Shown here piece by piece: positions 1 through 64,000 of a stretch of DNA of 64,000 bases. The DNA lies in contig OY761556.1 of assembly GCA_963664705.1 (NCBI GenBank), positions 1,920,001-1,984,000 of the forward strand, read 5' to 3'. The translations under genes were made by a program, and so were the position numbers. Every line of letters starts with the position of its first letter. Within the stretch, counting starts at the first letter, position 1. A model generated the notes under the pieces. It made no database searches. It saw only the letters and a list, made by a program, of their open reading frames with translations, and was not told the origin of the DNA. This stretch comes from Acidobacteriota bacterium (GTDB lineage: Bacteria; Acidobacteriota; UBA6911).

Positions 1-2
1 TC

Positions 3-341
3 CTGCGAGAAGGATTCCAGCGCCTGCTGGATTCCATCTTCATATAATTTGAAATTCTCCTTCTTCAGGCCTCCGACAAAATGTCCGGATTTGTCAAACA
101 CCGAGGTATACATGACAACCATGTCGACGCTGACGCCGATCGTGAAGCCTTTATCCGCGGCGGGAGTGTCCTGTGGAATTCTGGATTCGAGTTCCGGCTT
201 GGTTTGCCGCCGTCGTTCCTGTTGTGTTGTATTCTTGTCCTGGGCGCGCAGCGTGCGGAAAACCGGCAGGGTCCCCAGCAAAAGGATCGCTGCGAGTCCC
301 AATTTGATTCGGAGTCCCCAGGCATTAGTTTTTGGGCGCAT
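3..341 (-). CDS. VWA domain protein (Acidobacterial VWFA-related), N-terminal part; runs off the window start
   Basis: Not in the ORF track. Manual translation from ATG 341 gives MRPKTNAWGLRIKLGLAAILLLGTLPVFRTLRAQ...FTIGVSVDMVVMYTSVFDKSGHFVGGLKKENFKLYEDG, which matches the N-terminal motif of the neighbouring VWA protein (V.D..G..V.GL.KE.F..YED). Confidence 0.8.
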   Translation of the reverse strand, partial: MRPKTNAWGLRIKLGLAAILLLGTLPVFRTLRAQDKNTTQQERRRQTKPELESRIPQDTPAADKGFTIGVSVDMVVMYTSVFDKSGHFVGGLKKENFKLYEDGIQQALESFSQ

Positions 342-1314
342 AGTAACCCTCTTTGGCATGCACCATCAGCTTGGGAAGGCCTTGGGGCGCATCAAGTTTG
401 ACGCGTATTCGACGCCATTTCCCATCATGAGACTTGTTGGTCGGAATGTAGCCAATGACATATTGAGTACGAAGTTCGGCGTGAATGAGGTCGATATAGT
501 AGTCGAGCTCGTTGAAGTTGTTCGGGAAAAAGGTTCGTCCCCCTGTTGTGCTGACAAGGTTTTGAATTTCGGCGCGGCCATACCCCAGCTTGCCTTCTTC
601 GCCAATGGCATAAATCTGAACATCCGATTCCTTCGCGAATTCGCGGACTTCGTTGGCTGAGTATCGGGAACTGTTATCTTCACCGTCCGTGATGACAATC
701 AGCGCTTTCTTCTCATTTTTCGCATTCTTAATCTGGTCCAATCCCATGTACACCGCGTCATACATCGCGGTTCTCCCGCCGGGCTTCTGGAAGGCCACGT
801 CATTCTGCAACGAGGAACTCTGGGCAGTGAAAGATTGTACCAGCGTGGTCTTTTGATTGAAGGTGATCAGGAAATACTCATCGTCCGGATTACCGGACTG
901 AAGGAAGCGCGAGATCGCATTTTTGGCCTTTTTGATGTTGTTGTTGTCCTTCATGCTGCCGCTGACATCAAAAATCAGGCCGACGCTGATAGGGGCAGAT
1001 TGCTGATGGAAATGCGAAATGGTCTGTTCTACCTTATCCTCGTAGATCTGGAAGTGCTCTTTTTCAAGCCCTGTGACGTACCGGTTCAGCGGATCGGTAA
1101 CCGAGACTTTTACAAAAACCGTTTCAACCCCGACTTTGAACAGAGGAGTTGTAGCCGGCCTCTGTGCTTGGCCCATCAAGTCAAGCGCATAGGTCAGAAA
1201 GGCAGCTACAAACAATGCGGAAACAGCCCGAAATCTCAAACTCACGTTAGTGCCTCGTGCGCCAGGTCGCGACGACGCAAATTCAATTAACAGTTTAACA
1301 TCCGGCCCATGCAA
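325..1314 (-). CDS. VWA domain protein, Acidobacterial VWFA-related (TIGR03436-like)
   Basis: MIDAS motif DVSGS, TAMYDA, ITDGED, and the C-terminal YVIGY.P....DGKWR.I.V...GYYAP signature. Start codon uncertain. Confidence 0.9.
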   Translation of the reverse strand: MHGPDVKLLIEFASSRPGARGTNVSLRFRAVSALFVAAFLTYALDLMGQAQRPATTPLFKVGVETVFVKVSVTDPLNRYVTGLEKEHFQIYEDKVEQTISHFHQQSAPISVGLIFDVSGSMKDNNNIKKAKNAISRFLQSGNPDDEYFLITFNQKTTLVQSFTAQSSSLQNDVAFQKPGGRTAMYDAVYMGLDQIKNAKNEKKALIVITDGEDNSSRYSANEVREFAKESDVQIYAIGEEGKLGYGRAEIQNLVSTTGGRTFFPNNFNELDYYIDLIHAELRTQYVIGYIPTNKSHDGKWRRIRVKLDAPQGLPKLMVHAKEGYYAPKN

Positions 1315-1347
1315 GTCAAGAGTGCGGACGGGTCCGCACCACGCGGA

Positions 1348-3600
1348 TTATTCGGCGTTGAGTCGTTCGAGAAACTCCAGTCCAACCAAAACTTCCCGTG
1401 GTTTGGATCCGTCAGCTGGTCCGACAATTCCATTGTGATACATCATGTCAACCAGTTTGGCCGCCCGCCCATATCCGATGCTGAGCCGACGCTGCAGAAG
1501 GGAAGTGGATGCCCTCCCTTCACCAACGACCACTCGCACCGCATCTTTGTAAAGGCTATCCTGCAATCCCGGGTCAACAGGATTGCCCGCTTCGTCCACT
1601 TCCTCCTGCCCGTAGGTAAGGACCGATTCGTCATAGGACGGCCTGCCTTGCTTGCGCAGGAATTCGACAATAGCCTGTGCTTCCTTTTCACTGACGTAGG
1701 CGCCGTGAATGCGCGTAAGACGAGCCGTCCCGGGCGGAATAAACAACATGTCTCCGTTGCCGAGCAGCTGTTCCGCTCCGTTGCCGTCGATGATCGTGCG
1801 CGAGTCCACCTTCGATGCGACTTTGAAGGCGATGCGGCAGGGGAAGTTGGCTTTAATGATACCTGTAATAACATCCACTGACGGGCGTTGGGTCGCGAGG
1901 ATCAGGTGAATACCTACGGCGCGCGCCATGGCAGCCAGGCGCGAAATCGATTCCTCTACCTCTCGGGAAGAAACCATCATCAGGTCGGCGAGCTCGTCAA
2001 TGACAATCACGATGTAGGAAAGCGGCCGCTCCAACTCGCCTTCCGCTTCTTTTTCGAGGAAGGACATCTGGCTGCTCGAGCTACGGATCAGCGTGTTGTA
2101 TTGGTCGATATTGCGCACGCCGCGCAGCGCCAGCTTTTTATAGCGGCTCTCCATTTCGCTGGTGGCCCAGCGGAGCGCATTGGCCGCCTCGCCCGCGTCC
2201 GTGACAATAGGGGTCAGGAGATGGGGGATATCCGAATACAGTCCGAGCTCAAGACGCTTGGGATCGATGAATACAAAACGGACTTCCTCTGGAGTCGCCT
2301 TGTATAGGATCGACGTAATCATGCAATTGAGCGCCACGCTCTTTCCTGATCCCGTGGCCCCGGCAATCAAAAGATGCGGCATGCGCGCAAGATCTGTTAC
2401 AAAGGGGCTGCCGTTGATCAGCTTTCCAAGCGACAGCGTCAGCCTGGAAGCAGACTTTTGGAAGACCTCGGACTCCACCAGTTCGCGAAGCATGATGGTT
2501 TCGCGCTGGCTGTTGGGTACTTCAATCCCAACGGTAGCCTTGCCCGGAATCCGATCGATTCGAACCGATTCTGCCTTGATCCCGAGGCACAGGTCATCCA
2601 CAAGCCCGGTAATCCTGGCATACTTGATTCCGGCATCCGGCTTGAATTCGAATGTGGTAACCACCGGCCCAGGATGGATCTGCGTAATGCTTCCATTGAC
2701 ATCGAACTCCGCGCACTTGTCGGAGATCATACGGGCGCGTTCCATCAGGTCGGCTTCATTGACAGGGAAGGGATTATCCGCAGGGCTCAGCAGAGATACC
2801 GGCGGCAAAGTGAATTTGCGCGATTTCGAGCCGTCCTGTTCGGGACCCTTGGTCTGCGCCGGTTTTTGCGGCGGCGGATCAGGTGTGCGCACCACAGGGG
2901 GCGGTGCAGACGGTTTGGTATCGGCAGAAGCGATGGCGGCCTTCACCGGAACAGGGCGCGGATCAGGCTTTATGACAGGCGCCGAGGATGGCTTAATATT
3001 GACAACCGCCGGCTTTCGATTCTCCCGCCATTTCTTGAATCGATCCCAAAGCTTTGGCCGCGGTATTCCAGCCTCCGGCGCAATCCGCGTAAAAAATCGA
3101 TTTAGCGAAAGCGTCGTGGCCGCCAGAATTCCCAGAAGCAACGCCCCTGCGATCACTATAATCGTGCCGGTACGATTGAGGTTAGGCAGAAGCAAGTCAT
3201 CGACGATCAGAACCCCTATGAGCCCGCCAGGTTTGAGGGCTCCATCCTTCACCCGCAGGGGAGTCAAATGCATAACGGCACTGGCACTGACAATCAGCAG
3301 GAACAGTCCAATCGTTCTCAGGTAAGGCGTCTGAATTTCACGGGCAAAGATATATTTCCAGCTCAATATGAACAGTGGAACCGGAAGAAGAAAAGCAGCA
3401 AAGCCAAAAATCTGGAAAAGAAAATCACTGGTATACGCCCCGATTCTTCCTATCCGGTTGTCGGGCATCTTAGCCGACAGCACATTGAAGCTGGAATCAT
3501 GCGGGTTATAGGATAAAAGACAAAGTAAAACCAATACTGCAACTAATAATAGGAAAACACCTATGAATTCATGTCTTTTTGCATTCGTTTCGTGCGGCAT
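1348..3600 (-). CDS. ftsK: DNA translocase FtsK
   Basis: N-terminal TM segments, Pro-rich linker, PHLLIAGATGSGKS Walker A, IDELADLM, LATQRPSVDVITG, gamma domain STSLLQRRLSIGYGRAA. Confidence 0.98.
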   Translation of the reverse strand: MPHETNAKRHEFIGVFLLLVAVLVLLCLLSYNPHDSSFNVLSAKMPDNRIGRIGAYTSDFLFQIFGFAAFLLPVPLFILSWKYIFAREIQTPYLRTIGLFLLIVSASAVMHLTPLRVKDGALKPGGLIGVLIVDDLLLPNLNRTGTIIVIAGALLLGILAATTLSLNRFFTRIAPEAGIPRPKLWDRFKKWRENRKPAVVNIKPSSAPVIKPDPRPVPVKAAIASADTKPSAPPPVVRTPDPPPQKPAQTKGPEQDGSKSRKFTLPPVSLLSPADNPFPVNEADLMERARMISDKCAEFDVNGSITQIHPGPVVTTFEFKPDAGIKYARITGLVDDLCLGIKAESVRIDRIPGKATVGIEVPNSQRETIMLRELVESEVFQKSASRLTLSLGKLINGSPFVTDLARMPHLLIAGATGSGKSVALNCMITSILYKATPEEVRFVFIDPKRLELGLYSDIPHLLTPIVTDAGEAANALRWATSEMESRYKKLALRGVRNIDQYNTLIRSSSSQMSFLEKEAEGELERPLSYIVIVIDELADLMMVSSREVEESISRLAAMARAVGIHLILATQRPSVDVITGIIKANFPCRIAFKVASKVDSRTIIDGNGAEQLLGNGDMLFIPPGTARLTRIHGAYVSEKEAQAIVEFLRKQGRPSYDESVLTYGQEEVDEAGNPVDPGLQDSLYKDAVRVVVGEGRASTSLLQRRLSIGYGRAAKLVDMMYHNGIVGPADGSKPREVLVGLEFLERLNAE

Positions 3601-3695
3601 GTGCTAGTCCACTTCCAGTATCGCTGGTTTGACGGGCTATCCGAGATCCAACGCATCGCATTCCTTGACCGCTGGAGTCCTATCAAGCAAGAAAA

Positions 3696-5357
3696 TCAGA
3701 TTTCATAAATCACCGGAACAATCATGGGGCGTGTTCCGGTTTGTTTGCGAAAATATCTTTTCAACCCGGCCCGGATGGCTTCGCTGAGAACGAGGGAATC
3801 CGCGCGCTCTTCCTGGCTGCATTCCTCCACGGTCTTGATCACGATATCGCGTGCTTCGGAAAGAAACGCGGCCGCTTCTTCCTCCTGCACATGGCCGCGG
3901 CTGACGAGTTCGGGCAAGCCTTCGAGGTTGCCGGTGGATTTGTTAATCGCGACAACGGCAAGAACAACGCCCTCTTCAGACAGGTGCTGGCGGTCCCGGA
4001 CCACGACTTCATCGAGTTCGGCAACGCCTCCTTCGTCGATAAGGCGACGGCCAACGGGAGCTTTGCCCTCAATCCGGACGGACTCGGGTTCCAGGACAAG
4101 AATGTCACCCGTTTCAGCCAGCAGGATTCGCTCCTGGGGAATTCCGACTTCGCGGGCAAGGAGGGCATGAGAGTAGAGTTGTCGATATTCCCCGTGGACA
4201 GGAACAAAGAACCGGGGCCGAGTCAGGTTGAGCATTAACTTCAGTTCTTCCTGGCTGGCGTGTCCCGAGACATGCATGGACCACTGGCTCTCGTCAAAGA
4301 CGCGGGCTCCTCGGCGGCAAAAATGATTGACGAGGCGCGACACGCGTCCTTCATTTCCAGGGATGACGCGGGCGCTGATGATGACGGAGTCCCCTTCCTT
4401 TACACTCAGCTCCTTATGTTTGCCGAAGGCCAGCCTCGTAAGGGCGGCCAAGGGCTCTCCCTGGCTGCCTGTGCTAAGGATGACTAGTCGGTTATCGGGA
4501 ATGCCCTGACATTCGGAACTGTCGGCCAAAACACCGGCCGGGATATTCAAATAGCCGAGCTGTGAAGCAATGCCGATGTTTTCCTTCATGCTCCGGCCCA
4601 GCGGCACCACGCGTCGTCCAAACTTCTGCGCCAGTTCCAGGATGATCTGAATCCTGTGAATGCTGGATGCAAAGCAGGCCACCACGATCTTGTTCGGGCT
4701 GCTGAAGAAGACCTGTTCGATATGCCGGCGGACGTGATTCTCCGACGGGGTGAACCCGGGTCTTTCGCTATTGGTGCTGTCGCTGAACAGTGCCAGTACG
4801 CCATTCTCCCCGAAATAAGACAGCCTTGCGTAATCGGTCAGATTGCGGTTTGGCGGGGACTGATCCAATTTGAAGTCACCCGTATGGATAATCGTGCCGA
4901 CCGGTGTCGTGATGGCAAAGCCGATGCTGTCCGCAATGCTATGGGTCATACTAAGGACTTCAACGTGGATATCACCAAAATCCATGGCATCGCGAGGACT
5001 GACTGCGTGCAATTCAGCCGAATCGAGAATCCCATTTTCCTCAAGCCGTCCTCGGGCGAATCCCAGGGTCAGCGGCGTCCCATAGACGGGTGCGGAAACA
5101 TCTTTCAGGAGATAGGCTAGAGCCCCAATGTGATCTTCGTGACCATGGGTCAGCAGAACCGCGCGGACTTTATCCTCGTTTTCCAGCAGGTAGGCAAAGT
5201 CTGGAATAACCAGGTCGACTCCCAACATGTCGTCACGGGGGAACATTAATCCGGCATCGATGACGATGATGTCATCCCCGTAACGAACCGCCATCGAATT
5301 CATTCCAAATTCCCCAAGTCCGCCCAGGGGAATGATTTCCATTTGATTAGACATCAC
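3696..5357 (-). CDS. rnj: Ribonuclease J
   Basis: PLGGLGEFGMN, THGHEDHIG, HTGDFK, GSQGEP, HVSGH, PVHGE motifs. Confidence 0.97.
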   Translation of the reverse strand: MMSNQMEIIPLGGLGEFGMNSMAVRYGDDIIVIDAGLMFPRDDMLGVDLVIPDFAYLLENEDKVRAVLLTHGHEDHIGALAYLLKDVSAPVYGTPLTLGFARGRLEENGILDSAELHAVSPRDAMDFGDIHVEVLSMTHSIADSIGFAITTPVGTIIHTGDFKLDQSPPNRNLTDYARLSYFGENGVLALFSDSTNSERPGFTPSENHVRRHIEQVFFSSPNKIVVACFASSIHRIQIILELAQKFGRRVVPLGRSMKENIGIASQLGYLNIPAGVLADSSECQGIPDNRLVILSTGSQGEPLAALTRLAFGKHKELSVKEGDSVIISARVIPGNEGRVSRLVNHFCRRGARVFDESQWSMHVSGHASQEELKLMLNLTRPRFFVPVHGEYRQLYSHALLAREVGIPQERILLAETGDILVLEPESVRIEGKAPVGRRLIDEGGVAELDEVVVRDRQHLSEEGVVLAVVAINKSTGNLEGLPELVSRGHVQEEEAAAFLSEARDIVIKTVEECSQEERADSLVLSEAIRAGLKRYFRKQTGTRPMIVPVIYEI

Positions 5358-5401
5358 TTGTTTTTCCGGATGGTTAAGGGCGAAGTATAGCCCAAAAAAA
5401 T

Positions 5402-5429
5402 TCAGAAGTCAGGAGTCAGAAGTCAGAAT
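5402..5429. repeat. Heptamer tandem repeat (TCAGAAG/TCAGGAG) x4
   Basis: tcagaag tcaggag tcagaag tcagaat, directly after the rsmA stop codon. Confidence 0.8.
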
Positions 5430-5432
5430 AAA

Positions 5433-6302
5433 TCAAAGATTTGTCGATTTTTGTCCGCCGTTCTGAAATTCCTCCCAATACACCGAGGCGAGATGTTCAT
5501 ACTGCTGGATGGTGAGCTCCTCGGCCCGCGCGGAGCCATTGATTCCGGCATGGGAAATGAGAGCATCGGATACCGCGCCGAGAGCGGCATGTCTGGAAAG
5601 CGAATTGGACAGGGTTTTGCGCCGGTAATTGAAGGCCGCTTTGACTACTTCATCAAAGGCAGCTTCGAAAGGCGGGTTCCACACTCGCTGTTTTGGATGG
5701 AGCGCTACCATAGCGGAGGTAACCTTGGGTCGCGGGACGAAGCATGCGGAGGATACCTTGAAGCCCATCTCGACATGCGCATGGTGCTGGCAATATACGG
5801 AAAAGAAGCCATATTCTTTTGAGCCCGGATTGGCTGTGATGCGCTGGGCAACCTCGAGTTGCACCATGAAATGCATATCTTGAACAGGATGGGCATTTTG
5901 AAGCAGCTTTTCTATGATGACCGTGGCGATGTTGTAAGGTAGATTCCCTGCCACCCGGATTTTTTCGCTCGGCGGAAGCTGCGCAGCCAGGAAACCTGAG
6001 AGCTCAAGCTGGAGAAAATCACCCGGAACCACGATGGCGGAAGGGAAGGGGCTCAGGGTTTCTGTCAGGAGCGGGATGCGATCCAAGTCTATTTCCAATG
6101 CAATATACCGGGAAACGCGGGGTGCAAGCAGTTTTGATATCGCACCGTCGCCGGCTCCAATTTCGAGAAATGAATCGACGGAGCCCGGCTGAATCCACCG
6201 GACAATACGGTCGATAACTCCCGTATCTCTTAGAAAATGTTGCCCAAAGCGCTTTTTTGCGCCCGGAGCATTGGGCTTGACAAGGTCTGAGTACACTTCC
6301 AT
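5433..6302 (-). CDS. rsmA: 16S rRNA adenine dimethyltransferase RsmA/KsgA
   Basis: KKRFGQHFL, LEIGAGDG, GNLPYNI, F.PRPKV.S, RRKTL.N, RAEEL. Confidence 0.97.
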   Translation of the reverse strand: MEVYSDLVKPNAPGAKKRFGQHFLRDTGVIDRIVRWIQPGSVDSFLEIGAGDGAISKLLAPRVSRYIALEIDLDRIPLLTETLSPFPSAIVVPGDFLQLELSGFLAAQLPPSEKIRVAGNLPYNIATVIIEKLLQNAHPVQDMHFMVQLEVAQRITANPGSKEYGFFSVYCQHHAHVEMGFKVSSACFVPRPKVTSAMVALHPKQRVWNPPFEAAFDEVVKAAFNYRRKTLSNSLSRHAALGAVSDALISHAGINGSARAEELTIQQYEHLASVYWEEFQNGGQKSTNL

Positions 6303-6365
6303 AATAACTTTCTATTTTATAGGGGCGGAAGTTTGCCTTCAATGTAAGTTAGGAGAATTTGAAAG

Positions 6366-6716
6366 ATGAGCGGAAAAGTATCAGAGGTCGGGGATCAGAA
6401 TTTTGAGGCAGAGGTCCTGAATTCTCCAATGCCGGTCCTAGTGGACTTTTGGGCTGCATGGTGCGCACCTTGCCGGATGCTCGCCCCTGTGGTAGAAGCG
6501 ATCGCCGAGCAGTATGACGGGCAGGCGAAGGTGGTAAAAGTGAATGTGGATGAAAACACCCTGACGTCCGGGAAATACAACATCAAAGGGATCCCAACCC
6601 TGTTGCTTTTCAAAGACGGAGTCATCAAAGAACAGATCATCGGCAATACGACCAAGGGTACGATCTCCAAGATGATCGATAACCACCTGGAATCGGATGC
6701 CGTTCAAAACTCCTAA
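6366..6716 (+). CDS. trxA: Thioredoxin
   Basis: VLVDFWAAWCAPCR active site, GIPTLLLFKDG. Confidence 0.96.
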   Translation: MSGKVSEVGDQNFEAEVLNSPMPVLVDFWAAWCAPCRMLAPVVEAIAEQYDGQAKVVKVNVDENTLTSGKYNIKGIPTLLLFKDGVIKEQIIGNTTKGTISKMIDNHLESDAVQNS

Positions 6717-6810
6717 TAGAAGCAGCCATCTGCGTTGCGCCTGGATTTTGTGAGCACGGATAATTATCCGCGGAGCAGTGGAAGCGTGCTCGCGGGATTC
6801 GCGCGCCTGA

Positions 6811-8148
<1,338 letters not shown>

Positions 8149-8153
8149 TACTG

Positions 8154-8204
8154 CACGAAATTCGTGAAACTCGCGGCAATAACTCCTTTGGTCGCGAGTT
8201 TCAC
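8154..8204. repeat. REP-like inverted repeat after purA
   Basis: gtgaaactcgcg (8164-8175) pairs with cgcgagtttcac (8193-8204). Similar to the element at 49345-49386. Confidence 0.65.
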
Positions 8205-8298
8205 AATCGCTGTCAACTTTCAGCGACTCCTCTTTTTGTTTGCGGTCACGCCGAACCTGTGAAAAAATCATAATGATACTTTTCTCAGTCAAAGGACT

Positions 8299-9051
8299 GT
8301 GGCGATGATTCGTAAGAGCGCGGTCGGCGTTGCCCTTCTTTTCACAATTCAACTGGCTTTTGCACAGAGCTTTCAGAAAAGCTACGACCTTCCTGCCAGC
8401 GGTCAGATTTTTATCGACAACTTTCTGGGCGATATAAGGGTTTCTGGCTCTGCCGGCAAGAGTATCGAAGTAAAGGCCATCCGGAAGGGACCGGAAACGG
8501 ATTCCGTCCAGATCAATGACATGAGCTATGGAAGCCGGATTCAGATCATGGTGCGTTATCCGAAAGAGCCGGGTGGAACAACCATTGTTGACCTCGAGAT
8601 AAAAGTGCCCAATACGGTTCCATTCAACTTCGATCGATTGACCTCTTTTGCAGGGAATGTTTCAGTTGCGAATATTGTCGGCCGCCTGCGGGCGGAAAGT
8701 GTTCGGGGCAGCGTTGAGATCAAGGATGTGCGTGGTCTGGTGAGTGCCTTTTCGGTAAGCGGCTGTGTAACGGCCGATATCAACAAGGTGCAGGATCCGA
8801 GCAACATGCGCTTCCGATCCATCAGCGGCGATGTTGCCGTTTCGGCGCCGGCAAATCTGGACGCCTTGATTTTCATGTCCAGTGACAGTGGCATGCTACG
8901 GAGTGATTTTCCAATAGATATTCAGGAGAGGCGTTACGGACCGGGAAGAGAAGCTCGCGGAAAAATTGGTTCCGGGAAACAGGTTTTATGGATCAATTCC
9001 AATTCCGGCCGTGTCAGCCTGATCCAGAAGCCGGAGAAACAGGCATCATGA
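8299..9051 (+). CDS. Exported DUF4097-family beta-strand repeat protein
   Basis: Signal peptide ending AFA-Q; repeated S.SG.V beta-strand units. Confidence 0.8.
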   Translation: MAMIRKSAVGVALLFTIQLAFAQSFQKSYDLPASGQIFIDNFLGDIRVSGSAGKSIEVKAIRKGPETDSVQINDMSYGSRIQIMVRYPKEPGGTTIVDLEIKVPNTVPFNFDRLTSFAGNVSVANIVGRLRAESVRGSVEIKDVRGLVSAFSVSGCVTADINKVQDPSNMRFRSISGDVAVSAPANLDALIFMSSDSGMLRSDFPIDIQERRYGPGREARGKIGSGKQVLWINSNSGRVSLIQKPEKQAS

Positions 9052-9494
9052 GCGATCTTACCTATGAAACTCTCCGGAAGCGTATTTCGGACGAGCTGAA
9101 TGTGCGCGTGAAGGAATTCGGCAAGACGGTAGAAGAAGTGGACCGGCATTTCCGTTATCTGGGCTTCGCGAAAACGGTTTGGATTCCGGACAGAATACAT
9201 GTGGCGGATATCGGCGGGTTGGATGCCGAGAGCTATGTCGGGTATGCGCGAATTGAGGGAAAATGGAGCCTGAGCATTCGGACCGTCGAACGCGATCGCG
9301 AGACGCGTTCCTTTGTCAACCAGCGCGTCTACTCCGTTGCCACCAGCGGCAATATGGAAATCGTCGTCAGCGCGCTGAAAAAGGTTCCCGATTTGTTGCG
9401 CTCGATTGACAAGGCGGTAACACAGCAGATGAAAACGCTCTCGGAGGCCGGTGCCGAGTACGACTGGCTGCGCGATCCGGACTGCAGGTTTTAG
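9048..9494 (+). CDS. Hypothetical protein
   Basis: ATGA overlap with the upstream stop codon; MSDLTYETLRKRI..., 148 aa. Confidence 0.7.
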   Translation: MSDLTYETLRKRISDELNVRVKEFGKTVEEVDRHFRYLGFAKTVWIPDRIHVADIGGLDAESYVGYARIEGKWSLSIRTVERDRETRSFVNQRVYSVATSGNMEIVVSALKKVPDLLRSIDKAVTQQMKTLSEAGAEYDWLRDPDCRF

Positions 9495-9541
9495 GGACGA
9501 ATCCATTTTCAAATTAAATATAAAAAAAGCAGAAACTACCT

Positions 9542-9569
9542 TTGAAACCACGCGTAAGCGTGCTAATCT
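9542..9569 (+). promoter_or_regulatory. Putative sigma70 promoter of tRNA-Lys
   Basis: TTGAAA-16bp-TAATCT with an extended -10 TG and an A-rich UP-like tract upstream. Confidence 0.5.
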
Positions 9570-9614
9570 TTTCGCTCGTTGCCCGAGGCTTATGGGCAAC
9601 AGCCTCGTTAGAAT

Positions 9615-9687
9615 GGGCCGTTAGCTCAGTCGGCAGAGCATCTGCCTTTTAAGCAGAGGGTCGTTGGTTCGAGTCCAACACGGCTCA
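9615..9687 (+). tRNA. tRNA-Lys (anticodon TTT); 3' CCA not encoded
   Basis: Acceptor stem gggccgt/acggctc, D arm gctc/gagc, anticodon arm tctgc-ctTTTaa-gcaga, T loop gttcgag. Confidence 0.97.
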
Positions 9688-9690
9688 TCA
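9646..9690 (+). repeat. attL core (3' half of tRNA-Lys)
   Basis: cttttaagcagagggtcgttggttcgagtccaacacggctcatca, identical to 19488-19532. Confidence 0.95.
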
Positions 9691-9704
9691 CACAAGCACA
9701 ATCC

Positions 9705-9777
9705 AATCAAACGTTTAGCCATTCTGAAATCTGCAGGCTTCTCTTGTTTTGGCGTCACTGTGCCCTGAATTGTGCCC
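9705..9777 (+). promoter_or_regulatory. attL arm: IHF box plus tandem integrase arm-type sites
   Basis: AATCAAacgtTTA (9705-9717) fits WATCAANNNNTTR; TGTGCCC at 9759-9765 and 9771-9777. Confidence 0.7.
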
Positions 9778-9866
9778 TAGGAGGCTATGTATGGTCCTTT
9801 GGTTTTCTCATAATGGAACCACAGGTGGCGTAACCTTAGATAATTGAGCAAAATTTGCACATTTGA

Positions 9867-12065
9867 TCACTCAACACCAAAAACAGCATTGCGTTGAACT
9901 ATTTGATTCGACCTGCTTTCTTTGACGGTGACACGCAATTCATAGATGCCTGGATCCAAACTGCTGAGATCCATATCATCGTGAACCTCAAACCATCCTT
10001 TGCTATCGACCTTTGTCTCGTCCTCGAAGATTGCAAGCCAAGGCTCAGCCTTGACCGCCTTTCCTCCCTTTAGCAACTCACGCATGAACACTATTTCCGC
10101 ATCCTGTGAGGTAGTCTTTCCTGGATGTATGCGGAAGGAATATTCGCAGAATATGTCTCGCCCATATAAAGGGATCCCTTGGGCTATTTTGATTTGCTCA
10201 AGGTCCCTCTTATCATCTTCACCTAACTCAGAATTCTTATTAAGTGGATTTCGTAAGATAATGCTGCTCATGTCAAATTTTTGATTCTCAGGCTCTCGTA
10301 CGTCAACCCAGGCGGTGGCGGTACCAAATTTATCGGTTCCTTCTTCCCGAATCCCGATGCGTGCTTGATAAACGCCCGGTTTAAGAAGCAGCCTTCGCGA
10401 AAAACGGTATCCATTATTCTCGGCTTGCGACACACGTTCTGGCGTCAGTTTCCCGTTCACGGTTGCTGAGATCGCTTCCACCTGCTTAGATTCAGCATCA
10501 TAGATATAGCTAATAATTTCAAATCCGATATTTGCAGTCTGCCTTTGTTCCGTTTGTGTGGATTTGTACCCTTCAAAATCGATTGTCAGGGTCACATTCT
10601 TGTCATCGGACTGGTTTGTCATGAACTCTGATGTTGCCGAAACATTCAATTGATTTAGAGAGTATCCAGCATTAATGGAATTAATTAGGCGTTGATGCGG
10701 CGAAATTACAGCCTCACTTTCAGATTTGCTTTTTAACGCAGAGGGATAGAACCCGCGGGCCGTTTGGACCGCATATTCGGGATGATTTCGAACCCGCAAC
10801 CTTATTTTTCTGAATTTTTGACCGTTGTCGTTGGCTTGCAAATAATAGGCAAGAACATAGTAGTACCGATTTGCGTCTAGAGCCTCATCAACCAATCGAT
10901 CAATGTTATTCGTTGCACCAAACAGTTTTCCGCCAGTTTCCTGTGCAATTTGCGAGAGTCCATTCAATTCTTCGCGTTCGGATAAGCTCATAATCCTATT
11001 TATTTGTCCAGGGTCTGGTGCCTCGCAACGAGGCTCTGTTGTGCCATTACAATTTGTTTCGACGCTATCTGGGGTAGAAGACGATCTATTCTTTCCTGCG
11101 TCAACAGTTGGTGGAATCTGTAGGCCCTTCGCATCAATGGCATAGACCGCCACTCCTGATTTTACAGCGAGGTCGATAATCGGTCGAAGTTGATCAGAAT
11201 GAGTACCGGAGTCGTTGTCATAAAGGGTAAACCCGTCCGAAAAGATGATTATCATCTTTTTCCCCGGCAGATTGATCATTTGTTCTGAAAAATCCCTAAT
11301 AGCAGAAACGGTACTTTTGCGATAAAAGGATTGTTCGGAAAGCACCTGCAAAGCTCTATTGCGTGCAAGCGTCCGTAGCATGCAGCAGTCCCTGAGGTTT
11401 TGCTCACCCCTTATAAGATCTATCGCTAGTCTGTAGTCATCCACTTGGTTTGCAAGAACTCCGGCTGCCAGGAGAGGCGTAAATGCTTTTTCAGAGCCGA
11501 TTGGACCTAGACGAATTTGCTCAATAGCATAATTGAGCAGTTTTTTATCTTGCGTAAACTGCTGGGCGATTCCGAGGGTCTGACCGCTGGTTGCTATTGC
11601 AGCCATGTCTCGGTCAGTCATCCTAACAGATGTGAAATGTCTCAGAGCTTCCTTCACGCGATTGAGACTTGAGATTGATAAATGCAGAGTATCAACAAAA
11701 AGTAACGTACTCCTGTCGGGAGTTTGGCTCTGCTCTTTTTGTGTGACATGGCCCAAGCGCGGTTCATTTTCAACGCTACCTTGCTTTTTTTGATTATCAT
11801 CCAGCCTGGAGATGTTAAAGAAACTGATCTCCTGCGGTTTTTCATCTTCATATAACTCAAAGTCTTCCTTTTTGAGATTTTCAACCACATGGCCTGAACG
11901 ATCCAGAACAACTGTACGCAACTGCATAAGTTCTGTTTTGGTCTTGATCAGCAACCCTTCTTGCTTCTCTATGGAGCCGTTCTGTGCTGCCGTCTCCCTG
12001 GTTTCATATTGCATAGCTACAAAAAGTGCTAAACCCAGAGTACAGAGGATACGATAGTTGATCAC
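9867..12065 (-). CDS. Large exported VWA domain protein (island cargo)
   Basis: GTG start after GGAGGGG; signal peptide; V.DRSG..VENLKKEDF.LYED, FVDTLH, GKK.II.FSDGF, VYAIDAKGL, ETGG, YYVLAY. Confidence 0.85.
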   Translation of the reverse strand: MINYRILCTLGLALFVAMQYETRETAAQNGSIEKQEGLLIKTKTELMQLRTVVLDRSGHVVENLKKEDFELYEDEKPQEISFFNISRLDDNQKKQGSVENEPRLGHVTQKEQSQTPDRSTLLFVDTLHLSISSLNRVKEALRHFTSVRMTDRDMAAIATSGQTLGIAQQFTQDKKLLNYAIEQIRLGPIGSEKAFTPLLAAGVLANQVDDYRLAIDLIRGEQNLRDCCMLRTLARNRALQVLSEQSFYRKSTVSAIRDFSEQMINLPGKKMIIIFSDGFTLYDNDSGTHSDQLRPIIDLAVKSGVAVYAIDAKGLQIPPTVDAGKNRSSSTPDSVETNCNGTTEPRCEAPDPGQINRIMSLSEREELNGLSQIAQETGGKLFGATNNIDRLVDEALDANRYYYVLAYYLQANDNGQKFRKIRLRVRNHPEYAVQTARGFYPSALKSKSESEAVISPHQRLINSINAGYSLNQLNVSATSEFMTNQSDDKNVTLTIDFEGYKSTQTEQRQTANIGFEIISYIYDAESKQVEAISATVNGKLTPERVSQAENNGYRFSRRLLLKPGVYQARIGIREEGTDKFGTATAWVDVREPENQKFDMSSIILRNPLNKNSELGEDDKRDLEQIKIAQGIPLYGRDIFCEYSFRIHPGKTTSQDAEIVFMRELLKGGKAVKAEPWLAIFEDETKVDSKGWFEVHDDMDLSSLDPGIYELRVTVKESRSNQIVQRNAVFGVE

Positions 12066-12185
12066 ACTCTTTCCCCTCCAAAGAAAACAACTTGCGGCAA
12101 CGCAGTTCAAAGCTTAGAGTATTCTTAAATTGAGATTCAAAAGACAAGCTGTAAGTTCAAAGAAACTCAAAAAGGGGGATATAAA

Positions 12186-13160
12186 ATGTTTGTCAAATCA
12201 AGCATGTGCTTGTTTTTCTTTATCATGCTTATTTGTCAGCTTGTTATGACGAATGCCCCTGCACAAAACCTGCCAACCGGTAACCTTTCGCGGCTTTCGC
12301 AAGCTCGAGCATTGACCGCTCCTGAAAAACAAATGCAGGTGCTTCCTAAAGATAAGACCGTTGTCGACATGGATTCTAAAGAGTTGCACCGATATTTCCC
12401 GTCCGAGCTCCGACGAGTAACCTTCGACCTGAACCAGGACGTATTAAGCTCAATAATGGAAAAAACGGGAGAATGCGTGCAAGCGTTCTTCAAAGATTTT
12501 GCAAACACATCCTCAAAAGAGGCTGTTTACCTGGAAAAGCCGGGGAATAGCGGCAGCACTAGTCGTGAATTCAGCTACTTGATTGTTTATCATCCTGATG
12601 CGAACAAGCCATTACTTGAGGAATATAGGACCGATAAACAAAATCATCCGATTGCTCAGAAGGCACTAAAAGATGTTTTTATAACGTCCGGTTACTTGGG
12701 ACTCAGTTTAAATTTTCATCCTGCGTATCAGCAATATTCTCGTTTCAGGTATTTGGGAACTCAGGCATCCGATCCTCATGCTCTTATCATTGCCTTTGCC
12801 CAGAAGCCAGAAATGAGAGATCTGCAAATCGAATACACTGATACCAATACTGGAAACAGGTTCCGTCTTCCAATACAGGGAATTGCATGGATAGATCCAA
12901 GCTCTTTTCAAATATTGCGTTTGCGCACAAACCTCCTGGGCATGGGAAATCAATCCTTCATTTCGGAACAAAGCACCGATATTAAGCTCGGCGCAGTCCG
13001 CTTTGAGGAAAATCAGAAGCAGTTATGGCTACCACGCGAAGTTATGGTTATGACTCAAATCTCCGGTTATGTTTTTCGAAATCAGCACCGCTATTCTGAC
13101 TACAAATTGTTTGCTGTTGATAGCGACTTCACAATTGACAAGACAAAGCCAGGCAAATAG
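12186..13160 (+). CDS. Exported hypothetical protein (island cargo)
   Basis: RBS GGGGGA; signal peptide; C-terminal G.AWIDP..FQILR ... LWLPRE ... HRYSDYKLF, a pattern I associate with Acidobacterial exported proteins. Confidence 0.8.
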   Translation: MFVKSSMCLFFFIMLICQLVMTNAPAQNLPTGNLSRLSQARALTAPEKQMQVLPKDKTVVDMDSKELHRYFPSELRRVTFDLNQDVLSSIMEKTGECVQAFFKDFANTSSKEAVYLEKPGNSGSTSREFSYLIVYHPDANKPLLEEYRTDKQNHPIAQKALKDVFITSGYLGLSLNFHPAYQQYSRFRYLGTQASDPHALIIAFAQKPEMRDLQIEYTDTNTGNRFRLPIQGIAWIDPSSFQILRLRTNLLGMGNQSFISEQSTDIKLGAVRFEENQKQLWLPREVMVMTQISGYVFRNQHRYSDYKLFAVDSDFTIDKTKPGK

Positions 13161-13209
13161 GACTGCATTAAGACATCAAGATCCCGGAAACGGCTACATA
13201 GCAAATTAC

Positions 13210-14316
13210 TCATCTAGACATTGAAAAGGCATCCAGACGCACTGCTGCATCCCTGAGATCGCCCTCGGACACGATGTTGTATCTCTCAAACACGGATCTT
13301 GTTTTGTGGCCGGTCATCTTCATCGCAACTCCTTCCGGCACTCCTGCTCTGACTAGGTTTCGGACAGCTGTCCTCCGGAAGTCATGCACCAGGCGGCCGG
13401 GGACTCCCGCCGCTTTGCACGCAGCTTCCCAGCTATGTTTGAAGTCGACGAATGGTCTGCCTTTCCGAACCCCTTTGGTATAGAAGAAGACCCAAGGCGT
13501 GATGATCCCTTTTTCCTTGAGGCCATCTGCCCGAGTCCTCTGCAGATTCAAGACGGCCTCGAGTTCATCAGTGAAAGGGAAGACTCGTCCCTTCCGGTTT
13601 TTTGTGGTGCCGACATCTAGGATTACGACCCGTGCCTCGAAATCGACCTGGCGCCACTGCAGTTTGAGGATCTCATTCTTGCGCCATCCGGTGACATAGG
13701 CAAACCTTGCCACCGGCTCAATGCGGCTGCGAACCTCTTTGCCGCCGCTAACATCAGGAAGATGCTTTAGGACGGCTTGGAACTGGTCAAGTTCGAAAAA
13801 ACCGGTCCTCACGTTGTCCTCCTTGAGCATGGTTATGTGAGGCCGGTCCGAGACTATGCGTTTCTGGATGCCAAGGGAGAAGGCGCGCTTGATCGTAGCT
13901 AGTTCGCGATTGATGCTTGCATTGCTGGATCCCTCTTCTCTCCGCTGCAGGATGTAGTCGTCAATGGTGGTCTCGGTGATCTGCGTGACCTTCATCTTCC
14001 CAAAGAATGGAATAATGTGAAGCCTATGCCGCAACTCAATGTCAGCAGCAGACCGATAGCCATTCAGTTCGTAGTCCTTCTCGACGAGCGAAGCCAGTTC
14101 AGAGAATATGACCTTGCGCTCAAGGCTCTTTGTCGGACGTCGCTTCGTCGCCTCTCCCTCACGTTGCTTCAAGTACTCTTTTGCTTCCGCGTAGTCTGCC
14201 GTCCCCGCAGTCTCGCGGATGACGCGACCGTGTGAGTAGTACTTGATCCACCATATGGCCAAAGTCCGCTTTTTGCCATCCTTGTCTTTGAATGTTCGTC
14301 TGAACACACTTCCCAC
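13210..14316 (-). CDS. Tyrosine recombinase / phage integrase
   Basis: GTG start after AAGGAG (MGSVFRR...). Catalytic R (GWRKNE), K (TTKN), HxxR (HDFRR), H (GHKT) and Y (ERYN) are all present. Confidence 0.96.
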   Translation of the reverse strand: MGSVFRRTFKDKDGKKRTLAIWWIKYYSHGRVIRETAGTADYAEAKEYLKQREGEATKRRPTKSLERKVIFSELASLVEKDYELNGYRSAADIELRHRLHIIPFFGKMKVTQITETTIDDYILQRREEGSSNASINRELATIKRAFSLGIQKRIVSDRPHITMLKEDNVRTGFFELDQFQAVLKHLPDVSGGKEVRSRIEPVARFAYVTGWRKNEILKLQWRQVDFEARVVILDVGTTKNRKGRVFPFTDELEAVLNLQRTRADGLKEKGIITPWVFFYTKGVRKGRPFVDFKHSWEAACKAAGVPGRLVHDFRRTAVRNLVRAGVPEGVAMKMTGHKTRSVFERYNIVSEGDLRDAAVRLDAFSMSR

Positions 14317-14720
14317 GTGGGTCTCCTTTATTTTCAAGGTGGATTTAATGGGATTCGATATTAGAATCGAGGGAGCCATGTTTCCTTCCACCAAGGAGTC
14401 ATGGTTAGGGGCTCACCTGGCGCTCAGAACGCCAAGTAGCCCCGTAGCGCGAATTATGTCGTGTTGCTTTCTGCAAACCTGCTCTAAAACGGCCCAGGGC
14501 GCGTGAAGTCCCGAGGGCAGTGGCGGGCCAACTCGTAGAATTGACCCGCCCGTTGCAGGGTTCCTGCTCTGCACAGTCGGCGCATGGCTGAATGCGATCG
14601 CCGAAGCCGCATCTGGGATCGTCCCGCCCCAACATCGGAAAGAACGGAACACCGCCCAGCCCGGAAGAACATCTGTGGCGGACCCCGATGTGTCGTCGGA
14701 GCCCGCCTTGGGCACTTTTC

Positions 14721-16034
14721 TTATCGCTTGCCGAGGACCACGCACCAACTGAGCGAGTCGCCATTTTTCGGAGTTATCGCAGCGTTCCACGTTCCTTTGC
14801 CGTCAACCCGCATGATCGCGCGATAGGCCTTTTGGTCCTGTTGCCAGCCAACATGTATTGAGGTATCGAGCGTGACCTCGCGCCGCATGCCGACTGCGTA
14901 CTGGGTAAAGTCGACCAGCGCGATATCGCCCTCAGAACCGAGCGCAGGCGCCTTCTCCGTGAAAACACAGGGCCTCGTCAGGATTGAGAATTGACCATTG
15001 CTTTGCGAGAGAACCGGAACAGGCGCACCGGCATCTCCGATCACTTGATAAAGCTGGAGCAGCTGCGGGATACACGTTGAGTTCGCGAGCCAGATGCTGT
15101 TGGCCAGGCACTGCGGAGCAAGTCTGGCAAACATCTTGGTGAGATTGATGTAGTTGATGGTTGCGGCATTTTGATTCTGCTCTTTCGCGACGACAATTCG
15201 CGCCGGATCGCGGAGTGCGCCAAGCGGCTGGCCGGCTCCGGATCCGTTCAAAAAGCTATGATCAAGAGCCCAGCCGAGGGTTTTGGTCATTGCGGCATTG
15301 ATCTGAGCCTCGAAGCCCAGGCCATCCTGAACCAGCTCATTGGACGCGCGGCAGAACGCGGCCAACTTGTTCGCCTTCAGGCCGAGCAGGAGGAGTTTCC
15401 CGGTGACGTCAGCAGCCTCGCCGTTCTCGGGCAACCACTGCGCTGATATTCCGCCGAACAGGGAATTCGAATGGTCTTTGCTGTCCCATCCCGGGATCTT
15501 CTTGGTGTCGGACGTCATGGGCCAAATCTGGCATCGCGATCTAACGATTTCGTCCTCGAGCGACGAGTCGAGCCAGGTTGCGCTCAATTCTTACGGAACG
15601 GCATAGCCACCCAAAGCGTCATTGCCTTCCTGTTGAACTGATGCTTGGATAAGCCGCTCGTCAAATCTGCCAGAACTGACGGCCGCCAGGAACTCATTCC
15701 CATCGCGGAATGCGGATCCCCTGATCGTGCCGAACATTGCGGAGAACGTGCGTCCCGTAGCCGGACCCTTAAACTCCTGGCTCAGATCGACCTTGTAGAA
15801 GTGGCCGTTGACGTCCTGCCGGTACTTGACCACGGGAGTTGCTTGGCGTTCGCGTTCCATCTCCTCCTCCCACGCAGTGATTGCCTCCTCATTCCGGGCT
15901 CGCGCCGCGTGCAGCTCGTCGATCTTCGCCTTCTGGTCGGCGGTGAGCGTTTCGCCCGCGCCTGCGAGAATCTGGGAGATCTGATTTTTAATGACAAGAC
16001 GCCGTTGTCTTAGGTCCTTGATGTTTGCCGTCAT
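14721..16034 (-). pseudogene. HK97-family phage major capsid protein interrupted by an in-frame TAA (15593-15591)
   Basis: The 147-aa and 288-aa ORFs share one frame and read ...GGYAVP*ELSATWLD.... N-terminal coiled-coil delta domain; W..E, KL.A....SNEL..D, FLNGSG.GQP.G, GDI.L.DF..Y, RVDG motifs. Confidence 0.88.
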
Positions 16035-16244
16035 AACTAAGTCCTTTCACGCCCGCATAGGCATATTTATATATTGTGAGTTGTTGGATTTATCACTGCG
16101 TGGCGGGCGGACAGGTCTCAACGGAGCCTGTGCCAGTCGTTGCACTCGGGCAGATCGTGGCGTCTACGGACCCACTCGCTGCGAGTGCCTTAAGCTGTGC
16201 TTATCCTAACATAAGAATAAATTCTAATTGAACTATAAAATGTA

Positions 16245-16466
16245 TTAATTCATAGAATTTCTTTCCTCGACCTTTTTTGCCACGACAGCCGGGAGTCCAG
16301 CTATCACCTGCTTAACACCGAGGAAGAGCCTGCCGCATGCTTTCCAGTTCCCAGCCTCAATAAAGCGGCGGAATGCGTCCGCCAGCAACACTGGGATCGC
16401 CTCCTCCTCGGGCACTTCCAACCCATCGTCATTGCCGTCCTCAATTCGCATGTCGATCATCCCCAA
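16245..16466 (-). CDS. Small hypothetical protein (island)
   Basis: 73-aa ORF co-oriented with the island backbone; no recognisable motif. Confidence 0.5.
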   Translation of the reverse strand: MGMIDMRIEDGNDDGLEVPEEEAIPVLLADAFRRFIEAGNWKACGRLFLGVKQVIAGLPAVVAKKVEERNSMN

Positions 16467-16650
16467 TTAATGTTGTTTTAACCCCGTTTTATGCTCGGGA
16501 TTTTAGGCTGTTTCAGCACTGTTCCGATGCTGCAGGACATTGACTCGATCACCGTAACCGTTTCTGATGCGGATAGATCCCCCGGAATCCGCGTATCCTA
16601 TTCACCGGTGCATCTGAGGCGTAATGCCCATCTGACCCCCCGGTTGCTGA

Positions 16651-16728
16651 TGCGGGAAACTTTCGGGGGCCTTGCGCGCCCGGTCTGCGGCCTTACCTTC
16701 CTAGATATTGCAGGGGCCCTACCGCCCT
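16651..16728 (-). other. Putative cos-like packaging site
   Basis: Minus strand reads GGGCGGTAGGGCCCCTGCAATATCTAGG...GCAGACCGGGCGCGCAAGG...GAAAGTTTCCCGCA. From memory this resembles the G-run / AAATCTCT / GACCG layout found upstream of terS in HK97-like cos phages. Confidence 0.4.
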
Positions 16729-16842
16729 AGTTGGGTAAACAACTCTACGATTGCCGAAACCCTCGTCCTAAACTCCTTCACCGGTTGCCTGACTACCGGA
16801 TCGGTACGATGCTCGTAAAGGTCTCCTTGGATTCCGTCAATG

Positions 16843-17019
16843 GATCGTCTACGGGATCGTCTGCGCTTATATAGAAAAGCATCATAGACAGTCGATTGGA
16901 CGTTACACTTCGTTCCACGTCCATATCGCCTCTCTGTACCCGGCTGATAGTCAATAGATGTAAAAGGCAGTTCAGACGATTTAGTCATTGTAAAGACTCA
17001 TGTTGGATTCGATTGTCTG
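16843..17019. repeat. Iteron-like GATYGTCT repeats around a CTTATATAG core (putative replication origin)
   Basis: gatcgtct at 16843 and 16855; inverted agacagtc (~16886) and agacgatt (~16974); gattgtct (~17011). Located at the 3' end of the helicase gene. Confidence 0.5.
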
Positions 17020-18534
17020 AAGCCTCTCGGACACCTCAGACGGTATGATGCGATACTGCGTCGCCGATCCTTTACCCTTCCTCTCAACCTTTCCAGCATC
17101 GAACAGCCCGGAGAGATGCTTCGCTACCGTAGCCCGTGCAAGCCCTGTGCCCATCGAAATTTCCTTTGGCTGTGCCCAGGAACCGGAAACAAGAGCGAGC
17201 GCGTCCAGCACCTTCTCCTTGTTCTTGTCACCCACGATCTTCATGTTCTTGGCGATTCGCTCGACGTCACCGGCCCATGTGAACTTCGGTCTGCCGGATC
17301 CCTTGGGTGACATGTCAACGAAAAAACTCGGCCGGTCGTCGATGTCCTTGTTCTCGGAATAGACATGGAGCCGTCCCTCCTGCGGGGTTCTCGCAAGGCA
17401 GATCATGAAATCGGCGCAACCATATTTGCCGATGCTGCCCTTGAGGTCGAACGGGTTTGGTTCCTGGCTATCACGCCCGAGGTTCTTGCCGATAGGCTTG
17501 CGGGTGTGGTCGACGCACAGAATCGTTACGCCCAGGTCCCGGTTGACCTCCTCCAGGATGGAAACCATCTTCGCCATGTCTTTCGCGTTCGACTCGTCGA
17601 GGTCCGGAATCATGCGGTTCAGCACGTCGAGGATCAGGAAGTCGAACCCGTTGTCCCGTACCTGGCTCTTCAGCCAGGCCAGGTGCGCGGCATCAGTCAG
17701 GTTCATCCGTTCGCGGACGAGGAAACGAAGTCGGCCTTCGGATGGATAAGGCAGGAGATCTCCATACCCTTTCGTGATTTCCTCAGCACGCTCCTTGAGC
17801 CTATAGACAGGATCTTCGCGAGCTATATAGAGGACACGAGAAGAAGTGACGACATACTTGCCCAGCCAGAGGCGCTGCTGCCGAGGCTGCGCCAGATGAA
17901 ATGCGGCGTCCTCGGCGAGCAGGCTCTTGCCGGTCTTCGGCGCCGCGCTTAGGAACCCTATGCTGCGTTTGGGGACCAGTGGTTCGATTGCCCAATCCGG
18001 AGGAGAGGTGGGCATGGACTTGAGACTTGATGCGTCCAATAGCTGCCAGGAGATTTCCTTGCCTCGGAAAGCTGTGGCCTCGGCGAGCGACTTCGCCAGC
18101 GCCGCCTTCGCTATTTCAACGGAACCGGTCCCACCGATAACTGCCTGAATAAAGGCATTCGCATCTGTGACAGCCCGCCGCATCTGCGCGAGTCGGACAA
18201 CTCGTTCAGCATAGACTCCCACGGCCATTGCGCGTGCTACGCCGTCCGTAAGGCTTACCAGCATTGCAGCCCCGCCGACCCGTTCAAGATCGCCGGTGTC
18301 CTGCAGGTCGGACTTGACCGTCACAAGATCGATTGGGATCCCGGCGCTGGCAAGCCTGAGCATGCTCTTAAGCACAAGCCGAAGAGGCTCCTGATAGAGA
18401 TCAGAGAAGTCGAGCCCGGTGCTCAGAGCCTCTTCCATCTTCTCTGGGGCGACGAGTATCCCGCCGATCAGGCTGCGCTCGGTTTCAGGATCATGAGGGA
18501 GTAGACCGGTGACGGCAGAGTGGGCAGTCGTCAT
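16981..18534 (-). CDS. Replication helicase: DnaB-like N-terminal domain + AAA_25/RepA-type ATPase + C-terminal wHTH
   Basis: PHDPETERSLIGGIL...PIDLVTV...LERVGG (DnaB-N); AAPKTGKS Walker A; FLILD Walker B; DHTRK; C-terminal helix-turn-helix. Confidence 0.88.
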   Translation of the reverse strand: MTTAHSAVTGLLPHDPETERSLIGGILVAPEKMEEALSTGLDFSDLYQEPLRLVLKSMLRLASAGIPIDLVTVKSDLQDTGDLERVGGAAMLVSLTDGVARAMAVGVYAERVVRLAQMRRAVTDANAFIQAVIGGTGSVEIAKAALAKSLAEATAFRGKEISWQLLDASSLKSMPTSPPDWAIEPLVPKRSIGFLSAAPKTGKSLLAEDAAFHLAQPRQQRLWLGKYVVTSSRVLYIAREDPVYRLKERAEEITKGYGDLLPYPSEGRLRFLVRERMNLTDAAHLAWLKSQVRDNGFDFLILDVLNRMIPDLDESNAKDMAKMVSILEEVNRDLGVTILCVDHTRKPIGKNLGRDSQEPNPFDLKGSIGKYGCADFMICLARTPQEGRLHVYSENKDIDDRPSFFVDMSPKGSGRPKFTWAGDVERIAKNMKIVGDKNKEKVLDALALVSGSWAQPKEISMGTGLARATVAKHLSGLFDAGKVERKGKGSATQYRIIPSEVSERLQTIESNMSLYND

Positions 18535-18824
18535 CGGGCCCCCTGCTCAGCTTTAAGCCGTTCGATCAGCTTGTCGCAATCCTCGCGATCAATGAGGAGT
18601 TTGTTCATGGTCCGTTGGCGAGGCCTCGCAATGACCGTCTTGTTCTCACCGCGAATTTTGGCACCGGGCAGTTTGACCGGAGTGAGGATCCCGTCTGCAA
18701 TGTAGTCGCGCACCGACTGCTCGCCTACTGAGAGATAGGCTGCAGCCAAGTGGATGTCCAGCAGCCGCGGCCACGTCAGCATCGTCAAGCCGGCACGGGA
18801 AGATCGGCCGAGACGATCATTCAT
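18531..18824 (-). CDS. Excisionase/AlpA-like HTH (HTH_17) DNA-binding protein
   Basis: PRLLDIHLAAAYLSVGEQSVRDYIADGIL; start and stop overlap both neighbours. Confidence 0.8.
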   Translation of the reverse strand: MNDRLGRSSRAGLTMLTWPRLLDIHLAAAYLSVGEQSVRDYIADGILTPVKLPGAKIRGENKTVIARPRQRTMNKLLIDREDCDKLIERLKAEQGAR

Positions 18825-19050
18825 GGGAACCCTCCCGGAAGAGTTCCGGAAATAAAAACTGGGGATCCGCACTCAGAACCTTGCAGATCTTCTGCGCTTG
18901 TTCATGGGTGGGAAGGGCGCGGCCGGTCTCGAAATAGGAGATATCCGGCTGCTTGAGGCGCACGGCTCGTGCGAGCTGGGACTGGTCTAGTCCCTGCATG
19001 ACTCTTGCTGCACGGAGTCTACGGTTTATCGTAGAACACTGCTTCTTCAT
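18817..19050 (-). CDS. XRE/Cro-type HTH transcriptional regulator
   Basis: LRAARVMQGLDQSQLARAVRLKQPDISYFETGRALP. Confidence 0.88.
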   Translation of the reverse strand: MKKQCSTINRRLRAARVMQGLDQSQLARAVRLKQPDISYFETGRALPTHEQAQKICKVLSADPQFLFPELFREGSHE

Positions 19051-19357
19051 GGTACTTCACGGTCTCCAAACAAAACCCAGTTGGCGGAGCATGCGCGAGC
19101 GAGGCATGCAACGCCGGGGCTTAATTTATCAGGCCGCGAAGAACCGATCGCGGCGGCTATTGTGGAAAGTTGCTTAAAGCCGCATAAAAGCGAACCAGGC
19201 GGGAATGCACTGGAAGGATTCTAACCTTTTTGTTCAGTGTAAAGCGGATTCCATAATATATCTTGCGATATGGATGTCCAGAACTTTTTGGGCCGGGACC
19301 AACCATCGACACTCCGGGAAAGAGAGAAGTCCATGCCGTAATTATCTAACTTCCTAT

Positions 19358-19469
19358 TGTGCCCAGAAGTGTGCCCAGGCACATCGGATGATATCGAAAA
19401 ATATCAGGAAATAGCAGAGAGGTCACAGAATGCCGCTTTGTGGATTAGCGCTTTGGTATCAATATTTTG
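19358..19469 (+). promoter_or_regulatory. attR arm: tandem integrase arm-type sites plus IHF box
   Basis: TGTGCCC at 19358-19364 and 19370-19376 (same 12-bp period as at attL); TATCAAtattTTG at 19457-19469. Confidence 0.7.
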
Positions 19470-19487
19470 GGCTTCGGTGTGGACGGG

Positions 19488-19532
19488 CTTTTAAGCAGAG
19501 GGTCGTTGGTTCGAGTCCAACACGGCTCATCA
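19488..19532 (+). repeat. attR core (duplicated 3' half of tRNA-Lys)
   Basis: 45-bp exact repeat of 9646-9690; the tRNA 5' half is absent. Confidence 0.95.
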
Positions 19533-19896
19533 TGATTCCGCTCCACCTCCGAATGCCGCCGTCGTATTGCAGGATCATCTCCTTTCCAACCCTTCCGCGA
19601 ATTCCGAATAGATGAAAACCGCAGGAATTGCCAAGGCGGAATAAGAAGGCAGTATCTGACCAATCTCCGCCTGCTCATAAGAATTACGTTTTTAAGCTGC
19701 GCAGCTTGGTACGGAAAGTTTGGACGCCTTCCACTGACTGGTTTTATCGGAAGTGGCTTCTTTTTATGTTTGGCTATATTCTATTTACTTGATTAACTGC
19801 AATCTCTTCGGGTGTCCGCTTATAGGAAGTACCAGCGGCGGTGTGCGCTGCGGACATTGTGGGATTGGACCACTTAAAAACCTAATGGGAGTCACT

Positions 19897-20916
19897 ATGC
19901 CAGTTCGCCTTAATCGCAAGTCAGGTGCCCTCTCACCTTTGTTCATTTGTATGGTTATATTTTTTGCCATCGAATTCGCTCATGCTCAAGGAGGATGGAG
20001 ACTAGTCCGAACTGAAGAATTCCAATCGCCAGTCTACAACTCCGCAGCCGCCCCCACTAATATGCGCGATCCCTACTGTTCCCAGCACACGATTGATATC
20101 GGTCCCGGCCGTGACACCCGAGCCTTCAGCATCAAAGAGGTCATCCCCGGGAACTGCCATAACAGAGCCGGAAGTCGGGGGGTACAAGCATTCAGTCATC
20201 AATGGACCAACCCTCCCGCAGTATTGCCGGCAGGTCAGGTAATGCCGTTCACGCTATCTTCCAAAGTAGTAACTGTTGAGAATATATCGAATGGGCGTGG
20301 AAGTTCTGGGGTATATGCCGGTTTTCTTGACTACAACCAGCCCAATGGCCCCTATGGTCCCGGATCTAATGAACCAACTTACAAGATTGCTACCGTTGTT
20401 GCCGAAGGACCGGCAAATGCCGGAATGGTCTTCAACAATGAACGGGCCGAGAAGCCTTTCATAATGCCTCCACATCCATGGATGGGGAGTGACCGCAATA
20501 ACGGACAAGTTCGTTTTCGTATCTGGACTACGCATGTTGCCCCTTGGCGGGCAGTAGATTATATCTACAAATGGGATCCCTCCGTTTCAACCGGTGCGGC
20601 CCAATCGACAGCAAATAGCTCAGCCTGGCCGGGTCAGATTTGGAAGGTAAGGGAATCTGCTCCTGATGGCCGCTATTGTGATGGAACCTGGACTCGGATC
20701 GGCAACACGAATCGATTCTCAGGAGAGTGGACCTGCTCTTGGGGTGCAAATGTTAAAGATAATCTTACAATTCATCCTCTAAAGGGGAACCAAGTCACTG
20801 TGCTCCGCGAAAGTCTGGGCGAAAACTATCGGGGTACCTTATCGGTTGATGGCAGTACCATTGATGGGACCACGTGGGGGGCCGGCGGAAAATGGAAAGT
20901 CCAGATTCAAAAATAA
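19897..20916 (+). CDS. Exported hypothetical protein
   Basis: Signal peptide ending AHA-Q; Gly/Trp-rich beta-type C-terminal domain. Confidence 0.75.
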   Translation: MPVRLNRKSGALSPLFICMVIFFAIEFAHAQGGWRLVRTEEFQSPVYNSAAAPTNMRDPYCSQHTIDIGPGRDTRAFSIKEVIPGNCHNRAGSRGVQAFSHQWTNPPAVLPAGQVMPFTLSSKVVTVENISNGRGSSGVYAGFLDYNQPNGPYGPGSNEPTYKIATVVAEGPANAGMVFNNERAEKPFIMPPHPWMGSDRNNGQVRFRIWTTHVAPWRAVDYIYKWDPSVSTGAAQSTANSSAWPGQIWKVRESAPDGRYCDGTWTRIGNTNRFSGEWTCSWGANVKDNLTIHPLKGNQVTVLRESLGENYRGTLSVDGSTIDGTTWGAGGKWKVQIQK

Positions 20917-21021
20917 TAATAGGCCTGATTCGGGGCTAGTATTACTAGCGGAACAAGGCGGCTAATCCGGAATGGGATTCCAGCCGATTCTACTCCGTCC
21001 CCAACAGGGGCCATTGCGGAG

Positions 21022-21246
21022 ATGGAGGACTGGAATTATTCGACATGCGAACCCCTCTGGTGGACTTGGGTTGAAACGGGTAAAGCACCGGGCGGAATTG
21101 TCGCGCACGACTGGGCGGGACAGTTCCCCCGCCGCCCGCTTTGCCCATGGCCGAGCTATGCGCTTTATACGGGTAGCGGCGATACCAAAGATGCCGCCAA
21201 TTTCGAGTGCCGAAATGACCCGTCAGCAGTATCATCCGACTGCTGA
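21022..21246 (+). pseudogene. C-terminal fragment of a tannase/feruloyl esterase
   Basis: L..WVETGKAP..I...RPLCPWPSYALYTGSGDTKDAANFEC is the typical tannase C-terminus; no catalytic N-terminal part upstream. Confidence 0.75.
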
Positions 21247-21471
21247 TCCTATCGTACCCTCGTCGATAGGTTGCCAGAGAAAACTCAAGAAAACGAGCGC
21301 GCCGCGGCACGTTTGTTTTGAGAAAAAGCCATTCTCCGTGTTCTCCGTGGCCTGTTCGTTTAAACGCTGCCGATTAATCAAAATTCGCGCTATTTTGCGA
21401 TGAGGTTGAGGCTTAGAATAGAGCTTCTGAAACCACCTGTGATGCAGCATCAACGGAGAGGGGTCAAAATT

Positions 21472-22794
21472 ATGCGGTGGATGCGATTCTGTTTGCTCGT
21501 CCTGTTGTGTGTCCTTGGTGTAACTGCCTGGGCTGATGATTGGCCGCAATGGTTGGGAGCGCAACGAGACAGCGTCTGGCGCGAAGATGGAATTGTGCAG
21601 CGAATTCCGGAGAAGGGGCTCCCAGTTCTTTGGCGAACAAAGATTGGCCTTGGTTACGCGGGGCCCGCTGTGGCGGATGGACGCGTCTACGTGATGGACT
21701 ATTTGTTGAAATCGGGGAAGGTTACTAACAACCCGGATGTTCGCGATAAGACGACGGGCAAAGAACGGGTGCTTTGTCTCCAGGCCGCGACTGGAAAGAT
21801 TTTGTGGAAGCATGAGTATGACCGCTCTTACAACCTGTCGTTCGCCGGCGGCCCAAGGACTACGCCTACGGTTGTGGACGGGAAGGTATACGCTCTGGGG
21901 GCGGAAGGGAACCTATGGTGCCTCGATGCTCGCACCGGCAAGGTGATTTGGAGCGTTGACTATGTCAAGGATTATGGCGCCAAGGCTCCGATATGGGGCT
22001 TTGCCTCTCATCCCCTGGTAGATGGTGATCTGCTTTACTGTGTCGTGGGCGGTGAAGGTTCGGTTGCCGTTGCTTTCAACAAGAATACGGGCAAAGAAGT
22101 CTGGCGAGCGCTTTCGGCGCGCGAGCCGGGTTACTGTGCTCCATCGATTATCGAGCACGCCGGTGTTCGGCAGTTGTTGATCTGGCACGCTGATTCACTC
22201 AACAGCCTTGACCTAAAGACAGGCAAAGTCTACTGGACGGTCGCGGTAAAGCCGTATGTCGGAATGGCAATCGCCGTGCCTCGAAAGTGGGAATCTTTTC
22301 TCCTGGCATCGAATTTCGGTGTGGCGGCTTTGTTGAAGCTGGATGATGTCAAACCTGGTGCCGAGATTCAATGGCGGGGCGAGCCCAAAAACGCGATCTA
22401 TTCGGCGAACGTCACGCCGTTCATCGAGGATGGCACGATCTACGGTTGCGACATTGAAACCGGGGCGCTGATGGGCGTCGATCTGAGAGATGGGACGCGC
22501 CTATGGCAAACCACGGCGGCGACCTTTGGGGGGCCTGGACGAGCTCGCTACGGAACGGCATTTGTCGTGAAGAATGGCAACCGTTTCGTTTTGTTTAACG
22601 AGAAGGGGGATCTGATTCTGGCCAACCTGACGCGAAAGGGCTATGAGGAACTTGGACGTCAGCATGTGCTGGAGCCGACCAACGTGGTATTCGATCGCCC
22701 TGTTGTCTGGAGCCATCCGGCATTTGCCAATCGTTGCCTCTACGCTCGCAACGACAAAGAGCTGGTCTGCGTTTCAATGGCCGGCGTGAAATGA
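21472..22794 (+). CDS. PQQ-binding-like beta-propeller repeat protein
   Basis: Signal peptide, ADDWPQWLG, repeated CLDA.TGK..W units, WSHPAFAN..LYARN. Confidence 0.9.
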   Translation: MRWMRFCLLVLLCVLGVTAWADDWPQWLGAQRDSVWREDGIVQRIPEKGLPVLWRTKIGLGYAGPAVADGRVYVMDYLLKSGKVTNNPDVRDKTTGKERVLCLQAATGKILWKHEYDRSYNLSFAGGPRTTPTVVDGKVYALGAEGNLWCLDARTGKVIWSVDYVKDYGAKAPIWGFASHPLVDGDLLYCVVGGEGSVAVAFNKNTGKEVWRALSAREPGYCAPSIIEHAGVRQLLIWHADSLNSLDLKTGKVYWTVAVKPYVGMAIAVPRKWESFLLASNFGVAALLKLDDVKPGAEIQWRGEPKNAIYSANVTPFIEDGTIYGCDIETGALMGVDLRDGTRLWQTTAATFGGPGRARYGTAFVVKNGNRFVLFNEKGDLILANLTRKGYEELGRQHVLEPTNVVFDRPVVWSHPAFANRCLYARNDKELVCVSMAGVK

Positions 22795-22972
22795 CCTAGA
22801 GTGGCAGCGCGGTCCCCTCAGTACGCATGGCGGGCAAAACTTTGAAGCAACCCGGAAGAAGCGAGGTCGTCCAAAGTAATAGCCAGCCGTTTAGCATCAG
22901 CCGGGACCGCCAATCCACACCCTTAAACCTGCACGCCGTCCACAGATACGATCGGTTGAACGCCCGCTCAGC

Positions 22973-23989
22973 TCAGTTTTCGGTCGGCTCTTTCTCTGCG
23001 CTGTCGACGACAATTGTGTCCGTGGGAACTTTTCGGGCATCGAGGCTCAATCCGAGTTGCTTGACGGACTGAAATATTGACCCGCCGCTCGGATCCGATG
23101 CCGCACCTCCCGCGAGGCCGTTCGAAGGAGCTGCGCCGCCGCCGAGAGCACCCGCATATTCCGGCATCAGTTTCTTCGTCATATTCACAAGTTCCTGGAC
23201 AGGGAGCTCCAGTACAACCTTGTAATTGCCCTTCAGTTCAGTCAGGTCAACGACCTGGCGATCGGTAAACTGGCTCAAGACTTCGGCAAAATCGGACATG
23301 CTCATCTTTGGCATTTCCCATCGTACGAATGGATTCTCACCGGTCATTATTACCTGCATCTTGCCGGCTTTGCCCATGTCCATGGATACGCCGCTGCTTT
23401 CGCGTTTCATGTTTAGCGTCATTTCCCCGGCAGGGGTGTTGGGCGACGTTTCTTCTTTTTTGCCATCTTCTTTTTCTGTCGCTTTCGCAGCGCCGGCATT
23501 GGGAGCCGTAGCGGATGGTTCCTCTTCCGCCTCCTTGATCTTCAGCCCTGCTTTCGCAACGGTGAGCGCGTAAACCGATTGTTCTCTGTTTTCTCGATGA
23601 AAAGTTAGCTTGAACCTTTCAGCAAGAAGAGACTGCAGCATTTCGTTGATCTGTTCCTTTTTGCTGCCGGGCGGGAGCTTTGCGTGAATTTCCCAAAGTG
23701 TGGATTTCATCCACTCCGGACCCGCAATCTGATGAGGCTTCAGTTTGTAGGCCATCGCGATCATGCTGCTCAGCGACATGAACTTCATATCAAACTGGGC
23801 TGCATCCATTCTTATTCCAAGGTCAATCTTGCCGGATGCCGCTTGCGTGGCAAGGCTGGAAAGTGGCGGCGAGGGCTTAATTGTTGCCACCTCAAAAGCC
23901 AGTTTGGCGGGAGTCTGTTGCGCGCAAAGTGATGCATGAAAGGCTAATAGTATAATGAAGCTGGTACACACAAAACGAAACGGATTCAT
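22973..23989 (-). CDS. TIGR03435/DUF3738-family Acidobacterial exported protein
   Basis: FEVATIKPS, GPEW, MLQSLLAERFKL.FHRE, VVDLTELKG.Y, QLGL.L, EKEPTEN. Confidence 0.9.
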   Translation of the reverse strand: MNPFRFVCTSFIILLAFHASLCAQQTPAKLAFEVATIKPSPPLSSLATQAASGKIDLGIRMDAAQFDMKFMSLSSMIAMAYKLKPHQIAGPEWMKSTLWEIHAKLPPGSKKEQINEMLQSLLAERFKLTFHRENREQSVYALTVAKAGLKIKEAEEEPSATAPNAGAAKATEKEDGKKEETSPNTPAGEMTLNMKRESSGVSMDMGKAGKMQVIMTGENPFVRWEMPKMSMSDFAEVLSQFTDRQVVDLTELKGNYKVVLELPVQELVNMTKKLMPEYAGALGGGAAPSNGLAGGAASDPSGGSIFQSVKQLGLSLDARKVPTDTIVVDSAEKEPTEN

Positions 23990-24235
23990 CCTTAAACTCC
24001 TGTCTTACGGCATCAGAACCACGGGCGCCCGCCAAAATTCCGGCCTCTGGCCTGATGGGTCGATAATGCTTACCAGCCAATTGTATGGGTCCGGCGCAGG
24101 ATTTCCCAGAAAAAGAATGAATTTACAGAGGCGTGGTTTTGAGTTCGTGTGCTGAGAGACCGTAAAGCTGGCAGACCCCATCCCTTTGAATGCCGGGACG
24201 CATTCTGTTCGAAGCATATCCTCTCAGGTAAACCC

Positions 24236-25333
24236 TTAATTGATTGCGGTCATGGTGAATTGACCCGTTCCGCCATTTCCGGGCGGGTCAAGATTCCACA
24301 GCTTGATCGTTCCGGTCAGACTGCTGGCCGAAAAGGAAAAGGGATTCACCGTCAGGCATTCAAATATCGGCTTATCCAGGTCATCGAGCGTATGAATATG
24401 GATTTCCAGCACATTCCCAATAAGAGTGCCGGTGACATAAGTCGGGTCCCCGGAAACCGTCTGCCCGTTATGCGTCAGGCTGAGTGCACGCACCTCGGCT
24501 ACCGTTCCACTGATCCGGATATTCAGACTGGCTACAATGGTCAGCCCTGGAAAATCAATCTTCAGATTATAGGCTTTGACCGCAGGAGTCATGGGAAGGG
24601 ATGAAAACTGCCCGCCCGTGTCAGTGAGTGCCGTTCCTATAATGGGCACATCGGACTGTATGTCCACACGACCGCCGCCTGTCATCTGCACCCCTGGGAA
24701 ATACTGCCATAGATATTTGGGAATCTGCTGGCTCGGCTGCAAAAGAAGTGGGGATACCAGTGTGCCCAAAAGCTCATTTGTCGAGGAATAGAGCTTCATC
24801 TGTACTGTCGCCGCGGTAGAGGCTGCATTGGCCAGAGCTAGGGCCAGGGAGGAAAAACTGTCAAACGGGATGACAGTCAAGTAGGTCTGAACCGAGGGCA
24901 GAACTCCGATGCTATCCATCAATTGTCCCCCGGATTTGATGTAGTAGGTAAGGGTCCCTTCGATGAAACTGGTTTCCTCTGAATTGCTAGACCTTATGGT
25001 ACCGAAACCCGTTTCCGTTGAGCCGGACCCGATAATTCGGAGAGTCCTGGTTTCACCGGGTCCAAGAGAAATGCTCAGTTTTCCATCGGTGACCACACTG
25101 CCGCTGATCGCCGGGCTCCATGGTTGTCCTGCAGTCTGTTCGGAACTGCGAAACAGGCTGAGTAAGCCCTGGTAAGTGGTTGTTCCACGATTGGTAACAT
25201 TCACAACCGTCTCCAGTCCGCCTCCGGCAGCAATTTGCGCGAAGGCAATTTCCCTGGCAACGGTGGGAAACTGCGCAAAACCTCCTGCGGAAACAAGCAA
25301 AAGCCACAGAAGCAAAGCAATTGAATTCCTCAT
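24236..25333 (-). CDS. Exported hypothetical protein
   Basis: Signal peptide; FAQIAAGGG..T.....N motif; beta-rich. Confidence 0.75.
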   Translation of the reverse strand: MRNSIALLLWLLLVSAGGFAQFPTVAREIAFAQIAAGGGLETVVNVTNRGTTTYQGLLSLFRSSEQTAGQPWSPAISGSVVTDGKLSISLGPGETRTLRIIGSGSTETGFGTIRSSNSEETSFIEGTLTYYIKSGGQLMDSIGVLPSVQTYLTVIPFDSFSSLALALANAASTAATVQMKLYSSTNELLGTLVSPLLLQPSQQIPKYLWQYFPGVQMTGGGRVDIQSDVPIIGTALTDTGGQFSSLPMTPAVKAYNLKIDFPGLTIVASLNIRISGTVAEVRALSLTHNGQTVSGDPTYVTGTLIGNVLEIHIHTLDDLDKPIFECLTVNPFSFSASSLTGTIKLWNLDPPGNGGTGQFTMTAIN

Positions 25334-25791
25334 ATACCTTTCTCCTTTTGCAGGATATTGGACGATTGGCGCCGGCCGACTTGCACCGTGCGCTGAAGAG
25401 ATTCAAAGGCACTTCGCTCAAAACAAATTCACAAGAGGAGGGGGTCGTCAGTAGCTCAGGAATCGGAGTGGCACGTTGATAATGCTGAGTAATGGTTTTG
25501 TGCGTGCATTAGGAAATTTGAAATATTTTCCGCTTCCAATGGGAAAGAGTCAAGCCATTTTCCGAATACCAGGCACGCCAGACGGATGTGCACACATCAG
25601 TTCCAAATAGGATGGTTCGGGGATACTACAAGAAGTTCACCAAATGAGTCTGAAGATTCCTTATTGGTAATTCAGGCGCCACAGATGTAGCCGGTGCGGT
25701 TATTGCGTTAATCAATAGATTCCGTCATTCCAGTCTGATAGGCTGCCTGCTTTTTGCCATCATTGTTTTTTAAGGGGACTGGATCCTGGTC

Positions 25792-26460
25792 ATGAATAGC
25801 ATTAGAGCTGTCGCCTTCGATTTGGACGGATTGCTTCTCGACACCGAGACCGTAGCGTTGGAAACATTTGTTGAAGCCTGCCGGGCAAATCATTTTGAGC
25901 CGGATATAGAGATCTATTCCCGCTGCATCGGAACAACATATTCTGATGTGGAGACCATACTCAAGACCGGATACGGCAAAGATTTTCCCTATGATGCAGT
26001 CATGGCACTCTGGAACAGGCGGTATGCCGAAGAAGCGCTGCAAAAACCCGTTCCGCTGAAGGCAGGAGCGGTGAACCTGCTTCAACGACTGGAAGATCTC
26101 CAAATTCCGAAGGCTGTGGTCACCTCGTCAAAAACCGCCAGCGCGAAACAGAAGCTGCGTAATGCCGGGATCCTCGACTTTTTCCAGGTCATTGTTTGTG
26201 GCGATCAGATCTCCCGGGGCAAGCCGGATCCGGAGATATATCGAACTGCTGCTCATAAACTGGGAGAAGATCCGACCGCCTGTGTAGCACTGGAGGATTC
26301 TGACAACGGTGTCCGTTCAGCCGTGCAGGCAGGCTTTATTGTGGTGCAAATACCGGATATAAAGGAGCCTTCCGCGCAGGTGAAAAACTTGGGACACAGA
26401 ATTGCGCTCTCTCTGGCCGAGGCACAGACCATCCTGCTGGACCTATTATCGATCCGCTGA
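25792..26460 (+). CDS. HAD-family phosphatase (beta-PGM-like)
   Basis: FDLDGLLLDTE, VVTSS, GKPDPEIY, LEDSDNG. Confidence 0.93.
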   Translation: MNSIRAVAFDLDGLLLDTETVALETFVEACRANHFEPDIEIYSRCIGTTYSDVETILKTGYGKDFPYDAVMALWNRRYAEEALQKPVPLKAGAVNLLQRLEDLQIPKAVVTSSKTASAKQKLRNAGILDFFQVIVCGDQISRGKPDPEIYRTAAHKLGEDPTACVALEDSDNGVRSAVQAGFIVVQIPDIKEPSAQVKNLGHRIALSLAEAQTILLDLLSIR

Positions 26461-26470
26461 TGCCGGCCGT

Positions 26471-26496
26471 GAAGTGCGGCGGCTTGCCACCGCTCT
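26471..26496 (+). repeat. REP-like palindrome
   Basis: gaagtgcggcggcttgccaccgctct, similar to 40125-40150. Confidence 0.6.
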
Positions 26497-26578
26497 AAAG
26501 GACTTCGCCCTTTGACAAAAAACTGTGGTATTAGGCCCGGAACCGTGACGCTTTCAGGAGGGATCTCCCCACGCTTTT

Positions 26579-27145
26579 TCAGTTCTTGGACTCGGGATTG
26601 TAGTATTCATCAATATCCACCCATCCGACAAACCCTTTGGGCGGATAGGGAGATTGCACGCGCGTAATGCACTGGGTCGCTCCCGGCATTCCTCCTCCGC
26701 CTGCCAGCAATGAACAGTAGCCATCATAGACATCGAGAATAATGCCGACATGCCGGAACGGAATTTTCACAACAAACAAATCACCACTGTTGGGGGACAG
26801 GTCTGCATCTCCAGCGGAGTGCCACCCCTTTCCTCTTTTTGTGACTTCGAGGTTATAGGGGCTTAGCGTGAATTTGTTTTCACCTTTGCGTCTACAGAGC
26901 TTCGCATCGCAGATCCGGCTGTGAATATTCTGGATAAAATCGACGCAGGTGGAGTATCCCGGATGGGTTTCCCACCATGTCATCCACTCATCAGCCGTTT
27001 TATTGGTAAACTGGCTGAACTTTGTCTCACGCAGCCCAACCTTCATTCCATCATTTGGGAAATTCAAATCCAGCAGGCGATTCACAAAATTGCGAACATC
27101 CGTGTAATAGGGATTTTCGATATATTCAGTAGCATCATCCGCCAT
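26579..27145 (-). CDS. Hypothetical protein, possible CHAP/NlpC-P60-like Cys-His hydrolase
   Basis: STCVDF (Cys), P.SGDLF, RHVGII (His), C-terminal GWVDID. Confidence 0.6.
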   Translation of the reverse strand: MADDATEYIENPYYTDVRNFVNRLLDLNFPNDGMKVGLRETKFSQFTNKTADEWMTWWETHPGYSTCVDFIQNIHSRICDAKLCRRKGENKFTLSPYNLEVTKRGKGWHSAGDADLSPNSGDLFVVKIPFRHVGIILDVYDGYCSLLAGGGGMPGATQCITRVQSPYPPKGFVGWVDIDEYYNPESKN

Positions 27146-27334
27146 AGAATCCTCGCAAAGTGAAGGTGTTGATGATCTGATACTACAGTATTGTCACTGG
27201 CAACGTCATAAATTTCCTTATGGGCCACACCCGGGAAAATAGCCGAAAACCTTCTTTCGCGACACGGATGATTGGAGCGTATATTATTTGGTGCGAATTC
27301 GAAGAGGGCGGATGAATGGATGGAGATTGAGCCT

Positions 27335-28030
27335 ATGATACCCAAAGGGGTGTTGATTGATTGCGGAGGAACTCTTCTGGATGAAATATCCTACAATCTC
27401 CCGGCCGGGGATGCGTGGATGCTGTGCCATTCCCTGCAAAATCCCTCAAATATTGATCTCAAGCAAATCTCCGAACGCCGTGCCTTTATTGAAAGGGAAG
27501 TCGTTGTCCGCCGCGATCAATGTCGGATCGAGACGCCATGGACCGTCATCACAAGGCTGGTTTACGACTATTTCAACATTCAGCTCGGGACGGACTGGGA
27601 AAATCTGGAACTGGAATTCTAGAAGGCATCGATGACGACGCGGGCGATGAGCGGAGCAGCCGAAACGCTTGCCGAGCTTTGTCGTCAGAACATACCGGTG
27701 GGAGTACTCAGCAACTCCATTTATCGACCGGCTGTGCTTACTTATGAACTTGAGAAGCAGGGGCTGGCCGAACACCTGCAGTTTGTGATGTCTTCCGCCG
27801 AGCATGGTATTCGCAAACCGGATCCGCTGCTCTTTGAGCTTGCGGCAAAGAAGCTGGGTCGAAAATCCGACGATATATGGTTTGTCGGGGATAAAGCGGA
27901 GATCGATGTAAATGGCGCCAAATCAGCAGGCATGATCCCTGTATGGTTTCAGCCGGACGCTACCTCTCCGCTACCATGCGCTGGTATTACTGGCTGGCAT
28001 GAATTTCTTTCGCTGTTCTTGAATGGATAG
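27335..28030 (+). pseudogene. HAD-family hydrolase interrupted by an in-frame TAG (27620-27622)
   Basis: LIDCGGTLLD...LELEF*KASMTT...VLSN...RKPDP..F...VGD....DVNGA..AG, all in one frame. Confidence 0.8.
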
Positions 28031-28110
28031 GGGGATTTCCGATCCAGGGTTCCGGATGGAACTGGAATCCTGAATCGGAAATCATCTCCCTTTTCCCGTG
28101 AGAAAGATTG

Positions 28111-28806
28111 CTATTTCGCGGAAGTGTTTTTGGGCGATTTCTTATTTAGCAGCGAAATAAGGGAGCTTCCGGCAGGAGGGGTTTTGACCGCGCCTTTTTG
28201 GATGATATCCTCGGCATCGAGCTTCTTGCCATAGAGATTCTCATTCGCACCGCCGTCGGAACGCAGTGTCGAGCCTTCGAGAGACACCCCGGCAAAAAGA
28301 CCACGGGACCGCGAATAGCTCAAAAGTTCTGCTTTCATGACAACATCGGTGGAAGCGGATGCGGTTCGCCCTTTGGGTCCGGCCGCTGCTGCGGCATCCG
28401 CGCCCAACTTCACTTTGCTGTTCAGAATAGAAGTGGCGCCCTTCGAGTTCATCACGAGAATTACAAAGTCTGTGGCGTTGGCGCCCAGCTGAATACCGAT
28501 ATTACCCCCTTCCAGCGCATACATAGCCGGTGCGCCCCAGGGTCCTGAATAATCTGCGCCGCTGCGGCATACCAGGGCTCCGCGGCCATAGCTGCCGCCA
28601 ATGCCAATGGCGATTTTTTTTACGGAAGGGAAGATAAGAACGCATTCTGCTTTATCCAGAAGTTCCTGCGGTATACCGTCAGGGATGCCCAATATTTCGG
28701 TCATCACCTCGCCGCACTGTTTCAGCCTGTTTTGTTCCTTTTCCTGTCCCCACCCCGTCATGCATACCAGTGCGACAGAAAGCACGCACATCCATACTGT
28801 TCTCAT
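28111..28806 (-). CDS. Lipid-binding SYLF (YSC84-like) domain protein
   Basis: IP.ELLDKA.C...FP, GG.YGRG, SYSRSRGLFAGVSLEG. Confidence 0.92.
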   Translation of the reverse strand: MRTVWMCVLSVALVCMTGWGQEKEQNRLKQCGEVMTEILGIPDGIPQELLDKAECVLIFPSVKKIAIGIGGSYGRGALVCRSGADYSGPWGAPAMYALEGGNIGIQLGANATDFVILVMNSKGATSILNSKVKLGADAAAAAGPKGRTASASTDVVMKAELLSYSRSRGLFAGVSLEGSTLRSDGGANENLYGKKLDAEDIIQKGAVKTPPAGSSLISLLNKKSPKNTSAK

Positions 28807-28947
28807 GTTCATCTCCTTGAAATAGGGCAAAAACATATAACAACTATACGCCTACCGGCAGGAACAGTCATCCTATTCGCCCCCATATTTGAATGGGTAT
28901 TTCTGCGCATTGCCATTCATTTCATGAAATATCACCATAGTCAGAGG

Positions 28948-29364
28948 ATGTATAAGGAGCCTGTGCAAAGAAATTCCGCAACAAGGAAGTTCAGAATCGT
29001 AATTGCCGACGACGATGACATGACACGGGTGCTGTTGACGAATCTTTTCGGTAATTCCGAGGATGTAGAAATCGTTGGAGAAGCACCCGACGGAAAAGTT
29101 GCGCTGGAGCTTGCGCGAAAACTTCTTCCCGATGCAGTGATCATGGATGTGGGTATGCCATATATGAATGGTATTGATGCAAGCCGCCAGATCCATATCG
29201 AGCACCCGGAAATCAGAGTCATTGCTCTTTCAATGTTTGAGGAAGAGGAAATGGCAAGGGAAATGAAGGAAGCGGGGGCCATCGGATATTTCTGCAAAAA
29301 CGAACCCTGGGATGAAACGGTGGAAGAGATACACCAGGTTCTGTCCGCGCATCCTGCTCATTAG
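28948..29364 (+). CDS. Single-domain response regulator (receiver)
   Basis: IVIADDD, PDAVIMDVGMPYMNG, VIALS, GYFCK. Confidence 0.88.
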   Translation: MYKEPVQRNSATRKFRIVIADDDDMTRVLLTNLFGNSEDVEIVGEAPDGKVALELARKLLPDAVIMDVGMPYMNGIDASRQIHIEHPEIRVIALSMFEEEEMAREMKEAGAIGYFCKNEPWDETVEEIHQVLSAHPAH

Positions 29365-29513
29365 TTCGGATTCCGCTGGGCGGAACGGGCCGCGGGCAAT
29401 AGCCTGATTCGCAGACAAACTCGAGGCGCAGATAGTAAAATTTCTGTACTGAATGGCTACTAAATCTTGCATTCAAGGGACAAAAGTGCAAGAATGTCGT
29501 GCCTTTGAGCCGC

Positions 29514-29590
29514 GTCCCCATCGTCTAGTCGGCCTAGGACACCGCGCTTTCAATGCGGCAACACGGGTTCGAATCCCGTTGGGGACGCCA
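29514..29590 (+). tRNA. tRNA-Glu (anticodon TTC)
   Basis: Acceptor stem gtcccca/tggggac, anticodon arm ccgcg-ctTTCaa-tgcgg, gttcgaat T loop, encoded CCA. Confidence 0.96.
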
Positions 29591-29853
29591 AAACCCGCCA
29601 AATTCCTGAATTTCCAATCCATAACACATATAGTCAGGATAAAGGACGTTCCCGTTGAAATCGGTGAGCATACGCGATGCCACGATAATTGAGAGAATCG
29701 ATACGGGACCTGAAAGTTACCGAATTCGCTGGGTTCTTCGAGATTGAGTATAACTACGTATATTCACAGCATGAAACCAAGTCGATAGGTTTTAAAAGGC
29801 CGAAAAGCTTTTTGGCGAACCAGTCACCCCGAATGGCAGGAAAGAGGGTCCAT

Positions 29854-30339
29854 ATGCCCGCATTACATCTTCATGCGGCAGACGATGAACCTACCGCACC
29901 GCGGCACGCATCCATTCTCGACCATTCTTCCTTCCTGACCATATGCCCTCATTGCAGCAAAGTCATTTCCCAAAATTTGTACCGTTGCGGCTGGTGCGGA
30001 AAGGAATTGCCCGGAAAACAGGACCGCAGGGCCGCTCCGAGAATAACCACTGCCATGGATTGCCAGCTGATCTTCGAAGGTATGCTGCACCGGGCGTTTC
30101 TACTGGAAATTTCCATGAAAGGAGCTCTCGTTTTGACCCGATTGCAGTTGCCCAACGATTCAGAGGTCCTCGTCCAGATAGACGCGCGCACCCCTTTGGG
30201 CTCATTAACCTTAACGGGAAAAACCATGCAGCGCGATCCGTCGGAAGGCGAGCGCAGCCTGATAAAGCGCCTTGTGGTCAAGTTCAATCACGGTTCCCAG
30301 GAGCTGATTGAATTCATGGATAGGCTAGCGCGCCTTTAA
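29854..30339 (+). CDS. Zinc-ribbon + PilZ domain protein
   Basis: CPHC...CGWC zinc ribbon; DRRAAPR (RxxxR) and EISMKG (D/NxSxxG-like) PilZ motifs. Confidence 0.8.
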   Translation: MPALHLHAADDEPTAPRHASILDHSSFLTICPHCSKVISQNLYRCGWCGKELPGKQDRRAAPRITTAMDCQLIFEGMLHRAFLLEISMKGALVLTRLQLPNDSEVLVQIDARTPLGSLTLTGKTMQRDPSEGERSLIKRLVVKFNHGSQELIEFMDRLARL

Positions 30340-30494
30340 TTGCAAGCTCGCCTGCTTAGCCAGACTGCCTCTTTTCGAAATCCGCCGCAAAACAAAAACT
30401 TCATGCCAGATCCGCATTCGCCAAAGCAAATAAATATCCCTCTCCCCTGCATAACAGCGTAAAATTATTCCAAAACGTTCCGGGGGATACCGCC

Positions 30495-30890
30495 ATGCGA
30501 AGAAATACATGCATTGCGCTGTTCATCCTTTTCATGATTTCGGTCTTCGGCTTCTACGTTTCCGCACAGATTCAAATCCAACAGCCTCAGGGAGAAGTGC
30601 GGAAAGCTTTGCAGGAAATTGACAGGTTCCAACAAGAAAAGCGGAAAATGGTGCGGGACACACTGCTGATCAAGAACACTCTGCGCCCAGCGGTGTTGCC
30701 CGTCGCGGGCACAATACAAGATGAAATAACTCTGTTCATCGGCATTTCGCAGGATGGTCGCATAGCTCATGCCGTCGTTCGCCAGTCAAACAGTTCGGTG
30801 TCAAACGTTGAGAAACTGAGAATTGAAATGCTGGATGGGTCCGTGCGGGAAGTAGACATGAAGCAGATAAAGAGGATTACGGTGCGATAA
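30495..30890 (+). CDS. Exported hypothetical protein
   Basis: Signal peptide ending VSA-Q. Confidence 0.65.
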   Translation: MRRNTCIALFILFMISVFGFYVSAQIQIQQPQGEVRKALQEIDRFQQEKRKMVRDTLLIKNTLRPAVLPVAGTIQDEITLFIGISQDGRIAHAVVRQSNSSVSNVEKLRIEMLDGSVREVDMKQIKRITVR

Positions 30891-30964
30891 TCGATGTTCC
30901 AGGCTCAACGTAGATCAGGCCGAATGCATAGGCTGTCCGCAATTTGCCACAGGGAACGACCAAA

Positions 30965-33031
30965 CTAGATTTCGTGCGGATCGAAATCTGGAATATCCTG
31001 CAACTGCTCCAGCCATAGAGCCGCGCTGTTGTCGCTGGGAGCGCGCCAATCTCCACGCGGAGATAAGGATCCTCCCGATCCCACCTTGGGTGCGTTGGGG
31101 ATGGCACTGCGCTTGTATTGACTTGTCTCGAAGAACCTTTTCAGGAATACGCCGAGCCAATGCTTGATCTGTCCGATGGAATACTCATTGCGCCGGTCTT
31201 CCGGAATTTCCGGCCAGGATCCGCGCTCTCGATGGCGCCACGCGCAATATTCCATAAAAGCAACCTTGGGAGGGTTCATTCCAAAGCGCAGCGTGTAATA
31301 TAAATTGAAGTCCTGCAGCTCGTATGGACCGATCACGGCTTCCGTGCGCTGGACCGGCTCTTCTTGGTTCCCCGGGATGAGTTCCGGACTAATTTCGGTT
31401 TCGAGCACCTCGGCCAAGACCGCACTGACGTCTTTGCCCAACTCACCCGTAGCAGCTTCATAGCGTATCAGGTATTGAATCAGAGTTTTGGGCACGCTTG
31501 CGTTGACGGCATAATGCGCCATTTGATCACCAACGCCATAGGTGCACCAGCCCAGCCCCAGTTCGGACAGATCTCCCGTACCCACGACCAGCGCGTTGTG
31601 CAGGTTGGCGAGGCGGAACAAATGACTGGTACGCTCGCCTGCCTGGACATTTTCAAAGGTCACGTCATAAACCGGTTGATTCAGAGCGTACGGGTGCTCA
31701 ATGTCCCGCAGCATTTGCATGCAGGCCGTGCGAATATCGATTTCACTGGCGTTGCACTCAAGCGCCTCCATCAGGCGCCAAGCCTGGCGAAGCGTGCGAT
31801 CGCTGGTCGCGAATCCGGGCATGGTATAAGCCAGAATATTTCTTCGGGACACGCCCAAAACATCCATGGCTCGGGCACAAACGATCAAAGCCTGTGTGGA
31901 ATCGAGTCCTCCGGAGATTCCAATCACAACCTTATCGGTACCGACCGCGCGAAGGCGCTTTACAAGGCCTTGCACCTGAATTTCGTATACCTCCCGGCAA
32001 CGGATGTCTCGAGTCCCCATATCATTCGGGACATAGGGGAAGCGTTCCACTGCGCGATCGAGCAGCAGAATCTCGGAGGTAGGCATCTCGAGCGCAAAGC
32101 CGATCCGTCGGTATGAACGGACTTCAGCGGCATGGTTCTGCATCGATTGTCCGAAACTGGTCTGGCAGAGTCGATCCTGCGTCAACCGGTCAAGATCAAC
32201 ATCTGCAAAAGCCATCTGTGCCTTGTAGGTAAACCGGGGCGTTTCAGCCAGCCTGGTCCCGTTTTCATAGATCATCGCCTGGCCGTCCCAGGCAAGATCC
32301 GTGGTGGATTCTCCATAGCCCGCAGCGCAGTAGGCGTATGCCGCAATGCAGCGTCCCGACTGATTGGAGACAAGCTGGGCGCGGTATTGAGCCTTGCCGG
32401 TCGTAATATTCGAGGCAGAAAGATTGCAAAGCACGGTGGCGCCGGCAAGGGCGGCAAAGCATGACGGTGGGATCGGACTCCACAGGTCCTCGCAAATCTC
32501 AACCGCGAAAGCAAAATCGGACCGATGCGCATCCTGAAATACCAGATTGGTTCCAAATGGAATATCTTCCTGACCCAGCAGCCGGATTTCTCGTGAAGAA
32601 GCATAGTTTCCGGGCGCGAAATGACGCAGTTCGTAGAACTCGCGGTAATTCGGCGGATATGTTTTCGGCGTTACACCCAGGATTCTTCCACGATGGATGA
32701 CCGCGGCACAATTGAACAGGAGCCCATCCACTCGCAGGGGCAAGCCCACGATGGCCACGAGATTGAACTGTTCAGATGCCTTCACGACCTCGGCCAAGGC
32801 GGCAGTCGCGCCATCGAGCAGGCACTGCTGGCGAAAGAGATCTTCGCAGGTATAGCCGGTCAGCCCCAGTTCCGGGAATACGGCCAGCACCGCGCTTTGT
32901 TGCGCACAAAGCTCCAGCTGCGCGATCATCTGCCGGGCGTTGAAGATCGGATCGGCAACACGAACTTCGGGAACACCAACCGCTATACGAATAAAATTAT
33001 GCCGGTACAGGTTAAAGAAATTCTTTTCCAT
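30965..33031 (-). CDS. nadE: Glutamine-dependent NAD+ synthetase
   Basis: Nitrilase domain (FPEL, PKT, EICEDLW) fused to a synthetase domain ([26 protein letters not shown]). Confidence 0.97.
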
Positions 33032-33185
33032 GATGCACTGATGATGCATCAATCCCCAAATGGCATCAATGAAATCTTGTCCCGGCAACGCTTTTGAAGA
33101 GGAAGTCTTTCAGCGCTTTTTTATTGGAAAGGATGCACTTCAGCGGCAATAATCGACAACTATGCTGTCTTGAAAGGCAAAGCCC

Positions 33186-34148
33186 ATGAATGATTCCGAT
33201 GCATATATGACGAAGAGCTTTTCGGCATCCTACGATCTGACAACCAAAATGATCTCTGTTGCCGTTTGTGTACTCCTGGGTGGTGGCGCCTTGCTAACCG
33301 GCACCTGGATCGTTGGAATCATTGCCGTTCTCATTCTGGGGATAAGCTACGCCCTTTCACCCCGGGCTTACACCATTTCGGAAGGGATGGTTCAGGTAAG
33401 ACGCCTTGTTTCCAGCATCCTGATTCCGCTGCATGACATTCGCGCGGTGCGGATTGCCACCAAAGAAGATCTCAGGGGTTGTGTCCGAGTTTTCGGCAAT
33501 GGAGGCCTGTTTGGCTACTATGGCGTTTTCCGCACATCGGCGCTGGGCGTCTGCCATTGGTACGTCACAAATCGAGCCAATGCGGTGATCATAGATACTC
33601 CAACCAAGACATATCTTCTGAGCCCCGATGATGTGAGCCGGTTCATCGAGGAGGTCAAAGCGGTGGCACCCGTTCCGGCGCATCATGAGGGAGGGTTGCC
33701 CGGGGCAACAGGTGAGATTGCGCGCAAGCAATTCCACTGGAATGCCATCGGCGTCATTGGGTTGATTGGAGTTGTTTTGCTGGGAGCCGCAGCGTGGCTC
33801 TATTCACCGGGCCCACCGCAGTATACGCTCAATCCCGGCGGCTTGACCATTCATGATCGTTTCTATCCGGTAACACTCAGGGCTGTGGACATCGAAGTCG
33901 ACCGGATGCGGATTGTGGATATCGGCAATGATCCACACTGGCGCCCGGTTGCCCGCACAAACGGATTTGCCAATACTCACTATCGCGCCGGATGGTTCAA
34001 AGTCGCCGGCGGAGAGAAGGTCCGAATGTACCGGGCCGAGGCCAAACGCCTTGTTCTCCTGCCCTCGAAAGGCGAGATTCCCACGGTCCTGTTGGAAGTC
34101 GCACAGCCGGAGGCTTTCATCCGGGAGGCACAAAATACATGGAAATAA
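33186..34148 (+). CDS. Membrane protein with two bacterial PH (bPH_5-like) domains
   Basis: RVFGNGGLFGYYG.F and RTNG.....YRAGWF; TM segments. Confidence 0.78.
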   Translation: MNDSDAYMTKSFSASYDLTTKMISVAVCVLLGGGALLTGTWIVGIIAVLILGISYALSPRAYTISEGMVQVRRLVSSILIPLHDIRAVRIATKEDLRGCVRVFGNGGLFGYYGVFRTSALGVCHWYVTNRANAVIIDTPTKTYLLSPDDVSRFIEEVKAVAPVPAHHEGGLPGATGEIARKQFHWNAIGVIGLIGVVLLGAAAWLYSPGPPQYTLNPGGLTIHDRFYPVTLRAVDIEVDRMRIVDIGNDPHWRPVARTNGFANTHYRAGWFKVAGGEKVRMYRAEAKRLVLLPSKGEIPTVLLEVAQPEAFIREAQNTWK

Positions 34149-34218
34149 GCGCCGTCACGATTGCGGAATTCGTGGGAGAAGCGCAGCCGCGCTAGCCAAG
34201 GATTTCGTGGTCGGAAGG

Positions 34219-34584
34219 TTATCCGCTGACCGATTTTACGGGCGCAGCTTCGCAGCTTTCAATGGCCGCTTTTTCATCTTCAAAAATATCAAAAAAACTG
34301 GCCAGCTTCGCCACCTCAAGCAGCTCCCGAACTCTTTTGGTAACGTGAAGAAGCTTCATTTGCCCTCCAACGCCATTGATGGAGGAATACGTGCGCATCA
34401 ACTCGCCTAATCCCGAACTGTCAATGTAATTGACTTCCTGCATGTTCAGAATGATGTTCTTTGTTCCATTTTCAAGGATGTTGCGTATGGCCTTTCTAAG
34501 CGACATGGTCCCTTCACCCAGCGTAATCTTGCCGCTGAGATCCAGGATTCGAATATCCCCGATGCTGCGCATTTGAATAATCAT
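34219..34584 (-). CDS. STAS-domain anti-sigma factor antagonist
   Basis: LDLSGKITLG, V.YIDSSGLG.L. Confidence 0.92.
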   Translation of the reverse strand: MIIQMRSIGDIRILDLSGKITLGEGTMSLRKAIRNILENGTKNIILNMQEVNYIDSSGLGELMRTYSSINGVGGQMKLLHVTKRVRELLEVAKLASFFDIFEDEKAAIESCEAAPVKSVSG

Positions 34585-34893
34585 GGCAACCTAACCTCAC
34601 AAATGAGTCACGACAATAGGGACCTATGGGCAGGAGATTAGCCCAACGAGCCATGCGCGTCAAGCGATGCAGGCTTTGGGCGGACAGAATCCCGTCTCGG
34701 GGATCGAGGCGGAGGCAAAGCCGGGCGCTTCGCGATGAGGCTATTTACAATCATTTAACAGTCTACGGTGAAAGAACCGCCAATACTGGACGTCAATACT
34801 GTTAAACAACCTCTCTACTGTAAAGCAACCAGGGAGCCATGGGAATTCCCACCATGGCTCCCACCTTCTTCGAGCATCATCCGAAGACAATCG

Positions 34894-35301
34894 CTAATTC
34901 GTCAGCTGGTATTTTTTCGCTGAGGGCTCGGGCTTCAGGCTATTGAGGAGGAAGGACAAATCGGCCGCATCCGCCTGCGATAGGGGAGTGAATTGCACCC
35001 CAATTCCATTGAAGTTCTCGTAATCGAGCAGAAAACGCCCAGAGTGAACGATGGTGCCGCGAAGCTTCATGTATTTCGGTTTTTTGCCCAGTCGAACTTT
35101 GAATACGACCTCGAACTCCGTTCCGGCCAGCACTGATTTCCTGGTATGGATAAAGGCTCCGCCCATCGAAAGATCCAGCAGCCGTCCAGGCAATATCTCT
35201 CCAGGAATGCGCAATGCACAGGGAATATTTACACGCTTGCGCAAGGTCTTTCTTTTATTCTCGACGCCAGTGCCATCGAGTTCATCCTGGACTTCGTCCA
35301 T
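34894..35301 (-). CDS. PilZ domain protein
   Basis: NKRKTLR (RxxxR), DLSMGG, G.GVQF. Confidence 0.88.
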   Translation of the reverse strand: MDEVQDELDGTGVENKRKTLRKRVNIPCALRIPGEILPGRLLDLSMGGAFIHTRKSVLAGTEFEVVFKVRLGKKPKYMKLRGTIVHSGRFLLDYENFNGIGVQFTPLSQADAADLSFLLNSLKPEPSAKKYQLTN

Positions 35302-35398
35302 ATCAGGAATATCGGCAAAATAGAGTCAGGAATCAATAGGCCAAGCGATGATAAGAGTTATTTAATAATTAGCCGGATGGTGCGGTCGCCTTTTTTCG

Positions 35399-35440
35399 CC
35401 AAATTCCAATATCGGGGTCTGGCCCGATATTGGAATTTGG
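35399..35440. repeat. Perfect 18-bp inverted repeat
   Basis: ccaaattccaatatcggg - 6 nt - cccgatattggaatttgg. Confidence 0.8.
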
Positions 35441-35473
35441 GGGGAGCATGCGCGATGTCCCCGATTGTTTAGG

Positions 35474-35827
35474 CTATTGAGCTTTCTTGAGAGGAATTTC
35501 GGTGGTCTGGCCCATCATGTCAAACGTCAACTTGATCTGGTCAGCAGCGACGACTCCCTTGTATTCCAGCTTTATTTCCTGCCCGCCCATATCAAAAGAT
35601 ACGTTAAAGGAAATCTTGTTTCCGTCAATCTTGCCATCCTTAATCGGAATGGTTGTGTTGTCCGGACCCGATGAGGTGCCGGTCAGCGTGGTTCCTTCCG
35701 CCTTAAACGTATAGGAAACGGGGATATCCATTCCTGGGATCGTACCTGCCCATTTGCCGTCGACATCAGCAGCAAAAGCACAGGTGGCGGCAAGCAAAAC
35801 GGCGATTGCAAGCACGGTATATTTCAT
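35474..35827 (-). CDS. Small exported beta-barrel-type hypothetical protein
   Basis: RBS AGGAGG; MKYTVLAIAVLLAATCAFA-ADVDGKW...IKDGKIDGNKISF. Confidence 0.85.
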   Translation of the reverse strand: MKYTVLAIAVLLAATCAFAADVDGKWAGTIPGMDIPVSYTFKAEGTTLTGTSSGPDNTTIPIKDGKIDGNKISFNVSFDMGGQEIKLEYKGVVAADQIKLTFDMMGQTTEIPLKKAQ

Positions 35828-36084
35828 GAAAAATCCTCCTTTTTTAGTGGTCAGGATACACGATTTTGTTTTACGCAAGGTAGGAATAATGCATTCCCAC
35901 GCGCTGCGCATTTGAACAGAACCGTTAAATCAGCGCAGGATGAGGATCACATTCAAAAACAAGCACATATACCTTTCTAGGAATAGCATTTTTGAGCTAT
36001 GCTACTGCCCGTCTCATTCTGATGCTCGCACTCTAAAGCCAATTGAGCGATTGCGGCGGTGGGTTTCCCGCCTGACAGGAATTT

Positions 36085-37611
36085 ATGTCCGCAGCGACGG
36101 AGCTGATAGAAAACGATTTTTCAGAAATTGAACGGTCATTGGCCCCTCAACCCTGGCTAGTTCGTGCAAGGCCCTGGATTTGCAAACTGGTTCCTCTCAT
36201 GGCGGCATTCTGTTTCCTGTCCTGGTGGATGCTGATGCTGAGACCGGATTTTTCCTGGGATGATGCGGAACCGGAGGTTCTGGATCAGGCATGGCGACTT
36301 GCCAAAGGAGAATCCATCTACAGAAACATTGGGGAGCCGCCTTACGCGATCCCTATTTATCCTCCATTGTACCTGGCCGCGGTTGCTGCTTTGTTGAAGC
36401 TGACCGGGTTGAGTTATCTGCCGGCAAGGCTGATATCGCTTTTCTCCGGACTTTGCATCTGGTTGGCTTTTATGCAACTGGATAGGGAATGGAACCGGCG
36501 GCGCGGAGGAGGCCTGTGGGCGGGGTTCCTGCTCTTTCTTGTTCCTGCATTCCTTTATAACGTACTCCGCAGTCATGTGCAGATGATGGCTGTCGCCCTT
36601 TCCATCTGGTCACTGGTGTTTTTTCTTCGCAATCATCGAATCTACAGTCTCCTGTTAAGCCCGTTGTTTGCGGTTCTGGCTTTCTATACGAAGCAGACAC
36701 AGATAGCCTTGCCGCTAGCCATCGCGACCTATTTGCTGATATGCAATCGCCGTTGGCTGTTGCCTTATGTATCCATCATGGCGGCAGGCCTGCTGATTCC
36801 ATTTCTTTGGCTGCAAAAGATCACCGGCGGACGTTTCTTTCTGGATGCGGTGCAACTTGCCAGGCTCAGCTATGACCCGCTCAAGATTCCACAGATCTTC
36901 CTTCATCATGCCGGGCCCATCCTGGTCTTTATCATCATGGCGTGCTGCATTCTGTATCGTCGACTGCGCAGGCTGGAGATGGAACCGGTCGACTTTTATT
37001 TTTTAGTTTCCATGTTCATAACAATGGCCTCCTTAGGACGGGTCGGCGCACATGGTCAGTATGTTGTGGAACTCATTGCTGTCACCTTTGTATATCTGAT
37101 CCGAATGGCCGGAGTGCCATCTGTGCGCCGTTGGGGAAGCTGGGTGTCCATCCAAGTTCTGCTGCTCTTGATTTACGCGCCGCTTTTTGTCTTTTTCGAA
37201 CAGGGACTGGAGGCCAGGGCTGCCAACCAGGCCAGCCGTGAAGTATATAAAGTCCTCCAGGGTGGAGCCGGACCGGTTCTTTCCCAGCAGGGAAGCTTTC
37301 CCTTATTCAGCCGTGGGCAGATTTATATCCAGTTATTTCATTTTGCGGGCTTGTCCAGAGCCGGGAAATGGGATCAGGCGCACATAACGACCGATATTTC
37401 CGATCGAATTTTTCCTTACGTCATCACGGGATTTCCCATTGAAGGCTCGGAAACAACGGAAGACAGCGAGGAGAGATTCACGCCCGAAATGATTCTCGCA
37501 CTGCGGGAAAACTACCAGCGCACTCGGTGTATATATCCCTATTACCTGTATACACCCAAAAAGGGGACCGCATTGAAAAAAGCGAACGCCGTTGTTCGCG
37601 CCAATGGATAA
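36085..37611 (+). CDS. GT-C-fold (ArnT/GT39-like) membrane glycosyltransferase
   Basis: Multi-TM; G..IY, YPPLY, ARLISL, LAFYTKQ motifs. Confidence 0.75.
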   Translation: MSAATELIENDFSEIERSLAPQPWLVRARPWICKLVPLMAAFCFLSWWMLMLRPDFSWDDAEPEVLDQAWRLAKGESIYRNIGEPPYAIPIYPPLYLAAVAALLKLTGLSYLPARLISLFSGLCIWLAFMQLDREWNRRRGGGLWAGFLLFLVPAFLYNVLRSHVQMMAVALSIWSLVFFLRNHRIYSLLLSPLFAVLAFYTKQTQIALPLAIATYLLICNRRWLLPYVSIMAAGLLIPFLWLQKITGGRFFLDAVQLARLSYDPLKIPQIFLHHAGPILVFIIMACCILYRRLRRLEMEPVDFYFLVSMFITMASLGRVGAHGQYVVELIAVTFVYLIRMAGVPSVRRWGSWVSIQVLLLLIYAPLFVFFEQGLEARAANQASREVYKVLQGGAGPVLSQQGSFPLFSRGQIYIQLFHFAGLSRAGKWDQAHITTDISDRIFPYVITGFPIEGSETTEDSEERFTPEMILALRENYQRTRCIYPYYLYTPKKGTALKKANAVVRANG

Positions 37612-37680
37612 TTGGAGCTGTGTGGTCGAACCGGGTACAAGTCGACGGTGCACTATTATTCGCTGAGTGGGAGGCACCTG

Positions 37681-39084
37681 ATGAAAAGGCATAAATCCCC
37701 AAAAACTGTTTCCGAGGCTGCAAGGGAAATACCGGTATGGCGAGAGGTTGACGTCGTTGTCGTCGGAGGCGGGCCCGGAGGAGTGGGGGCGGCGATTGCG
37801 GCCGCCAGAACTGGCGCTCGCACGGTCCTGCTCGAGCGATACGGACATCTCGGGGGAATGGCGAGTGGCGGATTGATCAATATTCTGCCAAATCTGAGCG
37901 ATATCAGCGGCAAACAGCACATATTCGGATTGAACCAGGAAATAATATCCCGCATGGAGGCAAGGGGAGCCGCTTTTTACCCGAAAAAGGAGCATTGGGG
38001 AACCACCGATGCAGATGTTGTGGATTATTACCATGGTGCCTATATGTCCTGGTTCTACATCCGCAGAGACCCAAATATCGGCGGGAAAGAGCGGGTGCTT
38101 TATACAGCCGTCGTCGATCCCGAAGTGTTGAAAGATGAACTGAACGATATGGTCATCGAAGCGGGCGCCGAAATTCTACTGCACTCCTGGGGAACGCGTC
38201 CCATTGTGGAAGGCAACACTGTTAAGGGTGTGTTCTTTGAAAGCAAATCGGGCAGGCAGGCAATCCTGGCTAAGGTTGTGATTGATTCCACGGGTGATGG
38301 GGACATCTTTGTGGGAGCAGGCGCGGAATACGATGATGAATTGGATAACGAAATCCGAACCGCCTGGCTTGCCTTTACCTTCTGGCTGGCCAATGTGGAC
38401 ATCAAACGCGTTGAGGAATTCCGCAAGACTCAGCCAGTCAAGCACGGGGAATTAATGCAGGAACTCACGCGGCTCGGTGGGTATACCAATTACTTCAATG
38501 GAATCCTGAAAAATCAGGAAGGAGTGCTGTGGTTCCACACCTTCCAGGTCCAGCCGGAGGCGTCCGATGCCCAGGATGTTGAGGAGCTTTCCAGAGTCGA
38601 TATTCGAGGCCGTAAACGTGCCTTGATAACCTATGAGTTCATGAGGAAATACATGCCGGGTTGCGAGAAGAGCTTCATTATGCAGACGGCGCCGCAGTTG
38701 GGAACCCAGGGAGGGCGTAGAGTTATTGGCGAATATGTTCTCAGCCCCAAGGACATGGAATCGGATGAAGTATTTGAGGATACCATTGCCATTCTTGCCA
38801 ACAATGACAACGGAGAAATTTCAGCGAAGCATCCGAGCATATGTATCCCCTATCGCTGCCTCGTTCCAGCCAGGATGGACGGGCTTCTGGTAGCCTGCCG
38901 CGCGTTTTCATCCACAAACAGCGTCAATCAATATTTTAATATTATTCCTCCTTGCATCGCTTACGGCCAGGCTGCGGGTACGGCAGCCGCGATGGCCGCC
39001 AAATCTGGGATTCAACCGCGAAAGGTCGATTACAAGGCATTGCAGGGCAATCTCCTGAAGCAGGGAGTTCATCTGCCCGTGTAG
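37681..39084 (+). CDS. FAD-dependent oxidoreductase (FAD_oxidored family)
   Basis: DVVVVGGGPGG..AA, LGGMASGG, IDSTGDGD, IPYRCLVP, GQAAGTAAA. Confidence 0.92.
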   Translation: MKRHKSPKTVSEAAREIPVWREVDVVVVGGGPGGVGAAIAAARTGARTVLLERYGHLGGMASGGLINILPNLSDISGKQHIFGLNQEIISRMEARGAAFYPKKEHWGTTDADVVDYYHGAYMSWFYIRRDPNIGGKERVLYTAVVDPEVLKDELNDMVIEAGAEILLHSWGTRPIVEGNTVKGVFFESKSGRQAILAKVVIDSTGDGDIFVGAGAEYDDELDNEIRTAWLAFTFWLANVDIKRVEEFRKTQPVKHGELMQELTRLGGYTNYFNGILKNQEGVLWFHTFQVQPEASDAQDVEELSRVDIRGRKRALITYEFMRKYMPGCEKSFIMQTAPQLGTQGGRRVIGEYVLSPKDMESDEVFEDTIAILANNDNGEISAKHPSICIPYRCLVPARMDGLLVACRAFSSTNSVNQYFNIIPPCIAYGQAAGTAAAMAAKSGIQPRKVDYKALQGNLLKQGVHLPV

Positions 39085-39149
39085 ATATGCGATAAGCAGG
39101 ATTCGTGGCAAAAAGAGAAGCTCAAATTCACCAGCAATAAAGGGAAGAA

Positions 39150-40079
39150 ATGTCTGGAACTCAACCCAATCGACCGATTGTTATCTATGCCGCCGTGGCC
39201 GCAAACCTGGCTATTGCCGCCACCAAGTTTATTTGTGCCGCTTTCACGGGAAGTTCTGCAATGCTGTCGGAGGCGATTCACTCGCTGGTGGACACCGGCA
39301 ATGAGTCCCTTCTGCTTGTCGGGTTGCGTTTGAGCAAGAAGAAGCCCGATTCCAGGCATCCCTTCGGATATGGCAAAGAACTCTATTTTTGGAGCCTGAT
39401 TGTTGCCGTCATTTTGTTCGGAATCGGCGGCGGAATGGCGATTTATGAAGGGGTTCTTCATGTCATTCATCCCGTGGAATCGGGAAGCCCGATCTGGAAC
39501 TATATTGTCCTCGGTATCGCTTTTCTGTTCGACGGGATCTCCTGGTCTATTGCGCTTCGCGAATTTCGTGTGGAGAAGGGCTCCAAGGGATTCTGGCATG
39601 CCTATCGGAGCAGCAAGGATCCGGCCATCTTTACCGTGCTTGCGGAAGATACTGCCGACCTGTTGGGATTGATCATCGCGGTTTTGGGAGTTTTTCTCAG
39701 CCATTTCTTCCATCTGCCGGTAATAGATGGGATCGCGTCCATCCTCATTGGATTTCTGCTGGCGGGAGTGGGCTTGCTGCTGGTGTATGAAAGCAGGGGG
39801 CTGTTGATCGGAGAAAGTTCCGAGCCCGAAGTACTGGAAAGGATCAATCAGATTGTAACCGCGGACCCGTGCGTGGAAAGGGTCCTGGATCCTCTGACCA
39901 TGCATTTCGGGCCGGACGAAATTCTCCTCAACATGGAAGTCGCATTCAGTGAGGGGATCGTCACCCCATCATTGAGAGAAACTATCGACCGGCTGGAGGA
40001 GAATATCCGCAGGCAATATCCGAATATCAAGCATATCTACATAGAGGCGGCTTCTTTAAAAGAGTCGGTTCGAAAATAG
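39150..40079 (+). CDS. Cation diffusion facilitator transporter
   Basis: SSAMLSEAIHSLVDTGN, HPFGYGKE, EDTAD. Confidence 0.93.
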   Translation: MSGTQPNRPIVIYAAVAANLAIAATKFICAAFTGSSAMLSEAIHSLVDTGNESLLLVGLRLSKKKPDSRHPFGYGKELYFWSLIVAVILFGIGGGMAIYEGVLHVIHPVESGSPIWNYIVLGIAFLFDGISWSIALREFRVEKGSKGFWHAYRSSKDPAIFTVLAEDTADLLGLIIAVLGVFLSHFFHLPVIDGIASILIGFLLAGVGLLLVYESRGLLIGESSEPEVLERINQIVTADPCVERVLDPLTMHFGPDEILLNMEVAFSEGIVTPSLRETIDRLEENIRRQYPNIKHIYIEAASLKESVRK

Positions 40080-40124
40080 CCGGGAAGTTACCGGGAGCGC
40101 CAGTTGTCGAGGGTGAAGCCCATC

Positions 40125-40185
40125 GGAGCGCGGTGGCTTGCCACCGCCTTCGTTTTCAAAGGCGGCAGCAAGCGACGGCCGTCCC
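40125..40185. repeat. Inverted REP-like doublet between convergent genes
   Basis: ggagcgcggtggcttgccaccgcctt followed by a degenerate inverted copy, aaggcggcagcaagcgacggccgtccc. Confidence 0.6.
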
Positions 40186-40190
40186 GGAGC

Positions 40191-41609
40191 TTATCCTTTA
40201 ACAGCCACCTGGATCGGTTTAAACATCTTTTTGCTTACCTTGCAAAGCGGGCAGACCCAGTCATCGGGGATTTTCTCAAAGGGAGTTCCCGGAGGAATCC
40301 CCGCTGCCGGATCTCCCTTGGCGGGATCGTAGACATAGCGACAAACCGGGCACATATAGCGGGTTTCCATTCTGGCTTCCGCCGGGGCGGAAGGAGCGGC
40401 ATTATCATTGGGTGCCGCCGCCTTCTTTTGTTCCTGCGACTCGGAATACTTGGTGCGGATCGTTTCAGCCAGCGCCTCCAGCGCCTGGTAGTCCTTTTCC
40501 CTTGGGCGTCCCTTGATGAGCACAGGGGGAAGGAGTTCCACCTTCAGGCTCGGCATCAGCGATTGCAGAGCTTCAGGCAATCGCCCCCCCCATCCAAAAG
40601 ATCCGATGACCGAAAAATATTTTGCCTTCGGGCGCAGCAGATTAGCCAGAAGAGCCGCATAGGCTACCTTCGGATGCGGACCGCCCAGCACCATCGGGGA
40701 GCCCATAACAATGGCGGTTGCATCCACAAGCGACATCGCAAGTTTGCCGACATCCGCGTCAGCCAGGTTGAACTGTTCAGCGTGGATCCCGCGCTCAGCA
40801 CAGGCTTCGACGAGGTGCTCCACCATCCGTCGTGTGCTTTCGTGCATGGAAATGTAGGGAATCACAACCAGGTTCTTGGTCCTGGGGGAAATCCATTCGC
40901 GATAAGCGTCAATGATGCGCTGCGGCTCTTTGTAGATGGGGCCGTGACTGGGGGCGATGAGCTGGGCATTCAGCCTGGTAACAGAATCCATCTTGGCTTC
41001 GATCATGCTTTTGAAGGGCATCATAATCTCGGCATAGTATCGCTTGGCGGAGCTGAATACCTCGGGCTGATCGGTGACGAACAGATCCGCAGTGGCTATA
41101 TGCGAGCCAAACAGATCACAGGTAAACAAAATGCGATTCTGCGGAAGCCACGTCAGCATGGTTTCCGGCCAATGCACCCATGGGAAAGAAATGAACTGCA
41201 GGTTGCGTCCCCCGAGATCCACTGTTTCTCCATCCTGGACAACGCGGATTTTCTCCGCCGGAATTTCGAGCAGATCCATCAGCATTCCTTTGCCTTTTTC
41301 GCTGGTCAGCACCTGCGCCATGGGAAATGCCTCCAGCACGTCCGGGATGGTTCCCGCGTGGTCCTGCTCCGCATGGTTGGCAACAATGTAGTCAATGCGT
41401 TTAAGCTTCAGCGTTTCCAGTCTGGCAAACAGAATATCCCTCATGCTGGGATCGACGCCGTCTATCAGCGCCACTTTTTCAGAGCCCTGAACCACGTAGC
41501 TGTTATAACTTGTCCCATCCGGGAGAGGGATGAGACCGTCAAAGAGCCTGCGGTCCCAGTCGATCGCCCCTACCCACCAGACTCCATCGCTGATTTTCCT
41601 TGCATGCAT
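40191..41609 (-). CDS. Flavodiiron protein (FprA) with C-terminal rubredoxin (flavorubredoxin-type)
   Basis: GTSYNSY, HAEQDH, VHWPE, PSHG, flavodoxin domain, CPVC...WVCPLC rubredoxin. Confidence 0.93.
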
Positions 41610-41702
41610 GGTTCCTTCATCCTTTCAAACTAGTGCATATAGACCAGTCATGATTTTAGAGCAATATTATAAATTAGCAACTCTACCGGTGAAATGCTCG
41701 AT

Positions 41703-41894
41703 TCAGATCTTCCGCAAAAGTCGGGCGGGCAGCATGATGATGGACGACACCATTGCCAGTACTCCGCCCACCGCAATTCCCACTATTCTGAAAGGGAGCA
41801 GAAGCAGCCAGAGAATTGGATAAAGCACAAGCGCAAGCAGCGCGATGGGCCAGCACAAAACAAAAAGAATGCACCAAAGCAGGAATTTGACCAT
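41703..41894 (-). CDS. Small hydrophobic membrane protein
   Basis: RBS GGGAGG; MVKFLLWCILFVLCWPIALLALVLYP... Confidence 0.75.
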   Translation of the reverse strand: MVKFLLWCILFVLCWPIALLALVLYPILWLLLLPFRIVGIAVGGVLAMVSSIIMLPARLLRKI

Positions 41895-42065
41895 AGTTCC
41901 TCCCAAGGCAAGTAACCATCGTAGCACCTTTTCCAGGTTCGAACTGCATTTTCCGATTTTCTTTCGCCGGCATCACCATTTCTTTGCTTCTTCCTGTCTT
42001 TAAGTCTATCTGAGCCGATTTTTCTGCGATAATACCCTTGGCAGGGCTTCCTCGCGGAGGTGCGG

Positions 42066-42857
42066 ATGGGGCTGACATATTCAAGCTATCTCAAGTTGGA
42101 CCAGCTTCTGGATTTGCAGCAGATGCAGTCGAACGGCAGGGCTCACGATGAGCTGCTTTTCATTGTTATCCATCAGACCTATGAGCTTTGGTTTAGGGAG
42201 ATGCTGCACGAAATCGATTTGCTTCTCGTCTCCCTGGAAACGAGGGAAATCGTGCAGGCGCGCGCGACCCTGAAACGGCTGCGCAGCATTCTGAGGGTAT
42301 TTGTTTCTCAAATAGACGTTCTCGAAACCCTGACGGGACCGCAATTCCTTTCCTTCCGCGACCTGCTGGGCAGCGCCAGCGGATTTCAATCGACCCAGTT
42401 TCGTGAACTGGAATTTGTTTTTGGGAAGAAACGCCCGGAACTGATCCAGGCATTACCGGAAGACTCCGCAGATAGAGCTCGGCTTCAAAAAAGATTTGAT
42501 GGAGCAACCGTGTGGGACTCTTTCATGCATTATCTGTCACAATGTGGCTATGCGATTCCGGCACATGTTTTGAACCGCGATCTGACACGTCCAACCGCTC
42601 CCTCGCGCCAGGTTCAAGCCATTCTTCTGCAAATCTATCGAAAGGATCGCGACACGGCGGATTTTTGCGAACTCCTTCTCGACATTGATGAGGGAATCCA
42701 GGAGTGGCGTTACCGGCATGTCAAAATGGTTGAGCGGATTATAGGAAACAAGAAGGGAACCGGTGGCTCCTCTGGAGTGGAGTATCTGAAATCAACTCTC
42801 TTCAACCCTTCCTTCCCTGATCTTTGGGCGATTCGTTCGGAATTTGAAAAACCATGA
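42066..42857 (+). CDS. kynA: Tryptophan 2,3-dioxygenase
   Basis: Y..YL.LD.LL, HDELLFIVIHQTYELWF, ASGFQS.QFR, ERIIG.K.GTGGSSG..YL. Confidence 0.96.
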   Translation: MGLTYSSYLKLDQLLDLQQMQSNGRAHDELLFIVIHQTYELWFREMLHEIDLLLVSLETREIVQARATLKRLRSILRVFVSQIDVLETLTGPQFLSFRDLLGSASGFQSTQFRELEFVFGKKRPELIQALPEDSADRARLQKRFDGATVWDSFMHYLSQCGYAIPAHVLNRDLTRPTAPSRQVQAILLQIYRKDRDTADFCELLLDIDEGIQEWRYRHVKMVERIIGNKKGTGGSSGVEYLKSTLFNPSFPDLWAIRSEFEKP

Positions 42858-44044
42858 TCCAGCCGGAGCTTCTCTATTCCAGCCCCAATGCGCTTTCTCC
42901 GCATTATTCGCAATTTCGTGTACAGGAACGCCTTTTGCTCACCGGGCATTCGCATCAGGCCTGGCCTGACTGCGGGTTTGAAGGTCAGCAGGAGGCATGG
43001 TTCGATGCCGCAGAGCTCCTGGATAGGAAATGGGATCGGGCATTTCAAAAAGCCGAGGAGGTTCGCTCCGGATTCTCCCGGCTATTGGACGATGTGGGCG
43101 GGGAAATAGCACTGGGCGCCAGTTCCCATGAGCTCGTCATCCGATTCCTGTCGGCTCTGCCGCTCCGCCAAAGACCTCGCATCGTCACAACCGACGGCGA
43201 GTTCCACAGCCTGCGGCGACAATTGGATCGGCTCTCAGAAGAAGGCATTGAGGTTGTTAAAGTTCAATCCTCTCCGGCTTCATCCGCCTGCGACCGATTG
43301 ATCGCGGCGCTGGATGAACGGACCGCGTCGGTAGTGACTTCCTCTGTATTCTTCGAAACCGGAGAGATCGCATCGGGATTCAGGGAACTGATGTCCGCCT
43401 GTCGTCGACTTGGATCCGAACTGCTGATCGATGCTTATCATTCTTTGAACGTTGTTCCGTTCTCCATTAAAAAGGAGCATCTGGAAGATTCATTCGTTGT
43501 GGGTGGAGGATACAAATACTGTCAGCTTGGAGAAGGGAACTGTTTTCTGCGGTTTCCGAAGGAATGTCGCCTGCGCCCGGTCGTCACCGGCTGGTTCAGT
43601 GAATTCGATCGGCTTGAACAAGGATCACAGCCCAGCGTTTTCTATGGGAAAGGATTTGCCCGGTTCGCAGGATCGACCTATGATCCCACCAGTCATTATC
43701 GGGCGGCCGCGGTCTTTCGCTTTTTTGATAAGTGGGGTCTGACGCCCGAATTGCTCCGAACCGTCAGCCGTCACCAGATCCAGTTGCTTGCGGATGGATT
43801 TGACTCACTGGATCTGAATCCGCGGGTAATCGCGCGCAACCGGTCTGTTCCGTTGGATGGGACGGGTGGATTTCTGGTGCTTCGCGCCCGGAACGCGGGT
43901 GCAATCTGCCGGCTGATGTTTGAACGAGGCGTTTATGTGGATTTTCGCGGCGAAGCGCTGCGACTTGGACCGGCTCCCTATCTTTCCGACCGGCAGCTCC
44001 TTGATGCGCTTGGCATCCTCGCGGAAACAGTTCGATGCTATTGA
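42854..44044 (+). CDS. kynU: Kynureninase (PLP class V)
   Basis: ATGA-coupled to kynA; TGHSH, EFHS, DAYH, GGYKY, GWF. Confidence 0.88.
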   Translation: MIQPELLYSSPNALSPHYSQFRVQERLLLTGHSHQAWPDCGFEGQQEAWFDAAELLDRKWDRAFQKAEEVRSGFSRLLDDVGGEIALGASSHELVIRFLSALPLRQRPRIVTTDGEFHSLRRQLDRLSEEGIEVVKVQSSPASSACDRLIAALDERTASVVTSSVFFETGEIASGFRELMSACRRLGSELLIDAYHSLNVVPFSIKKEHLEDSFVVGGGYKYCQLGEGNCFLRFPKECRLRPVVTGWFSEFDRLEQGSQPSVFYGKGFARFAGSTYDPTSHYRAAAVFRFFDKWGLTPELLRTVSRHQIQLLADGFDSLDLNPRVIARNRSVPLDGTGGFLVLRARNAGAICRLMFERGVYVDFRGEALRLGPAPYLSDRQLLDALGILAETVRCY

Positions 44045-45552
44045 GGACGACCGTCTTTGAGGCGCAGGGTTCTATGGATTTCCTTTGGGATTTCATCCTG
44101 TCGATGCGTGACGAACACCACCGTGGTATCTCCACGTTTTATCAGCCTGTCGACCAGCTCGAGAAAAATTGAGCGATGTTCCAGATCCAAACCCTGGCAG
44201 GGCTCGTCCAGAAGTATCAAGTCCGGTTTTCTCACGACGGCACGGGCAAGCAGCACCATGCGCTGAGATCCGGTGGATAGGGAGTGCAACGGTTGATCCG
44301 AATTGGATATCAGCCCAAACCGCTTTAGAACCCGCAGGGCCGCGGATCTCTGCGTGGGCGAAATTCGCTTAAAGCAGCCGATAGTTCCATGGAACGCGGA
44401 AACCACGGTTTCAAGGCAGGTCTGATCTTCTGGAAAATGGAGATGCAATTCCGGCGAGATTCCGCCAATCCTTTGCTTGATCCTCCAGATACTCTCACCG
44501 CTGCCGCGCCTCTTTCCGAAAAGATACACATCATTGGCATAGGCCTGCGGATTATCGCCGTTGATCAGACTCAGCAGTGTACTCTTGCCCGAACCGTTGG
44601 GCCCCAGCAGCGCCCAGCTTTCACCCCGTCGAATAATCCAGTCAATACCGGAAAGGATGTCTTTCCGGCCATAGCGGACCGAGACATTCTCGAGTCGAAC
44701 AAGCTCCTCGCCAGGCGCTTGGGCAGAGCTTTCAGGCTCGGGCTGGGCGCGCGGCGGTTTGAGATTGGGCCGATACCGCGCCCGGATGATCGGGTGCCGC
44801 ATCATTTCCCCAAAGCGACCTTGGGCAACGATGCGGCAGCCGTCCACTACCAGAAGGTTGGTAATCCCCTTCGGCACCTCATGGAGCAGGGCATCGATGA
44901 GGAGAATCTGAACGGAACCCCTTCGCATCAGAGCCTCGATGATTTCCATCAGGTGCAGCCGGTATTGCTTATCCAGCCCGGCGAAGGCATCGTCAAGGAT
45001 CAACAGTTTCGGTTTGCGCAGCAATGCTTGTGCGATCAGTACCTTGCGCATCTCGCCGTTGGATAGAGAAATCAGCGTGCGCCGCAGCAAAACGCCGATC
45101 TGCATCACATCTATGATCCGTTTTCGATGGGTGTGGAAAGCTCCGGGCGATTGTTCTCTGCGGGCTCGCACCTCAAACGGATTGATTTCCTCCACCATAG
45201 CCTGCGACAAAAAGCGGCTGACCGAGATGGCCATTTCCTGCTCGATGCTGAACCAGCGCGCGGCGTCCGGCGCCTCCCCTGCCGCCGCCTGGTGCTGTTT
45301 GAATGAAACCAGGCGAATGCAATCTTCGGGCGATTTGCCTTCGGACGGACGCAGATCGTATTTTATCTCTCCTTGAACGATCGGAATCTCTCCGGCAATC
45401 GCTCGCGCAAGGATCGTCTTTCCGGAGCCATTTTTCCCTACAATGGCCCAATTCTGCTTCCGGTCAAAAATCCAGTGGCTGTTTGAGAACAGGAGCCTGT
45501 CACCGAGTCGCAGTGTGACATTGGAAAATTCGATAAGAGGTCGAGACGGCAT
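44038..45552 (-). CDS. Duplicated ABC ATPase, ModF-like
   Basis: Two ABC cassettes: GKNGSGKT/LSNGE/LILDD and GPNGSGKS/LSTG/LLDEP. Confidence 0.88.
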   Translation of the reverse strand: MPSRPLIEFSNVTLRLGDRLLFSNSHWIFDRKQNWAIVGKNGSGKTILARAIAGEIPIVQGEIKYDLRPSEGKSPEDCIRLVSFKQHQAAAGEAPDAARWFSIEQEMAISVSRFLSQAMVEEINPFEVRARREQSPGAFHTHRKRIIDVMQIGVLLRRTLISLSNGEMRKVLIAQALLRKPKLLILDDAFAGLDKQYRLHLMEIIEALMRRGSVQILLIDALLHEVPKGITNLLVVDGCRIVAQGRFGEMMRHPIIRARYRPNLKPPRAQPEPESSAQAPGEELVRLENVSVRYGRKDILSGIDWIIRRGESWALLGPNGSGKSTLLSLINGDNPQAYANDVYLFGKRRGSGESIWRIKQRIGGISPELHLHFPEDQTCLETVVSAFHGTIGCFKRISPTQRSAALRVLKRFGLISNSDQPLHSLSTGSQRMVLLARAVVRKPDLILLDEPCQGLDLEHRSIFLELVDRLIKRGDTTVVFVTHRQDEIPKEIHRTLRLKDGRPQ

Positions 45553-45569
45553 TCTATCCTTCAAATATC

Positions 45570-46328
45570 CTATTTCTTTGATTCCTGGGCCAGGTCTCCC
45601 AGGATAGTTCCGAATTCTTCCAGGTATTGTTTTTTGCTGGCATGCGAAGGAAGATGCCACACCATTTCAGACAGATTCCTGGTCATGGTTGGAATCCACT
45701 GATAAGGGATGGATAGGACCACCGAATTATCAGGAAAGAGTTCCCGCCCCTTCATCCCGTGCACCATATCCGGAACAATAAAGTTCACCTTCCCGCTCTG
45801 AAACGGATAAATAAACAGCCACGCACACCCCATGACCGGAGTCGTACGGGAGTTATACAACTCTCCGGTCGAATAGGTCATCGATCGCATAAGGATCTCC
45901 GCGTTTGAATGATCCGCAGTTATTAGAATCAAGTCGGGCTCAAAGGTCAGTTTTTCAAAACGCGAAAAGGTAACATACCGTACAACATTGGCCGGGAATT
46001 TGGGGACGTGTTGGTAGAAGGCGAAGTTTGCGCGCGCCTCCTGGAAAATCTGGAGTCGCTCCCCGATCTGTCCACTTTCGGCGAACGCTTCCATTTCCTG
46101 CATCCCAAGGAGGATTTTGCCGACGCAGGTTTCCTTGACCTCACGAGCCAGGTAAAAGGGTTCGGACGTTTGCTGCGCCTCCACCAGCATCTCGCATAGA
46201 GACAGGCTTTTCTCTTCTGGAAGCGGCTGGATGCCCTCCGGGGGGAAGAAGGAAAACTTGATTCCGATCGGCGGTCGCTCAAACTCAAATTTTGAGTAAA
46301 TGGACAGGTCTGTCTGCAGGGGCTTCAT
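45570..46328 (-). CDS. DUF169 domain protein
   Basis: PPIGIKF, LCEM, TCVG..LG, FEPDLI, GC. Confidence 0.8.
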   Translation of the reverse strand: MKPLQTDLSIYSKFEFERPPIGIKFSFFPPEGIQPLPEEKSLSLCEMLVEAQQTSEPFYLAREVKETCVGKILLGMQEMEAFAESGQIGERLQIFQEARANFAFYQHVPKFPANVVRYVTFSRFEKLTFEPDLILITADHSNAEILMRSMTYSTGELYNSRTTPVMGCAWLFIYPFQSGKVNFIVPDMVHGMKGRELFPDNSVVLSIPYQWIPTMTRNLSEMVWHLPSHASKKQYLEEFGTILGDLAQESKK

Positions 46329-46566
46329 AAGGATCTCCTTTGGAGTAATGGCTTTTATCTTTTAGCATTGCGTCCGGATACACGCAAGCTCCAGAAATGG
46401 GAAAGGAAGATCGGAAATTCTAACCGCTTGTGTCCCCGTTTGGAATGTGCTAAAAATCGCCGACGCAAAGCTTAAAGGCTGTTGGACGAAGTCTGACACG
46501 CGCAGGCTCCGCACGATGTGGGCCTTGGTGAAGGCTCTGCTAAGCAAAAATCGAGGAGATAACACT

Positions 46567-47391
46567 ATGAGCAGACTTGATGGGAAAGTAGCACTTATCA
46601 CCGGTGGCGGCAGGGGCATAGGCGCTGCGATCGCAAAACGCTTTGTCGAGGACGGAGCGAAGATTGTTATCAGCGATATTCAAAAGGGTCTTCTGGAAGA
46701 AACCGCCAATTCTCTGAAATCCAAAAACGTTGCGGCATGTGCCGGCGACGTCACCAATTGGGACGACGTGCAGAAGATGGTGGCCGAAACCGTAAAGTTC
46801 GGTGGAAAAATCGACATTCTTGTCAATAACGCAGGGATCGATCCCGGCGGGAGCATCATTGATATCGACATCGCTTTGTGGAAGAAGATTTTGGACGTAA
46901 ACCTGAACGGTCCGTTCCTTTGCATGCGCGCCACGCTTCCCGAGATGATCAAACAGGGCGGCGGATCCATCGTAAATATAGCATCGCTGGCCGGCGTTCG
47001 CTGCCTGCCGTCGATGCCTTCCTATTGTGCATCCAAGGGTGGATTGATTCAGCTGGCGCTGCAATGCGCGCTGGAATACGGGCCCAAGGGGATTCGAAGC
47101 AACGTCGTAGCCCCCGGAGCAACCCGAACGGACATGCTGGTCAACGCGATGAAAGGGCTCTCCGAAGCTCTCAAAAAAGATGCATTCGAAGTGTTAACCG
47201 AAAGTGTCCCGCTGCGCAGAGCTGCAGAGCCGTATGAGATCACGGGCGCATGCTCCTTCCTGGCCAGCGACGATGCGGCATTCATTTCAGGTGCGGTGCT
47301 CCTGGTTGACGGCGGCGCTGCCATCGTCGATGTCTCGGGCGCATCTGTCAGCAAAGCCGGAGAGGCTTCAGGCAAGAGCTGGGGCGTGTAG
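46567..47391 (+). CDS. SDR-family oxidoreductase
   Basis: TGGGRGIG, NNAG, YCASK. Confidence 0.95.
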   Translation: MSRLDGKVALITGGGRGIGAAIAKRFVEDGAKIVISDIQKGLLEETANSLKSKNVAACAGDVTNWDDVQKMVAETVKFGGKIDILVNNAGIDPGGSIIDIDIALWKKILDVNLNGPFLCMRATLPEMIKQGGGSIVNIASLAGVRCLPSMPSYCASKGGLIQLALQCALEYGPKGIRSNVVAPGATRTDMLVNAMKGLSEALKKDAFEVLTESVPLRRAAEPYEITGACSFLASDDAAFISGAVLLVDGGAAIVDVSGASVSKAGEASGKSWGV

Positions 47392-47392
47392 T

Positions 47393-47568
47393 CGAATTAC
47401 GAATTACGAATTACGATTGACGAATGGTGGGGTAAACGCCATTCGTCAATCGCCTCAACTTCCTTCAGCAGGTTTTCGGTTTTTCCCCGGCAGGCAATAG
47501 GCAGGAAAGGGAATGACGACCGACAAACTGTCGTTCCATCCGTCAATCGTCATTCGTCAATCGTAAGT
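47393..47568. repeat. Heptamer tandem repeats (CGAATTA / CGTCAAT) in inverted arrangement
   Basis: cgaatta x3 + cgattga at 47393-47420; 14-bp inverted repeat 47414-47427/47439-47452; reverse-complement-type units at 47541-47568. Confidence 0.8.
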
Positions 47569-48012
47569 CTACTTGTTGGTGACCATCGGGTATTTCAATT
47601 CCACCCAGCGGATAGATCCGCCACTCAGAACCTTCACCTTATCTTTGTCAAATCCCAGCTTGTAAAGCTCATTGGCGAGATTGGCGCTGCTGGCATCGTC
47701 GGTGCAGTCACAATAGGTAATAACCAATTTGTCCATGGGAAGCGCGATCAGCATCATCTGCCGGTCGGTTGGATCTGCATTGGCGTCATAATAAACGTTC
47801 ACGGCTCCCTTGATATGCCCCGCGTCATAGCTCCCACTGTCCCTCACATCCACGACTACGAACTGACCGGCGCTCTGATCCACCATCTGCTTCAGTTCTT
47901 CCGCTTTGATCCGGGGAATATTGGGAAGTACCACCTTTTCCTCGGAGAAAGCAGTGATTACTGGGAGTAAGGGCAATATTAGGATCAGAAATACAAAAGC
48001 TCTAATCTTCAT
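47569..48012 (-). CDS. Exported rhodanese-like protein
   Basis: Signal peptide; VDVRD...YDAGHIKGA, TYCDC, L.GG...W. Confidence 0.88.
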   Translation of the reverse strand: MKIRAFVFLILILPLLPVITAFSEEKVVLPNIPRIKAEELKQMVDQSAGQFVVVDVRDSGSYDAGHIKGAVNVYYDANADPTDRQMMLIALPMDKLVITYCDCTDDASSANLANELYKLGFDKDKVKVLSGGSIRWVELKYPMVTNK

Positions 48013-48235
48013 TTTTCCTCTCTTTTCTACATTGGCTAAGTCATGGCGGGGGCATCGAACCTCCCCGCATATGGTAAGTTAATCCCCCTATGGCCAAGAG
48101 TCAATCTGTGCTTGTGTCGTGAAGTGGAATGTCCTATAAGTAAGGTCGCCGCGAGGGCTCGGGTCCAACTCGATAACCGCCGGCATACCGGATTCGGGCG
48201 GCAATGGATATGAACAATCATACGGAGGTTTCATT

Positions 48236-49330
48236 ATGAAAATAAAAGCAGCGGTGGTACGCGAGAAAGGTGCCCCTTTTGTCATCGAGGATATCGAACT
48301 TGACGAACCAAAGGGAGATGAAGTTGTTGTGCGTATTGCGAGTACAGGACTCTGCCACACGGACCTCGTCGCCCGTATGCAGTTTATTCCGGTACCTCTT
48401 CCCGGCGTTTTCGGCCATGAAGGAGCCGGCGTTGTTGAAAAGGTCGGCCCGTTGGTCACCAAGGTCAAACCCGGAGATCATGTTGCCACCAGTTTCATGT
48501 CATGCGGTACCTGCCCATGCTGCAAAAAGGGAAAGCCCGGCTGGTGCTCCGAATTCCGCAGACTGAACTTCGGCGGAAGACGTCCAGATGGCACCGCGAC
48601 AATGAAGAAGGGAAGCGAAACTATTTACGGATCCTTCTTTGGACAATCAACCTTCGGTTCCTATGCGCTGATGGGTGAACGGAGTGTCATCAAGGTCCCA
48701 TCGGATGTCCCGGTGGAAATCCTTGCGCCGTTGGGATGCGGCATCCAGACCGGTGCCGGCGGAGTCATCAATACCCTGAAGGCAGGTCCCGGATCAGCTA
48801 TCGCCGTTTTCGGCATCGGGTCCGTCGGGTTGAGCGCGATCATGGCTGCGGTTGTTTGTGGCTGCACGAAGATCATCGCGGTTGACATTATGGAAGAACG
48901 TCTCAAATTGGCCAAAGAATTCGGGGCCACTGATGTCATCAACTCGGGCAAGGTGAACGCCGTGGATGAAATCCGCAAACTGACCGGAGGCGGGATCGAA
49001 TTCACATTGGAATGCACGGGAATTCCAAAAGTATTCCGTCAGGCAGTTGATGCCCTCATGATGGGCGGTACCTGCGGCTTGATCGGTGTGGCTCCGGTCG
49101 GAGTGGAAGCGAATCTGGAAATGCAACATATCCTTGACGGCCGCACCATCAAAGGCTGCGTCGAAGGGGATTGCATTCCGGACATCTTCATCCCTCAATT
49201 GATCGAGCTCTACAAACAGGGCAGATTCCCATTTGACAAGCTGCTGAAATTCTACTCACTCGACCAGATTAACGAAGCGGTCGAGGATACGGAGAAGGGA
49301 AGGGCTTTGAAGGCGGTTCTGAAGCCTTAA
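48236..49330 (+). CDS. Zn-dependent NAD(P) alcohol dehydrogenase (aryl-alcohol DH-like)
   Basis: GLCHTD, GHEGAG, CGTCPCC, APLGCGIQTGAG, G.GSVGL. Confidence 0.94.
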   Translation: MKIKAAVVREKGAPFVIEDIELDEPKGDEVVVRIASTGLCHTDLVARMQFIPVPLPGVFGHEGAGVVEKVGPLVTKVKPGDHVATSFMSCGTCPCCKKGKPGWCSEFRRLNFGGRRPDGTATMKKGSETIYGSFFGQSTFGSYALMGERSVIKVPSDVPVEILAPLGCGIQTGAGGVINTLKAGPGSAIAVFGIGSVGLSAIMAAVVCGCTKIIAVDIMEERLKLAKEFGATDVINSGKVNAVDEIRKLTGGGIEFTLECTGIPKVFRQAVDALMMGGTCGLIGVAPVGVEANLEMQHILDGRTIKGCVEGDCIPDIFIPQLIELYKQGRFPFDKLLKFYSLDQINEAVEDTEKGRALKAVLKP

Positions 49331-49344
49331 AGCTCAATGGACAT

Positions 49345-49386
49345 TCGTGAAATTCGTGGCCGAAACACGCACCACGAATTTCACGA
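49345..49386. repeat. REP-like 15-bp inverted repeat between convergent genes
   Basis: tcgtgaaattcgtgg / ccacgaatttcacga. Confidence 0.75.
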
Positions 49387-49401
49387 CATTGTCTATAGCG
49401 A

Positions 49402-50217
49402 TTAGACTTTAAGCGGCTTCAGACGGGCATTGCGCGTGGATTCGCTGCTCGGTTTTCCCGTTACCGGGTGGACGAAGTGATAGGGAAGAATATACCCGGT
49501 AACATAACGCAGATCGCTTTTGTCCATCGGTTGATCCGGCACGAACTGTGGTCCGCCAGGGGCCGATCCGCCCTTCAGCATCGGACCGGCAATGTCCTCC
49601 GGCAGGATCCATCCATCCTTGATCCTGACACCGTACGGGATTAGCCAGTTGATCGACAACATCTTCCAGATACCCCCCTCTTTGATATACCCGATCTCGT
49701 AAATCCCATTGATGAAAGAGCGCGAAAAGGCGGGAGGTTGTCCCTCCTTTACCGCTGCGGGCATCATCACTCCTCCGAACGCGTACCATCGTCCCTTGGC
49801 AGTCTTCCCGTCCGGTGCAACCGTGATTAGCCCGGCCGAGGGAATGAGTTGGTGCTGGAATCCCACCGGAGGCACCTGGTTGACATCAAAGTACTTCCGA
49901 ACCCCGGCTTTTCCCTTCCATTTGCCCTCCAGCCAGTCCAGTAGCACGTCCGGACTGTCGGCAAAGCAGTCAATTATTTCTTGTTTCATCATATGTTCGA
50001 CGTAATAGTTATAGGCATACTGCAGCCGTTGAATCGACTGGACATCTTCTACCTGCTGCAGACGTTTTTCGAGAGCTTCCACCTTTGCTTCCAGGGATTC
50101 CTTGCCCGGGGTGGCGGCGCATCCGGCAGTGACGGCTCCTGCCGCTGCGATGGCTGTCCCGGCGGCGACCTCCTTGACGAATCCCCTTCGAGTGCTTTTC
50201 GTTTCTCTCTTGCCCAT
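49402..50217 (-). CDS. SnoaL/NTF2-family protein with a Tat signal
   Basis: STRRGFVK twin-arginine motif; ED...I..LQ..Y.Y, I.VAPDGKTAKGRW, Y...YIKE.G.WK; C-terminal PYHF.HPVTG. Confidence 0.82.
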   Translation of the reverse strand: MGKRETKSTRRGFVKEVAAGTAIAAAGAVTAGCAATPGKESLEAKVEALEKRLQQVEDVQSIQRLQYAYNYYVEHMMKQEIIDCFADSPDVLLDWLEGKWKGKAGVRKYFDVNQVPPVGFQHQLIPSAGLITVAPDGKTAKGRWYAFGGVMMPAAVKEGQPPAFSRSFINGIYEIGYIKEGGIWKMLSINWLIPYGVRIKDGWILPEDIAGPMLKGGSAPGGPQFVPDQPMDKSDLRYVTGYILPYHFVHPVTGKPSSESTRNARLKPLKV

Positions 50218-50323
50218 GATTTTTCTCCCTAGTAATGGCCGAAGGTATTGATTGATAGGTTTTCTGTTTCTAGCACACTCGACAAAACGAGTACAAGGAA
50301 TAAGCGCGGCCAGTGCGGGAAGC

Positions 50324-51229
50324 TTACTCCGGCTTCTGATTCTGGGACACGGGTTCCTGTTCCTGGAACAAGCCTGCCTGAACGGGATCGAGCCCCAGGG
50401 CTTGTCTTACGGGACCAAAGCTGCGTCGATGAATGGGAAGAACGCCGGATCTTTTCAAAGCCTGCAAATGCTCCAGAGTGGGATATCCTTTGTGGGAAGC
50501 AAATCCATAGGCGGGATACATTTCATGCATCGCCTGCATATGTGCATCGCGTGTTGTCTTCGCGATGATTGAAGCGGCGGCAATACTCGCCGATAGCGCA
50601 TCGCCGTGTATGATACCTCGCTGCCGGCAGGAGCAATGCGGAATGGTTCGCGCATCTACCAGGACATATTCTGGCGGAATGGATAGCCCTTCCACCGCGC
50701 GCCGCATGGCCAGCAATCCTGCATGATAGATGTTGATCGTATCAATTTCCTCTACTTCTGTTCGTCCAACGGCCCAGCAGATGGCATCCTGCTTAATCTG
50801 GGTGGCCAGTTTTTCGCGACGCTCTTCTTTCAGGATTTTTTTCGAATCATCCAGACCCGAGAGTTTGTAATTGCGGGGAAGAATGACGGCGGCGGCCACG
50901 ACCGGGCCTGCCAGGGGCGCCATTCCCGCCTCATCCACTCCGGCAATGTACCGCAAGCCCTGTTCCCAGAGCTCGCGCTCAAACCGAAGGAGGCGGTGCA
51001 ACCTTTGGCCTTCCTTTCGATTTTGCTGCCTTCTCTTCTTGATCTGCCGGGCAAGCTGACGTGCGCCGCTGCGAGGATCGTTTTCAAGCGACTCGAGGAA
51101 CCCCTCCGGAACGGAGTTTTCTTCGCAAAGATATTCCCGCTTCAATTCAGCCAGGCTCTTTGCGAGCAGATTTCCCTTGAGATTAGTCACGAACAACTCC
51201 CACAGGCATTGTATCCCAAAGATATTCAT
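50324..51229 (-). CDS. rnhB: Ribonuclease HII
   Basis: AGVDEAG..PLAGPVVAAAV, DDSKK, GD..S.SIAAASIIAK..RD, HKGYPT. Start codon uncertain. Confidence 0.95.
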   Translation of the reverse strand: MNIFGIQCLWELFVTNLKGNLLAKSLAELKREYLCEENSVPEGFLESLENDPRSGARQLARQIKKRRQQNRKEGQRLHRLLRFERELWEQGLRYIAGVDEAGMAPLAGPVVAAAVILPRNYKLSGLDDSKKILKEERREKLATQIKQDAICWAVGRTEVEEIDTINIYHAGLLAMRRAVEGLSIPPEYVLVDARTIPHCSCRQRGIIHGDALSASIAAASIIAKTTRDAHMQAMHEMYPAYGFASHKGYPTLEHLQALKRSGVLPIHRRSFGPVRQALGLDPVQAGLFQEQEPVSQNQKPE

Positions 51230-51420
51230 ACAGCGAAATCCGTGAAGATGATTGCAGCTTTATTGCAAGTGAAGATGCGACCTGATTCCGCTTGACAGGC
51301 CGGTAAGGTTGGGTAAGTCTAGCTCACGTTGCGCTCGGCATAATCGATCAATTATTGAAACTTAAACACGCAGAAAACCGGGTTGGTGTTCCTCTTTATT
51401 AAACCTCTTTTCAGGCGGAC

Positions 51421-52734
51421 ATGATTATGAAGTACTACCAGAAGCTGACATTTCTTTTTTGTGTGATGTGGGGATTTCTAGGCGTCCAGCGAATCATTAT
51501 TTCCGTGATCATGCCTCAGATCAAGGAAGACCTGAAGTTGAATTACACAGAAGTGGGGATGATCGTAGCCGTAACCGGTGTGGTTTGGGCTCTCGGAACC
51601 GTGATTTGGGCCGCATTAGGAGATCGCTATGGCAGACGGCCCATGATTGTTCTCTGTACGGTCATGGCTGGAGTCTTTTCATGGGTGACGGGTTTTGTCC
51701 ACACCATGGGGCAGATGCTGACAATCCGTGGTTTTCTCGGACTCTTTGAAGGGGGGCCTTACGCACCCGCGATGGGGACTCTTTCCGAAGAATCTCCAGA
51801 GAATAGGCGCGCAATGAACGCGGGGCTGGTTACCGGATCTTTCATGCTCGTTGGCGTCTGTTTCGGCTCGCAATTTGCGGTATGGCTTCTTGAAAGATTT
51901 GGCTCCTGGCGAAAGGTTTTTTATGTGGTGTCCATTCCGGCCATCCTCATCGGCATCATCATCTTTTTTGTGATGCACGAATCCCCGGCGGTATTGGAGG
52001 GAATTCGCAGGCGGAAGATGGGGGAGAAGACGCCCAGTGGCAAATCCGAACAGCCTCGTTTGCGTGATGCGCTCAAATATAAAAATGTGATTCTCTCGTC
52101 CATAAACAGCATCCCGGTTATGGGCTGGTTGTATGTGTATACATCTTTCTCCTCCTCCTTCCTTACGGATGTGCACAAATTCAACATGATGAGCGTTGGC
52201 TTGATCATTTCGGCTTCCGGGCTGGGAGGGTTTCTGGGAGAGTTCATTCTGGGCACGATTTCAGATTTTATCGGGCGCAAAAAAGCGCTGATAGCTTCCG
52301 CTCTGCTGTGCGCAATTTTTGGGCTCCTGGTTGCAAATTTGCCGGTCGGAACCGCTCCCATGCTTTTTGGGATTGTTTTCTTTTTGTTCGGGCTGTTTGG
52401 GGCCGGAATGTATCCGATGTATCTTGGGACATTGCCTGCCGAATGTGTTCCTCCCGCTATCGCCGGCGTGGCTATTGCGATACCGGTTGCACTGGGGGAG
52501 ACTTTGGGCGCAGCTCTGATGCCGACGGTTGCAGGATATTTGAGCGATAGAATCAGCCTGTTTGCTCCGATGTGGATGGCGGCTTTGGCAGGAATATTTA
52601 TCGCGATCGTCTCATTTTTCTACGTAGAGACAGCACCTCGAACCGTGGCAAAAATGAAGCGCAAGCCGACAACGAATGACCATCTGCTGAAGGCTTTTAG
52701 AAAGCCGGAAGCCGAATCGGTAGGCATGGATTAA
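51421..52734 (+). CDS. MFS transporter
   Basis: About 12 TM segments; LGDRYGRR and SDFIGRK motif-A repeats. Confidence 0.93.
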   Translation: MIMKYYQKLTFLFCVMWGFLGVQRIIISVIMPQIKEDLKLNYTEVGMIVAVTGVVWALGTVIWAALGDRYGRRPMIVLCTVMAGVFSWVTGFVHTMGQMLTIRGFLGLFEGGPYAPAMGTLSEESPENRRAMNAGLVTGSFMLVGVCFGSQFAVWLLERFGSWRKVFYVVSIPAILIGIIIFFVMHESPAVLEGIRRRKMGEKTPSGKSEQPRLRDALKYKNVILSSINSIPVMGWLYVYTSFSSSFLTDVHKFNMMSVGLIISASGLGGFLGEFILGTISDFIGRKKALIASALLCAIFGLLVANLPVGTAPMLFGIVFFLFGLFGAGMYPMYLGTLPAECVPPAIAGVAIAIPVALGETLGAALMPTVAGYLSDRISLFAPMWMAALAGIFIAIVSFFYVETAPRTVAKMKRKPTTNDHLLKAFRKPEAESVGMD

Positions 52735-52743
52735 CTGAGAAAG

Positions 52744-52785
52744 AATGGGCTGCCCGGCCGCGTCTTTAAGCCGGGCAGCTCATTT
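52744..52785. terminator. Hairpin between convergent genes (putative terminator)
   Basis: aatgggctgcccggc ... gccgggcagctcatt. Confidence 0.55.
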
Positions 52786-52836
52786 CCTAGGATTAACTCA
52801 TCCGGAATTGGTCTTTTTCGAGCCGGCTGATCTCCA

Positions 52837-55458
52837 TCAGCGCCGCCCTGCAATCGATAATACCTGCTTCAACCCTTCTACGCTCTGATTCGAGCCCGTG
52901 AACACCTCTGTGGGAAATCTGTAATGCGAGACGATGTCCTGGAAAATTGAGGTACTCAGGTATGAGTTGTAGTACAGACCCGCGAGATACTGAAGCCTCA
53001 AATTCCGGTCATGATTGATCTGGGCATTCTGCATCCAGGGTTGAAGGTCCGATGCACGAACGGCAAAGGTTGAAAAGAGGTCGAAAACGACACCCATTTC
53101 GGAGATTTCCGGATGATTATAACTTGCGCCGAACCCCACTTCGCACAACGATTGCTTGACCGGATCATACTCGGTTCGATCCAGGAGCTTGTTGACTGCA
53201 TCGATGTTGATCTCAGATGGTTGGAGCTGTCCTAGAAGAACGGCGTCATAGCCTTCCGAGTGATCATCATTGCTGAAGAGCATGCCGTTGGGAAAAGCTT
53301 TGAAGAAGGAAGCAATCATGCTCTTTGCCGAGTCGGCATTGCTTTCATAAAGAGGCATCCACAAGGTCATGACGCCGCCCGGCTTCAGATGTTTTTTGCA
53401 CATTTCATAGAACTCGACCGTATTCAGCGCGGCGCTCCCCTTGACCCAGGGGTCAATGGGATCGGAGGTAATCACATCGAACTTGACGTCTGGCGGCAGC
53501 GTACGGATGTAATGGCGTCCATCATCATAAACGGCGGAAACCTGCTTGCCATTCACCTTGTGTGGATTCTGTTGAGCAATGCCATCCATCAGGTGGTAAT
53601 TTTGACTGGCAAACATCGGGGTAACCACCTGTGGCACGAGCGGCTCTATATCGCACACGGTAATCCGGCGAATTTCCGGATAGACGACAAAGGATCCTGC
53701 GGTGACGCCGGCCCCACAGGCAACGACAAGAACATCCCGAACTTCACTCGGATTCTTGCATGCCAGTACCGACAGGTGCCCCAGCATGCGCTGCAGACGC
53801 ATATCCTGCGGCTGGCTGGACGCCTGCACTTTTCCCGCACCATGAAAGAAAAGGGCACCCGCAGAGTTACGGGTGACCGCAACCGAAACATTCATTCCTT
53901 CGCCCATATAAACGCAGTGCCATTGAGAGGGGCTGGCACTTTTGGTTTTCGGGTGCTTTGCGTCTTCAATTTGCGGCTCCGCCTGGGCAATATAGGAAGC
54001 CGAGAATCGGCCCCATGCGACAGCCATCCATGGAATTCTGGCAATGCCCTCGAAAACCATAACGATCATCAGAAGGAAGATGACTGCGAATGCCGCACCT
54101 GAAAATGAAATGCGCGCGAATAGTGATCGATTATCGCCAGACTTCGAGCCGGATAGACAAGAAAGAAAAGCGACGCCGGCAGAGATAACGGCAATGACAA
54201 CCAGGGATCGTTCTCCCCATTGCGTTCCGAACCGCGGAATGACCCACAAACTGAACGCCAGGGAGCCCAGGATGGAGCCGATGGTATTGGCAGCGTAAAT
54301 GCCGCCGACCATATGTCCCGGATCCTGTTCGCTGGATGCCACCGAGGCTATCGCCAGTGGAAAGCCGGCGCCCCACAGGAAGGCTGCGGGAAGGGTCACC
54401 CAGGCGGCACGGAGGATATCCAGCTGAAACAGATACCATGGTCCAAGATCACCGGTGTAGAGTCCCGGATTGATGGGCCAGTAGGGCAGAGATCTGGAAA
54501 TCATCAGCGCGGCCCATCCGATCGCTCCTGCAAGTAATAATTGGCACAATGCGAAGGTCCGCCGCGGATTCTGTAAGGATCGGGAGAGCAGGGAACCGGC
54601 AGCGCTTCCCAGTCCCAGGCCGACAAGGAACACCGCCAGGATAATCGAAAAGGAATAAACGGTCCCACCCATCAGCAGTGCCAGCAGGCGAGTCCAAACT
54701 ACCTCCGCACCAAGGGCAGACAATCCGGAAAGCGCTATGGCAACATAAACTGGAGCCCGATCTGCGACGATCGAAGCCCGTTGCGGAACAGCCGTATTTC
54801 CTGGCGCATGAGGACTTTTTGATGCAATAGCGAATGCGATGAGGGCAACCAGTACATTGATGCCGGCAGCCACGCACGTGCCGGTCGGCATATCAAAAAG
54901 ACGCAGCAGAAAAAAGCCGGCAGCCAGGCATCCCACAACAGCGCCAGCAATATTTCCGCCATAAAAGAAACCCATCCAGGAAACGCCCCGTGGAGTTGAC
55001 TCAACAAAGCGGGCGACGCAGGGAAGCGTCGCTCCCATCAGCATGGTCGGAGGGATAAGACAGACGGCTGCAACCAGCGCGCGAACAATAACACCATGCG
55101 AGTGCAGGCCCGCATAGACATCTGTCAGGATAGGAATAGCGAAAAGGGCAAGAATACCAATGATGCCGATTCCAAGTTCCAAAAGCGCATAGACCCGCAG
55201 GGGATGAGCCCGGCTGGAAATCAGCCGGGGCAGGAGCAGACTGCCCAGGCACATTCCCCCCATATAGGTTCCGAGGAGTACTCCCAACGATATGCCGGAT
55301 GCACCGATTACCAATTCCAGCAATTGAAGCCAGACCACTTCATAAATCAGTGCAGCACAGCCGCTACCGAAAAACAGCAGCAGCAGATAGGAAAGGTAGC
55401 GTTGCGAATCAATGGTGTCTGTCGAGGCAAATCCGATCGATAATTCTGTATCCTGCAT
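52837..55458 (-). CDS. Fused membrane domain / spermidine synthase-like protein
   Basis: SGCAALIYEVVW repeats in the membrane part; VLVVACGAGVTAG, DDGR, DVITSDP, TVEFY in the SAM-fold part. The ORF-track start (55749) lies inside the IS; true start is probably 55458 or 55488. Confidence 0.88.
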   Translation of the reverse strand: MQDTELSIGFASTDTIDSQRYLSYLLLLFFGSGCAALIYEVVWLQLLELVIGASGISLGVLLGTYMGGMCLGSLLLPRLISSRAHPLRVYALLELGIGIIGILALFAIPILTDVYAGLHSHGVIVRALVAAVCLIPPTMLMGATLPCVARFVESTPRGVSWMGFFYGGNIAGAVVGCLAAGFFLLRLFDMPTGTCVAAGINVLVALIAFAIASKSPHAPGNTAVPQRASIVADRAPVYVAIALSGLSALGAEVVWTRLLALLMGGTVYSFSIILAVFLVGLGLGSAAGSLLSRSLQNPRRTFALCQLLLAGAIGWAALMISRSLPYWPINPGLYTGDLGPWYLFQLDILRAAWVTLPAAFLWGAGFPLAIASVASSEQDPGHMVGGIYAANTIGSILGSLAFSLWVIPRFGTQWGERSLVVIAVISAGVAFLSCLSGSKSGDNRSLFARISFSGAAFAVIFLLMIVMVFEGIARIPWMAVAWGRFSASYIAQAEPQIEDAKHPKTKSASPSQWHCVYMGEGMNVSVAVTRNSAGALFFHGAGKVQASSQPQDMRLQRMLGHLSVLACKNPSEVRDVLVVACGAGVTAGSFVVYPEIRRITVCDIEPLVPQVVTPMFASQNYHLMDGIAQQNPHKVNGKQVSAVYDDGRHYIRTLPPDVKFDVITSDPIDPWVKGSAALNTVEFYEMCKKHLKPGGVMTLWMPLYESNADSAKSMIASFFKAFPNGMLFSNDDHSEGYDAVLLGQLQPSEINIDAVNKLLDRTEYDPVKQSLCEVGFGASYNHPEISEMGVVFDLFSTFAVRASDLQPWMQNAQINHDRNLRLQYLAGLYYNSYLSTSIFQDIVSHYRFPTEVFTGSNQSVEGLKQVLSIAGRR

Positions 55459-55546
55459 AGGGGGCACCGGCGGCTTGAATCCTTTCATTCGAAGATGACG
55501 CAGACTACCCCACATATACAGCAGTCGCAACAAAATTGCGGCAGAC

Positions 55547-56972
55547 TGTGGTAAGCAAATGATCTGTCCGGTGGTTGTAGCAAGTGAAATGTCCGGTGCA
55601 AAGGTCTGAGTGAGATAAAGTGCCATCGCGAAAGGAGGAGCGATGGGGCTATATCCGACTCGGGCACTGGAGCGGGCGTTGAAAATACAATCAGTGATAT
55701 TGCAGGCAATGAGTGGAAAAATACTGTGGTGCCAGGCAGCCGAGATCATCGGGATATCGGACCGATCAATGAGGCGATGGCGAGAACGATATGAGGAACA
55801 CGGTTACGACGGGCTCTATGATCGCAGGCTAAAGCGGCCGAGTCCAAAACGTGTTCCGTTAAAAACAGTGGAGAAAGTGCTTCGGCTTTATCGGGAGCAG
55901 TACTTCGATTTCAATGTTCGTCATTTCGTAGAAAAGCTGCATAAGGAACATGATGTCGATCTGAGCTATACCTGGGTCAAGACAGCACTGCAAACGGCGG
56001 GATTGGTAGCCAAGAGTCGCAAGAAAGGGAAACACCGGAAAAAGCGCCCTCGGCGACCATTGTCAGGCATGATGCTCCATGTGGATGGCAGCACGCATTG
56101 CTGGCTGGAGGGCCAACAACACCACGACCTAGTAGCAATTCTGGATGACGCCACGTCAGCGGTGTATTACGCACAGCTGGTCGATCAGGAGAGCACAGCG
56201 ACGGTAATGGCCGGGTTGAAGGAAGTGGTTGAGAAGAAAGGCATCTTTTGCTCCCTGTATTCGGATCGCGGAAGCCATTTCTTCTACACTCCGGTTGCGG
56301 GAGGGCCACCCGATCGTACACGTAAGACTCAAATCGCCAGGGCCCTTGGACAATTGGGGATTGAAACGATACCTGCTAACTCGCCGCAGGCTAGAGGGCG
56401 GTGTGAACGGTTTTTTGGAACTTGGCAAGGGCGTCTGCCGCAGGAACTCCGGTTAAAGAAAATCCAGACACTGGAGGCTGCAAATGAGTTCCTACGTAAA
56501 GAGTGGATACCTTTCCACAACAAGACCTTTACCGTTCCGGCACAACAGATGGGAAACGCTTTTGTGCCCTATTCTGGCACTCGTTCTGAGTTAGATAAGA
56601 TCTTCTCCCACCAGGAGGAAAGAGATGTGGGTAACGACAATACCGTCAAACTTGGGAAAATCTGTATGCAGATCGAGCCACAAAAGTTTCGCTTCAGCAT
56701 GGCTCGATGCCGAGTGCTTGTCTGTCGGCATTTGGATGAAACAATAAGCCTTCATTACGGTCCCCATGTGCTGGGCCGTTATGATTCCAACGGGAAGGTT
56801 TTGAATCAGCCAGCTGTGAAACGAAGCAATAAGAATGCGGCCTGACGGGGCCGCGGTCTTTTTTCCTAAGCCGTTCCGGGCTACGCCCTCCACAGCTTAG
56901 GAAAAATCCCAAATAACTAAACCGGACATTTCATTTGCTATAAAAACCGGACATCTTGATTTGCTACGAACA
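55547..56972 (+). mobile_element. IS1202-family (ISNCY) insertion sequence with a 16-bp target-site duplication
   Basis: TGT...ACA ends; two subterminal GCAA..GA..TGTCCGGT-type repeats at each end; flanking direct repeat caaaattgcggcagac at 55531-55546 and 56973-56988. Confidence 0.92.
55643..56845 (+). CDS. DDE transposase (ISNCY/IS1202 family)
   Basis: N-terminal HTH; LHVDGS.H.W, ILDDATS, LYSDRGSHF, SPQARGRCER..GTWQGRL; RBS AAGGAGGAG. Confidence 0.95.
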   Translation: MGLYPTRALERALKIQSVILQAMSGKILWCQAAEIIGISDRSMRRWRERYEEHGYDGLYDRRLKRPSPKRVPLKTVEKVLRLYREQYFDFNVRHFVEKLHKEHDVDLSYTWVKTALQTAGLVAKSRKKGKHRKKRPRRPLSGMMLHVDGSTHCWLEGQQHHDLVAILDDATSAVYYAQLVDQESTATVMAGLKEVVEKKGIFCSLYSDRGSHFFYTPVAGGPPDRTRKTQIARALGQLGIETIPANSPQARGRCERFFGTWQGRLPQELRLKKIQTLEAANEFLRKEWIPFHNKTFTVPAQQMGNAFVPYSGTRSELDKIFSHQEERDVGNDNTVKLGKICMQIEPQKFRFSMARCRVLVCRHLDETISLHYGPHVLGRYDSNGKVLNQPAVKRSNKNAA

Positions 56973-57012
56973 CAAAATTGCGGCAGACTAATCTAAACAA
57001 ATGCAGTCCTGA

Positions 57013-57954
57013 CTAATGCCAGGAAAATGTGCTGACGGGAGAGCTAGGATCTTTCAACCATTCTTCCATCGAACCGTCATAAACCCTGACCTTGCGGTAC
57101 CCGAAAAGCTGCGTCAGCAGGAACCACCAAGTGCTGGCATATCCCCCGACTCCGCAATATACAATGACATCCCGGGATTTATTGACACCGATCACTCCGG
57201 AAACCATCGCACGCAATTCCTCTTCTTTACGATAAACGCCATTCTCAAGAAAGACCCAGGGGGTCGGCAGGTTCACAGCGCTCTTGATGTGTCCAAACTT
57301 GGCGGCTGCGCCAAAATACTCTTCCGGTATACGGGCATCCACAATGGCTGCCCGCCCTATCGCCGCAAGGACTTGTTTCCTATTGGCCAACATTTGATCG
57401 TTGATACGCCCCGTGTATTTTCGAGGAGCTCGTTCGGAGCTCTCGGCTGATACCGTCCTTATTTCACGCAGCCAGCGATTGTGTCCTCCGTCAAGCACCG
57501 ATGCATTGGGTATACCGGCAACAATGCATGTCCATGCAACGCGCGTTGCATCCGCCCGGCTGAAATCTGTATCGATCCCGCCGGCAATGACGACATGCGA
57601 GGTTTCGTCGATACCGGACTTCCCGATTATTTCCCGCAAAACATCTTCTGCGGGCAATTCAAGGGAAAGTCCATTTCTGGATACAGCCCAAGTGCTGGTC
57701 GGCACATGGATGGCTCCCGGGATATGTCCCTTCCGGTATTGCTCCGCACTCCGAATATCGATGATGACCAGTTTGGGATCAGCGAGGTTTTTGGATAGCC
57801 AGTCCGGAGATACCAGGGGAGGGATTTCACGCGATTGCGCGACGGCAGTATTTGCAATTGCCAGTGCGGCCACGCCAAAACCGATATTGCATAAGAAGTC
57901 TCTGCGGGTTGCCGAGGCCGTCCAGTTCATCGTCATTGAATTCTCTCTTTCCAT
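57013..57954 (-). CDS. Tat-exported double-rhodanese sulfurtransferase
   Basis: TRRDFL twin-arginine motif; GHIPGA, LDGG, GHIKSA, YCGVG, YDGS..EW. Confidence 0.92.
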   Translation of the reverse strand: MERENSMTMNWTASATRRDFLCNIGFGVAALAIANTAVAQSREIPPLVSPDWLSKNLADPKLVIIDIRSAEQYRKGHIPGAIHVPTSTWAVSRNGLSLELPAEDVLREIIGKSGIDETSHVVIAGGIDTDFSRADATRVAWTCIVAGIPNASVLDGGHNRWLREIRTVSAESSERAPRKYTGRINDQMLANRKQVLAAIGRAAIVDARIPEEYFGAAAKFGHIKSAVNLPTPWVFLENGVYRKEEELRAMVSGVIGVNKSRDVIVYCGVGGYASTWWFLLTQLFGYRKVRVYDGSMEEWLKDPSSPVSTFSWH

Positions 57955-58249
57955 AGAAGCACTATAGAATCAATTCCCATAACCCGCAAATACTCTCGCA
58001 ATCTGCAGCAGCTTTTCGGATTACAAATTTAGGGGAAACAAAACGGTCCGGAGATCCTTTTCGAATATGATCCGAAATGCTACTCTCCTGCTAGGTGGTG
58101 GTAAAAGGGTGGATCAGGAAGTTCGTCCTTCGCAATTGGTCATTTCCAATGTGCGCCTGATCACAGAGACCTCTGCGGAATCCGAATATTGTGTTTGTGA
58201 ACATAGTGAATTAGGCGCCTCCAATGTCTCTCTCAAAGGAGCTGATGCA

Positions 58250-59167
58250 ATGCCACGGATCAAATCTGTTTTATGCATTTCCATTCTAATTGCATTCGCC
58301 GGCTGTAACAGGATGAGCAAAGAAGCAACCGAACAACCGCCGGCACCCGCGCCCCAGCCCTCTGTTCAACAACCCGCGGAACAGCCCCCGGCGCAGGAAA
58401 ATGCGCCGCAAGTTGCTCAACCGGAGGCTCCGGCGCCGATTGCAGCTCCGGCCAAAATCAAGCCGACAGTCGCAAAACCAAAACAGACTCCGAAAAAGGA
58501 GGCCGCCGCCCATTCTGAGCCCCAGCCCCCCTTGACTCGACAGCCCGCAGCACAACCGACCGAAACGGCGCCGGCTGCGCCGCAACCTTCTGCCTCGACC
58601 ACCCTGGCCCCATCGCAACCGACAATCGCCGCCCCGCCACTCAATGTTCCGCAAGTCCTGACGATACCAGGCGGAACCAGCATGCAGGTTCGCCTCCAGG
58701 ATCCGCTTGATTCCGCGGTCAACAAGCCTGGCGACACCTTTCGAGCTCTCCTGGACCGGGATATCGAAATAGGCGGAAAAACGATTGCACCCCGTGGCAG
58801 CCTGGTGGAGGGAAAACTTTCTCAGGTAGCGCGGGCTGGCCGTGTTGAGGGCCTCGCTTCGATGGCTCTTCAGCTTACAAGCCTGAAGATCGGCGAACAG
58901 AGTTATCAGATCCAGACTGAGATTTTGACTTTCCAGGCTGATTCCACAAAAAAGCAGGACGCAACAAAGGTTGGGGTTGGAGCTGGTCTCGGGGCAGTGA
59001 TCGGGGCTATCGCCGGTGGAGGTAAAGGCGCGGCAATAGGCGCGGCCGTGGGAGCCGGAGCCGCTGGTGTAACGGTGGCGGCCACTCGTGGCAAGGAGAT
59101 TCAGTTCGCCGCCGAACATAAACTGAGTTTCGCGCTTGCGCATGACGTCAATATAAAGCTTCAATGA
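58250..59167 (+). CDS. Pro-rich lipoprotein, hypothetical
   Basis: Lipobox-like FAGC; Pro/Ala linker; TIPGGT...VRL...LDS; Gly-zipper GA.IGAIAGGGKGAAIGA. Confidence 0.8.
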   Translation: MPRIKSVLCISILIAFAGCNRMSKEATEQPPAPAPQPSVQQPAEQPPAQENAPQVAQPEAPAPIAAPAKIKPTVAKPKQTPKKEAAAHSEPQPPLTRQPAAQPTETAPAAPQPSASTTLAPSQPTIAAPPLNVPQVLTIPGGTSMQVRLQDPLDSAVNKPGDTFRALLDRDIEIGGKTIAPRGSLVEGKLSQVARAGRVEGLASMALQLTSLKIGEQSYQIQTEILTFQADSTKKQDATKVGVGAGLGAVIGAIAGGGKGAAIGAAVGAGAAGVTVAATRGKEIQFAAEHKLSFALAHDVNIKLQ

Positions 59168-59706
59168 GATTTATCGATTTTCTGGCGCGAGGGATTTCCT
59201 CTCACCTGTACACAACAGGGCTGAACCGTTTAGGTCGGGTATTGTGCATTGCAGTTCTCAGCATAATGCCCGCATATCCCGTCGCATTGGATCCAGCTGC
59301 ATCGCTCGCGGTTCGCGGCATGGAAGTGCAGATTTATCAGGAAGTGAACCGTGTGCGCGGCGCAGCAGGAATTCCGCCTCTGGCATGGAATGAAGCGCTT
59401 GCGGGAGAAGCAAAAAGACATGCATCAAACATGGCGCAGATGGGTTTCTTTTCCCACCATGACCCTTCGAGGGGTGAACTGGCCGATCGCCTGAGTGCTG
59501 CCGGAATAGTCTGGAGCCGCTGTGCGGAAAACCTTTATGAAGAGAAGGGCGTTTCGGATCCTGCCCGGAGAGCTGTTTCCATGTGGTTGAGCAGCGTTAA
59601 CCACCGAAAAAACATACTCGACGCGACGCTCTCCGAATGCGGCGTGGGGGTTGTATCCCAGCCCGACGGAACCATCGTGATCGTACAGGAATTTCTGCGA
59701 AAGTAA
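59164..59706 (+). CDS. CAP/SCP domain protein
   Basis: VN..R...G..PL, FFSH, AENL, WLSS..HRKNIL, GVGV. Confidence 0.9.
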   Translation: MRFIDFLARGISSHLYTTGLNRLGRVLCIAVLSIMPAYPVALDPAASLAVRGMEVQIYQEVNRVRGAAGIPPLAWNEALAGEAKRHASNMAQMGFFSHHDPSRGELADRLSAAGIVWSRCAENLYEEKGVSDPARRAVSMWLSSVNHRKNILDATLSECGVGVVSQPDGTIVIVQEFLRK

Positions 59707-59716
59707 TCCCCGAGGA

Positions 59717-60853
59717 TCACTTTCTTTCAATAACCTCCCGATAGTACTCCTCGTAGGAGGGGATTATCTGCGTTGAGCAGAATCGGGAGCGGGCCTTTTC
59801 TCGGGAGCGCTTTCCCATAGTGTCTCGGACACGCTCATCCGCCAGTATCGCGAGAGACCGCTCCGCCATCAATTGGGTATTGCGTGCTTCCACAAGAAAG
59901 CCCTCCACGCCATCGGTTATGACTTCCGGCAAGCCGCCAACCTTCGAGGCCACCACCGGAACCTCACAGGCCATTGCCTCCAAAGCAACCAGGCCGAAGG
60001 ACTCGGTGTCGCTGGGCAGGAGAAGCAGGTCCGCAATACTGATCAATTTTTCTATATTGTCCTGTTTCCCAAGAAAATGAACGCTGTGCTCGATTCCGTG
60101 GTTGTGTGCGGCCCATTCCGCATTGCTGCGTTCGGGTCCGTCCCCGACCATTAACAGAATCGATGGAATTTCCTTCCGCACGCGCGCGAAAATATCCACC
60201 ACGTCCGCGGGACGTTTGACCGCGCGGAAATTGGAGACATGAATCAGAATTTTTTCTCCCTCGGGAGCAAAGTGAGACCTCAGTTCCGAATCACGTGCAG
60301 CGCGATATTTGTCACAGTTCACGAAATTGTAAATGACTTCGATGTTCGTCGTCGCACCGATGACCTTGATGGTGGCATCTTTCAGAAAGCTCGATACAGC
60401 CGTCACGCCATCGGATTGATCGATGGAAAATCTTGTGATCGGCAGATAGGACCTGTCGGCACCCACAAGCGTGATATCGGTGCCATGAAGCGTGGTAACG
60501 ACTGGAAGCCGGCGCGGTTTCAACATGGACTTTGCGAGAAATGCGCTTACGGAATGGGGAATTGCATAGTGGCAGTGCAGCAGGTCCAACTGATAGGCCT
60601 CGGCAACTTCTGCCATCTTGGTAGCCAGAGCCAGCGTATAGGGCGGATGATGGAACAAGGGATATGATGTCACCTCCACCTCATGGAACTGGATATTGGC
60701 CAATGCGGCATCGAGCCGCATCGGCATGGCATAACTGATAAAGTGGATTTCGTGGCCTCGATCGGCCATTTCCTTGCCGAGTTCCGTTGCAACAATTCCG
60801 CTCCCGCCATAGGTTGGGTAGCAGGTTATTCCAATTTTCACGGTCGACTCCAT
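59717..60853 (-). CDS. bshA: N-acetyl-alpha-D-glucosaminyl L-malate synthase
   Basis: KIGITCYPTYGGSGIVATELG, HYAIPH, TTLHGTDITLVG, HVSNFR.VKR, ESFGL.ALEAM. Confidence 0.95.
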   Translation of the reverse strand: MESTVKIGITCYPTYGGSGIVATELGKEMADRGHEIHFISYAMPMRLDAALANIQFHEVEVTSYPLFHHPPYTLALATKMAEVAEAYQLDLLHCHYAIPHSVSAFLAKSMLKPRRLPVVTTLHGTDITLVGADRSYLPITRFSIDQSDGVTAVSSFLKDATIKVIGATTNIEVIYNFVNCDKYRAARDSELRSHFAPEGEKILIHVSNFRAVKRPADVVDIFARVRKEIPSILLMVGDGPERSNAEWAAHNHGIEHSVHFLGKQDNIEKLISIADLLLLPSDTESFGLVALEAMACEVPVVASKVGGLPEVITDGVEGFLVEARNTQLMAERSLAILADERVRDTMGKRSREKARSRFCSTQIIPSYEEYYREVIERK

Positions 60854-60945
60854 TTCCTAGAGCTGGATAGAGACGATTGGCAAAAGGCCGGTGACAGACA
60901 ATGGATGCATGCCGCGCCCGTCCTATATCGACTGCAACGGGGAAC

Positions 60946-63900
60946 TCATTCAAAAGCCTGTGTAACCAGCATCTGCTGTTCGCGACGGTGCAGTTTAAGT
61001 GAACCTGCAGCCGGACTGGCTCTTTCAGCCCGTCCGATATACCGAAAATCCCGGCCGAAAGGAACGGAAATATGCCGGGTGACAAAATTCCATGCCCCCA
61101 TATTCTGGGGCTCTTCCTGCACCCAGCAGATTTCCTTGGCTCGTGAGAACCGTGCAAGTGTTTCGGAAAGATTCCAGTCCGGGAATGGATAAAGCTGTTC
61201 CATTCGAATGATGGCAATATGGGAGCTCTTGCGTTTCTCTTGCTCCTGTAGAAGATCGTAATAAACCTTGCCGGAGCACAAGAGCACGCGGCGCACCGCC
61301 TCCGGGTCATCGATCGATGGGTCCTGAAGCACCAGATGGAATTCTCCGTCGGCGAGCTCAGCTGGTTTCGATGCGGACTTCGGATGCCGAAGAATACTTT
61401 TGGGAGTCATGACCACCAGAGGTATGCGCTGCGCGTCGCGTACCTGCCTGCGCAGCAGGTGAAAGTATTGGGATGCGCTGGTCGGGTTGCAAACACGCAT
61501 ATTGTCTTCCGCGCACAGAGCGAGAAAACGCTCCAGCCTGGCACTCGAATGCTCCGGCCCCTGACCCTCCGCTCCATGAGGCAACAAAAGAACAAGATCG
61601 CAGGGTTGCTGCCATTTTGCCTCTGAACTGGCAATAAAGTTGTCGATGATCACCTGTGCGCTGTTAGCAAAATCGCCGAACTGGGCTTCCCACAATACCA
61701 ATGCCAGAGGGTCTGCAACGCTATAGCCGAATTCAAACCCCAATACTGCGGCCTCGGAAAGCAGGCTGTCGAACACGTCAAACTGCGCCTGATCCGCGCT
61801 GACATTTTTAAGAGGAATATATTGCACGCCGGTCTGGAGGTCGGAAAGAATGGCATGTCGCTGGCTGAAGGTACCTCTGGCACAATCCTGGCCGCTCAAA
61901 CGAACTGGAGTTCCTTCATAGACCAGGGTCCCAAAGGCGAGCGCCTCGGCAAAACTCCAGTCTATGTCCGGAGTACCATCCACGAGTTCCTTCCTCTTTG
62001 CCATGAAGTTCTGAAGCTTCGGATGCAGGCGGAAAGTTTCCGGCACAGTGGATAGCCGTGAGGCCACGTTTCGAAGCATCTCCATCCCGACATTGGTCCC
62101 CTCTGCCGGCTGGAATTCGCGCAACTCTTCTGCGGATACGGCAAGAGGCACATCCGGCTGGAAATGCTGATCGCCTCGCTTGCTCTCTTCGTAGGCTTCA
62201 TCCATTCGCCTGCGCATCTGTGCCCGCATGTTTCCCACGGCCCCTTTTTCAACAACCCCTTCGCGCTCGAGCCTTTCCGAATAAAGCGTTAGCACGGAGG
62301 GGCGCTCGCTGATTTTCTTATACAACAGTGGCTGCGTGTAACTGGGTTCATCGGCTTCATTGTGACCATGCCGTCGATAGCAAAAAACATCGATGACCAC
62401 GTCCTTCTTGAACTGCTGGCGGAAGGCAAGCCCAAGGGCTGCAATGCGCGCGGCTGCGTCAGGATCATCTCCATTGACGTGAAAAATCGGGGCCTGTATT
62501 GCGCGTGCAAGATCGGTTGGATATGGGGAGGATCGTGCCTCTTCCGGCATTGTCGTGAAACCAATCTGATTGTTGATGATGATATGAATGGTGCCGCCCG
62601 TTCGATATCCATACAACTGAGAAAGGTTAATGGTTTCCCAAACAACGCCCTGGCCGGCAAATGCGGCATCTCCGTGTATCAGAATTGGCAGAACCTTATC
62701 GCGGGATATATCCCCGCGCCGTTCCTGTTTTGCCCGCACAATTCCTTCAATGACGGGATTCACCCACTCCAGGTGGCTTGGATTCGGGGCAACCGAAACG
62801 GTTATCTCCTTGCCATCCGGCGAACAAAACTTACCCGCCGAACCGAGGTGATATTTGACATCCCCGGATCCCTGGGTTGTCATCGGATCCGTGATCTCCT
62901 CGAATTCCGAGAGAATCTTGGCGAGAGAGGTTCCGATGATGTTTGCCAGGACGTTCAGTCTTCCACGATGCGACATGCCAATCACCGCCTCGGCGATGCC
63001 TGCGGCCGCAGATTCCGAAAGTATGGTGGCAAGGACGGGAATGGTTGTTTCGGCTCCTTCCAACCCAAAACGTTTGTGGCCGATAAACTTGGTGTGGAGA
63101 TAGCGTTCGAATTCCTCGGCGGCAAGCAGATCATCCAGAACACGCAGCCGTTTGGAGGATTCCAGCGGCAATTTGCATTCGGCCGGTTCAATGCGATCCT
63201 GAATCCAGGCTTTTTCGTCGGGGTCCTGCATATGCCTGTATTCGACACCAATAGTCTGGCAATACGTTTCGCGCAACGATGCCAGAATCTGCCTCAGGGT
63301 TGCCCGCTCAATTCCACCGAGGCCGCCGGTGTTGAACTCCCGATCAAGGTCCCACATGGTAAGGCCGAAATTGGCCGGATCAAGCTCCGGGTGATACAAC
63401 TGGTGCTTTCCAAGAGGATCGAGATGCGCGATAAGATGTCCACGCACTCGATACAAATTGATCAGCTCAAGAACACCGATCTGTTTATCGAGATCTTCAT
63501 GAGACGGCGTGGATCCGAACAGCGAGGGATGATGGTCTCTGGCCCACTGAATGGGGACGGCAGCCAGTTGCAGATCCTTGAAAATCTGTTCATAAAACGA
63601 ATCCTGCCCCAACAAAAGCTCTTTGACGCGACCGAGAAACTCCCCTGATTCGGCGCCCTGGATGATGCGGTGATCATAGGTACAGCTGATCGTCATAACC
63701 TTGCTTAAGCCGAGACTGGAGAGCGCGCGAGGAGACCAGGCATGATACTCGGCAGGATAGCCGATAGTCCCGGTGGCAATGATCGCGCCCTGGTCTTTCA
63801 TCAGCCGAGGGATCGATGAAATCGTTCCAACCGTCCCGGGATTGGTCAGGCTGATGCTGGTGCCCTGAAATACAGCAGGCTCGAAAATGCCCTTTCGGAC

Positions 63901-63999
63901 ATGTTCCAAAGTTGAATTGTAGCTGGCCAAAAATTCGCGGAAAGTCATTTTGTCCGCGCGCTTGATATTAGGTACAAGCAGCGTTCTGGTGCCATCCTT
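60946..63999 (-). CDS. sucA: Multifunctional 2-oxoglutarate dehydrogenase (E2-like acyltransferase + E1, Kgd/OdhA type); 5' part lies outside the window
   Basis: E2 domain SLTNPG...TYDHRIIQGA fused to E1 motifs KRFGLEG, HGDAAFAGQG, RLSGQD, WEAQFGDF, GPEHSSAR. Frame is open to the window end (...RTLLVPNIK). Confidence 0.93.
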   Translation of the reverse strand, partial: KDGTRTLLVPNIKRADKMTFREFLASYNSTLEHVRKGIFEPAVFQGTSISLTNPGTVGTISSIPRLMKDQGAIIATGTIGYPAEYHAWSPRALSSLGLSKVMTISCTYDHRIIQGAESGEFLGRVKELLLGQDSFYEQIFKDLQLAAVPIQWARDHHPSLFGSTPSHEDLDKQIGVLELINLYRVRGHLIAHLDPLGKHQLYHPELDPANFGLTMWDLDREFNTGGLGGIERATLRQILASLRETYCQTIGVEYRHMQDPDEKAWIQDRIEPAECKLPLESSKRLRVLDDLLAAEEFERYLHTKFIGHKRFGLEGAETTIPVLATILSESAAAGIAEAVIGMSHRGRLNVLANIIGTSLAKILSEFEEITDPMTTQGSGDVKYHLGSAGKFCSPDGKEITVSVAPNPSHLEWVNPVIEGIVRAKQERRGDISRDKVLPILIHGDAAFAGQGVVWETINLSQLYGYRTGGTIHIIINNQIGFTTMPEEARSSPYPTDLARAIQAPIFHVNGDDPDAAARIAALGLAFRQQFKKDVVIDVFCYRRHGHNEADEPSYTQPLLYKKISERPSVLTLYSERLEREGVVEKGAVGNMRAQMRRRMDEAYEESKRGDQHFQPDVPLAVSAEELREFQPAEGTNVGMEMLRNVASRLSTVPETFRLHPKLQNFMAKRKELVDGTPDIDWSFAEALAFGTLVYEGTPVRLSGQDCARGTFSQRHAILSDLQTGVQYIPLKNVSADQAQFDVFDSLLSEAAVLGFEFGYSVADPLALVLWEAQFGDFANSAQVIIDNFIASSEAKWQQPCDLVLLLPHGAEGQGPEHSSARLERFLALCAEDNMRVCNPTSASQYFHLLRRQVRDAQRIPLVVMTPKSILRHPKSASKPAELADGEFHLVLQDPSIDDPEAVRRVLLCSGKVYYDLLQEQEKRKSSHIAIIRMEQLYPFPDWNLSETLARFSRAKEICWVQEEPQNMGAWNFVTRHISVPFGRDFRYIGRAERASPAAGSLKLHRREQQMLVTQAFE

Positions 64000-64000
64000 G

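Follow-up and report, generated by a model that had tools for sequence, protein, structure and literature searches.

Several Gram-negative PICIs, 11capE among them, are reported to combine a capsid gene with a helper cos and to carry no terS (PMC10111431). In these satellites the capsid gene is reported to be dispensable, and EcCICFT073 is described as travelling as concatemers in full-size heads (PMC10111431, PMC6893505); reviews leave the role of the lone capsid gene in PmCI172 and EcCICFT073 open (PMC6893505). According to de Sousa et al., PICIs have a median length of 9.5 kb, and the SatelliteFinder PICI model accepts four of five core genes, type B being allowed to miss one. Residues 2-66 of the HK97 capsid protein are described as coiled coils that contact the portal (PMC10275583). 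A T=3 architecture for tailed phages has been predicted, and was reported missing in 2020 (Luque et al. 2020).

The window analysed here, a 64,000-nucleotide stretch of Acidobacteriota DNA, holds an island that is likely to be a mobile satellite, known here from its sequence, with predicted packaging by a helper phage.

Boundaries, gene content and capsid gene of the island

The island lies between two copies of a perfect 45-bp direct repeat, attL at 9646-9690 and attR at 19488-19532 (plus strand), spaced 9,842 bp apart. The repeat overlaps the 3' half of a tRNA-Lys(ttt) gene identified by ARAGORN (9614-9689, plus strand), the integration target, in a locus conserved in 29/29 genus relatives; the att-bounded unit at tRNA-Lys recognised in the first-pass annotation is thus borne out. 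Its minus-strand backbone also holds, profile matches occurring in the order proposed: a 77-aa XRE-family regulator (HTH_3; 18817-19050; PF01381, PF13560), an Xis-like HTH_17 protein (18531-18872; PF12728, E 7e-4; phrog_66) with homologues at 46-58% identity in related islands, a 517-aa replication helicase with DnaB-N, AAA_25 and a C-terminal HTH (16981-18534; PF00772, PF13481), a small ORF of 73 aa (16245-16466), an HK97-fold major capsid gene (14721-16034; PF05065, TIGR01554) and an intact 394-aa tyrosine integrase (13210-14394; PF00589, phrog_1). The regulators have no AlpA match in Pfam or PHROG; for the helicase, PHROG primase/helicase matches cover the ATPase part only and a Pfam primase domain is absent. 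The ori once placed in this backbone was not recovered, neither an iteron array nor a clear ori being found in the island, and a promoter scan stayed at chance level.

The 3.5-kb interval between integrase and attL is occupied by two low-GC host-type cargo genes. One (9867-12110, minus strand) encodes a 747-aa Acidobacterial VWA-domain protein (TIGR03436, 212.9 bits) with many chromosomal paralogs and a GC3 of 0.44, against 0.63-0.69 in the core genes. The other (12186-13160, plus strand) encodes a 324-aa protein of an unnamed Acidobacteriota family, with six chromosomal paralog matches at 21-37%, atlas clusters at 0.96-0.97 and a GC3 of 0.45.

The scanned island ORFs gave no match to portal, TerL, TerS, protease, connector, tail or lysis genes in Pfam or PHROG, and local profiles over all island ORFs of at least 50 aa found none of these either, in agreement with the earlier statement that terminase, portal, protease, head-completion, tail and lysis genes were not recognised; a tape-measure match on the coiled coil is non-significant (E 0.068). 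The 73-aa orphan ORF has no Pfam, PHROG or NCBIfam match, no homologue at the compared loci and a weak atlas match. This and the other small ORFs were considered as TerS candidates and rejected, since profile searches found nothing TerS-like or protease-like among them. Of the SatelliteFinder PICI core genes, the integrase and the (interrupted) capsid gene are present and TerS is absent; tail, holin and cf-PICI genes are also absent, as the PICI definition requires.

An in-frame TAA at codon 148 of the 437-codon capsid gene (15591-15593, minus strand), overlooked in the first-pass annotation, cuts the frame 16034-14721 into ORFs of 147 aa and 288 aa, at a position where a residue is present in all 39 aligned homologues. 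Logan contigs have the same stop base in four runs, all from a single sample that may be the source; in a second sample the island is covered in patches, with the stop site outside the coverage. The island copy is therefore probably capsid-dead and no longer supplies a working capsid, and because this gene is broken it makes a poor experimental model. The AlphaFold model of the capsid (pLDDT 81.9) has HK97-fold matches and a full fold with no element lost. In Pfam the capsid matches PF05065 only, an encapsulin domain being absent, and the gene's context is integrase, helicase and cos, not an encapsulin cargo-enzyme operon. The expected attP or attB junctions were not seen in Logan contigs, which end at the repeat, and island contig depths (7.6 against 6.8 and 7.2; 15.8 against 18.2 and 15.0) are not a copy number.

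The capsid tip, the cos-like site and the resident prophage

An HK97-like prophage had been anticipated elsewhere in this genome, and one is present: a 58,291-bp cos prophage with a 60-bp att, encoding P27 TerS, TerL, portal, capsid and connector. PF04860 and PF03354 match only two other elements of the genome and nothing in the island. A second small element (cf-like, at tRNA-Val) was considered as helper and rejected, its capsid being very distant and a cos match being absent.

Residues 1-66 of the island capsid (15837-16034, minus strand) form a helical scaffold tip, with helices predicted at residues 5-25 and 32-65 in the AlphaFold model, and this tip matches the prophage capsid at 37/60 aligned residues (47/65 nt). 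Between island and helper capsids, identity is 0.56 for the tip and 0.34 for the core; in 233 other proteins, tip identity to the helper is at most 0.05 above core identity. The score of the first 66 aa is 165 with the helper capsid, compared with 91 for the best family member and a median of 31 (n=326). The two parts group differently: the core tree sets satellites apart from helpers with a support of 100, whereas the tip tree, which has 72 columns only, places the window capsid among helpers (91) and joins P0006, the capsid of a second relative with a swap, to two further capsids of the helper clade (97). An AU test of this conflict is marginal (p 0.045), for a group chosen after the data were seen. 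Such tips are a minority: 11 of the 288 family N-termini score at least 120 against this helper clade, other helpers being unsampled. Nine of 36 other genomes have a second capsid gene, and inspection by eye revealed nothing comparable in them, all but one of the 37 genomes of this comparison being scored. Tip-only queries were uninformative, with zero matches in a 5.8-billion sequence set and, among 50% representatives, the window's own protein plus two unrelated weak matches.

The cos-like site (16633-16736, minus strand) has an 11-bp core, at 16676-16686, that is identical in the resident prophage, and it precedes the capsid start by 705 nt, a placement shared with relatives. Its alignment to the resident prophage scores 86.5, whereas 100 shuffles reached at most 78.5 and 175 genome chunks at most 79. 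The earlier cos call is upheld to that extent, but against the family profile the window site reaches only 4.1 bits, below the null maximum of 13.4. The family motif lies within 45 nt of a record end in 7/18 matched phage records, with weak E-values, and in SfV and Lunar it extends across the ends, between HNH and terminase genes. BLASTN of the island against the genome or the prophage missed the cos match, the best prophage match being the 5' end of the capsid gene. We infer from the tip that this part of the capsid was acquired from the helper lineage by recombination, and the lineage of the 58-kb prophage is likely the helper of the island.

Relatives of the island and a possible life cycle

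Including the window, 42 att-bounded or circular units carry neither portal nor TerL. They span eight phyla (by record title) and have a median length of 9,259 bp; 38/42 measure 8.0-10.4 kb and 32/42 sit at tRNAs. PHROG scans of 150 of the 160 unlabelled larger ORFs in the family found no portal, TerL or protease. For 34 relative groups, each side has a flank of 9 kb or more; portal and TerL are absent in 20 of these, of which 19, the window included, are att-bounded. Homologous loci are thus not consistently full prophages. The designation 'capsid + cos' satellite accordingly survives as a helper-dependent type, but not as regards a working capsid in this copy. Circular contigs of about 10 kb had been suggested, and five relatives are whole circular contigs of 8,181-9,665 bp. 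A single-protein scan of viral contigs gave no relative.

Among 38 relatives, the integrase follows the capsid gene in 18 and precedes it in 20, and in 36 its distance from att does not exceed 600 nt; the long distance in the window island is due to the cargo. D5-type primases occur in many relatives, and TerS, present in 21/42 units, has been gained or lost repeatedly (at least six forced changes). The same capsid clade includes 14 cf-PICI-like groups, with HNH, TerL, protease-capsid fusion and portal, whose four att-bounded members measure 9.7-10.4 kb; since the clade serves these elements, it can probably form whole shells. Full prophages in the clade stand mostly at 35-41% capsid identity, and monophyly of the portal-less elements is neither shown nor rejected (p-AU 0.146). 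In the host family, 50 other genomes have no satellite-clade capsid, their two capsid matches lying beside portal/TerL or on a 3-kb contig, and six tRNA-Lys loci of relatives are without this element. Four capsid-less sibling islands occur there, three of 8.3-9.1 kb and a fourth of 13.7 kb.

In the reading that we favour, with a probability of about 0.5, the island is a satellite of the PICI type that makes a small head, possibly T=3, from its own capsid, while portal, protease, terminase and tail come from the helper, to which the swapped scaffold tip adapts it. Upon helper induction the island would excise and replicate, as the att pair, integrase, Xis-like gene, helicase and circular relatives suggest. 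Judging from the conflicting groupings, recombination would have brought in the helper-like tip while the satellite-family shell stayed, and the tip would recruit the helper portal and probably the helper protease too. Helper TerS, TerL and HNH would cut the helper-like cos and package unit-length DNA. Units of 8-10.4 kb would suggest a small head, and scaling by volume points to T=3, since 15.5 kb in a T=4 head corresponds to 10.1 kb in a T=3 head; cargo would bring the unit up to size, and helper tails would then attach. The window copy would no longer make shells and could at most be packaged passively through its own cos. Unit size need not stem from an own capsid, since capsid-less siblings mostly measure 8.3-9.1 kb and the PICI median is 9.5 kb, and under-filling of heads happens, because P4 (11.6 kb) uses T=4. 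Rather doubtful is the broader proposal of a pan-phylum family, one Clostridial branch of it with an IS110-family recombinase instead of the integrase, whose members assemble T=3 HK97 heads of their own around a stolen portal. Such elements would change helper through recombination that brings in the helper's portal-binding coiled coil at the N-terminus and leaves the shell as it is.

The capsid gene might instead be an accessory, involved in interference or without a role, of an ordinary Gram-negative-type PICI whose cos concatemers the helper terminase packages into normal helper heads. Under that explanation the gene was lost in the window copy because it is accessory, and the copy is indeed intact apart from the capsid stop. 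The reported dispensability of such genes, the presumed use of a helper cos by the terS-less 11capE and EcCICFT073, the siblings of the same size that have no capsid, and a ratio of helper genome to island unit of 5.92, whereby six units make 101% of the helper genome, all fit. We nevertheless consider it unlikely, given that the capsid is intact in 191/202 family loci and across eight phyla, that units keep to 8-10.4 kb though it is unlikely that their hosts' phages all have heads of the same size, and that 20/119 satellite-clade capsids, versus 4/119 of the helper clade, occur on contigs of 8.5-10.5 kb. About equally improbable to us is a mixed shell, in which the satellite capsid co-assembles with helper subunits and the matched coiled coil joins helper scaffold trimers, bending assembly towards a small head. 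Ccm of SaPIbov5, with its delta domain, is reported to fill the pentamers only and to need the helper CP (PMC8569155); a helper-matched coiled coil would suit hetero-trimers as well as portal contact, and a decoration gene, present in the helper and in 15/42 relatives, is missing from the island. However, the shell shares only 34% identity with that of the helper, its clade provides the sole capsid of cf-PICI-like elements, and the full HK97 fold is predicted.

Two further explanations start from the nonsense codon, and both seem to us very improbable. The stop could be functional, a free 147-aa scaffold-mimic sequestering the helper portal or redirecting assembly, with or without a C-terminal product re-initiated at the TTG one to two codons past the stop. 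The N-terminal product does amount almost exactly to the scaffold domain with its helper-like tip, but the split is not conserved in the 39 aligned homologues, only 11/202 loci are disrupted (at any position), and the downstream product would be without the N-arm. Alternatively, the island could be what is left, no longer mobile, of a decayed prophage or cf-PICI after loss of the genes for head and packaging, as a nonsense codon, a degenerate cos and a capsid clade including portal-bearing elements and full prophages might suggest. Family data already largely refute this. The 45-bp att pair is perfect, integrase, xis and helicase are intact, 41 further bounded units of like size, circular forms among them, have the same layout without a portal, and the nearest relatives with known context are portal-less.

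If the favoured reading of an own small head is true, it would explain the purpose of the lone capsid gene in many PICI-like elements, provide a sequence-level rule for helper specificity, namely the scaffold tip meeting the portal, and fill the step between capsid-less PICIs and cf-PICIs inside one capsid clade. Cultured candidates for T=3 tailed particles are Acetivibrio mesophilus N2K1 and Planctomicrobium sp. SH664, which harbour intact family members.

Comparison with described satellites

The cf-PICIs, such as EcCIEDL933, resemble the island in having their own HK97 capsid, whereas the island and its 41 bounded relatives are without portal or TerL, and EcCIEDL933 packs 15.5 kb in T=4 against the 9,842 bp of the island. 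SaPIbov5 is described, like the island, as having one HK97-fold capsid homologue with a delta domain (Ccm in SaPIbov5) and no TerS, and its helper likewise has an HK97-like head cluster; to its helper cos corresponds, as a candidate, the cos-like site of the island. Ccm is reported to turn a prolate head into T=4 and to be unable to form shells alone (PMC8569155). The island differs in its length of about 9-10 kb, in a capsid clade that occurs in cf-PICI-like elements and in that its tip, not its shell, matches the helper.

The portal-less 'twilight' HK97 mini-genomes (Aguilar et al. 2026, PMC13669383), circular and of about 8.75 kb, are described as sharing capsid, integrase, helicase or Rep and regulators, also without portal, terminase or tail, and a satellite lifestyle is proposed for them. 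Their main group is reported from the human gut with encapsulin-domain capsids, whereas the island capsid has PF05065 only, and the account in PMC13669383, as available to us, mentions neither a helper nor a cos site or scaffold swap. The EPIPs of Mycolicibacterium, satellites of 11 kb, are described as having TerS, a tape measure and a small head (PMC12822802); nine of the 42 family members have a tape-measure-like gene, but EPIPs have a serine integrase and head-tail genes, none of which the island has. The Charybdis preprint was considered as a parallel and, from the available text, is unrelated.

A further likeness is to Gram-negative PICIs. The first-pass annotation held gene set and integrase placement to lie outside known satellites, and neither view is supported. 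The type B elements 11capE, EcCICFT073 and PmCI172 are described with the same one-way int/regulator/replication/cos/capsid layout at about 10 kb, and 11capE and EcCICFT073, like the island, have no terS and a presumed helper cos (PMC10111431, PMC6893505); the island order corresponds to that of PICIs, except that attP lies on the opposite side of int. Unlike these PICIs, the island copy has no AlpA match and no primase domain, and it has a helper-derived scaffold tip; its family has a distinct capsid clade in eight phyla, attP on either side of int, and TerS repeatedly gained or lost. Part of the family may already stand in the tables of de Sousa et al., since PICIs in Acetivibrio are mentioned there. 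As the set of capsid and cos without TerS is known from Gram-negative PICIs, the island is a variant of these and not a new class.

The island and its interrupted capsid gene

The element at 9646-19532 is flanked by a perfect 45-bp direct repeat (spacing 9,842) overlapping the 3' half of tRNA-Lys(ttt), which bears out the tRNA-derived, 45-bp-bounded island proposed in the first-pass annotation. Its minus-strand genes encode an XRE regulator, an Xis-like HTH_17 protein, a helicase with DnaB-N + AAA_25 domains, a 73-aa orphan product, an HK97 capsid protein and a tyrosine integrase. Terminase, portal, protease, tail and lysis genes had not been recognised at first pass, and domain and profile scans of the island ORFs agree, with connector genes likewise not found. 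Between the integrase and attL lie two cargo genes, one encoding an Acidobacterial VWA protein (TIGR03436), the other belonging to an unnamed Acidobacteriota family; both have chromosomal paralogs, and their GC3 is 0.44-0.45 against 0.63-0.69 in the core genes. The host is likely a member of the Acidobacteriota; of the five genomes compared, one of Acidobacteria UBA6911 had the most similar PurA, at 59%. This cargo raises the total from a core of ~6.3 kb to 9.84 kb. The tRNA-Lys site is an integration hotspot, since integrase fragments follow it in three relatives (L320, L323 and L324). Immediately outside attR, a 387-aa ORF (19753-20916, plus strand) has no Pfam, PHROG or NCBIfam match and no paralog in the genome.

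The first-pass annotation described a satellite that supplies a capsid-fold protein; the HK97 capsid gene is indeed there, but an in-frame TAA at codon 148 (15591-15593) was overlooked. All 39 aligned homologues have a residue at this position. An assembly slip is unlikely, because Logan contigs from four runs of one sample, possibly the source, match the window with 0 differences. The capsid gene is disrupted in just 11 of 202 related loci and, as the rest of the island is intact, the stop looks like a recent inactivation. The island is a real yet probably capsid-dead member of a widespread family.

A family of short capsid-bearing elements

A 40-capsid alignment retrieved 80 loci from genomes, 78 from viral sequences and 80 from metagenomes; after removal of 36 viral loci at 23-31% identity, 202 were analysed and, together with the island, formed 140 groups at 85% identity. 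Portal or TerL was found in 34 groups. Att-like or terminal repeats flank 47, and 42 of these, the window included, have neither portal nor TerL. These 42 bounded units, which by record title come from 8 phyla, have a median length of 9,259 bp (38 within 8.0-10.4 kb), and 32 occupy a tRNA site. As an ascertainment control we took the groups whose two flanks each reach 9 kb or more: of these 34, portal or TerL occurs in 14, and 19 of the 20 lacking both are bounded. The relatives are therefore not consistently the 30-50-kb prophages that, according to the first-pass annotation, would make the island a deletion remnant. Five family contigs are circular (8,181-9,665 bp), and a PHROG scan of 150 of the 160 unlabelled larger family ORFs revealed no portal, TerL or protease.

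Accessory genes in the 42 units comprise TerS (21), small decoration-like (15), tape-measure-like (9) and HNH (1) genes. By local profiles, 14 of 41 bounded relatives lack TerS, HNH, protease and tape measure altogether; later scans found a tape-measure-like gene in L031 and, in a scan covering 13 of the 14, an ambiguous TerS/excisionase match in L046, leaving about 12 relatives as minimal as the island. Fourteen cf-PICI-like groups, which are monophyletic, belong to this capsid clade as well, as do full prophages at a greater distance.

Several variants were observed. In a Clostridial branch, an IS110-family recombinase lies within 1.5 kb after the capsid gene, in place of the relatives' tyrosine integrase (30 loci, including L027, L029, L032, L107, L109, L199 and L207); circular L107 (9,665 bp) and L111 (8,181 bp) both contain it, L109 and L032 have tandem ~7.5-kb units, and Acetivibrio mesophilus N2K1 has several copies. 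Tape-measure-like or HK97-gp10-like neck genes in portal-less members (L105, L128, L233, L221, L252, L047, L068, L135, L183 and L240) suggest tail remodelling. Capsid-like genes are doubled in tandem in L140, L141 and L146. Circular L257 (9,539 bp) carries capsid, portal, S49-like protease and HNH genes, TerL not being found, and in L314:8606-12719, L317:1829-5717, L044, L083 and L089 helicase or capsid adjoins a large terminase, with no portal in the available stretches.

A candidate helper, its cos region and a chimeric capsid

Two HK97 head modules occur elsewhere in the genome (G000). The HK97-like prophage whose presence the first-pass annotation had raised lies at tRNA-Ser (G000:C1:2539705-2598055; 58,291 bp, 60-bp att), with P27 TerS, TerL, portal, capsid, connector and tail-like genes and a putative S49-type protease, labelled by a local profile whose own members included that protein. 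Its head and tail frames are open, and very long ORFs (1,605 and 1,714 aa) are inserted in two blocks. A 10,089-bp element at tRNA-Val (L008, G000:C1:1035014-1045103) has integrase, primase, HNH, TerL, capsid, protease and portal genes, with no tail gene seen, and is cf-PICI-like. Capsid-less tRNA islands with a related helicase occur in the host's family (L312:5214-14227, L313:56-8376, L315:5096-18786, L316:7051-16140); two have an integrase (51%) and an Xis (46-58%) in common with the island studied here, three have TerS and one a clear cos motif.

The prophage interval from HNH to methylase/terS aligns to island 16633-16736 with a score of 86.5, where 100 shuffles peaked at 78.5 and 175 genome chunks at 79; the alignment includes an identical 11-mer that occurs 7 times in the genome. 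A family-site profile, not fully independent in that its seeds were chosen for resembling those of the helper and the island, gives a capsid-strand motif of at least 8 bits in 21 of the 42 units, training members counted; in 23 units its best match falls 100-1,300 nt upstream of the capsid. We mark it as a cos region because in 7 of 18 matched phage records, from five distinct phages and with weak E-values, it lies within 45 nt of a record end, and because in SfV and Lunar it spans the ends, with an HNH-position gene on one side and a terminase gene on the other. The window's own best match (at -705) reaches 4.1 bits, below the null maximum of 13.4, and its site is thus degenerate.

Capsid residues 1-66, the scaffold tip, reach a score of 165 with the prophage capsid; the figures are 106 for the prophage capsid of a congener and 91 for the highest-scoring family member (median 31, n=326), whereas for the core the prophage ranks last of 120. 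In sliding windows, with 120 helper-clade capsids added, the helper clade is the closer one up to about residue 85 and the satellite clade thereafter. The tip has an identity of 0.56 to the helper and the core one of 0.34; tip exceeds core by at most 0.05 in any of 118 helper-clade and 115 satellite-clade proteins. The core tree splits the two clades with support 100, while the tip tree, of 72 columns, places the island's capsid within the helpers (support 91, not starred) and groups one relative's capsid, P0006, with two other helper-clade capsids (support 97). The AU test gives p = 0.045 for a tip grouping chosen after seeing the data. As DNA identity in the tip is 47/65 nt, a swap would either be old or have drawn on a prophage relative. 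Helices 5-25 and 32-65 are predicted to precede the HK97 fold; in HK97, according to PMC10275583, residues 2-66 form trimeric coiled coils touching the portal. Two results count against generality: a score of at least 120 against this one helper clade is reached by 11 of 288 family N-termini, and among 36 other genomes 27 lack a second PF05065 capsid, with no comparable tip match revealed by eye in the remaining nine.

Proposed propagation and relation to known satellites

We favour, at about one in two, a satellite that uses the portal, protease, terminase and tails of its helper, the portal by way of the matched tip; the steps beyond sequence anatomy we infer. On helper induction the island would excise and replicate, its capsid protein would nucleate on the helper portal through the tip, helper protease would mature the capsid, helper terminase would package unit-length island DNA from the shared cos, and helper tails would then join the heads. 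A T=3 family head is a prediction only: the 15.5 kb that EcCIEDL933 is reported to pack in a T=4 head would correspond, by scaling, to 10.1 kb in a T=3 head, close to the family ceiling of ~10.3 kb, and Luque et al. put T=3 at 8.1-17.1 kb and T=4 at 13.2-24.5 kb. Against this stand the capsid-less siblings, three of four at 8.3-9.1 kb, the PICI median of 9.5 kb given by de Sousa, measured differently, and the under-filled T=4 of P4.

Six island units would fit the helper head too, a further point against T=3 and one compatible with packaging of concatemers in helper heads, the capsid being accessory, a reading that we consider improbable. We are equally doubtful of a shell mixed with helper subunits, as with Ccm of SaPIbov5. 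That the stop is functional and yields free scaffold would suit the position of the tip ahead of it, but seems very improbable given the residue in every aligned homologue. The interrupted capsid gene might also mark a remnant, which we regard as just as remote, the full-flank relatives being mostly short bounded units.

As a helper-dependent satellite, the island would work like a PICI, and by the published definition (de Sousa) it would probably be classed as SatelliteFinder type B. TerS is absent; the regulator genes match XRE HTH_3 and HTH_17 profiles and give no AlpA match, and the DnaB-N + AAA_25 helicase matches PHROG primase/helicase families over its ATPase part, with no Pfam primase domain. 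The first-pass annotation saw a misfit to known satellite families in the gene order; for the gene set such a misfit is not supported, as capsid plus helper cos without terS is already known in 11capE and EcCICFT073. Portal-less capsid mini-genomes (described 2026) have a different capsid type; VEIMEs mostly lack capsids and EPIPs have tape measures. The island is not a cf-PICI. In a literature collection with few subscription papers, no title or abstract opening among the top-ranked matches describes this family, a satellite scaffold-tip swap, a capsid satellite driven by IS110 or a satellite of Acidobacteriota. By its genes the island is a variation on a known type; what is new and testable is the helper-matched scaffold tip together with the size ceiling.
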